Notes: generated by a model from the letters alone, not told the origin. 36,820 nt of DNA from a phage (PZ239915.1); one strand, 5' to 3'. Shown: positions 1-36,820, counted from the first letter of the stretch. Translations and numbers: made by a program.

Positions 1-219
1 CCAGAGTCAGACCATCGCGTTTGCTCTGTAAAATGGAAAGCATTTTGCTCGGCTCACATAGAGAACAGGACTGAGGCTTTTAGAATTGGCAGGTTGCGTA
101 ATGCTAAGATGATTATGACTAATGCTCACCTTTTCCGTGCGCCATTAAGGATTACACACCGTAAGAACCAGAAGTCTCAAGATATTATCGCAAACAAATC
201 TTTTACTATGGAGGATTGA
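1..219 (+). CDS. 3' end of an upstream gene (partial, function unknown)
   Basis: Frame 1 is open from the window edge to TGA at 217-219, one nt before the ATG at 221 (operon-style junction). No recognisable motif. Confidence 0.3.
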   Translation, partial: PESDHRVCSVKWKAFCSAHIENRTEAFRIGRLRNAKMIMTNAHLFRAPLRITHRKNQKSQDIIANKSFTMED

Positions 220-220
220 T

Positions 221-640
221 ATGAATATTACAGATAAGGTCGATTACATTGAATTTTACCCTGGCCCGGTTAAGTCATGCCCTAAGGAGGATGACGAACA
301 AATCTTTTGCTCTGATTGGGTTAAGTATAACTACCCAGATATGGTATTTTTCCATTGCGTGAATGAGGGAAAGAAAACCATTGGTCAAGCAAGAAAAGAC
401 CAGGCTAAGGGGCTTCTAAAAGGCGTATCAGACTGTATGTTTCTTATTCCTGAATCACTTCGAGGTAAGTATCCTTTCGGGGCTATAGAGCTAAAGAGGG
501 CTGGCAAAACTCAAGCAAGTCCAGTCAGCGAAGAACAGAAAGCATTTCTGAAAAGTGTAGTGGAATCAGGCGGTTTCTCGGCAGTCGCCTACGGACGTGA
601 GGGTTTTCTTGCAGCATTCAAAGAAATGATTTCAAAATAG
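221..640 (+). CDS. VRR-NUC-like (PD-(D/E)xK) nuclease
   Basis: 139-aa ORF; GVSDCMFLIPE...GAIELKRAGKTQ...SEEQK pattern resembles the VRR-NUC D/E-K nuclease core; GGA RBS before the ATG. Confidence 0.6.
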   Translation: MNITDKVDYIEFYPGPVKSCPKEDDEQIFCSDWVKYNYPDMVFFHCVNEGKKTIGQARKDQAKGLLKGVSDCMFLIPESLRGKYPFGAIELKRAGKTQASPVSEEQKAFLKSVVESGGFSAVAYGREGFLAAFKEMISK

Positions 641-680
641 CACGAATTGCTAAAGACGATTTTAAAATATGGGGTATAGT
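636..680 (+). promoter_or_regulatory. conserved palindromic box + -10-like hexamer (promoter-like element)
   Basis: AATAGCACGAATTGCTAAAG, 22-bp spacer, TATAGT. Confidence 0.5.
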
Positions 681-716
681 TACTACATCGAAACGAAACA
701 CAAAGAGAGAAATAAA

Positions 717-911
717 ATGGCTACTATCTACACTGGAAAATTCTACGAATCACGCAAAACTGGTTATAAATACCAACTTGTTATCACTGAAGATGGTTAT
801 GTACTTGATGATGAAGAGGGTTACGCATTAGAGGTTAGCCCAACATACAAAGATGATTTAGAGACAGTTAAAAATATATTTGGCGAAAAATTTGATGAGG
901 TATCAGAATGA
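717..911 (+). CDS. hypothetical protein (64 aa)
   Basis: Track ORF 669..911 trimmed to the ATG at 717, preceded by AGAGAGA; the conserved promoter box and CATCGAAACGA leader lie upstream. Confidence 0.5.
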   Translation: MATIYTGKFYESRKTGYKYQLVITEDGYVLDDEEGYALEVSPTYKDDLETVKNIFGEKFDEVSE

Positions 912-1066
912 GAGAGGCAATCGTAAACTGGAAAACCGGAGAGGATTCAAAATTCTTCTTCAATACATTCTCACAATACATTGACAAGTTTGTTTTCGTA
1001 ATTGATGGTGGATGCGAGGTTGTTGTTCCTATTAAGCTAATTGATGGGTTGGGAGTATCAGAATAA
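908..1066 (+). CDS. hypothetical protein (52 aa)
   Basis: ATGA start/stop overlap with the previous gene and TAATG overlap with the next; below the track size cutoff, found by manual translation. Confidence 0.4.
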   Translation: MREAIVNWKTGEDSKFFFNTFSQYIDKFVFVIDGGCEVVVPIKLIDGLGVSE

Positions 1067-1287
1067 TGGCAACCTTTACATTTGAGCACCAATGGGAAGT
1101 ATTTAAGTTAATGACGTTGCAGGAATTGCTTAAGGCTTGTTATAAAAAGCATGCTCCATCACTAGCTGAATGCCTGGATATGAGCTTTGAAGAAGACTAT
1201 CTGAACACCGATATCGAAACATGGCGAGACCGAATGGTTGCTGATATCGAAGAAATGAAAAAAGATTGCCCGGAGGATTTCTTATGA
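1066..1287 (+). CDS. hypothetical protein (73 aa)
   Basis: Track ORF in a translationally coupled series. Confidence 0.5.
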   Translation: MATFTFEHQWEVFKLMTLQELLKACYKKHAPSLAECLDMSFEEDYLNTDIETWRDRMVADIEEMKKDCPEDFL

Positions 1288-1481
1288 TTAACGAAAGGCC
1301 TTTTGTTGTTACATTTAAGCCAAGAAACAAACCCAGAATGGAGATTGACGAATACTTACTAAAATACGGAAATAGCTATTTTGTTCTTGAGATCTCAGCC
1401 GACTCGGATAGGTATATTGTTCGCAACGATGCTGGTATGGTTGTTAGTGTTTCAAAATTGGATGTTGAGATTGTGAGATGA
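1284..1481 (+). CDS. hypothetical protein (65 aa)
   Basis: Track ORF 1266..1481 trimmed to the ATG at 1284 after a GGAGGA RBS. Confidence 0.5.
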   Translation: MINERPFVVTFKPRNKPRMEIDEYLLKYGNSYFVLEISADSDRYIVRNDAGMVVSVSKLDVEIVR

Positions 1482-1669
1482 TTACTGCGACTTGCGTGCG
1501 TGCAAACGGCTCGTTTACTTTATTTGAGGATTACGAATTCAACTTTCATTCAGATGAGGTAACAGTATTGAGCGATGATGGGTGCTATTGGTTCGTTAGT
1601 TATCAAGGTGATGGTTATTACGGTTGCAGAGACGCGGAAGGAAAAGAAGTTAGTTTCTTAGTCGAGTAG
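1478..1669 (+). CDS. hypothetical protein (63 aa)
   Basis: ATGA overlap with the upstream gene; stop TAG sits inside the conserved palindromic box. Confidence 0.5.
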   Translation: MITATCVRANGSFTLFEDYEFNFHSDEVTVLSDDGCYWFVSYQGDGYYGCRDAEGKEVSFLVE

Positions 1670-1709
1670 CACTTTTTGTTAAAGCTCAAATCCAGGGATG
1701 GATTATATT
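1665..1709 (+). promoter_or_regulatory. conserved box variant + -10-like hexamer
   Basis: AGTAGCACTTTTTGTTAAAG, 22 bp, TATATT. Confidence 0.45.
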
Positions 1710-1739
1710 AAACACATCAACAACACAGAGGGTTAAGAG

Positions 1740-1865
1740 ATGAAAATTGCAGACAAAGAGATGTTCGAAATTGCACAAACTTATGCAAATGACGCAGTTA
1801 AAAACGGTTCAGAATGGTCATGGATGTGCGCCAAAGAATACCTAAAAATGGCTTACGGATTATGA
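1740..1865 (+). CDS. hypothetical protein (41 aa)
   Basis: Manual ORF downstream of a promoter box (1665-1709); ATGA overlap with the next gene. Confidence 0.35.
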   Translation: MKIADKEMFEIAQTYANDAVKNGSEWSWMCAKEYLKMAYGL

Positions 1866-2110
1866 TAGTAGAAACAGGACGAGCAGCCGTATGGGCGCAT
1901 TGTGGTGAAGCTGGATTGCAAGATGACATTAAGCAGATATCTAGATTCTTTGATATAAAAGATATCAGCGTCGTGTTCAATGGCAAATTCTCTTACATGG
2001 ATGAGCGCCCAAGAAAATACGTAAGAGTTAAGCCAGGCGTCAGGATTGATGTTAACGAGTTCCTTAAATCTGAGGGATTCAAGTTTAAGATAACGAAGCC
2101 TAAGGATTGA
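1862..2110 (+). CDS. hypothetical protein (82 aa)
   Basis: Track ORF 1814..2110 trimmed to the ATG at 1862 that overlaps the upstream TGA. Confidence 0.5.
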   Translation: MIVETGRAAVWAHCGEAGLQDDIKQISRFFDIKDISVVFNGKFSYMDERPRKYVRVKPGVRIDVNEFLKSEGFKFKITKPKD

Positions 2111-2364
2111 GTATGTTTGGTTTAGATTTTCAGCCAGAGCATTACGATTTAGTATATGGTCAAAGTGGTGCAAAGTTTAGAGCGATACCTATTGCTGATT
2201 GGTTCCCTCCTGATTATGTGGATGTGAACGCAAAAACTAAAGACGGGAAGTGGGTTCAGATTTACTACTCCCCAGCATGCGGAAACCTTTGTATGACTGA
2301 CCTTGATCAGAAATTAGCAATTAGTGCGGAAGTTATCGACTACTGGTTGAAAGAAGTTGAATGA
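2107..2364 (+). CDS. hypothetical protein (85 aa)
   Basis: Track ORF; ATGA-type junction with the upstream gene. Confidence 0.5.
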   Translation: MSMFGLDFQPEHYDLVYGQSGAKFRAIPIADWFPPDYVDVNAKTKDGKWVQIYYSPACGNLCMTDLDQKLAISAEVIDYWLKEVE

Positions 2365-2447
2365 AGAGCCTGATACTAGTAGCATTAGTCCAACTATTTA
2401 GCTTTACTATCTTATATTTTATCGTAATGAATTAAGGAACTTATATA

Positions 2448-3578
2448 ATGGCAACTGCAAAAATCACTAACGAACAATTGCGCGAAGAACTGGCTAATGG
2501 CATGACCAACAAGGCAATCGCAGAGAAGTATGGAATGAACATTCGCAACGTTGAATTGCGTCGCAGTAAGCTGGCAAAATCAGGCGAGCTTCATGGAAAC
2601 CCTGGTATCAAGAAGTTAGTCCCTGACGGTTATATGGTCAAAGGAACTTCAACGATGATTGACGCGGCGGGTAATGAAAAGCTTCGCTGGGTTAAAACCT
2701 CTGTAGATAATGAGCGCCTTGAGGTTTTAATGGAGCAAGCTAGAGAGGCATTTTGTTCTGAGTTGCCAAAAGCAGATGCGGTCAGCCACTCAGGCAACGA
2801 AGTTAACTCTGAATTAATGACTCTTTACCCTATTTTCGATATCCATATCGGCATGATGGCGCATCGCCATGAATCTGGTGAGAATTATGACACTAACACG
2901 GCAGAGAAATTAATGGAATCATATTTCGACCATGCAATTTCTGTATCACCTGCGTCAGAGAAAGCCGTTGTTTTAGTTGGCGGCGACTTCCTTCACTCTG
3001 ACGGATTGGAAGCTGTAACCCCAGCGAGCGGACACTGCCTTGATCAGGATAGCCGGTATGCTAAGTTAGTTTATGTTGCGATTCGATCGATTCGTGCCGC
3101 GGTAGAGAAGATGCTTAAGAAGCATAAGAATGTCGAGATTCAGATTATAGAGGGAAATCATGACCAAAGCGGCATGATCTGGCTTCGCGCTGCAATGGCT
3201 GCATTTTATGAAAACGAGAATCGCGTGTTTGTTGATACCAGTCCAGCAATCATGCACAAGACGCGATTTGGCTCAACATTACTTGGTTACACGCATGGTC
3301 ACACAATGAAGAAAGCCGAGGGTCGACTCGCAGCAATGGCGACCGACTACCGCAAAGACTTTGGTGAGTGTGAGTTTGTTTACTGCCACTCCGGGCATTT
3401 TCACCATGCAACTGTTACAGAGTGCACACTTGGTATTGACGAGGTTCACCCAGCACTGGCCAGTAAGGACGCATATGCCGCACGTGGAGGTTGGCGCTCA
3501 TACCGTCAAGCGGCTGCGATAGTTTACCACAAGAATTTTGGCGAGGTTGGTCGCCATATTTACCGCCCAGGCATGTAA
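2448..3578 (+). CDS. calcineurin-like metallophosphoesterase with N-terminal HTH domain
   Basis: Phosphoesterase motifs seen directly: DIHIG, GGDFLHSD, EGNHD, GYTHGH, HSGHFHH. N-terminal TNKAIAEKYGMNIRNVELRR resembles a helix-turn-helix. Stop TAA lies in a promoter box. Confidence 0.75.
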   Translation: MATAKITNEQLREELANGMTNKAIAEKYGMNIRNVELRRSKLAKSGELHGNPGIKKLVPDGYMVKGTSTMIDAAGNEKLRWVKTSVDNERLEVLMEQAREAFCSELPKADAVSHSGNEVNSELMTLYPIFDIHIGMMAHRHESGENYDTNTAEKLMESYFDHAISVSPASEKAVVLVGGDFLHSDGLEAVTPASGHCLDQDSRYAKLVYVAIRSIRAAVEKMLKKHKNVEIQIIEGNHDQSGMIWLRAAMAAFYENENRVFVDTSPAIMHKTRFGSTLLGYTHGHTMKKAEGRLAAMATDYRKDFGECEFVYCHSGHFHHATVTECTLGIDEVHPALASKDAYAARGGWRSYRQAAAIVYHKNFGEVGRHIYRPGM

Positions 3579-3622
3579 ATAGCACATTTTGTTAATAAAG
3601 CCTCAAAGGATTGAGGCAAAAT
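3578..3622 (+). promoter_or_regulatory. conserved box variant (weak -10)
   Basis: AATAGCACATTTTGTTAA, 22 bp, CAAAAT; spacer contains a hairpin. Confidence 0.3.
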
Positions 3623-3652
3623 GAATAAACGATAACGAGATGAGGAGTTATA

Positions 3653-4126
3653 ATGATTTACGTATTTGATATTGACGGAACTATAGCTAATAATGAGCAT
3701 AGAAATCACCTTTTACCATCCAGTGACCTTCACTTGACTTCAAGTTGGAAGTATTACAATAAAGCCTGTTCTGGAGACTCACCAATAATCCCAATGATAA
3801 ACATGATGAACAAACTTGCGGAATTATGTCCTGTTTACATAATGACATCCAGAAGTGATGAAGTTGAATGGAGAACCCTTGAGTGGCTTCAGGATAATGA
3901 GGTTGAGTATGATTCTATATACATGAGAAGTCGATATGACAACCGAAAAGATTACAAAATAAAAGAGGAATGGCTTAATGAAATCAGTGGTGGCGATAAA
4001 GGAAGTGTGGTTATTTTTGAAGATAACCCACAAGTAATTAAGCACCTAAGAAGTTGCGGATACACCGTTATGGCTGTATGTGAATATGAAGAACTACCTA
4101 AAGATTGCGAATCTCACGGAGAATGA
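3653..4126 (+). CDS. HAD-superfamily phosphatase/nucleotidase-like protein
   Basis: N-terminal FDIDGTI (DxDGT, HAD motif I); GAGGAG RBS. Confidence 0.55.
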   Translation: MIYVFDIDGTIANNEHRNHLLPSSDLHLTSSWKYYNKACSGDSPIIPMINMMNKLAELCPVYIMTSRSDEVEWRTLEWLQDNEVEYDSIYMRSRYDNRKDYKIKEEWLNEISGGDKGSVVIFEDNPQVIKHLRSCGYTVMAVCEYEELPKDCESHGE

Positions 4127-4128
4127 AA

Positions 4129-4683
4129 ATGACTAAATTATTTATCCTTAATGGCCCCGCTGGAGTTGGAAAGGACACTATAGCGGATATCATGGTTGAG
4201 ACTGGTGTAGCCAAAGAAAAGGTATCATTCAAGTCACCAATGTTTAACGTTGCAAAAGGAATGCTATCAAGCGATGAATTTGATGGATTCATCAAGAATT
4301 ACGACAATAGAGACTATAAGGAATCGCCTCATGGATTTCTTGGCGGTATGACAGTTCGTGAATTTATGATTTGGATTAGCGAGTCTGTAATGAAGCCAGT
4401 CTTTGGTGATGATATTTTCGGTAAAAGGCTAGCCAAGTCACTTGGTGATGGTTGCTACATTTGCGCTGATGGTGGATTTGCTAGCGAGATTAAGCCACTG
4501 ATCGACGCTGGTGTTGAGGTCACGTTAATCAGATTGCATAGGGCAGGGTACACATTTGATGGCGATAGTCGCTCATACATTCACGGGGTGTGCGCAAGAG
4601 AAATTGATGTTCGTGTTGTTGATTGTGATATTGATGGAACATCAGCATTGGTAAGGCACGTAATAAATAGCACGAATTGCTAA
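4129..4683 (+). CDS. P-loop kinase, deoxynucleoside-monophosphate-kinase-like
   Basis: Walker A GPAGVGKDT near the N-terminus, as in phage dNMP kinases. Start set at the ATG 6 nt after GGAGAA (track gave 4105). C-terminus NSTNC is encoded by the palindromic box. Confidence 0.55.
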   Translation: MTKLFILNGPAGVGKDTIADIMVETGVAKEKVSFKSPMFNVAKGMLSSDEFDGFIKNYDNRDYKESPHGFLGGMTVREFMIWISESVMKPVFGDDIFGKRLAKSLGDGCYICADGGFASEIKPLIDAGVEVTLIRLHRAGYTFDGDSRSYIHGVCAREIDVRVVDCDIDGTSALVRHVINSTNC

Positions 4684-4710
4684 AGATAATAATAAAAACT
4701 GAGTTATCAT
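4666..4710 (+). promoter_or_regulatory. conserved palindromic box + -10-like hexamer
   Basis: AATAGCACGAATTGCTAAAG, 22 bp, TATCAT. Confidence 0.45.
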
Positions 4711-4751
4711 TAACACATCGAAACGAGATGAAACAAAATAGGAAGCACAAA

Positions 4752-4928
4752 ATGACTAAAATGATTTATTGCACCAAAAACAACTCCAAGACGCTGCCAT
4801 TTACAGTTAACAAGCCGTACAATGCAGAGTATCAAGGTGACGGATACTACAAGATTTATGGCGACGATATGACGTGGATTTTAGCGCCGATTGATGGTTC
4901 GCTGGTTGAATTTATTATCGCAGACTAG
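4752..4928 (+). CDS. hypothetical protein (58 aa)
   Basis: Track ORF 4677..4928 trimmed to the ATG at 4752 after AGGAAG; promoter box and CATCGAAACGAGA leader upstream. Confidence 0.45.
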   Translation: MTKMIYCTKNNSKTLPFTVNKPYNAEYQGDGYYKIYGDDMTWILAPIDGSLVEFIIAD

Positions 4929-4954
4929 CGCATCTAAAACATAGCTTTACAAGT

Positions 4955-4983
4955 GGGGGGCCTTTTGGCTCCCCTTTTTTTTG
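4955..4983 (+). terminator. rho-independent terminator
   Basis: 8-bp GC-rich stem (GGGGGGCC/GGCTCCCC), 4-nt loop, then a 9-T run. Confidence 0.6.
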
Positions 4984-5047
4984 CTTCTTTTCCGAACAGG
5001 GCTACTGTATCATGTTTACACTAACTTAAACATTGACAAATAGACAA

Positions 5048-5275
5048 ATGGAGGATCACATGAGGGAAGTAATCAACGCCGCTACGGCGTCAACTGGAGG
5101 GGCAGCGGTAACTGGAGCGGCAACTGGTCAGATGACTATAGCAATAATCAGCCTTATCGCTTTAATCATTTTTGGTGCGTGGGGTGCTTACTGGAAGTTT
5201 AAGGATAGCCAGGCGATTCGGCGCGCTCTTGAATCAGGAGACTTAAAAACAGCAATCAAGATAAGGAGTAAGTAA
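5048..5275 (+). CDS. holin (possible dual-start holin/antiholin)
   Basis: Small protein with a hydrophobic stretch TIAIISLIALIIFGAWGAYW and a charged C-terminus, directly upstream of the endolysin. Two in-frame ATGs (MEDHM) four codons apart. Track start 5033 is a TTG. Confidence 0.6.
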   Translation: MEDHMREVINAATASTGGAAVTGAATGQMTIAIISLIALIIFGAWGAYWKFKDSQAIRRALESGDLKTAIKIRSK

Positions 5276-5761
5276 ATGAAGCAGAGGCTGCTAATTAGCG
5301 CGGCTACGGCTGCGGCAATATACATCGCAGCACAGCTTATTGAGCTCGTAGAGGGTGTGGAAAACAAGCCTTACATGGACATTGCTGGAATCCCTACTGT
5401 TTGCTCTGGCGTTACTGGCCCTGACGTTGTTTGGGGTAAGACCTACAGCAACAGGGAATGCCGGAACTTACTGGAGAAGCACATTCAGATTCATGCCAGG
5501 CATGTTCAGAATGCAGTTACCTACCCAATCGCACCTCAGACAAGAGCGGCTTTAATCAGCTTTAGCTACAACGTTGGTGGAAATGCGATGAGGAATTCAA
5601 CGGCAGTTCGACTTATTAATCAGGGTAAAGTTGAGCAGGGTTGCAATGCTCTCGGGATGTGGAATAAGGCTCGGGTTAACGGAAAGCTAAAGGTAGTTAA
5701 AGGCCTAGTTAACAGGAGAAACGAGGAGATTAAGTTATGCTTAAGTGGATTGCAGCGTTAG
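5276..5761 (+). CDS. SAR endolysin (GH24 lysozyme family)
   Basis: Gly/Ala-rich N-terminal signal-anchor-release segment LLISAATAAAIYIAAQLI followed by an E-x-D-x-T catalytic pattern (ENKPYMDIAGIPT); starts one nt after the holin stop. Confidence 0.8.
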   Translation: MKQRLLISAATAAAIYIAAQLIELVEGVENKPYMDIAGIPTVCSGVTGPDVVWGKTYSNRECRNLLEKHIQIHARHVQNAVTYPIAPQTRAALISFSYNVGGNAMRNSTAVRLINQGKVEQGCNALGMWNKARVNGKLKVVKGLVNRRNEEIKLCLSGLQR

Positions 5762-6126
5762 TAGTGTGCGTAGCTTTATCTGGATGCTCAGCAACAGATG
5801 CGCTGACTGGTTTGATTGGAAGTAAGCCGGAAATTAGCGCTCAGGCCGGAGCGGAAAACAATAAGGTTGGTGTTGGGTTAACGAACAAGGTTGACTCCAG
5901 CAGCTCCAGTGAAGCAACTGTTAAAGATTCTAAGGTTGGGTCACTGGATAGCTCGAGCGGGAAAAAGACTGCTGACAACTCGATTAAGGCATCTACAATC
6001 ACCGCAGAAAAGATTGAGATTACCAACAACGACTCATCCGCACTTCCATGGATTGGAACAGGAGCTATGGGGTTACTTGTTTTTATCCTCCTGACTGTAA
6101 TCTTAAGACGTAAAAAAGCCTCCTGA
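5737..6126 (+). CDS. unimolecular spanin (lipoprotein with C-terminal TMD)
   Basis: Lipobox LSGC at the N-terminus plus C-terminal transmembrane segment GLLVFILLTVIL and basic tail; overlaps the endolysin 3' end by 25 nt; AGGAGA RBS. Confidence 0.65.
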   Translation: MLKWIAALVVCVALSGCSATDALTGLIGSKPEISAQAGAENNKVGVGLTNKVDSSSSSEATVKDSKVGSLDSSSGKKTADNSIKASTITAEKIEITNNDSSALPWIGTGAMGLLVFILLTVILRRKKAS

Positions 6127-6142
6127 TGGAGGCTATATTTTT
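6112..6142. terminator. bidirectional terminator between convergent genes
   Basis: AAAAAA, GCCTCC/GGAGGC stem with TGAT loop, then TATATTTTT; sits between the spanin (+) and a minus-strand ORF. Confidence 0.55.
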
Positions 6143-6476
6143 AGCTAAATAACTCGTCGTCAGCCATTGTTCCTATATTCATCATCTCTTTTATGTACTT
6201 GCTTTCATAACCGTTAAGTGCCTCGAAGTTAAACCCAAATGGCCTATTCAAACTCCCCTTGCTAACAAACTCCCCGCACTTACCATCAATGTAACCCATA
6301 CTAAGCATCTTCGCGCAGAACTCTTTTGAAGCCGCGCTGCAAAACTCTCGATGTGATAAACCCGCTGCCTTGCTGAACCTCTCAGAGTCCTTATGCTGGT
6401 ATATGAATCTCGCCAAATGCTGGCGCGTGAAGTATGAATATGACTCGCAGAACTTAAATATATCGAGAAGAAACAA
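6141..6476 (-). CDS. hypothetical protein (TTG start)
   Basis: Track ORF. TTG start lies 5 nt after a GGGAGG inside the HNH gene 3' end. Alternative internal ATG at 6311. Confidence 0.35.
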   Translation of the reverse strand: MFLLDIFKFCESYSYFTRQHLARFIYQHKDSERFSKAAGLSHREFCSAASKEFCAKMLSMGYIDGKCGEFVSKGSLNRPFGFNFEALNGYESKYIKEMMNIGTMADDELFS

Positions 6477-6478
6477 AG

Positions 6479-7009
6479 CTACCTCCCGTGATTATCATGG
6501 TAAGAAAGCGAGATCTCAGCAGATTTTCTTGCGCATGCTGCATCAAAAATATTATCGTAATAACCAAGACTGGTAGTTTTCCCATTGACCCCTATCTGCG
6601 AAAAGTATTTTCCACGCTTATTTATTGTTACGCCAGATATTCCAGTCTTATTCCTCTTATTCATTGATAGGTTCTTCTGGTTGCATTGCCTTGACACCAG
6701 CCTTAGATTTTCAACTCTGTTGTCATTTCTTATGTGATTAATGTGATCAACTTGCATTCCTTCCGGTATACTTCCATTAATCATCTCCCATATAACCCTA
6801 TGAGCCATATATCTTTCCCCATATATACCAAGAAGTATATAACCACAACCTTTATCATCAAGGCATCCAGCTACCTTGCCAGCGTATTGGGTGTTGCACT
6901 TATTCATTGTTCTAACCTGAGAGAAGTGACTTAAAGGCCTTATTTTCCATATCAGTTTTCCATTTTTGTAATAAAAATATTCATGCCAGTTCATTTCCGC
7001 TAACTCCAT
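6479..7009 (-). CDS. HNH homing endonuclease with AP2-like DNA-binding domain
   Basis: VDHINHIRNDNRVENLR HNH motif; downstream GISGV...YFSQIGVNGK...LGYYD resembles an AP2 domain. Confidence 0.75.
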   Translation of the reverse strand: MELAEMNWHEYFYYKNGKLIWKIRPLSHFSQVRTMNKCNTQYAGKVAGCLDDKGCGYILLGIYGERYMAHRVIWEMINGSIPEGMQVDHINHIRNDNRVENLRLVSRQCNQKNLSMNKRNKTGISGVTINKRGKYFSQIGVNGKTTSLGYYDNIFDAACARKSAEISLSYHDNHGR

Positions 7010-7026
7010 CGTGTTTGCCTATGCAA

Positions 7027-7075
7027 ACAATAACAAAAGCCCACTAGGGGCTTTTAACAAAAAATGCTATTTATC
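7027..7075 (-). promoter_or_regulatory. conserved box variant + -10-like hexamer (minus strand)
   Basis: Minus strand reads TAAATAGCATTTTTTGTTAA, 22 bp containing a terminator hairpin, TATTGT. Confidence 0.4.
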
Positions 7076-7076
7076 A

Positions 7077-8660
7077 TCACCCAAGCAATCTCGGATTAAT
7101 GTAAACTTTATCACCAATCAGGCACGTGTAGTTTTTCTCGTCAAGCATTGGCAGCAAGTGATCTTTAATCTTCGTCATTACCCCCGCCTGGGCTTCGAAA
7201 GGTTTAACCTTGCGCGCCGCCTCGTATAGGGAGCGAATACCTACTACGCCCTTCCCATTTTTGCCTTGCTTGATCAGTATGTCAATCAGCTTGTTCATCT
7301 CTGCACTGTCACCAGCGTGACCAGCGGCGTTAGCAGATGAAAGGTAAGTTTTGCTCAGTTCATTAAATATAATTACAGCCTCCTGCATGGTATCAAGCTC
7401 AATCTCCCTGGACTTCCGCGGACTCCCGCCGTTAGGGTTGAACCAGTTACGAACAGTATGAAGAACAGCCGCAATCCTGATGGCCTGTTTATCAAACTTA
7501 CCCAGCGCGCCTCGCAACATTGTATGTGAATACTTCCCGCCATCAGCAAGGTGAGGTTCCATCTCCTGACGTGCTCGGTTGAGATACTTCATCGCTGAGT
7601 TGCTTACTGTCAGCTTAACATCTTGCTCATTCATTATTTCGTGAACCAGGCGGAAGTAGTCAGCCTTTAGCCCACCATCAATAGGTTCGTAAGTTGAGTC
7701 TCCATTTTCATCAACGAATACACGCTCGCCCAGGAATGACTTTTCACGCACCAGCAGAAAACGTTCCGATACACCGATACCTCGCGCACCAGCATTCATG
7801 ATTGCGTTTATTGTCTCATCTTGCGCAATTACAGAGATGCATCCCATAGCGACGAAACTCATGTTGTTTTCTGCGTTCGCACGCGCAATGGACACGTTAC
7901 CAGCATCCCATGCTTTCAGCACAAGCTCGCTGTTCGTTTTCTTCGAGCCATCACCATAGGTCATACCTAGCAGAGAGTTCACGCTCGTTGCTTCATCAGA
8001 GATAACTGCGAAGTTGCCCTGGCGGTTGTTTATTCGCGCAAGACCTTCAGGCGTCGTATCTGATACTGGAAATACGATATCGCAAAGTTTCTCGAGTTTT
8101 TCCTCTAGTTCCTCTTTCTCTTCGAAGAGAGAAGCCATTTCTGAAGGTGATTTCTCCTGCTTCATCTCTTTGGATAATGCAGATAGTTTAGCCATGATCT
8201 TTTTGCGCTCACGCTTCCGCAACTCATTCAGTCGCTCAGTCTCAGCAATCATTGGAGCAATTGAAAGTGAGTTGATTGCTGATTTACCTGTCGATGGCGG
8301 CTGACTGGTTACGACGTATAGAGAGGTCGGTTGCTGGGTTCCGTGATACTCAACAGTAAATCGCCCCAGCATGGAGGCAGAAATACACCCCAGAAAGTGC
8401 ATATAAGCTGAAGACTCTGGAAATTGAACCGAACGAGCAATATTGGCTGACAGTTTACCAACAACGTCAATATCATTGCCGAGTGAGATTACCGGGTATT
8501 TGTCATTTGCTGCATCAATCTCGACCGGAGCCTTCCAGAATGATTGGGACTGGCGATAGCCATTGGCATTAATGGCGACTCGCAGTGGCGGGAGGTTGTC
8601 TGCGGCAGCAATTGCCATAACCTGTTCAACAGATAGTTTATCTTCGTTGAAATCAAACAT
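7077..8660 (-). CDS. hypothetical 527-aa protein with P-loop-like core
   Basis: Long ORF; deviant Walker A TSQPPSTGKS and Walker-B-like FAVISDEAT in the central region. N- and C-terminal ~45 and ~75 aa are paralogous to the 174-aa protein at 11389..11913. Confidence 0.7.
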   Translation of the reverse strand: MFDFNEDKLSVEQVMAIAAADNLPPLRVAINANGYRQSQSFWKAPVEIDAANDKYPVISLGNDIDVVGKLSANIARSVQFPESSAYMHFLGCISASMLGRFTVEYHGTQQPTSLYVVTSQPPSTGKSAINSLSIAPMIAETERLNELRKRERKKIMAKLSALSKEMKQEKSPSEMASLFEEKEELEEKLEKLCDIVFPVSDTTPEGLARINNRQGNFAVISDEATSVNSLLGMTYGDGSKKTNSELVLKAWDAGNVSIARANAENNMSFVAMGCISVIAQDETINAIMNAGARGIGVSERFLLVREKSFLGERVFVDENGDSTYEPIDGGLKADYFRLVHEIMNEQDVKLTVSNSAMKYLNRARQEMEPHLADGGKYSHTMLRGALGKFDKQAIRIAAVLHTVRNWFNPNGGSPRKSREIELDTMQEAVIIFNELSKTYLSSANAAGHAGDSAEMNKLIDILIKQGKNGKGVVGIRSLYEAARKVKPFEAQAGVMTKIKDHLLPMLDEKNYTCLIGDKVYINPRLLG

Positions 8661-8690
8661 TACTTCTCTCCGTGTTGTTTCTGAGCGGCC

Positions 8691-8741
8691 ATTATATCAA
8701 CGACCGCTTATAATGCGTTATCAATTTGTGCTATTTACAGG
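8691..8741 (-). promoter_or_regulatory. conserved box variant + -10 (minus strand)
   Basis: Minus strand reads TAAATAGCACAAATTGATAACG, 22 bp, TATAAT, upstream of the 527-aa gene. Confidence 0.5.
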
Positions 8742-9121
8742 TATTGCGCCTCGAAGTGATATGTCTCACAAAGAGTGTAAAATCCAACATCCTCGCTACG
8801 GTAAAGCTGCCATGGCTGACCATCCTCATCGTAAATGTATCCGGCAGACTGACCAAGCCCGGCATGAAGATTTACCTGGTAACGCTTGTTTTCTTTAAAG
8901 TCTTTTTTTACTCCCGACTTGTGGTTAACCTTTGTGCAGTAAAGGGTTTTAGTCTTAATGTATTTGCCGCGCTCATTTAAGTAAATCCATTTCCCATCTT
9001 TCTTGATTTGCTCAAATTCCACCTCCTCAACTACACCATTAATCCATTGGGGGGCCTTTTTAACGCGAGCTTTGTAGAGTACGTTTTCGTTGCTAATGAA
9101 GTTTTTAGTTGTTGTTGTCAT
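8735..9121 (-). CDS. hypothetical protein (128 aa)
   Basis: Track ORF; promoter box, -10-like hexamer and CATCGAAACGAAAC leader on the minus strand upstream. Confidence 0.55.
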   Translation of the reverse strand: MTTTTKNFISNENVLYKARVKKAPQWINGVVEEVEFEQIKKDGKWIYLNERGKYIKTKTLYCTKVNHKSGVKKDFKENKRYQVNLHAGLGQSAGYIYDEDGQPWQLYRSEDVGFYTLCETYHFEAQYL

Positions 9122-9156
9122 TTTGTTTGCCCTTGCGTGTTTCGTTTCGATGAGAT

Positions 9157-9204
9157 GAATATACAGGAAAAGCCCCGAAGGGCTTTAGCAATTCGTGCTA
9201 TTTC
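9157..9204 (-). promoter_or_regulatory. conserved palindromic box + -10-like hexamer (minus strand)
   Basis: Minus strand reads AAATAGCACGAATTGCTAAAG, 23 bp containing a hairpin, TATATT, then CATCTCATCGAAACGAAAC leader. Confidence 0.45.
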
Positions 9205-9346
9205 GTGCCTTTTCTATCGCCTTAAGCATAATCTCGTGACTTTCCAGCAAGTCCTCTCGGAACCAGTCTCCGCACGGCCATCCCTTCCCGCTATATGCAC
9301 TTATTACCTCAAGGTCGAAATAATTTATCTCAGATGGTAGTAGCAT
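9185..9346 (-). CDS. hypothetical protein (53 aa)
   Basis: Manual ORF; start overlaps the upstream stop (TGATG); C-terminus NSTNC is encoded by the palindromic box, as in the kinase gene. Confidence 0.35.
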   Translation of the reverse strand: MLLPSEINYFDLEVISAYSGKGWPCGDWFREDLLESHEIMLKAIEKARNSTNC

Positions 9347-9549
9347 CAGTAGTCATCCTCATCCTCATCTTCTTGTTCAAAGTCCCACACAATGTATTCG
9401 CCCAATCTTTGAATCTCAGCACCAGAAAGAAAGACACCCAAAGCGAACGATCTGTCGTCATCAGTCTTGAAATAATCTAAAGGATAACGCTCGTAAAACT
9501 TATTAGTTAAGTGTGCAATGTCAAACTTATCTGATTGATTAACCATCAT
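9346..9549 (-). CDS. small acidic protein (67 aa)
   Basis: Track ORF trimmed to the ATG that overlaps the upstream TGA; C-terminal EQEDEDEDDY tail; GAGGTGA RBS. Confidence 0.45.
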   Translation of the reverse strand: MMVNQSDKFDIAHLTNKFYERYPLDYFKTDDDRSFALGVFLSGAEIQRLGEYIVWDFEQEDEDEDDY

Positions 9550-9785
9550 TTCACCTCGTAAAAAGTTGCGATTCCAGGAATAAACATTCCAACCTTCCAG
9601 CCAGCGATAGCAATCCATCCAGAATCGTGCTTGTGCGGTCGCTCAGCGCCATTAATCACCCATTCGTTCGGGATTGTCTTCCCGTTAATGATTAGCGGCT
9701 CAGCGTCGTATACAGAGCCTTTTACGAATGGTGTTAAAATCTTCTTGTCGGTACTGGTAATAACGTTAGTGCAGCGAATTTTCAT
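9546..9785 (-). CDS. hypothetical protein (79 aa)
   Basis: Track ORF; GGTGGTAG RBS; ATGA overlap with the upstream ORF. Confidence 0.5.
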   Translation of the reverse strand: MKIRCTNVITSTDKKILTPFVKGSVYDAEPLIINGKTIPNEWVINGAERPHKHDSGWIAIAGWKVGMFIPGIATFYEVK

Positions 9786-9955
9786 TCTACCACCTCAAAC
9801 TCACCAGGGTGAATAACAAGTGGCTTAGATGTGCCATCCATTATTACAACCTTTCCATCTCCGCAATCCATGAGCACATCGTGAACTTCGCCAACCTCAA
9901 TGCCGTAATAATCTGGCGTGTAAATCGTGTCAAACTTAACAATCTTAATTTTCAT
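9782..9955 (-). CDS. hypothetical protein (57 aa)
   Basis: Manual translation (MKIKIVKFDTIYTPDYYGIEVGEVHD...); stop overlaps the next start. Confidence 0.35.
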   Translation of the reverse strand: MKIKIVKFDTIYTPDYYGIEVGEVHDVLMDCGDGKVVIMDGTSKPLVIHPGEFEVVE

Positions 9956-9965
9956 ATCTCAAGCC

Positions 9966-10145
9966 TCAAATAAATGGTAAGCATTCTTCGCAGCCAAGCC
10001 CATCGCAGCACATGAATTCATCCTCTGACTGGAATTGCTTAGCCAAATCTATGTCCAACTTTCCGAGCACCACAAGGTCGGTGTAATCTTCGTTAAGTCC
10101 AATCAGTGCGCACTCGTGGCGTAACTCATCTTTATCAATCTTCAT
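9966..10145 (-). CDS. hypothetical Cys-rich protein (59 aa)
   Basis: Manual translation; GAGGGGAT RBS; C-terminal CCDGLGCEEC cluster suggests metal binding. First gene of the leftward unit next to the control region. Confidence 0.35.
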   Translation of the reverse strand: MKIDKDELRHECALIGLNEDYTDLVVLGKLDIDLAKQFQSEDEFMCCDGLGCEECLPFI

Positions 10146-10846
10146 ATCTATCCCCTCGTTGTTGATGAGTTAACTATAGCCACACCATACCATAATGTCT
10201 TTAGCAAAAAGTGCCATTCGTTAGATTTATGTATTGTTGCAGATATTGCAATGATTCACATGATTATTGCACATACAGCAATATTGCTTCAGATGCAATG
10301 ATGTTTTTGATTGTTGCGAGATTTGTAATGATTGATGCGTGAGGTGAATGAAAGATGGATGGACTACCATACAAGTTGATTTTACCAATCGATGAGCCAT
10401 TCTTGTGATATACGAGTAACCCACGTATACCAAGTGTCGTCACAAAAGTTAGTGGGCACTAACCTACGTTTTTACGCGAGATATACACACGATATACATT
10501 AAAATATCTATATATATCAACCTTTTACTTTATTATTATTATTATTATTATATATATGTATACTGCGTATACCGATCATTGGTGAGATAATTGATATGTT
10601 CCGCGCAGATATTCTGTCACCTGTAGGAAAAGGATGACACTGTAGGAATAGATAGGCATGCATGCGGCCTGGTGGGTAAAAAAGTGTATACACGGCGTAC
10701 GCGCAATATACATATAGAGATGATGCGGTGCTAGAGGCGGTTTTGCGTATTAGGTTAAAAATATACAAAGAAATACTTTGACTAACGCGTAAATCTGATG
10801 CAATATACCAATCACTGAAACGAAGTACACAACAACGAGGTTATAC
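10146..10846. promoter_or_regulatory. divergent intergenic control region (candidate operators/origin)
   Basis: About 700 bp with no credible ORF between divergent gene sets. Contains two ~24-bp repeats ATTGTTGC(A/G)AGAT(A/T)TTG(C/T)AATGATT at 10232 and 10309, palindromes GCAATATTGC and GTGTATACAC, a (TTA)7 tract at ~10530, and CTGTAGGAA x2 at 10621 and 10640. Confidence 0.5.
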
Positions 10847-11389
10847 ATGAATGAAGTAACGCTTGGTGAAGTAATCAGGAATATGGTAAGTAAAGCCATG
10901 GAGTCCAGCAGTGGTGAGTTTAAGGTTCCTGTAAGGGAAATATTCAAGGTGCTTAGAGGTCGGGATTATCCTGAGCTAAAGTATGATGTTGAAACTGATG
11001 AGATCATCAACCTTAAGGAGCGGTCAATTCCAGAATTGAAGAACTCATACATTTACAATACGGTATCAAGGATGCCTCAGCTAAGAGTTGCAGGAAAGCA
11101 TGCTAAGCACAAGATAATCTGGATTGATGATGATGGTGAGCAGACGAGTGCAAAGCAATTCGACGGTGACGGTGCAGATAAGTATCTTGTAATCCAGATC
11201 TGCGATGGTGAACATAAGAAGAGCGAGAGCGCCAGGCGAAAGAGAGATAGCGACGCTGCTGTTATTGAATCATTCAAGTCAAGACTAATGAAGGTAGTAC
11301 CTAGCGTTATGGACTTAGATGGTGAGCAGAAGGTTGGCGCAGAGATTGCTATCGGTAGATTTTATGATTTGATTAAGGATGCTAAATAA
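10847..11389 (+). CDS. hypothetical protein (180 aa)
   Basis: First ORF of the rightward unit after the control region; GAGG RBS; stop overlaps the next start. Confidence 0.55.
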   Translation: MNEVTLGEVIRNMVSKAMESSSGEFKVPVREIFKVLRGRDYPELKYDVETDEIINLKERSIPELKNSYIYNTVSRMPQLRVAGKHAKHKIIWIDDDGEQTSAKQFDGDGADKYLVIQICDGEHKKSESARRKRDSDAAVIESFKSRLMKVVPSVMDLDGEQKVGAEIAIGRFYDLIKDAK

Positions 11390-11913
11390 TGTTTGATTTC
11401 AACGAAGACAAATTGACGGATGAACAGATTATGAGTATTGCAAAGCAGGATGGAATTCCACCGCTACGGATTGCAATCAATGCAAATGGGTATCGGCATG
11501 TTCAGCACCTCTGGGGCCAGCCTGATGCATCGGGAGTCTACATAGATGAAGAGCTGGGAGTTCTGATTAAGTTGATTAGGAAAATGGCAAGGAACGGGAG
11601 GGGAGTGGTGGGTGTCAAGTCTGTACACGAGGGCGCTCGCAAGATTAAGCCGTTCGTAGGACGCTTTGATGTCATGCGCATAATCAAGGATGAACTAATC
11701 CCAGCACTTGATAAGATGAATCTCACATGCCTCATTGGCGATAAGATTTATGTTCATCCGGCAATCATTGATGAGTACTGGCAGCCTAACTTCAAAACTT
11801 ACGAAGGTGAACATGCTAGTAGACTACCATACCACTTGCGGTACAGCGAGGAAGAGGTTGAGGTGGCCATTGAGTTCTATAGGAAAGCTAAATCACTACT
11901 GAATGGTAAATAG
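11389..11913 (+). CDS. short paralogue of the 527-aa protein (N- and C-terminal modules only)
   Basis: MFDFNEDKL...PPLRIAINANGYR and GRGVVGVKS...KPF...TCLIGDKIY match both ends of the 7077..8660 product; first 20 nt are identical to that gene's start. Confidence 0.6.
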   Translation: MFDFNEDKLTDEQIMSIAKQDGIPPLRIAINANGYRHVQHLWGQPDASGVYIDEELGVLIKLIRKMARNGRGVVGVKSVHEGARKIKPFVGRFDVMRIIKDELIPALDKMNLTCLIGDKIYVHPAIIDEYWQPNFKTYEGEHASRLPYHLRYSEEEVEVAIEFYRKAKSLLNGK

Positions 11914-11953
11914 CACTTTTTGCCTAACGCGGTAATGCCATGGATGGCATAAT
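11908..11953 (+). promoter_or_regulatory. conserved box variant + -10-like hexamer
   Basis: AAATAGCACTTTTTGCCTAA, 22 bp, CATAAT. Confidence 0.45.
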
Positions 11954-11992
11954 AGCCTCATCGAAACGAGATACGTAAATTAGGGATTTAAA

Positions 11993-12211
11993 ATGAGCAA
12001 GACAATCACGCTGCAATGCCTTAAGACAAATAATCCAGAGTTCTTAAAAGGTCACAAATATGTAGCAACTCTGGTAGACGGTAAAACATGGGCAGTTAAG
12101 GGGGGATTCCAGGATTACAAATTCCCACTCGAGCACATTCCTGGTGGAAATCTTGGTTTTGTTAGTAGCTGCCGCTCGGTTAAGTTCGTGTTTGAAGTGG
12201 TAATGAAATAG
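11993..12211 (+). CDS. hypothetical protein (72 aa)
   Basis: Track ORF preceded by promoter box, CATAAT and CATCGAAACGAGA leader. Confidence 0.5.
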   Translation: MSKTITLQCLKTNNPEFLKGHKYVATLVDGKTWAVKGGFQDYKFPLEHIPGGNLGFVSSCRSVKFVFEVVMK

Positions 12212-12251
12212 CACGAATTGCTAAACAATGGATCGGGTAGTCGGCTACGAT
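12206..12251 (+). promoter_or_regulatory. conserved palindromic box + -10-like hexamer
   Basis: AAATAGCACGAATTGCTAAAC, 22 bp, TACGAT. Confidence 0.4.
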
Positions 12252-12275
12252 TACCCCATCGACAACAACGATGAA

Positions 12276-12515
12276 ATGAAGATGGAAAACAATTACGAAA
12301 TGAAAACAGATCGCAAGCTCTTTAAAGACATGGAAGGCGACGACTGCTGGATTGACACGATGACAAATTTCGGAGATGTCACTGTCGAGATTGTAATTGA
12401 CGATGACTCTGGAACCTTTCCCGTGCAAGATGCGGATACCGTACGCGCAATGGGTGAGCACTTAATCAAGATGGCTGACTACATGGAGAGCCAGGGGAAA
12501 TTATCTGTAAATTAA
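12276..12515 (+). CDS. hypothetical protein (start uncertain, 12228 or 12276)
   Basis: Track start 12228 lies inside the promoter spacer. The ATG at 12276 (MKMENNYEMK) parallels the next gene's start MKMENIRIED. Confidence 0.4.
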   Translation: MKMENNYEMKTDRKLFKDMEGDDCWIDTMTNFGDVTVEIVIDDDSGTFPVQDADTVRAMGEHLIKMADYMESQGKLSVN

Positions 12516-12547
12516 TCAAGATTCGCATTATCAATAACAACGAGGAA

Positions 12548-12757
12548 ATGAAGATGGAAAATATTCGTATTGAAGATGTTCACTTTGACCAAGCTGAGGT
12601 CGGAATCACAAAAAGCGTTCAAGGATACGTTGTTTATCTAGACTTCAATCCGGATGACTACGGGGACGGGCAGATGCTGATGCACTACAGTCCTGATCAG
12701 GCGCGCAATCTGGCGGCGGCATTAATCCTGGCGGCGGACGAGATGGAGAAGCAATGA
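12548..12757 (+). CDS. hypothetical protein (69 aa)
   Basis: Track ORF; GAGGAA RBS. Confidence 0.5.
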   Translation: MKMENIRIEDVHFDQAEVGITKSVQGYVVYLDFNPDDYGDGQMLMHYSPDQARNLAAALILAADEMEKQ

Positions 12758-13017
12758 AACGTTTAATGACATGCATGACCATTATTGCGGCAATGATTGT
12801 TCTTACTGGTTGCGAGAAGGCACCGGAGGTTCAGATTCAGTCAGGTGAATTCAATGTGGAGCGTCTATTCACAGTGGATGGATGTACCGCCTACAGATTC
12901 CGAGATAGCGATAGAGCCATCTACTACACAAATTGCCATGGCAGTACGCAGAGTGAGTACAGGTCCGGCAAGGTCATGAAGAAAGAAACAGTTCAGACAG
13001 ATCGCACGAATTGGTAA
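12754..13017 (+). CDS. putative lipoprotein (87 aa)
   Basis: Signal peptide with lipobox LTGC; three further Cys residues; C-terminus DRTNW overlaps a variant palindromic box. Confidence 0.5.
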   Translation: MKRLMTCMTIIAAMIVLTGCEKAPEVQIQSGEFNVERLFTVDGCTAYRFRDSDRAIYYTNCHGSTQSEYRSGKVMKKETVQTDRTNW

Positions 13018-13044
13018 AAGGGGATTCATCATGACTGGTATAAT
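13001..13044 (+). promoter_or_regulatory. conserved box variant + extended -10
   Basis: ATCGCACGAATTGGTAAAAG, 22 bp, TATAAT preceded by TGG. Confidence 0.5.
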
Positions 13045-13197
13045 CCCCAGCATCAACCACATGAATGGAAGTTAAGTGACGATATACGAACATAAATTCA
13101 GTAGCAGGGGTATTGATATGCTACTGCACTATATAGACGAAAAATACGCAAAGCTCATGCTTAAGACGCATGGCGGCACAATAACGAGGGTTGAGAT

Positions 13198-13383
13198 ATG
13201 AGTAAGTACGATCGTGAAATTATTGGAATTGATGGCACGGTAACAACAGTGGATGTTTATCGCGTACTTGATGCATTTGGTGTATCTGACCCAGCCACGC
13301 AGCATGCGATAAAGAAGATGCTCTGCACAGGCTTGCGTGGCCACAAGGATTACCTTACCGACCTCAATGACTCGATTGATTAG
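13198..13383 (+). CDS. hypothetical protein (61 aa)
   Basis: Track ORF downstream of an extended -10 (TGGTATAAT at 13036-13044). Confidence 0.45.
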   Translation: MSKYDREIIGIDGTVTTVDVYRVLDAFGVSDPATQHAIKKMLCTGLRGHKDYLTDLNDSID

Positions 13384-13452
13384 TTACAGAAAGCTAAGGA
13401 GCTTTACGGGCAGAAGATGATTCATGAATCGTCTAAATCAATTCGGGTTGTT

Positions 13453-13498
13453 AAATAGCACTAATTGCTAAGCCCGCTACGGCTGGTTTTGTTATAGT
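13453..13498 (+). promoter_or_regulatory. conserved palindromic box + -10-like hexamer
   Basis: AAATAGCACTAATTGCTA, 22 bp, TATAGT. Confidence 0.5.
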
Positions 13499-13532
13499 TA
13501 GTCAACACCAAGCGAGAGGAAAGGAAGTAAAG

Positions 13533-13718
13533 ATGATTTATCTAACAAAAGAAGAGCTTAAGGCGATAATTATGATTCGTGAGCTGCTTAGCAAGGAGAT
13601 GAAAACACCAAAGTCAAAGATTTACGTATGGGAGTTGTTTGATGACTATGTAAACCTTGATGATTTCACATCTGCCGTTCAGAAAATTAAAGAAGGTATT
13701 TTCGATGATTACAATTAA
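13533..13718 (+). CDS. hypothetical protein (61 aa)
   Basis: Track ORF; promoter box and GAGAGGAAAGGAAG leader upstream. Confidence 0.5.
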   Translation: MIYLTKEELKAIIMIRELLSKEMKTPKSKIYVWELFDDYVNLDDFTSAVQKIKEGIFDDYN

Positions 13719-13923
13719 CCTGTCAGACAAGCAAGCAGCAGAGCTGAAGTACATGCTATCAATCTTTGAGAAGCCAAATGAAAGAGTAATTTCCAAAGAG
13801 GTTATTACTCAAATCAACAACCAGCAGTTCGACGTCAGCGACTTCGAGAGTTCAAGGCAATACGAGACAATGAGCGTCAATGCTGCATACCTGGCTAATT
13901 TGGATAGGGCGACTAATAAATGA
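13705..13923 (+). CDS. hypothetical protein (72 aa)
   Basis: Track ORF 13657..13923 trimmed to the ATG at 13705, which overlaps the end of the previous gene. Confidence 0.45.
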   Translation: MITINLSDKQAAELKYMLSIFEKPNERVISKEVITQINNQQFDVSDFESSRQYETMSVNAAYLANLDRATNK

Positions 13924-14063
13924 TTTACATCCATACGTACTACACTGGCAAGTTCAACAGCGTTAAGCATGTTCGAGTTCACGATAGCTACGAGAGCGCA
14001 AAGGCCCAATGGTTGGTTCTTGGTGGTGATATTAATTCATATAGAGTAGCCGAGCGGCACTAA
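13920..14063 (+). CDS. hypothetical protein (47 aa)
   Basis: Manual ORF; ATGA overlap with the upstream gene; stop TAA inside the palindromic box. Confidence 0.35.
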   Translation: MIYIHTYYTGKFNSVKHVRVHDSYESAKAQWLVLGGDINSYRVAERH

Positions 14064-14097
14064 TTGCTAAAACAGTACCGGGGTAATTTGTTATAGT
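14054..14097 (+). promoter_or_regulatory. conserved palindromic box + -10-like hexamer
   Basis: GCGGCACTAATTGCTAAAA, 22 bp, TATAGT. Confidence 0.45.
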
Positions 14098-14128
14098 TAC
14101 CCAATCTAAAAGAGATGAGGGATTACAG

Positions 14129-14311
14129 ATGGCACGATTTGCCCAATCAGAACCAAAGCTGCAAGCCAACCACTTCGACGGTTATGCGACATTCATCATC
14201 GCCCAGGCATGCGGGATGCGTGAGGAGCCTCAGGTTCACACCATCCATTTAACAGAAGAGCAAGCTCGAGAGTTGGCTTACGAAATTCTAGAGCAATTGA
14301 ACCGAATTTAA
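14129..14311 (+). CDS. hypothetical protein (60 aa)
   Basis: Track ORF preceded by promoter box, TATAGT and a GAGATGAGGGA leader. Confidence 0.5.
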   Translation: MARFAQSEPKLQANHFDGYATFIIAQACGMREEPQVHTIHLTEEQARELAYEILEQLNRI

Positions 14312-14362
14312 CGAGCCTAAAACGCATTCTAACGAGCTATAATTTAAGTAAGGTGATTCATC

Positions 14363-14494
14363 ATGGAAGTACAAGAAAGCCCCGTAGAGTGGTGTAAGCG
14401 AATGCAGGACGAAGCTAAAACTGGTGAAGAGGCGATGGCTTACTACGAACTGGCGCAAATTTGGATGGAACGGGAGAAAAAGAGCAATGACTAA
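14363..14494 (+). CDS. hypothetical protein (43 aa)
   Basis: Manual ORF; AAGGTGA RBS; stop overlaps the next start. Confidence 0.35.
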   Translation: MEVQESPVEWCKRMQDEAKTGEEAMAYYELAQIWMEREKKSND

Positions 14495-14639
14495 CACCTG
14501 TATATTTTTCTATGGACATGAATTTATTGATGACTTGATGTATTTTAATGAAAAGTATGGTGACACATTCGAATGCGACGGTGACAATCTCGAGGTTCTG
14601 TCAACTTTCAATAGAGGTGGAAAAAATGAGCTTCACTGA
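14487..14639 (+). CDS. hypothetical protein (50 aa)
   Basis: Track ORF 14424..14639 trimmed to the ATG at 14487. Confidence 0.4.
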   Translation: MTNTCIFFYGHEFIDDLMYFNEKYGDTFECDGDNLEVLSTFNRGGKNELH

Positions 14640-14778
14640 ATATGTTATCGCATGCGAACGACTGGTCTTTGATATGAAGACTTTTCACTGGTTCATCATT
14701 AAGGATTTAATTAAGCCTTATAAGCAGGGTGTGACACCTGAGGCATTTATCAAGAACTTCTATAGCACTAAAAGCTAA
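14626..14778 (+). CDS. hypothetical protein (50 aa)
   Basis: Track ORF 14548..14778 trimmed to the ATG at 14626 after GGTGGA. Confidence 0.4.
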   Translation: MSFTEYVIACERLVFDMKTFHWFIIKDLIKPYKQGVTPEAFIKNFYSTKS

Positions 14779-14835
14779 GCGCGGTCGCCAAGGGTTGCGT
14801 ATGATTACCACATCAACACAACGAGAGATTGAGAT

Positions 14836-14943
14836 ATGACAAGTTACGGTTCTTACACACTTGGTGAGCTATATGACGCTTACTCATGGGGCTCTGCATC
14901 ACAATGCGACGCAGACACAAAGACAGTTATTATTGAGGGCTGA
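14836..14943 (+). CDS. hypothetical protein (35 aa)
   Basis: Manual ORF; CAACACAACGAGAGATTGAGAT leader/RBS. Confidence 0.3.
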   Translation: MTSYGSYTLGELYDAYSWGSASQCDADTKTVIIEG

Positions 14944-14946
14944 ATA

Positions 14947-15183
14947 ATGTTTGGTCTAGAAGATTCATACTTTAACGCAGTAAAGCGCCAGGCAGATAAG
15001 CTGAACGATGAGTACAGCAAGCTGGGCGCAAAGAAGAAAGATGATAAGGTTGTGGCCGCACTAATCACGCAGGTTTGGTGTCCGGTATCAACCTTAATCG
15101 CTCGCGATAAATTTGTGTGGATTGCTGGTTATCGAAAAGGTCGCGTTGGTCATGACGAGAATGGGAATAGCCTTTATGAGTGA
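14947..15183 (+). CDS. hypothetical protein (78 aa)
   Basis: Track ORF. Confidence 0.5.
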   Translation: MFGLEDSYFNAVKRQADKLNDEYSKLGAKKKDDKVVAALITQVWCPVSTLIARDKFVWIAGYRKGRVGHDENGNSLYE

Positions 15184-15240
15184 GTTAACAATCTGGTTTG
15201 TCGCAGGGCTTATTACTTGGGCTTACTTTATGGTGATGGC

Positions 15241-15468
15241 ATGAGAACATTGAGACAGATTTTACACGGTTGCAAGAAGCATCACTACGTTTACTTTCGT
15301 GACATTCAGTGGTTTGAGGATGCTCATTGCATATATGGTTACAAAACTAAGCTAATATGCAAGAAATGCAGGCACGTCGAGAACAGCCAGGTGGATATGA
15401 TGATTTGCCGCAGCACACTTGACGACATTGCGTATGGAAAGCTCAAACATCCACCAGTTAAACCGTAA
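15241..15468 (+). CDS. hypothetical Cys/His-rich protein (75 aa)
   Basis: Track ORF 15217..15468 trimmed to the ATG at 15241 after GGTGATGG; C-x15-HC...CKKC...C pattern suggests a zinc ribbon. Confidence 0.4.
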   Translation: MRTLRQILHGCKKHHYVYFRDIQWFEDAHCIYGYKTKLICKKCRHVENSQVDMMICRSTLDDIAYGKLKHPPVKP

Positions 15469-15730
15469 TTGTTAAAAAGAGCTTGCATCACTGACCGGAA
15501 TTATCTAACATTAATCACGTAGGCAAACGAGCCATCCAAGATGGAACGGCGCACGGAGCGCAACTACTAAGTCCGTTGCTCATTAAGTAGCGCATGCGGC
15601 ATTAAGACCTAGCGCAAATAGGCAAAGTAAGACGACTGTAGGTCATTGTCACCTCATCGCTTGAACGCGGAGTCCCAGATTAACCGGCTGTATCAGGCAG
15701 CCCCGGAGCCGTAACCGGGATTCATTCAAA

Positions 15731-15808
15731 GCTCTGCTAGCTCAATTGGATAGCAGCAACGACCTTCTAAGTCGTAGGTTACTGGTTCGAATCCAGTGCG
15801 GAGCGCCA
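15731..15808 (+). tRNA. tRNA-Arg (anticodon UCU), with atypical D-arm
   Basis: Hand-folded cloverleaf: 7-bp acceptor stem (one G-U), U8, D-loop with GG, anticodon stem ACGAC/GTCGT with loop CTTCTAA (U33, anticodon TCT, A37), T-stem ACTGG/CCAGT with loop TTCGAAT, discriminator G and encoded CCA. D-stem has only 3 good pairs. Confidence 0.75.
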
Positions 15809-15823
15809 ATAAAGGAGTTCATT

Positions 15824-16006
15824 ATGTGGGATGTGAAGTTGTCCATTCGCTTAATGGGCCGCTCGTGCAAGAATTGCGCTCAAGACTACATCGCGTCAGT
15901 TGCCGCAATCAGCGCTGAGGATGCGGTAGCGAAAGTAAAAGAGATGTCAGGTGCTGACCCTGATACTAACAAATTCCTGGTAGCTTACGTTCGTGAGCGA
16001 AAGTAA
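15824..16006 (+). CDS. hypothetical protein (60 aa)
   Basis: Track ORF 15746..16006 overlaps the tRNA; trimmed to the ATG at 15824 after AAAGGAG. Confidence 0.45.
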   Translation: MWDVKLSIRLMGRSCKNCAQDYIASVAAISAEDAVAKVKEMSGADPDTNKFLVAYVRERK

Positions 16007-16050
16007 AAAGTGTTATACCCTCGTTTAAGTTTCATCTCTCTCGTTGTTTT

Positions 16051-16076
16051 AGCCCTCGCTTGAGGGCTTTTTTTCG
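16051..16076 (+). terminator. rho-independent terminator
   Basis: AGCCCTC/GAGGGCT stem, GCTT loop, 7-T run. Confidence 0.65.
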
Positions 16077-16079
16077 TCT

Positions 16080-16094
16080 GCAATATGCTATAAT
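16080..16094 (+). promoter_or_regulatory. extended -10 promoter candidate upstream of terminase small subunit
   Basis: TGCTATAAT directly after a terminator. Confidence 0.35.
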
Positions 16095-16117
16095 CTGGAA
16101 TCAACAAAGGAGGACTT

Positions 16118-16624
16118 ATGAGTAAAGCAGCATTAAAGATGGGTGAGGGAAATTTCAAGGCGCTCTACAACAAAAAATATGGTGATATTGCTATGGTGGC
16201 AATTAACCGCAAGTACACGCCTGAGGAAGTGTTCGATTTCTCTGTTCGATACTTCTCTTGGGCAGAAAGTGAGGCAATCAAGGCAATTGAGACGGCAGCA
16301 TTCCAGGGTGTGGTTAGTGAAAGCCTGGTGCACAAACCTCGAGTGTTCACATTAACTGGGTTGGCACTATTCATGGGTGTCAATATCAATAGGTTCGCTC
16401 GCTGGCGTACTGAGGCTGGATACTCTGATGTGATGGAATTCATTGACAACGTAATCTACGAGCAGAAATATCAGCTTGGCGTCGCGGGCATAATCAACTC
16501 AACTATCGTTGGTAAAGAGCTTGGCATTGATAAGCCGCAGGAGATTAATATTAGCAACAACTCAACAGCTAACGATGTTGACAGTATGAAGGAAGCTCTG
16601 GAATCTGTAATTAGCAAGCTATAA
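16118..16624 (+). CDS. terminase small subunit (putative)
   Basis: 168-aa ORF immediately upstream of the large terminase; HTH-like TLTGLALFMGVNINRFARW; preceded by a terminator and an extended -10. Confidence 0.6.
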   Translation: MSKAALKMGEGNFKALYNKKYGDIAMVAINRKYTPEEVFDFSVRYFSWAESEAIKAIETAAFQGVVSESLVHKPRVFTLTGLALFMGVNINRFARWRTEAGYSDVMEFIDNVIYEQKYQLGVAGIINSTIVGKELGIDKPQEINISNNSTANDVDSMKEALESVISKL

Positions 16625-16641
16625 CAATAAGAGGGTATAAC

Positions 16642-18207
16642 ATGTCTTTAGTATGGGAAGAAATGACCATTCAGGAAAAGATGGCCGTTAAGGCGATATC
16701 AGAACACAGCTTCGAGGGCTTTCTTCGTTGCTGGTTCCAGATCACGCAAGGCGAGCGATACATCCCTAACTGGCATCACAAGTACTTGTGCAGAATAATT
16801 GACGAGATTATCGCAGGAGAGCGCAAGGACACCATCATTAACATAGCACCAGGAAGCGGAAAGACGGAAATTGCCTCAATCCACTTCCCGGCCTATTCGA
16901 TGGTTAAGCTTAGGAAGGTGCGCAACCTTAACATCTCTTTTGCTGACTCCCTGGTTAAGCGTAACTCGAAGCGAGTACGTGACCTTATCAAGTCTCAAGA
17001 ATTTCAGTCACTCTGGCCATGCAAGTTTGGCACTTGCAAAGACGATGAGCTTCAGGTTCTTGATGAGAGTGGCAAGGTTAGATTTGAGTCAATATCAAAG
17101 GCGGCTGGAGGCCAGATTACTGGCGCTCGCGGTGGGTACATAACCGAAACATACAGCGGAGCCGTTCTTTTGGATGACTTTGACAAACCCGCAGATATGT
17201 TATCAGCAGTGTACCGCTCGAATAATCACGTAATGCTTAAAAATACGATTCGCTCACGTCGAGCCAGTTCTGTAAAAGGAAAAGCGACACCAATCATTTC
17301 GATACAGCAGCGGCTTCACGTCAATGACTCAACCTATTTCATGATGGAAGGCGGCATGGGTATAGAATTCGATTTGATTAAGATACCAGCATTAGTTACT
17401 GAGGATTACATTGATTCACTTCCTGACTGGATTAAAGATCAGTTTGCTGAGGACGTACTAAGCAGCGAATACATTGAGCGAGATGGCGTAAAGTACTACA
17501 GCTACTTTCCTAAAAAGGAATCCGTAAACGACCTGGTGGCAATGTGGGATAGCGACCCGTACACATTCCTTAGTCAATATCAGCAGGAGCCAGTAGCGCT
17601 GGGTGGCAACCTAATTAACGTGGACTGGTTCCAGAGAATCAGTGATACGTTCAGACCTCCAGCTAAGTACGACTATCGATTCATAACTTGCGATACCGCA
17701 ATGACCACTAAAAGTTACAGCGACTTCTCTGTTCTTCAGTTGTGGGGCTATAAAGATGCTAAGATTTACCTTATTGATCAGCGCAGGGGTAAATGGGAGG
17801 CCCCAGAGTTGGAGGCTGAACTGCTGGACTTCGAGAAGAAATCAAGGGCAACCAGTCAGTCAGATGGTATCCTCAGAAAGATTATTATCGAGAAGAAAGC
17901 GTCTGGTATAGGCCTGATTCAATCAGCTGGCAGGGTTATGCGAACACCGATAGAGCCATACGTACCGGATAATGACAAGCTAACCAGGGTGATGAGTGCA
18001 CTACCACAGATTAAGGCTGGTAACGTAGTTCTTCCAGAGTCATCGCCGTGGCTAAACGGATTGCTCACTGAGGTTGCGGCTTTTACGGCAGATGACTCGC
18101 ATAAGCACGACGACCAAATTGACTGTCTAACAATGGCGGCAAACCTTGTACTTAACATCGCGGATGATCCTAAGTCGAGACTGATGCGCATAGCTGGAAT
18201 GAAATAG
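16642..18207 (+). CDS. terminase large subunit
   Basis: 521 aa; Walker A APGSGKT in the N-terminal ATPase region, acidic nuclease-type C-terminal half; position before the portal. Confidence 0.85.
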   Translation: MSLVWEEMTIQEKMAVKAISEHSFEGFLRCWFQITQGERYIPNWHHKYLCRIIDEIIAGERKDTIINIAPGSGKTEIASIHFPAYSMVKLRKVRNLNISFADSLVKRNSKRVRDLIKSQEFQSLWPCKFGTCKDDELQVLDESGKVRFESISKAAGGQITGARGGYITETYSGAVLLDDFDKPADMLSAVYRSNNHVMLKNTIRSRRASSVKGKATPIISIQQRLHVNDSTYFMMEGGMGIEFDLIKIPALVTEDYIDSLPDWIKDQFAEDVLSSEYIERDGVKYYSYFPKKESVNDLVAMWDSDPYTFLSQYQQEPVALGGNLINVDWFQRISDTFRPPAKYDYRFITCDTAMTTKSYSDFSVLQLWGYKDAKIYLIDQRRGKWEAPELEAELLDFEKKSRATSQSDGILRKIIIEKKASGIGLIQSAGRVMRTPIEPYVPDNDKLTRVMSALPQIKAGNVVLPESSPWLNGLLTEVAAFTADDSHKHDDQIDCLTMAANLVLNIADDPKSRLMRIAGMK

Positions 18208-18247
18208 CACAAATTGCTAAACACTAAAGCCACGGATGGCGTATAGT
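18202..18247 (+). promoter_or_regulatory. conserved palindromic box + -10-like hexamer
   Basis: AAATAGCACAAATTGCTAAA, 22 bp, TATAGT; 29-bp block GTATAGTTACTTCACACAAACGAGAGGAG identical to 30239-30267. Confidence 0.5.
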
Positions 18248-18276
18248 TACTTCACACAAACGAGAGGAGAAGAAAG

Positions 18277-18609
18277 ATGAAGGCAGTATTTAAAGGTTAT
18301 AAAAAAGCTGGTCGTTTGGAATTTACTATTGGTAAGATTTATGAGTTATCAGAAACACGCGGAGTGGGTGGATATATGGGGGTGACTGATGACAGTGGCT
18401 TTCGGGCAATATTTATCCCAGACAACATCTATGATTTCGAGGTGTTGATCACAGATGAATTTATCGGTAAAGAAAAGCAATTCAAATACTACATCAATGG
18501 TGAAGCTGTTTCTAAAGTCAAGTTCGATGATACGCTGTTATGCGTCAAGGAATTTAAATCTGATGGCATTGATACATCATCAATCAAGTTCGAAGTAAAA
18601 TTCGAGTAA
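18277..18609 (+). CDS. hypothetical moron protein (110 aa), paralogue of 30274..30627
   Basis: Inserted between terminase and portal, with its own promoter box and terminator. Shares FKGYKK...NG..V.K..FDD.LL...KS.G...FEV.FE with the ORF at 30274. Confidence 0.55.
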   Translation: MKAVFKGYKKAGRLEFTIGKIYELSETRGVGGYMGVTDDSGFRAIFIPDNIYDFEVLITDEFIGKEKQFKYYINGEAVSKVKFDDTLLCVKEFKSDGIDTSSIKFEVKFE

Positions 18610-18630
18610 CCACAAAAGCTATGATAAACT

Positions 18631-18653
18631 AGCCCCTACATGGGGCTTTTTTA
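18631..18653 (+). terminator. rho-independent terminator
   Basis: AGCCCC/GGGGCT stem followed by TTTTTT. Confidence 0.6.
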
Positions 18654-18665
18654 TTGGAGAAAAAC

Positions 18666-19928
18666 ATGGTCAAGACAGACAGCTACGCCAATATCTTTCT
18701 AGGCGGCAGTGATGGTAGTGAGATTTACGGAAGTTTACAGAATCAGGATCCTACAATTCTGGCTTCGCTTTATGCGAATAATGCCCTGGTTCGTAGAATT
18801 ATCGACACAATCCCGGAGACGGCATTGGCGGCAGGATTCCACATTGATGGCATTGATGATGAACCTGAATTCTGGTCTCGCTGGGACTACCTAGAGCTAA
18901 CAAAACACATCAATGAAGCCTGGTCTTGGGCTAGATTGTTCGGAGGTTCTGCAATTGTTGCTATCGTTAAGGACAATAGGGCATTAACAAGTCCGGTCAG
19001 GGAAGGTGCAGAACTTGAAACTGTACGCGTTTACGACCGCACACAAGTAAAAGTACAAACTCGAGAGGAGAATCCACGCAACGCACGTTTCGGTAAGCCG
19101 CTAACCTATCGCATCACCACTAATGAGAGCGATATGTTCTACGATGTGCATTACAGCCGCATTCACATTATTGATGGCGAGAGAGTTCCTAATGCAATGC
19201 GTCGGCAAAATGATGGCTGGGGCCGCAGCGTTCTATCAAGTGACATTCTTGACTCAATCAAGGATTACACCAACTGCGAGCGGCTGGCTACTCAGTTACT
19301 TAAGCGTAAGCAGCAGGTGGTCTGGAAGGTAAAAGACCTGGCATTGCTATGTGATGACAGCGAAGGGGTTGGTGCAGCCAGATTGCGGCTTGCCCAGGTT
19401 GACAACAATAGTGGAGTTGGTCAGGCAATTGGGATTGACGCGGAATCAGAAGAATACAGCGTTCTTAACTCTGACATTGGCGGGATTGATGCGTTCCTGG
19501 ATAAGAAGTTTGACAGAATCGTTGCTCTGAGCGGCATCCATGAAATAATCCTGAAGAACAAGAACGTCGGCGGCTTATCATCAAGCCAGAATACAGCGCT
19601 TGAGACATTCCATAAGCTAGTCGATCGCAAGCGTAACGCTGAACTGCTGCCGATTCTCGGGTTCCTGATTCCGTTTATTTCAGACGAGCAAGAATGGTCG
19701 GTGGAGTTTAACCCTCTAGCCCAGGAGTCAAGCAAGGACAAGGCGGAGACTCTGGAGAAGAATGTAAACAGCATTGCGACACTAATTGCAGCTGGCGCTA
19801 TGGATACTAGCGAGGCACGTGATACCCTACGCACTATCGCACCAGAAATTAAGATTGGTGATGGCGATATTGAACCTAAAGAACCAGTCCAGGAAGCAAT
19901 GGCGCCGACAGAGGAACCTAATGAATGA
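18666..19928 (+). CDS. portal protein (putative)
   Basis: 420-aa ORF directly after the terminase; track TTG start 18654 replaced by the ATG at 18666 after GGAGA. Assignment rests mainly on synteny. Confidence 0.65.
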   Translation: MVKTDSYANIFLGGSDGSEIYGSLQNQDPTILASLYANNALVRRIIDTIPETALAAGFHIDGIDDEPEFWSRWDYLELTKHINEAWSWARLFGGSAIVAIVKDNRALTSPVREGAELETVRVYDRTQVKVQTREENPRNARFGKPLTYRITTNESDMFYDVHYSRIHIIDGERVPNAMRRQNDGWGRSVLSSDILDSIKDYTNCERLATQLLKRKQQVVWKVKDLALLCDDSEGVGAARLRLAQVDNNSGVGQAIGIDAESEEYSVLNSDIGGIDAFLDKKFDRIVALSGIHEIILKNKNVGGLSSSQNTALETFHKLVDRKRNAELLPILGFLIPFISDEQEWSVEFNPLAQESSKDKAETLEKNVNSIATLIAAGAMDTSEARDTLRTIAPEIKIGDGDIEPKEPVQEAMAPTEEPNE

Positions 19929-19961
19929 TGAATTTGATGGCTTTTAGTGAGGAGAATTGGG

Positions 19962-21047
19962 ATGTGTAAAATCCGCTATGACAGCGCAAAGTTTAAGGCA
20001 ACAATCGACGAGAATGGATTCTTAGTCGACACGCCAGTGGTGGCGCGTCTAGGCGTGCAAGTCTACTACATGGAGGACGGTCGAACGGTTCGGGAGTTTC
20101 GCCCAGCGGAGGAGGTTTTCAAGGATGAATCTCTAGCCAGCTACCAGGGCAAGCCAATGACTCTTGACCATGTTTTCGTTAACTCAGAGAACGCTAAAGA
20201 GGTAGTAGTTGGCTCAGTTGCTGGAAAGGCAGAGCCATTAGGCAGCTCCGTGGTTGCTCCAATTGTTATTTACGATAACACAGCAATTAAGGAAGCCATG
20301 GCAGGTAACGCAAAGGAGTTATCCGTTGGATACTCATCAGTTATTGATTACACCCCCGGCTGGGGCGACCCTGTTACTGGCGAGTACTTCCTTAAGTCTG
20401 AAAGTGAGCTATTCGACGTACCAGAAGGATGGCAGGAGTTCGACGCAATTCAGCGTGACATTAAAGTGAACCATCTGGCAATGGTGTATCGCGGTCGCGC
20501 AGGTATTGCCAAATTGAATATGGACGGTGAGCAGGAAAACCCGTATACTACTGACGTTGATATCAATAAAGAGGATAAACAGGAAATGATTAAGATTAAA
20601 CTCGACGGCGCGAAGGAATTTGAAGTCGCCCCGGAAGTCGCTTCTCACATCGAAGCGCTGAACGCAAAGGCTGACACCGCAATCGCAGAGCGCGATTCTC
20701 TGAAAGCTAAAGTAGATGCAATGCCAGCTGAAATCGAAGCTGCCGTTGCTAAAGCGAAAGCTGATGCTGATGCCCTAGCCGCTCTGGTTGCTGTTGCTGC
20801 TGAGGCTGGTGTTAAGGCTGACGGTCTGGATGCTAAAGGCATTAAAGTTGCTTACGTTAAAGAAGTCTCCGGTCTTGATGTTAGTGAGAAGTCTGACGCA
20901 TACATCGACGCGGCATTCGACATTGCCAAAGAATCTGATAAAATGGCTGAAGTACGTAAAGCAACTACTGCTTCCGACAAATCTGACAGCGCCGATGAGC
21001 CTAAGAAATTAGACCCACGTGCTCGTTTAGCTAAAATTAAGAAATAA
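19962..21047 (+). CDS. prohead scaffold/protease-like protein
   Basis: ATG at 19962 after GGAGAA (track GTG at 19947). C-terminal third is an Ala/Lys/Asp/Glu-rich predicted coiled coil typical of scaffolds. Sits between portal and capsid. Confidence 0.5.
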   Translation: MCKIRYDSAKFKATIDENGFLVDTPVVARLGVQVYYMEDGRTVREFRPAEEVFKDESLASYQGKPMTLDHVFVNSENAKEVVVGSVAGKAEPLGSSVVAPIVIYDNTAIKEAMAGNAKELSVGYSSVIDYTPGWGDPVTGEYFLKSESELFDVPEGWQEFDAIQRDIKVNHLAMVYRGRAGIAKLNMDGEQENPYTTDVDINKEDKQEMIKIKLDGAKEFEVAPEVASHIEALNAKADTAIAERDSLKAKVDAMPAEIEAAVAKAKADADALAALVAVAAEAGVKADGLDAKGIKVAYVKEVSGLDVSEKSDAYIDAAFDIAKESDKMAEVRKATTASDKSDSADEPKKLDPRARLAKIKK

Positions 21048-21059
21048 GGAGTTATAAAC

Positions 21060-21581
21060 ATGGCAATTCGTTCCGTAGCACTGGCTGGTATGGTTTCTGA
21101 TACTTCTCTGTACAACATCGACGGCGCTTGCGTAGTTGGCGGCGCAGCAGCCATTCCGGTTGGCACTTTTGTTGGCGTTACATCCGCTCAGCCTGTAGAT
21201 GGTCACAAGGTTGTTGGCCTCCCTGCTGTAACTGGTACACCAGTTAAACCTTATGGTGTTGTTGTTAAATCTCATTACGAGACTCCAGATGGCACAGCTC
21301 GCGTAAATGAAGCGGTTAACGTAATGACTCATGGTCGAATCTGGGTTCGTACAACTCTAGCGGCTGCGCCAGTTTTTGGTAGTAAGGTTTACGTAAACGC
21401 GAGTGGCGTTGTTGCTGCTGAGGCTGCTACCACTACCTGGGAAACTGGTTTTACATTTGCTGGTGGCTATGTGTCGGCTTACGCTGGCGGCGCTGACCCA
21501 ATTAAGCAAGGTGAAAGCGTTGATGGTGCAATGGTTGAGGTTCAGTTGATTCAATCAGCAGACTCAACTGTCGCTGCTTAA
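21060..21581 (+). CDS. putative capsid decoration/structural protein
   Basis: 173-aa Gly/Ala/Val-rich ORF between scaffold and major capsid genes; followed by a strong terminator. Function from position only. Confidence 0.4.
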   Translation: MAIRSVALAGMVSDTSLYNIDGACVVGGAAAIPVGTFVGVTSAQPVDGHKVVGLPAVTGTPVKPYGVVVKSHYETPDGTARVNEAVNVMTHGRIWVRTTLAAAPVFGSKVYVNASGVVAAEAATTTWETGFTFAGGYVSAYAGGADPIKQGESVDGAMVEVQLIQSADSTVAA

Positions 21582-21596
21582 TAATTAAGATATATA

Positions 21597-21621
21597 AAGC
21601 CTCCTTCGGGAGGTTTTTTAT
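21597..21621 (+). terminator. rho-independent terminator
   Basis: GCCTCC/GGAGGT stem, TTCG loop, T run. Confidence 0.65.
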
Positions 21622-21638
21622 TGCCCGTCATCCCACCA

Positions 21639-21666
21639 TTGCGTGGGCTAAAAACTCGTGTATAAT
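21639..21666 (+). promoter_or_regulatory. sigma70-like promoter upstream of the major capsid gene
   Basis: TTGCGT, 16-bp spacer, TATAAT. Confidence 0.45.
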
Positions 21667-21704
21667 GAACCCGTAGACACCTAACTGAAAAGGAACAATA
21701 AAGA

Positions 21705-22652
21705 ATGGCTATTAAATTTGATGCAGAACAAGCAAAAATCACCGCTCACCTCGAGCAAATGGGCGTAGATAAGGCAGATGCCGCTGGCATCTGGACCGTT
21801 AAGCAGTTGACTGCTACTCTGAATCGCGCTTACGAGAAAGAATACCCGGATAACTCCGTTGTTAATATCTTCCCTGTAAGTAACGAAATTCCAAGTCACG
21901 CAAAATACTTTGAGTACCCGGAGTTCGATGGTGTAGGTATTGCTCAGATTATCGCTGATTACTCTGATGACCTGCCGCTGGTTGATGCTTTCATGACTGA
22001 GAAACAGGGTAAAGTTTTCCGCTTCGGTAACGCGTTCCTCGTTTCTGTTGACGAAATCAAAGCTGGTGCAGCAACAGGTCAGCCACTATCAACTCGCAAG
22101 CAAGCCCTGGCTTTTGAAGCGCACGACAACCTGCTGGATAAACTGGTTTGGTCAGGTTCAGTTCCGCACGGTATTACTAGTGTATTTAACGCTCCTAACG
22201 TTAACCAGGTAACAGCATCTGCTGGTGGTTGGCAGTCAGCAGCAGTAGCGGTGGCAGATATCACAAACATGATTGACGCTATCGAGACGACAACTCAGGG
22301 TGTTCACAGTGCAACCGATATTATTCTGCCAGCATCCGCTCGTCGACTGATGCAGCAGTTGGTTCAGAATACTACTATCAGCTACGGCGAGTTGTTTACT
22401 CGTAACAACCCAGGCGTAACACTGCGTTACCTTCAGTTCCTGGATAACTATGATGGCGCAGGTGGTAAAGCGGCTCTTGCATTTGAGAAAGACCCTCTGA
22501 ACCTCAGCATTGAGATTCCGGAAGCAACTAACGTACTTCCTGGTCAGCCAAAGGATTTGCACTTCAAGTACCCTGTTACCTCGAAGTCTACCGGGTTGAT
22601 TATCTACCGTCCGCTGACTGTTTCGGTACTGAAAGGAATTACCTACCCTTAA
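21705..22652 (+). CDS. major capsid protein
   Basis: 315-aa ORF with its own sigma70-like promoter (TTGCGT-16-TATAAT) and a strong terminator; size and position match a phage major capsid. Confidence 0.7.
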   Translation: MAIKFDAEQAKITAHLEQMGVDKADAAGIWTVKQLTATLNRAYEKEYPDNSVVNIFPVSNEIPSHAKYFEYPEFDGVGIAQIIADYSDDLPLVDAFMTEKQGKVFRFGNAFLVSVDEIKAGAATGQPLSTRKQALAFEAHDNLLDKLVWSGSVPHGITSVFNAPNVNQVTASAGGWQSAAVAVADITNMIDAIETTTQGVHSATDIILPASARRLMQQLVQNTTISYGELFTRNNPGVTLRYLQFLDNYDGAGGKAALAFEKDPLNLSIEIPEATNVLPGQPKDLHFKYPVTSKSTGLIIYRPLTVSVLKGITYP

Positions 22653-22658
22653 TAAATC

Positions 22659-22682
22659 GCCCTCTTAGGAGGGCTTTTTTTC
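22659..22682 (+). terminator. rho-independent terminator
   Basis: GCCCTC/GAGGGC stem, TTAG loop, 7-T run after the capsid gene. Confidence 0.7.
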
Positions 22683-22744
22683 GCCTGTACCAAATCGTTT
22701 TGTTGAGTTATAATCACTGAATCAGATAAACAAAGGAGATTAAA

Positions 22745-22990
22745 ATGATTCGTTTAGAACACACTGGCGCTTGCTTTATCATGATTGATGGTAAGGGTTA
22801 TGTTCCAGGTGATTTGATTGAAACCGAAGTGCTTAGCGCTGGCATTAAGCAGCTAATTGCAGAAGGTCGCCTAACTCTGGCTGATGACCCTAAAGAGTCA
22901 AAAAAGATTGCTGAAGAGATTTCGAGCAAGCGTAAGCGCAAAGAACCGAAAACCATCTCTGAAGCTGAGACTGGTAACGAGTACAAATAA
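22745..22990 (+). CDS. hypothetical structural-module protein (81 aa)
   Basis: Track ORF with AAGGAGA RBS between capsid and connector genes. Confidence 0.5.
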   Translation: MIRLEHTGACFIMIDGKGYVPGDLIETEVLSAGIKQLIAEGRLTLADDPKESKKIAEEISSKRKRKEPKTISEAETGNEYK

Positions 22991-23031
22991 CAAACAGGGC
23001 GCTTCGGCGTCCTTTATTGTATGGAGCTAAT

Positions 23032-23433
23032 ATGAATGATGCAATTTTGGCATTTATGCGATCGCTTGTTCCTGCGCTCAAAGCGGTGGATGACGAATCA
23101 ATTAATGTATGGATTGATTTGGCACGTCTATACGTATGCGAAAGCAAGTTTGGCGCAGACAAAGACAAGGCTACCGCGCTTTATGCACTACACCTGATGC
23201 TTGCTGATGGCGCATTTAAGGGTGAGAATGAGGGTCTGGAAACATACAGTCGTAGAATGGCAAGTTACGCACTGAGTGGTGAGTTCTCTATCACTTATGA
23301 TAACCAATCAGCAATCCAGGGTGACTTATCATCTTCCTCATGGGGCCGCATGTACAAAGCACTCCTCCGCAAGAAAGGTGGCGGCTTTGGATTGATTACT
23401 TCCGCTGCTGGCGGTGGGTGCGGTTGCCGATGA
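23032..23433 (+). CDS. putative head-tail adaptor
   Basis: Track TTG start 23017 replaced by the ATG at 23032 after GGAG; position after the capsid gene. Confidence 0.45.
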   Translation: MNDAILAFMRSLVPALKAVDDESINVWIDLARLYVCESKFGADKDKATALYALHLMLADGAFKGENEGLETYSRRMASYALSGEFSITYDNQSAIQGDLSSSSWGRMYKALLRKKGGGFGLITSAAGGGCGCR

Positions 23434-23801
23434 ACTACAGCGAAATAGAATCAATCACTCGCGCTGGTATTAACTTCTTCAGCGATTCAAATGGCGTTTA
23501 CGAGATGAGTACAGGCGCTGGATATGTTGAAATCGTTAACGGCGTTGAGGTAGAAGTGCCAGCAAAAACATTTCAGTTAAAGGGCTTGGTGCGAGAAATC
23601 AAGACGCGCGATATAGATGGTGAGTTTATCCAGTTTGGCGATAAGCGCGGAATCTTCACGGCCCAGGCAGAAATCAAGCAGGGTTATCAGATTAAGGTTG
23701 ATGGTGAGACTTTTATTGTTGTTGACTCGAGACCTGTTAAACCGACAGGGACAGTTGTTGGGTATCGACCTATTCTTCGTAGGGTGGCTACTTATGGCTA
23801 G
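23430..23801 (+). CDS. putative head closure / head-tail joining protein
   Basis: Track ORF trimmed to the ATG at 23430 that overlaps the upstream TGA; ~120 aa, size and position typical of head-closure proteins. Confidence 0.45.
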   Translation: MNYSEIESITRAGINFFSDSNGVYEMSTGAGYVEIVNGVEVEVPAKTFQLKGLVREIKTRDIDGEFIQFGDKRGIFTAQAEIKQGYQIKVDGETFIVVDSRPVKPTGTVVGYRPILRRVATYG

Positions 23802-24231
23802 AAATATTGGGAGCGTTGCTACGTTTGAGAAATCTATTGCTGACTGGATTGACAGGGCCGATAAGGGATTTGAGATTGTGGTGGCTAATACGGTCACTAA
23901 AACAGCTAACGCAATTGTTGACCTTTCGCCCGTCGACACTGGTAGGTTCAAGGCTAACTGGCAAATCACCGCAAACTCACCAGCCCAACAGTCTCTTAAT
24001 GAGTACGACCAGACTGGTGGCCAGACAAAAACATATCTCGCCAGACAGGCCAGGGCAGTTGCCAATTCAAAGGCCACTAGTGTTATTTATATCACTAACC
24101 GACTTGATTACGCTGCTGGGCTTGAGTATGGCGCATCAAATCAGGCTCCAGCCGGTGTTTTAGGCGTGGTGCAAGCAAGGTTGGGTAGGTATTTCCAGGA
24201 AGCAGTAGAGGAGGCGCGTCGTGCAATATGA
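23794..24231 (+). CDS. putative neck / tail completion protein
   Basis: Track ORF trimmed to the ATG at 23794 overlapping the upstream gene end. Confidence 0.45.
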   Translation: MARNIGSVATFEKSIADWIDRADKGFEIVVANTVTKTANAIVDLSPVDTGRFKANWQITANSPAQQSLNEYDQTGGQTKTYLARQARAVANSKATSVIYITNRLDYAAGLEYGASNQAPAGVLGVVQARLGRYFQEAVEEARRAI

Positions 24232-24622
24232 ATTATCATTAGCGGCAAGGAAATTCGTCGACGATTTGTTGGTAAATGAATTTCCCGTCAGGTATCCAGT
24301 TGCGTGGGAGAATACTGCATTCACTCCTCCAGCAGATGGGTCAATCTGGCTTAAGTACGACTACACAGAAGTTGATACTGTAACCTACGGATTAAGCAGG
24401 AAGTGCAAATACTACGTAGGCATGGTGCAGGTTTCTGTTTTCTTCAGCCCTGGCATTGGAATTGATAAGCCGAGACGGATTGCTAATCAATTGGCAGAAT
24501 CTATCGTTGATGGTACAATGCTTGACAGCGGGACCATTTATGAGTCTGGAGTTGTTAACCCGGTTATCAAATCCAAGTCTGGGTGGTTTATCCCGGTTCG
24601 TTTTTATGTTCGTCTAGACTAA
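24221..24622 (+). CDS. putative tail terminator (gpU-like)
   Basis: GTG start 8 nt after GAGGAGG; 133 aa immediately upstream of the major tail protein. Confidence 0.45.
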   Translation: MQYELSLAARKFVDDLLVNEFPVRYPVAWENTAFTPPADGSIWLKYDYTEVDTVTYGLSRKCKYYVGMVQVSVFFSPGIGIDKPRRIANQLAESIVDGTMLDSGTIYESGVVNPVIKSKSGWFIPVRFYVRLD

Positions 24623-24637
24623 CAAAAGGAAAAATAC

Positions 24638-25294
24638 ATGGCTCATCTCAGCAATGGCACGCAGGTCTTCGTAGAAGGCTCTCGCGGTGACGCAATTGAC
24701 GTAACTGCAATTTCTAACGCAGTTACCCCTGTTTTAACTGTATCTGACGCATCTGGTTTGGTTGTTGGTGATTACCTGCTTTTCACCTCATCGGCCTCTA
24801 CACTTCTGGCCGACAAGCAAGTACGAATTACTGCAATTTCTGGCACTTCGGTAACAGTTGAAGGTATTGATACCTCCAGCACTACCAAGTTCCCAGCTGG
24901 TTTAACTGGTGAAGTTGTTAAGATCACTTCATGGTTCGAAGTTCCTTGTGTTCAGGATGTATCTACTGATGGTGGCGAACAGCAATTCGTTAACTTCCAG
25001 TGTCTTTCTGATGGCCGTGAACAGCAGATTCCTACTTATAAGTCTGCGGTAACGAACACCTTCACCTTCGCTCACGAGTACACCAACCCGGTCTATCCGG
25101 TTCTGCGTAACTATGATGAGTCAGGACAGGTTGTTGCGATTCGTCTGTTTGTTCCTCGCGCCAGTGAAATGCGCTTGCAGTCCGGCACTATCGCTTTCAA
25201 CGACACGCCAACTATCGGCGTAAACGAAATCGAAACGGTATCCATCGCTGTATCCATTCGTGGTCGGCTGTCCTCAGTGGCAGCGGAAGTTTAA
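24638..25294 (+). CDS. major tail (tube) protein
   Basis: 218-aa ORF followed by a strong terminator and directly upstream of the G/GT chaperone pair. Confidence 0.6.
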   Translation: MAHLSNGTQVFVEGSRGDAIDVTAISNAVTPVLTVSDASGLVVGDYLLFTSSASTLLADKQVRITAISGTSVTVEGIDTSSTTKFPAGLTGEVVKITSWFEVPCVQDVSTDGGEQQFVNFQCLSDGREQQIPTYKSAVTNTFTFAHEYTNPVYPVLRNYDESGQVVAIRLFVPRASEMRLQSGTIAFNDTPTIGVNEIETVSIAVSIRGRLSSVAAEV

Positions 25295-25300
25295 AACACA

Positions 25301-25323
25301 AACCCTCTTCGGAGGGTTTTTTA
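25301..25323 (+). terminator. rho-independent terminator
   Basis: CCCTC/GAGGG stem, TTCG loop, 6-T run after the major tail gene. Confidence 0.65.
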
Positions 25324-25376
25324 TTGCTACCAACCTGCTATAATGCAATCTCACAAACAATAAGAGGATTAAAAAA

Positions 25377-25691
25377 ATGGCAAAGTTCAAACTTTCACTG
25401 GCGGCACTTCCTGACTTTAAGTTGCCTGTAAAATTCAAGTTGGCTAATGACCAGGATGTAGAGGTTATCTTTACAGTCAAGCACAAGAAAACATCTGAGT
25501 TGCAGGAATTACTTAGCAAGGAAGATTTAAGCACCAAAGAACTTATTATGGCAATTGCCTCTGATTGGGATTTGGAAGAGGAATACAACGAAGATAACGT
25601 TAATGAGTTCGCCGACCTGTTCCCAGCCTCAACAGTTGCATTAACTACCGCTTATATGCAAGCACTTGCTGGTCAGCGAGTAAAAAACTAA
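25377..25691 (+). CDS. tail assembly chaperone (gpG-like)
   Basis: 104-aa acidic protein before the tape measure; ends at the slippery heptamer A_AAA_AAC followed by TAA. Confidence 0.7.
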   Translation: MAKFKLSLAALPDFKLPVKFKLANDQDVEVIFTVKHKKTSELQELLSKEDLSTKELIMAIASDWDLEEEYNEDNVNEFADLFPASTVALTTAYMQALAGQRVKN

Positions 25692-26011
25692 AACGAGCGG
25701 TGTATCTACAGTACCAGTCAGAGCCAACTGATGCAGAACTGGAAGCTATTGGGATGCGCCGCTCTGATTACGAAGATGAAGAGCCTGAGGCTTTGCACTT
25801 CGACGATAACATGATGAAGGCGTGGGACATTTACTGTTCAATGGCGACGCAGTGGAGAGTTGGAGCTAATGGGGCTACAGGACTTGATTACAACGTGCTA
25901 AATTTCCTCTTTAGAGTGTATAATGTCTCAGAAGAAGAATTGGTGCTCAGCGATTTACGCATCCTTGAAGCTAAGGCTCTAGAGATGATGGATAACCTGA
26001 GAAAAAAATAA
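25377..26011 (+). CDS. tail assembly chaperone fusion (gpGT-like) via programmed -1 frameshift
   Basis: Slippery site AAAAAAC at 25682-25688 in the zero frame of the G-like ORF; the -1 frame is open from there to the stop at 26009-26011 (track ORF 25700..26011). Confidence 0.55.
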
Positions 26012-26030
26012 CCCGCTTCGGCGGGTTTTC
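26011..26030 (+). terminator. rho-independent terminator
   Basis: CCCGC/GCGGG stem, TTCG loop, TTTT. Confidence 0.55.
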
Positions 26031-26046
26031 TATTATGGAGGCTTAG

Positions 26047-29025
26047 ATGGCAACAAATGAATTAGCCGGAATCACACTAGCCGTAGACGTATCGCAAGTA
26101 GACAGGGGAACGCAATCCCTGCAAAAGTTCAGACAGGCAAACCAGCAAGCCGCTTCCGGCATTAGTGAGTTCGTCAATGCAGAGCAGGTCGCAAAGACCC
26201 AGGCAAAAGACACGGCTCGCGCACTGGCTGAACAGCAAGCATCTTTAGCTAAATTGCAAACGGCCATTGACCCAACAGCGGCAAAGTTCCGTAAGCTGCA
26301 AGAGGCTGCTGTAGGTCTGGATAAGGCATTCGCGGCTGGCGTAGTTCCTGATGAGGAGTTTTTCCGCTTAGGTGAGGCCCTTGAAACGCAGAACGCAAAG
26401 CTCGCTCGTTCACGTGCGGCGCTAACTGAAGAAGGTAGAGCAGCTGCTCAGGCTGCAAAAGATAAAGCAAAGGCAAAGGCTGAAGCTGACAGGTTCATTG
26501 CTTCACTTGAGCGCCAGGCTCAAGCGGCAACATTGACGCGCGAGGAGTACTTAAAGTTACAGGCTGCTCAGCTTGGCGTAAGTTCCCAGGCAGCACCAAT
26601 CATTGACAGAATCGCCGACGCATCACAGAAGGCAAACACCCAATTAATTGCTCAGAGCAAGGCTTTTCAACGCTCTGGCTTAAGCGCAGGTCAATACAAG
26701 GCTGCAATCTCTCAATTGCCAGCGCAGATTACAGATATTGGAACATCACTTGCTGGCGGCATTCCGATTTGGCTTATTGCAATTCAGCAAGGTGGGCAGA
26801 TCAAGGATGCATTTGGCGGTATTGGCAACACCTTTAGATTCGCGCTTGCAGCCTTAAATCCATTCAATGTTGCTGTTGGGGTTTTGGGTGGCGCGCTTGT
26901 TGCTCTTGGTGTTGGTGCAGCTCAGGCTGAAAGTGAATTCAGAGCGCTAAACTCTGCTATCGCATTCTCCAACAACTCAACAATTACATCAATATCGCAA
27001 ATTAGAGAGTTGGTTAGTTCTGTATCTGATGCTACTGGAGCAACGAGAGGACTTGTAACTAGTATTGCAACAAGCCTTATTGAGCAAGGGAACCTTACGC
27101 TGACGCAGATTGACAAGATTACCAAATCAACCGCCAGATGGGCGCAGCTTACCGGAAAAGATGCAAAGGAAATTACTGGTTACTACAACCAGATTGCAAG
27201 CGACCCAATACAGGGATTGGTTGATTTGGATAAGCGCTTTAACTTCCTCACGCAGGGGCAGTTGACGACAATCGAAAACCTGAGAAAGACGAAGGGAGAG
27301 GTCGAGGCCGTTACCGCCGCAATTGACATTTTCAGCAAGTCTCAGGAAGCCAACCTTAACGACATAGCAGAGCAGTTAACTCCACTTGAGTTAGCCTGGA
27401 ATGATTTTAGAAAGTACATCTCTGATATCTGGGATGCAATTAGTCGTAGAACGGTCGGGGCGCTGAACCTATTTGTTGACGTAATCGCCGGAACGATTGA
27501 ACAGATCAGGGTATTAATTAACCAGGGTGATGTTCTGATTGGTGAATTCGTAATTAGCGCAACTCAGGCATTGCAGAACATTCCTGGTCTTGATGGCGTT
27601 GGTGATGATGTTATCAAGGGGCAGCAGAAGATTATCGATGCCGCCAAGAAGCAAAACCTTGAGCTAGAGAAGTCTATCAAGGAGCGCGATGCCAGAATCA
27701 GAGAGGGAGAGCTTGGTTACGTTACTCGCAGAGAAAATCAGAATACCAATGAGCAGTCAGGTACTGATGAGGAATTTGCAAAAAGGAAGAAGGCGCTTCA
27801 GGATGAGCTTGATGCGATCAAGAAGAACAGGAAAGAAGAAAATAGTAGGGTTAAGGAGCAAAGAGATTTAACAATTGGTTATGAATCTGGCGTTCTGGCG
27901 CTTCAGGCTCAACTCAAGGTGCTTCAGGAAAACAGGGATATTGGCGCAGTAATAAGCAATGAGCGCAAGCAGTATCTTCAGGAGGAGGCCAAATTCAGGA
28001 TTCTTGAGCAGAGACAACTTGATGGCTCAATTACCAAAGAGCAAGCAAGACTTCTCATTGAAAAGGATAAAGTTCTTGAGTTAGCCAGACAGAAGGCTGA
28101 GCTAGGTGATCAGATTGTTTTGCAGGAGCGAGCTAATAAGTTAGCTGAAGATAACCGCAAGAAGATTCTTCAGATTAACAATGAGGCAAGTAACATTGAT
28201 TTGGGTGCTGGTTTATCATCTCGCGAGCAGCAGAGAGCCAAAGAGATTCAGGCTCTTCAATCCAATCAGGTTAATGCTGGTGGTTCTGTTGATGATGTTG
28301 ATTTTCAGCAATTACTGGAAGCAAGAAAGGAATACTACAAGCAGGAGGATAATCTTAGGTCAGACTGGCAATCCGGTGTAACATCCACTCTCGCCGACTT
28401 GACAGAGAAGTACACTGACTACAACCAGATTGCTAAGGACTTAACTGTTGCGGCATTCGACGGGATCACAGATCAAATCACTAACCTTGTAACCACTGGT
28501 GAGACCAATTTTAGGGAGTTCACATCAAACATCCTCAAAATGATTGCGAAGATTGCAACTCAGTTACTTTTGGTTAAGGCTATTGAATCTACAATCAAGA
28601 GCTTTGGTGGTGGGGGAGGTGATGCGTTTGGCTCTTTTGCGTCTGCTATAGGTTTCGCTGGTGGCGGATACACTGGTGACGGCGGGAAGTATCAGCCAGC
28701 AGGAACGGTACACCGCGGTGAGTTTGTATTCACAAAAGAAGCAACAAGCCGAATTGGTGTTAAGAACCTATACGCACTAATGAAGGGTTACGCAAACGGC
28801 GGCGCTGTAGGCGGTCCATCTGGTTATGCTAATGGCGGATTGGTTTCTGGTGGAACTGATGTTAATGTTAGCGGCATCACTGTTAACGTGAACTCTGGTG
28901 TTGGAAGTGATCCAGAACAAGCTAAGGCACTGCAAAATGGAGTTAAGGCAATCGTAGCTGAAGAGATTGCTCAGTCCTTCCAGCAGGGTGGCAGGGCGTA
29001 TGCTTACCTTCGCGGATTCAACTAA
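26047..29025 (+). CDS. tail tape measure protein
   Basis: 992 aa, long predicted coiled-coil regions, Gly-rich C-terminal segment; located between the chaperone and minor tail genes. Confidence 0.85.
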   Translation: MATNELAGITLAVDVSQVDRGTQSLQKFRQANQQAASGISEFVNAEQVAKTQAKDTARALAEQQASLAKLQTAIDPTAAKFRKLQEAAVGLDKAFAAGVVPDEEFFRLGEALETQNAKLARSRAALTEEGRAAAQAAKDKAKAKAEADRFIASLERQAQAATLTREEYLKLQAAQLGVSSQAAPIIDRIADASQKANTQLIAQSKAFQRSGLSAGQYKAAISQLPAQITDIGTSLAGGIPIWLIAIQQGGQIKDAFGGIGNTFRFALAALNPFNVAVGVLGGALVALGVGAAQAESEFRALNSAIAFSNNSTITSISQIRELVSSVSDATGATRGLVTSIATSLIEQGNLTLTQIDKITKSTARWAQLTGKDAKEITGYYNQIASDPIQGLVDLDKRFNFLTQGQLTTIENLRKTKGEVEAVTAAIDIFSKSQEANLNDIAEQLTPLELAWNDFRKYISDIWDAISRRTVGALNLFVDVIAGTIEQIRVLINQGDVLIGEFVISATQALQNIPGLDGVGDDVIKGQQKIIDAAKKQNLELEKSIKERDARIREGELGYVTRRENQNTNEQSGTDEEFAKRKKALQDELDAIKKNRKEENSRVKEQRDLTIGYESGVLALQAQLKVLQENRDIGAVISNERKQYLQEEAKFRILEQRQLDGSITKEQARLLIEKDKVLELARQKAELGDQIVLQERANKLAEDNRKKILQINNEASNIDLGAGLSSREQQRAKEIQALQSNQVNAGGSVDDVDFQQLLEARKEYYKQEDNLRSDWQSGVTSTLADLTEKYTDYNQIAKDLTVAAFDGITDQITNLVTTGETNFREFTSNILKMIAKIATQLLLVKAIESTIKSFGGGGGDAFGSFASAIGFAGGGYTGDGGKYQPAGTVHRGEFVFTKEATSRIGVKNLYALMKGYANGGAVGGPSGYANGGLVSGGTDVNVSGITVNVNSGVGSDPEQAKALQNGVKAIVAEEIAQSFQQGGRAYAYLRGFN

Positions 29026-29055
29026 TTAACGGGGCTTAGGCCCCTAAGGATTTTT

Positions 29056-29406
29056 ATGGCTATTGATACATTTAATTACTGCACTCAAGTCCAAAATGGA
29101 GGCGGCTCATTCTCTAACACAAACAATGTGAGAATTGTTAGTTTTGGCAATGGTTACGAGCAGCGCGGTACGGGTGGCTATCGCAGCAACAAACGCAGTT
29201 ACCATATGACCTACACCAATAAGGACTGGCGTGAGGTGATGGATTTTTGCTTCAACCACATCATCACTCCATTCTTCTGGACAACTCCACAGGGTGATAC
29301 ATCAATGTTTGTTATCCAGCAGGACAGCATTAGTGTCACACCACTCAGTAAGGAAGTTCAGACTGTAAACATGCAATTCGTAGAAGTATTTAGCTCAATG
29401 AGTTAA
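29056..29406 (+). CDS. minor tail protein (lambda gpM-like)
   Basis: 116 aa, first gene after the tape measure, as in lambda M-L-K-I-J order; followed by a terminator. Confidence 0.6.
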   Translation: MAIDTFNYCTQVQNGGGSFSNTNNVRIVSFGNGYEQRGTGGYRSNKRSYHMTYTNKDWREVMDFCFNHIITPFFWTTPQGDTSMFVIQQDSISVTPLSKEVQTVNMQFVEVFSSMS

Positions 29407-29408
29407 AC

Positions 29409-29433
29409 TAAGCCCCATTAGGGGCTTTTTTTA
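29409..29433 (+). terminator. rho-independent terminator
   Basis: AGCCCC/GGGGCT stem, ATTA loop, 7-T run. Confidence 0.65.
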
Positions 29434-29445
29434 CTGGAGAAAATC

Positions 29446-30201
29446 ATGTTAAGTCCAAAGTTTGAAAATCAGTTGCAAAGCCTTTTCCCCGGAGAGATTG
29501 TTACTCTAATCCAGGTTGATGGAACCTCCTTTGGAAGTCTCGTTTACAACTTCCACAATGAGAACATTTCATACACGCCAGAAGAAATCATGCTAGCCCA
29601 AATGAATGGCGAGCCACTACCTGAGAAGACGATTACATTTCGCGGTGAAGAGTACGGGCCTCGACCATTTGGTATCTCGGGTATCAACATGACGTCTGAC
29701 GGCAAGGCCAACAAAGTTACGCTAACAGTATCAAACGTAGACCAGCGCATTAGCGCATTGATCCGTACCTATAATGGATTGGTTAAGGCAAAGGTCACCA
29801 TCTGGATTACTACGCGAGATAACATCAATGAAGACGGAAGCATTGCTGACGGGGACTATCGCAGATTCGTTTACTTCATTGAGCGACCAAAGCAGGTTGA
29901 CTACAAAACGGCATCATTTGAGCTAAGCAGCCCTATGGATATGGATGGCATTTACATTCCAGCGAGACTTGTTCAGTCTGTTTGCTATTGGGCTTCCAGG
30001 GGGTGGTATCGTAGCGGGAATGGTTGCGACTATGCTGGCAATCGTTATTTTAACAAGGATGACAATCCAGTTGATGACCCCTCTTTAGACTTCTGCGCTG
30101 GAACAGTAAACAGCTGTAAGATTAGGTTTGGTGAGAATAATCAGCTTTCATTTGGCGGATGCGCGGCAGCAAGCCTTCAGGCCAAAGCGAATCAGAGCTA
30201 A
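29446..30201 (+). CDS. minor tail protein (lambda gpL-like)
   Basis: 251 aa with a C-terminal Cys cluster (C-x...C-x...C-x4-C), consistent with the metal-binding C-terminus of L-type proteins. Confidence 0.65.
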   Translation: MLSPKFENQLQSLFPGEIVTLIQVDGTSFGSLVYNFHNENISYTPEEIMLAQMNGEPLPEKTITFRGEEYGPRPFGISGINMTSDGKANKVTLTVSNVDQRISALIRTYNGLVKAKVTIWITTRDNINEDGSIADGDYRRFVYFIERPKQVDYKTASFELSSPMDMDGIYIPARLVQSVCYWASRGWYRSGNGCDYAGNRYFNKDDNPVDDPSLDFCAGTVNSCKIRFGENNQLSFGGCAAASLQAKANQS

Positions 30202-30245
30202 ACAGCACGAATTGCTAAAGGAGATTTAAAAAGATGGGGTATAGT
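30201..30245 (+). promoter_or_regulatory. conserved palindromic box + -10-like hexamer
   Basis: AACAGCACGAATTGCTAAAG, 22 bp, TATAGT. Confidence 0.5.
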
Positions 30246-30273
30246 TACTTCACACAAACGAGAGGAGGTAAAA

Positions 30274-30627
30274 ATGTTCTACATTAAATTCAAAGGATAC
30301 AAAAAAGAAAAAGAAAAGTGCACTGGTTTGTTTTTTGTTGGCCGCATTTACACCTGCGGTGTTGTTGACTCAAACATGTACTATCAGACGCAGGATGAGA
30401 ATGGCAATATTGTAAAGTTTCAAAGTATTTTTCATGATGATTGTTACGACTTTTCAAGAATTGATACTCAGAGCAAGGTATTAGATGAGCATGATAACAA
30501 GATGAAATATCGAATGAATGGTGTTGATGTCACTAAGTCATTCTTTGATGATAAGCTACTGGAAGTTGAGCTGCTTAAATCAAGAGGTGTTTCAGTATTT
30601 ATAGATTTTGAGGTTTATTTTGAATAA
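30274..30627 (+). CDS. hypothetical moron protein (117 aa), paralogue of 18277..18609
   Basis: Inserted between L-like and K-like genes with its own promoter box upstream and terminator downstream. Confidence 0.55.
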   Translation: MFYIKFKGYKKEKEKCTGLFFVGRIYTCGVVDSNMYYQTQDENGNIVKFQSIFHDDCYDFSRIDTQSKVLDEHDNKMKYRMNGVDVTKSFFDDKLLEVELLKSRGVSVFIDFEVYFE

Positions 30628-30647
30628 ACAAAATTAGTGTTAAACTA

Positions 30648-30673
30648 GGTCAATCGAAAGATTGGCCTTTTTT
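30648..30673 (+). terminator. rho-independent terminator
   Basis: GGTCAAT/ATTGGCC stem followed by TTTTTT after the second moron gene. Confidence 0.5.
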
Positions 30674-30685
30674 ATTGGAGATAAA

Positions 30686-31444
30686 ATGTTAACACCAAAA
30701 GTTAAACTGGAAATCTTCCAGCACGCAAAGGAAGTTTATCCTCACGAATGCTGCGGAGTTGTTACGCAGAAGGGCAGGTCGCAGAAGTATCACAGAATCA
30801 CAAACGCAAGCAAAGACCCTGAAAATGAATTTATTCTTGATTCAAATGAGTATGCAGATGTTCTCTTTGAGTTGGCTCACAATGAATCTATTGTTTACGT
30901 TGTTCACTCTCATACTGGCGACGGTGCAACAACAAGACCAAGTCCTGCGGATATTTGTAGCTGCAATGAGTGCGAGATTCCTTATGTTATTGTAAGCATC
31001 CCAGAGGGAGACATGCGGATTCTTGAGCCATCAAATATGCCACTGATTGGTCGACCGTGGGGTCTTGGTAGCTTCGATTGTTGGGAGTTGGTTATGGCAT
31101 TTCACAAGAAATACGGCGTAAAGCTGAACGACTATCGCGTTAATTACCCATGGTGGGAGAAGAAGTACAGCGAAAATATCTATGACGACAATTGGGCTAA
31201 AGAAGGTTTTGAGCTAGTAAAAAACTCAGATATTCCCATTGGATCAATGATTATGATGCAGGTGCAAAGTGAGGTGACAAACCACGCCGGAATCTATATT
31301 GGCAACAACAGATTCATCCACCATCTCTATGGTAAAATGAGTTCTGTAGATATCTACTCCGATTACTGGCGCGAGCGCACGGTGCGAATCGTTCGCCATA
31401 AGGATTTACCAGAGGATGTAATTTATGACCCAGAAACTGATTGA
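30686..31444 (+). CDS. tail assembly protein (lambda gpK-like; JAB/MPN plus NlpC/P60 domains)
   Basis: Track TTG start 30662 replaced by the ATG at 30686 after GGAGA. JAMM-type motif HSHTGDGATTRPSPAD; C-terminal Cys...His pattern (SFDCWELV, HAGIYIG). Confidence 0.75.
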   Translation: MLTPKVKLEIFQHAKEVYPHECCGVVTQKGRSQKYHRITNASKDPENEFILDSNEYADVLFELAHNESIVYVVHSHTGDGATTRPSPADICSCNECEIPYVIVSIPEGDMRILEPSNMPLIGRPWGLGSFDCWELVMAFHKKYGVKLNDYRVNYPWWEKKYSENIYDDNWAKEGFELVKNSDIPIGSMIMMQVQSEVTNHAGIYIGNNRFIHHLYGKMSSVDIYSDYWRERTVRIVRHKDLPEDVIYDPETD

Positions 31445-31997
31445 TATTAAGTTAGGCCTGTCGCTAGGCCGTAAGTTTGGCAAGATTCACCAAATGGCAG
31501 TGAGTAGCGTTCCCGAGGCAATGCGAGCGCTTTGCTCTCAGATTCCCGCCCTCAAGGAGTTCATGAACAGTCATGTTGGTCAAAACACAAGGTACGCCGT
31601 GTTCGTTGATGGCAAAAATGTGAACGAGCATCGAATCTCTGATTTTAGCGCCGTTCAGGAGATACGCATCTTACCAATCCCTCAAGGCCGCAAGTCAGGT
31701 GGGTTATTTCAGACAATCCTAGGTGCCGCGCTTATCACGGTTGGTATCTTTACTGGTCAGATTTATATTGTTGGTGCTGGTGTGTCTTTGGCGGCGGGTG
31801 GTATTGCTCAGCTACTTTCACCACAAGCAACTGGATTAAAGACCCAGAACAACCAAACGAGCAACCGTGCATCATATGCATTTGGCTCAGCAGTAAACAC
31901 GGTAGCAGCTGGTTATCCGGTTTGTCTTCCATATGGCTACAGAACGGTTGGCGGCTCGGTATTTAGTGCCGGCAGCTACGCCGAAGACAATGCTTAA
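31425..31997 (+). CDS. tail assembly protein (lambda gpI-like)
   Basis: 190 aa overlapping the K-like gene 3' end; hydrophobic Gly-rich C-terminal half; GAGGATG RBS. Confidence 0.65.
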   Translation: MTQKLIDIKLGLSLGRKFGKIHQMAVSSVPEAMRALCSQIPALKEFMNSHVGQNTRYAVFVDGKNVNEHRISDFSAVQEIRILPIPQGRKSGGLFQTILGAALITVGIFTGQIYIVGAGVSLAAGGIAQLLSPQATGLKTQNNQTSNRASYAFGSAVNTVAAGYPVCLPYGYRTVGGSVFSAGSYAEDNA

Positions 31998-32004
31998 ATA
32001 TCAT

Positions 32005-32027
32005 ACCCGCCTAGTGCGGGTTTTTTA
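32005..32027 (+). terminator. rho-independent terminator
   Basis: CCCGC/GCGGG stem, CTAGT loop, 6-T run before the J-like gene. Confidence 0.6.
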
Positions 32028-32038
32028 TTTAGTGTAGA

Positions 32039-35000
32039 ATGGCACAAATGATCAAAACAAACATGAGGCTTTGTGATATGGCTGAAGAGATTAAGATTTA
32101 TGGTGCTAAGGGTGGTAGCCAGAAGCAGCACCAACCAGTGGAACAAGAAGACAACCTGATTTCATTAAACAAGGTTAAGGTATTACTTGCGGTTGCTGAC
32201 GGCGAGGTGGATCCAAACTTCTCAATGAAGGATTTATACCTTGCTGACGTTCCGGTACAAAACCAGGACGGCAGCTACAACTACGATGGTGTTCGAGCTG
32301 AGTTTCGCGCTGGCACGCAGTATCAGGACTATATCGCTGGCCTTGATGGTGCAAACTCAGAGATTCAGGCCTCCAGAGAAATCACAAACGACACCCCGTA
32401 CATCATTGCGGTTAACAATACTCAGCTATCAGCAATTAGAGTTAAGCTGTTTTGGCCTAGACTGGTTAAGCAAGAGAGTAATGGCGACCTGAACGGAACT
32501 ACATGCGAGTATGCAATTGATCTTTCTGTTAATGGTGGCGCTTATCAGGAATATACTCGCGGAGTTGCTAACGGCAAGACCACTACAGGTTACGACCGCA
32601 GCATTCGCGTGAACCTTCCGGCAGAGTTCGATAGCGCCCTGGTTCGAATTCGTAAAATTACGCCAGATTCGACAAGTAGCACGCTGGTGAATGGTATGCA
32701 GATTACCACCTATCAGGAAGTAATCGATGCTAAGTTCCGCTATCCGCTTACAGCACTTGTTTACGTTGAGTTTAGCTCTGACTTGTTCCCTAACGGAATC
32801 CCGACAATCTCAATCAAGAAGCGATGGAAATTGATTCAGGTTCCTACAAACTACGACCCGGAGACAAGAACTTACAGTGGGACATGGAATGGCCTTTTCA
32901 AAATGGCGTGGTCAAATAACCCGGCATGGGTTTTATATGACTTAGTAACAAACCGACGTTACGGACTTGACCAAAGAGAATTGGGTGTAGAGATTGATAA
33001 GTGGGGTCTTTACGAAGCTGCGCAATTTTGTGACCAGATGGTGCCGGATGGTAAGGGGGGCTTAGAGCCTCGTTATCTTTGCGATATGGTTGTGCAGAAC
33101 AAGGTTGAGGCATACACGCTAATTCGTGATATCTGTTCAATCTTTCGTGGCCTGACTTTCTATGACGGCGAAAAGATTGGCATCGTGGTTGATAAGCCTC
33201 GTAACCCATCTTACATCTTCACCAATGATAACGTTGTAAACGGATTGTTCAGTCGCACCTTTGCCAGTGATAAAAGCCTTTACACCACGGCAAACGTTCA
33301 GTTTGATGATGTAGAGAACAACTATCAGCAGGATGTTGAGCCTGTTTTTGAGTTGGAGGCTACTCGCAGATTCGGGTTTAATCCAGTCGACATTACGGCA
33401 ATTGGATGCACGCGGAGAAGTGAAGCAAACAGACGTGGCAGATGGCTCCTGAAAACCAACCTGAGAAGCGAAACCATTAGCTTTACTACCGGGCTGGAAG
33501 GCATGATTCCGATGATTGGCGAGGTGATTGCGGTTAATGACGCGGCATGGTCTAGCAACTATCAGTTAAACCTTTCCGGCCGTATTGAATCAGCTCAGGG
33601 GTTGCAGGTTTTCACCCCGTTTAAAGTTGACGCAGCGCCTGGTGACAGAATTCTTCTGAACAAGCCTGACGGAAGCCCAGAGGCAAGAACTATTGCCAGC
33701 GTTTCGGAAGATGGTAGAACAATCAACCTTAATACTGCCTTTAGTTTTGTAGCTCAGACAGACACGGTATTTGCAATCGACAAGGATAATCTTGCTCTTC
33801 AGCAATACGTTGTGACCGGGATTCAAAAAGCAGATTCTGACGGTTCGGATTCATTCCAGTACACAATTACTGCTGTAGAGTATGACCCGAACAAGTATGA
33901 CGAGATTGACTACGGCGTAAACATTGTTGACCGTCCAACTTCAATTGTTGAGCCTGACAGATTGTCGCCGCCTGAGAACTTAACAGTGTCAAGCTACAGT
34001 AAGGTTGTTCAGGGATTGTCAGTTGAGACAATGGTTATCGGATGGGATAAAGCGCCATACGCCAAAACCTACAATGTTCAGTGGAGGAAAGAAAATGGTA
34101 ACTGGATTAACGTACCCAGAACAGCTAGCACAGAGGTTGATATCGAAGGTATTTACGCAGGAATCTATGACGTTAGGGTTCGTAGCGTATCAGATACTGA
34201 AAACGTGTCTGCCTGGTCTGACATTGTAACGGTATCGCTAACTGGCAAGATTGGTAGGCCATCTGCACCTACGGTTGTCACGGCTTCAACTGATGAGGTA
34301 TTTGGCATCCGTGTTAAGTGGGGTTTCCCTGATGGATCCGGTGACACTGCTTACACTGAACTTCAGCAGGTTCCTGATAATGGTGACGGTACTTACAATC
34401 CTGATAACGCAAGTCTGTTGACCTTACTTCCGTACCCAGCTTATGAATACTGGCACACGCCGATTCAGCCAGGCAAGGTTATCTGGTATCGCGCAAGATT
34501 GATTGACAGAATCGGCAACACTTCTGACTGGTCTGATTTTGCTAGAGGCATGAGTACTGACGATGCCAATATTATCAACGAATACATCAAGGTTGATATT
34601 GAGGGTTCGGAAGGATTTAAATACCTTGAGCAGAATGCGATTCAAAAGAATCAGGACATTCAGAATCAGGCAGAGTCAATTCTTGAGAACGCACTGGCGA
34701 ATGACACTGATGTTCGTCGCATGACCAAGGAGAACGGTAAGCGTAAGGCTGAATATGTTCAGGCTGTTAATCTCATAGCTGATGAAACTCAGGCGCGTGT
34801 AGAGGCTCTTACGCAGCTTAAAGCGCAGATTGATGATGAGGTTGTGTCATCGATTACAGAAGTTCAGACTGCATTAGCAACAGAGACAGAAGCAAGAACT
34901 ACTGCCGACACTCAGCTATCAGCAAGACTTGGTGAAAACGAGGCTGCACTAAACCAGAAGCTGGACGCTTTTTCTAACGCCACATCGACTGGTGTACAGT

Positions 35001-35464
35001 ATGGGATTAGTCTTGGCCTGAAATACAACGGACAGACTTATTCATCCGGCATGAGTATGGAGCTTGTTGGCACTGGTGGAAATGTTCGCAGTCAGTTCAT
35101 ATTTGACGCAAACAGGTTCGCAATCAGTAACGGAATTGGTTCTGGTTCCGGTCAGTGGCAACTCCCCTTTGTTGTCGAGAACGGAAACGTAATCATCCAA
35201 AGCGCAGTAATCGGCGACGGATCAATTACTAACGCGAAGATTGGTAATATAATTTCATCAAATGATTATGTGGCGGGCTCTCAGGGATGGGCGATACTGA
35301 AAAGTGGTGCGTCAGAGTTCAATAACACAACTGTAAGGGGCAATCTTTACGCTAACAATGGTAACTTTGCTTTTAACGGAACCAATAACACGGTTCAGAT
35401 TAACAATAACGGAATAACTGTAAACTTACCGAACGGAGGGAGAGTTGTAGTTGGAGTGTGGTAA
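32039..35464 (+). CDS. central tail fibre / host specificity protein (lambda gpJ-like)
   Basis: 1141 aa; blocks recalled from lambda J are visible (IRKITPDSTSS, QVPTNYDPETRTYSGTWNG...WVLYDLVTNRRYG). Start may be a downstream in-frame ATG (32078). Confidence 0.85.
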   Translation: MAQMIKTNMRLCDMAEEIKIYGAKGGSQKQHQPVEQEDNLISLNKVKVLLAVADGEVDPNFSMKDLYLADVPVQNQDGSYNYDGVRAEFRAGTQYQDYIAGLDGANSEIQASREITNDTPYIIAVNNTQLSAIRVKLFWPRLVKQESNGDLNGTTCEYAIDLSVNGGAYQEYTRGVANGKTTTGYDRSIRVNLPAEFDSALVRIRKITPDSTSSTLVNGMQITTYQEVIDAKFRYPLTALVYVEFSSDLFPNGIPTISIKKRWKLIQVPTNYDPETRTYSGTWNGLFKMAWSNNPAWVLYDLVTNRRYGLDQRELGVEIDKWGLYEAAQFCDQMVPDGKGGLEPRYLCDMVVQNKVEAYTLIRDICSIFRGLTFYDGEKIGIVVDKPRNPSYIFTNDNVVNGLFSRTFASDKSLYTTANVQFDDVENNYQQDVEPVFELEATRRFGFNPVDITAIGCTRRSEANRRGRWLLKTNLRSETISFTTGLEGMIPMIGEVIAVNDAAWSSNYQLNLSGRIESAQGLQVFTPFKVDAAPGDRILLNKPDGSPEARTIASVSEDGRTINLNTAFSFVAQTDTVFAIDKDNLALQQYVVTGIQKADSDGSDSFQYTITAVEYDPNKYDEIDYGVNIVDRPTSIVEPDRLSPPENLTVSSYSKVVQGLSVETMVIGWDKAPYAKTYNVQWRKENGNWINVPRTASTEVDIEGIYAGIYDVRVRSVSDTENVSAWSDIVTVSLTGKIGRPSAPTVVTASTDEVFGIRVKWGFPDGSGDTAYTELQQVPDNGDGTYNPDNASLLTLLPYPAYEYWHTPIQPGKVIWYRARLIDRIGNTSDWSDFARGMSTDDANIINEYIKVDIEGSEGFKYLEQNAIQKNQDIQNQAESILENALANDTDVRRMTKENGKRKAEYVQAVNLIADETQARVEALTQLKAQIDDEVVSSITEVQTALATETEARTTADTQLSARLGENEAALNQKLDAFSNATSTGVQYGISLGLKYNGQTYSSGMSMELVGTGGNVRSQFIFDANRFAISNGIGSGSGQWQLPFVVENGNVIIQSAVIGDGSITNAKIGNIISSNDYVAGSQGWAILKSGASEFNNTTVRGNLYANNGNFAFNGTNNTVQINNNGITVNLPNGGRVVVGVW

Positions 35465-35465
35465 T

Positions 35466-35498
35466 AAATAAAGCCCCTTAATTGGGGCTTTTCTTTTA
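35466..35498. terminator. bidirectional terminator between convergent J-like and RBP-like genes
   Basis: A-rich run, AGCCCC/GGGGCT stem, T-rich run. Confidence 0.6.
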
Positions 35499-36467
35499 GT
35501 AGAAGTTTGGGATAAATGGAAGTGCCATTGATATGTTCGTGTCGAAAGGAAACTGAGCGCCTGATTGCGTCGAGTAGTTACCAATTACAGAGCCAGGAAC
35601 AGCCCTAACAGAGCCTCCAGACATGCAGACCCCCTTGTACCTTAAGTTGTTGTAACCTCCAGTAACTCTAGTCGTAGCTCCGCATCTAAGCAGCGGGAAG
35701 AATCCACCATTTATTGACTGGTATCCATTATTGATCTGAATGAATCCACCAAGAACAAATGGTCGCCTAACGCTCGAAAAAACAATCTGACCAGAGCTGT
35801 TTGACATTGTAAGTCCGGGTCCAGCTAGTGGTGGTTCATTCCTGAATATCACCAACTGAACGTAAGTACTTGCCGCAACATCATCTGTACCTCCGTAGGT
35901 TATATCCCTACACCATATTGTTGATCCATCTGATTCAAGTGATACGTTTGGATTATCCCACTTGCCGAATGGTATTCCGCTAACTGGTAGCGATGCTTCA
36001 CCGTTAACCTGTATGCCCCCAACCCAGGCCGCAGACATTAGCCGCGAGTTGCTTGATATAGCAAGGAAATCAGTTGAGTTCTCAACAAGTATTCCAGGAC
36101 TTGATGAGGATGAAGCCGGTAGTATCTCAAAGCAATTCCCTGCAAAGTCAATTATTCGACCATTAGCACCATTGAAGTTACTGAGCGTTATCCTACCAGT
36201 GCCGTCATTTACCTTTTGAAACCCGTTCATGTAATAAACTTCGGGTATAACATCGTAAGCGTCAACGTGGACTGCTTTCGTTGGTAGGCAGAAAGCCGTA
36301 GAGCCAGGAGACATTGTCAATCCAAAATCCCACGAACTTGCTGGGGTTGAAAGTCCATTGGTATTTATTGATCCAGTCACAGCGGGGGCCCTTAATCCTG
36401 CCGTGATTTCCATCGCTGGCCTTCCGTCATTCAGGTCTATTAGAATACCCTGCGGCATTATTTCCAC
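35496..36467 (-). CDS. putative receptor-binding protein
   Basis: 323-aa Gly/Ser/Asn-rich ORF convergent with the J-like gene and co-oriented with (overlapping) a small lipoprotein gene; arrangement resembles T5 oad/llp. Confidence 0.5.
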
Positions 36468-36703
36468 TCCTTACTTCCGTGATCAGCTACTGACCCACCG
36501 TAACCGCCACCGACCTTGCTTTCAATTCCAGCGTAGCGAATATCAACCTCACCCGCCGGAACAACTACACCGCCTTTCCACTTAGACACGCACACGCCGT
36601 TTGCTTGCGTTGCACACCAACCATCCGGGCGAGGACCTGAAGAACAGCCCACAATCATGATTGCTGCTGCTGCGATGATTGCTGATTTGATTAATTTATT
36701 CAT
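36458..36703 (-). CDS. small lipoprotein, putative superinfection-exclusion factor (Llp/Cor-like)
   Basis: 81 aa; signal peptide with lipobox IVGCSS plus two further Cys ([10 protein letters not shown]); directly upstream of the RBP-like gene; promoter box upstream on the minus strand. Confidence 0.5.
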
Positions 36704-36743
36704 TTTGTATTCCTTAGTAATTTCGTTTCGTTTCGATGGAGTA

Positions 36744-36790
36744 ATAATACAACCGTCAGTGAGGAATGTCTTTAGCTATTCGTGCTATTG
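36744..36790 (-). promoter_or_regulatory. conserved box variant + -10-like hexamer (minus strand)
   Basis: Minus strand reads AATAGCACGAATAGCTAAAG, 23 bp, TATTAT, then CCATCGAAACGAAACGAAA leader before the lipoprotein gene. Confidence 0.45.
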
Positions 36791-36820
36791 TATACACGTA
36801 ACCGATGTAACTCGATGTAT

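Follow-up and report, generated by a model that had tools for sequence, protein, structure and literature searches.

The minus-strand gene pair facing the J-like tail gene in the window (the whole stretch of phage DNA that was analysed, 36,820 nucleotides, PZ239915.1) very probably serves an Rtp-like siphophage of the T1 family as its cassette for LptD-specific host recognition and superinfection exclusion. It consists of a gene for a 320-residue receptor-binding protein (RBP) and a gene for an 81-residue lipoprotein. At the DNA level the region shares 98.2% identity with Escherichia phage vB_EcoD_SU57 (SU57; Drexlerviridae, Braunvirinae) and 79–93% with many Rtp-like coliphages. The phage is predicted to use LptD (the LptDE translocon) and not FhuA as its terminal receptor; this assignment follows from the family of the RBP, from the matches to solved structures and from the LptD dependence of phage OzMSK. 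Such a module is already known: papers from 2021–2025 cover the concept as well as the receptor, the structures and the mechanism of exclusion. The window contributes a further, almost identical member and shows clearly where the boundaries of recombination lie. Such a locus lets the terminal receptor, here an essential and conserved protein, be read from the phage sequence, which is useful for the design of phage cocktails, for the prediction of cross-resistance and for the engineering of resistant production strains (as was performed for OzMSK).

Gene layout and expression signals

The coordinates of the genes and signals are given in Table 1. The ORFs of the lipoprotein and of the larger protein were found on the minus strand, converging on the J-like gene across a bidirectional terminator, in the arrangement described by the initial annotation. 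The terminator hairpin lies 6 nt downstream of the J-like stop codon, and the end of the RBP gene lies 4 nt beyond it. Its stem of 8 bp contains five G–C pairs and is accompanied by T-runs on both strands; the calculated folding energies are −13.9 and −13.8 kcal/mol (z = −3.1 and −3.8). The same terminator is annotated on both strands in SU57.

Table 1. Features of the locus and copies of the promoter box; positions are counted from the first nucleotide of the window
Feature	Position	Strand	Description
J-like gene	32039..35464	+	1141 aa; faces both minus-strand ORFs
J C-terminal segment	35250..35464	+	Co-varies with RBP subtype; presumed RBP docking site
Intrinsic terminator	35470..35491	both	Bidirectional; between J-like gene and RBP gene (terminator scan)
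RBP gene	35496..36458	−	320 aa; stop codon 35496-35498 included; DUF6453, Rtp44/OzMSK_038/RBP-Oekolampad family
Shine–Dalgarno AAGGAG, RBP gene	36467..36472	−	Within 3' end of lipoprotein gene; 8 nt ahead of ATG 36458
Lipoprotein gene	36458..36703	−	81 aa; predicted superinfection-exclusion factor, Rtp45 family (six-frame ORF list)
Shine–Dalgarno AAGGA, lipoprotein gene	36711..36715	−	7 nt ahead of ATG 36703
Promoter region	36744..36789	−	Box AATAGCACGAATAGCTAAAG (36770-36789) overlapping sigma-70-like AAGACA-17-TATTAT (36772-36744; promoter scan)
Box AATAGCACGAATTGCTAAAG, copies	636-655, 4666-4685, 12207-12226, 13454-13473, 18203-18222, 30201-30220	+	
Box AATAGCACGAATTGCTAAAG, copies	8716-8735, 9183-9202, 36770-36789	−	

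The longest ORF for the RBP in the six-frame list (35496..36467, minus strand) starts with GTG and encodes 323 residues. This mechanical choice, with an overlap of 10 nt with the lipoprotein gene, had been adopted initially and is not upheld: the GTG at 36467 begins on the last base of the Shine–Dalgarno sequence AAGGAG (36472-36467) and was rejected as a start. Translation almost certainly starts three codons past the GTG, at the ATG at 36458, which yields a product of 320 residues and shares a single nucleotide with the lipoprotein stop codon (TAATG). The ATG is preferred because of its spacing from the Shine–Dalgarno sequence, because the conserved N-terminus of the family (M-x-Q-G-I-x-I-D-x-N-D-G-R) starts at this codon and because an ATG start is annotated for the RBP gene in SU57, OzMSK and Rtp. 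Ribosome-binding sites are annotated at the same spot for the RBP gene in SU57 and OzMSK, and at the position of the lipoprotein Shine–Dalgarno sequence in SU57. The TAATG overlap probably couples translation of the RBP gene to that of the lipoprotein gene.

In the literature, loci of the LptD-RBP type are recognized by an ORF of 930–960 bp immediately downstream of gpJ and beside a small lipoprotein gene (PMC13035648; PMC8594841). In the window the RBP ORF comprises 960 bp of coding sequence (963 bp with the stop codon), ends 31 nt past the J stop and adjoins the lipoprotein gene; this placement of both genes directly downstream of gpJ matches all described LptD-type loci.

The lipoprotein gene has its own copy of a promoter box, as had been noted before. 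The 20-nt box AATAGCACGAATTGCTAAAG, which contains the inverted repeat TAGCA N5 TGCTA, is present in nine copies in the window at up to three mismatches, compared with 0.02 expected by chance. The copy at the locus differs from it by one mismatch and lies 67 nt upstream of the lipoprotein ATG. Seven aligned copies are oriented as the downstream gene and share a common layout of box, −10-like element (TATAGT or TATTAT), CATCGAAACGA leader, Shine–Dalgarno sequence and ATG. The box also precedes the locus in SU57, OzMSK and Rtp. According to the Rtp genome paper, that phage reportedly carries about ten conserved inverted repeats, said to be sites for the HTH regulator Rtp52. Neither the window nor the SU57 stretch examined yielded a homologue of Rtp52, a possible binder of the box; from the synteny with Rtp, the homologue should be encoded in the part of the genome beyond the window.

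The two proteins and their homologues

The 81-residue protein has the lipobox IVG|C with the acylation cysteine at position 20, Ser at +2 and two further cysteines at positions 30 and 38, and its N-terminus is hydrophobic (15-residue Kyte–Doolittle mean 2.45); its earlier description as a lipoprotein with two extra cysteines is thus borne out. Pfam family PF24052 (‘Phage lipoprotein’) matched residues 1–80 over its entire profile (1–80 of 80) with 130.3 bits (cut-off 27). A search of PDB sequences at E ≤ 1 returned chain 9rps_D, which is Rtp45 (E = 1.2e-34), and two chance hits. In direct comparisons the protein is 100% identical to SU57_00044 and 91% identical to OzMSK_039; the identity to Rtp45 is 79% over aligned residues and 74% by BLASTP. 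Residues 21–60 are nearly identical to those of Rtp45, with Cys30 and Cys38 conserved and CATQAN at positions 30–35 (CATQAS in Rtp45), and the last ∼20 residues diverge, with a 5-residue indel.

The larger protein is rich in Gly, Ser and Asn (12.2, 10.9 and 7.5%, respectively; 30.6% combined), in agreement with the initial annotation. Residues 4–297 matched the complete profile (1–291 of 291) of Pfam family PF20051 (DUF6453) with 461.8 bits (cut-off 25). Among PDB sequences the sole match at E ≤ 0.01 was chain C of entries 9RPT, 9RPW and 9RQI (9rpt_C, E = 1.3e-66; query residues 2–320, chain residues 2–321), the RBP of phage Oekolampad, to which it is 44% identical over its full length. Direct comparison gave identities of 98.4% to SU57_00043, 97.5% to OzMSK_038 and 40% to Rtp44. 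Neither protein matched a family in NCBIfam, and Pfam contained no further family for either beyond DUF6453 and PF24052.

Public labels of the RBP family are inconsistent and often misleading, comprising ‘membrane protein’ (RefSeq), ‘moron’ (PHROG 1265), ‘hypothetical protein’, ‘exonuclease’ (one Klebsiella phage) and ‘putative tail tip protein’. A receptor-binding label was seen only in OzMSK, in which OzMSK_038 is annotated as ‘putative LptD-receptor binding protein based on experimental evidence’. A literature search found no virion proteomics placing a protein of the DUF6453 family at the tail tip.

Homologues of both proteins were also observed in more distant phages. In phiEco32 (a Kuravirus podophage) the product of phi32_21 (3902-4933 of its stretch) belongs to DUF6453 (84 bits) and matched 9rpt_C with E = 2e-9; directly upstream of it, phi32_20 (2932-3900) encodes a protein of 322 residues with a Phage_Tail_Tip domain. 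A lipoprotein of the Rtp45 family with conserved cysteines (124 bits; 9rps_D, E = 1e-15) is encoded by phi32_106 (1926-2207 of a second stretch), which lies among early genes ∼45 kb from phi32_20/phi32_21, so that the lipoprotein and RBP homologues are unlinked. These matches suggest that phiEco32-like podoviruses may also use LptD as a terminal receptor; the only relevant paper found in the literature searched does not make this link and proposes the LPS core instead, by analogy. Klebsiella phages of the genus Webervirus (for example FZ10, mtp13 and F20) encode an RBP homologue with ∼31% identity and a lipoprotein with ∼64% identity over the mature part. In Klebsiella Drexlerviridae the two genes are ∼10 kb apart and not adjacent, and the lipoprotein is far better conserved. 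Among lambdoid coliphages, mEp515 encodes an RBP homologue (41% identity) and mEp021 a lipoprotein homologue (44%); lipoproteins of this kind might make lysogens resistant to LptD-targeting phages. The E. coli-type locus was also present in records labelled as phages of Pseudomonas syringae (PsgS01F) or Campylobacter jejuni (A127 and A131). PsgS01F shows 90% DNA identity and, at 44,679 bp, has the same length as coliphage UALMA_PCEc3; these three records probably carry wrong host labels or represent contaminating coliphages.

Receptor, mechanism and extent of the cassette

In Drexlerviridae and related siphophages, allelic RBP loci located directly downstream of gpJ, together with cognate exclusion proteins, set the terminal receptor, and one such allele is specific for LptD (Maffei et al., 2021; PMC8594841). 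This rule was confirmed across 101 siphoviruses in a 2026 preprint, in which four unrelated RBP families at the locus were assigned to FhuA, BtuB, LptD and YncD, one receptor each (bioRxiv 10.64898/2026.04.02.716166). Dependence on LptD has been described for OzMSK, Bas01, Bas02 and Bas18. OzMSK, the phage with the 97.5%-identical RBP, fails to infect two lptD loop-deletion mutants from the BASEL study and an engineered BL21 derivative with a deletion of lptD loop 11 (Black et al., 2025; PMC13035648); three loop-conservation groupings are described in the same paper. The initial annotation had inferred a module for receptor specificity and superinfection exclusion, had listed FhuA, BtuB, LptD and similar proteins as candidate receptors and had called for a comparison with relatives of known receptor. 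The inference is supported by the published experimental and structural work on close homologues, and the comparison with OzMSK singles out LptD from that list. The further claim that the pair is the most likely host-range determinant in the window stands for the specificity towards the terminal receptor only. Since LptD is essential and conserved, the strain-level host range probably rests more on a lateral fibre or tailspike, the gene for which is located past the window's end in SU57.

LptD might be necessary for infection and not sufficient, with the C-terminal domain of J recognizing a second receptor as in Bas01 (NupG and LptD), in which case the locus would be half of the determinant. 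Dual-receptor Braunvirinae phages with NupG-specific GpJ domains have been reported (bioRxiv 10.64898/2026.04.02.716166), the J protein of the window is 95.9% identical to that of Rtp, and the Rtp RBP is 96% identical to that of Bas01 (PMC12685063). This arrangement is nevertheless considered unlikely: the C-terminal 257 residues of J are 85.6% identical to those of JeanPiccard (Bas02), a reported LptD phage, and a deletion within lptD alone rendered cells resistant to OzMSK (PMC13035648), although the latter result shows necessity only.

It is much less probable still that the module serves another outer-membrane protein (FhuA, BtuB or YncD), as the analogies with T5 and Cor might suggest. 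T1 itself uses FhuA, which was counted in favour of such a receptor, as was the annotation of the vB_Ec-G8 lipoprotein as ‘Cor superinfection exclusion protein’. The RBP families for FhuA, BtuB, LptD and YncD are, however, unrelated, and the RBP of the window belongs to the LptD family; its only match in the PDB is an RBP bound to LptDE, and its 97.5%-identical relative belongs to an LptD-dependent phage. Neither protein matched the T5 pb5 or Llp chains in the PDB sequence searches (E ≤ 0.01 for the RBP, E ≤ 1 for the lipoprotein). That the 320-residue protein is no part of the virion but a ‘moron’ or a membrane protein of the host cell, as implied by PHROG 1265 (‘membrane protein’, category moron) and by RefSeq records, is scarcely credible: it has neither a hydrophobic segment (maximum 19-residue Kyte–Doolittle mean 0.96) nor a signal peptide, its homologue is a soluble protein on the extracellular face of LptDE in cryo-EM (PMC12685063), and the label was rejected on the grounds of the missing hydrophobic segment and this LptD-binding homologue.

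For the LptD-specific cassette, the homologous structures provide a detailed model (Dunbar et al., PNAS 2025; PMC12685063). In 9RPT the Oekolampad RBP is inserted into the extracellular side of the open LptDE translocon, contacting extracellular loops EL3–5 and EL11 of LptD through an interface of ∼1,700 Å2. In 9RPS Rtp45 is bound at the periplasmic side of LptDE(M), on strands β5–8 of LptD and between LptE and LptM; its residues 30–35 form a β-sheet with LptD residues 318–323, and Cys30 and Cys38 form a disulfide. The Rtp45 hairpin moves EL4 outwards by up to 20 Å, which makes binding of the RBP impossible. AlphaFold models of Rtp45 and of the complexes were reported to be wrong in the same study.

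In the mechanism that we infer for the window, including the timing of expression, the attachment to J and the exclusion phenotype of this phage, a single promoter upstream of the lipoprotein gene would transcribe both genes. The RBP would sit, attached noncovalently, on the C-terminal tip of the central fibre formed by the J-like protein. Upon infection its distal loops would enter the lumen of the LptD β-barrel from outside and contact extracellular loops 3–5 and 11 in the open state of LptDE, and this insertion would render adsorption irreversible. After export the lipoprotein would be acylated at Cys20, and Ser at +2 would direct it, as a mature protein of ∼61 residues held by the Cys30–Cys38 disulfide, to the inner leaflet of the outer membrane. 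It would then bind LptD from the periplasm between LptE and LptM and extend its hairpin up the lumen, so that EL4 would be displaced outwards and RBP binding blocked; with LptD blocked, superinfection would be prevented and progeny would not be lost on cell debris. No in vivo exclusion assay for Rtp45-type proteins was found in the literature search, in which the support is structural. With identities of only 40% to Rtp44 and 44% to the RBP of the solved complex, the RBP may bind in a mode that differs from that complex in detail.

The extent of the cassette was delineated by comparison with Rtp. The J-like protein contains the Pfam domains FNIII-A_GpJ, Phage-tail_3 and Phage_Tail_Tip (the latter at residues 971–1109); its identity to Rtp43 is 95.9% overall and drops to 72% over the last 60 residues. 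The nucleotide identity to Rtp is ∼90% through J, falls to ∼50–60% from roughly 35200-35260 onward, remains low across the whole RBP gene and returns to 80–95% from roughly 36520. The mosaic junctions are sharp and lie within the last ∼70 codons of J on the left and the last ∼20 codons of the lipoprotein gene on the right. Among the tblastn matches listed for the J C-terminus, those spanning the last ∼37 residues came only from JeanPiccard, from two vB_EcoS isolates and from three phages of the genus Dhillonvirus, and most of the others ended near residue 206–220. JeanPiccard and the genus Dhillonvirus are reported to target LptD (PMC8594841). The core of the lipoprotein, which contacts the receptor, is retained between RBP subtypes sharing just 40% identity. 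The pattern fits the horizontal exchange of RBP subtypes together with a matching J tip, as the literature proposes.

A more specific proposal is advanced tentatively, as one that is possible but somewhat short of probable. The unit of exchange would not be the RBP gene by itself but a cassette that takes in the last ∼70 codons of J, the RBP gene and the last ∼20 codons of the lipoprotein gene (∼35250-36520). The tip of J and the N-terminus of the RBP would dock as a matched pair, a single lipoprotein of the Rtp45 type would act in cross-exclusion against phages with any of the LptD-RBP subtypes, and an RBP of the OzMSK type might bind LptD in a manner unlike that in the Oekolampad complex. 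If this is true, the J tip and the RBP N-terminus must be swapped together.

Comparison with known systems

OzMSK (vB_ecoS_OzMSK; PQ659294) has the same gene order, strand, 1-nt overlap and convergent terminator as the window. It differs in a 693-bp DNA methylase gene (PF01555), also observed in Msk, which separates the promoter box from the lipoprotein gene (4367-5059 of the OzMSK stretch, corresponding to 36704-36769 of the window); in the window and in SU57 the box stands directly ahead of the lipoprotein gene without a methylase gene. The window carries a single tRNA gene, for tRNA-Arg (anticodon TCT; 15731-15808, plus strand), and a single tRNA-Arg is likewise reported for OzMSK (PMC13035648).

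In Rtp (NC_007603) the architecture of the locus and the promoter box are as in the window, and Rtp45 shares the lipobox, the disulfide cysteines and the LptD-contacting strand with the lipoprotein. Rtp44, in contrast, represents a different subtype of LptD-RBP, as its identity of 40% indicates. Oekolampad (Bas18) belongs to another genus, Dhillonvirus. Its RBP gene occupies the same place downstream of gpJ and beside a lipoprotein gene, and the ∼30 N-terminal residues of the RBP and a central G-I/V-P-F-x-K/R-W-D block are strongly conserved with the window, whereas the loop regions have diverged. The partner lipoprotein of Oekolampad is ∼35% identical to Rtp45 (PMC12685063), while that of the window is of the Rtp45 type.

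The parallel with T5 oad (pb5) and llp drawn in the initial annotation holds for the functional logic, in which an RBP at the tip of the central fibre is paired with an adjacent outer-membrane lipoprotein whose binding to the same receptor, from the periplasmic side, leaves the RBP unable to bind. It does not extend to a family relationship, as no sequence match to pb5 or Llp was obtained; judged from sequence, the pair is analogous to oad/llp and not homologous. The receptor of T5 is the TonB-dependent transporter FhuA (pb5–FhuA structure 8A8C, cited in PMC12685063), and the modes of exclusion differ: the effect of Llp on FhuA is one of long-range allostery, that of Rtp45 on LptD a steric displacement of EL4 (PMC12685063).
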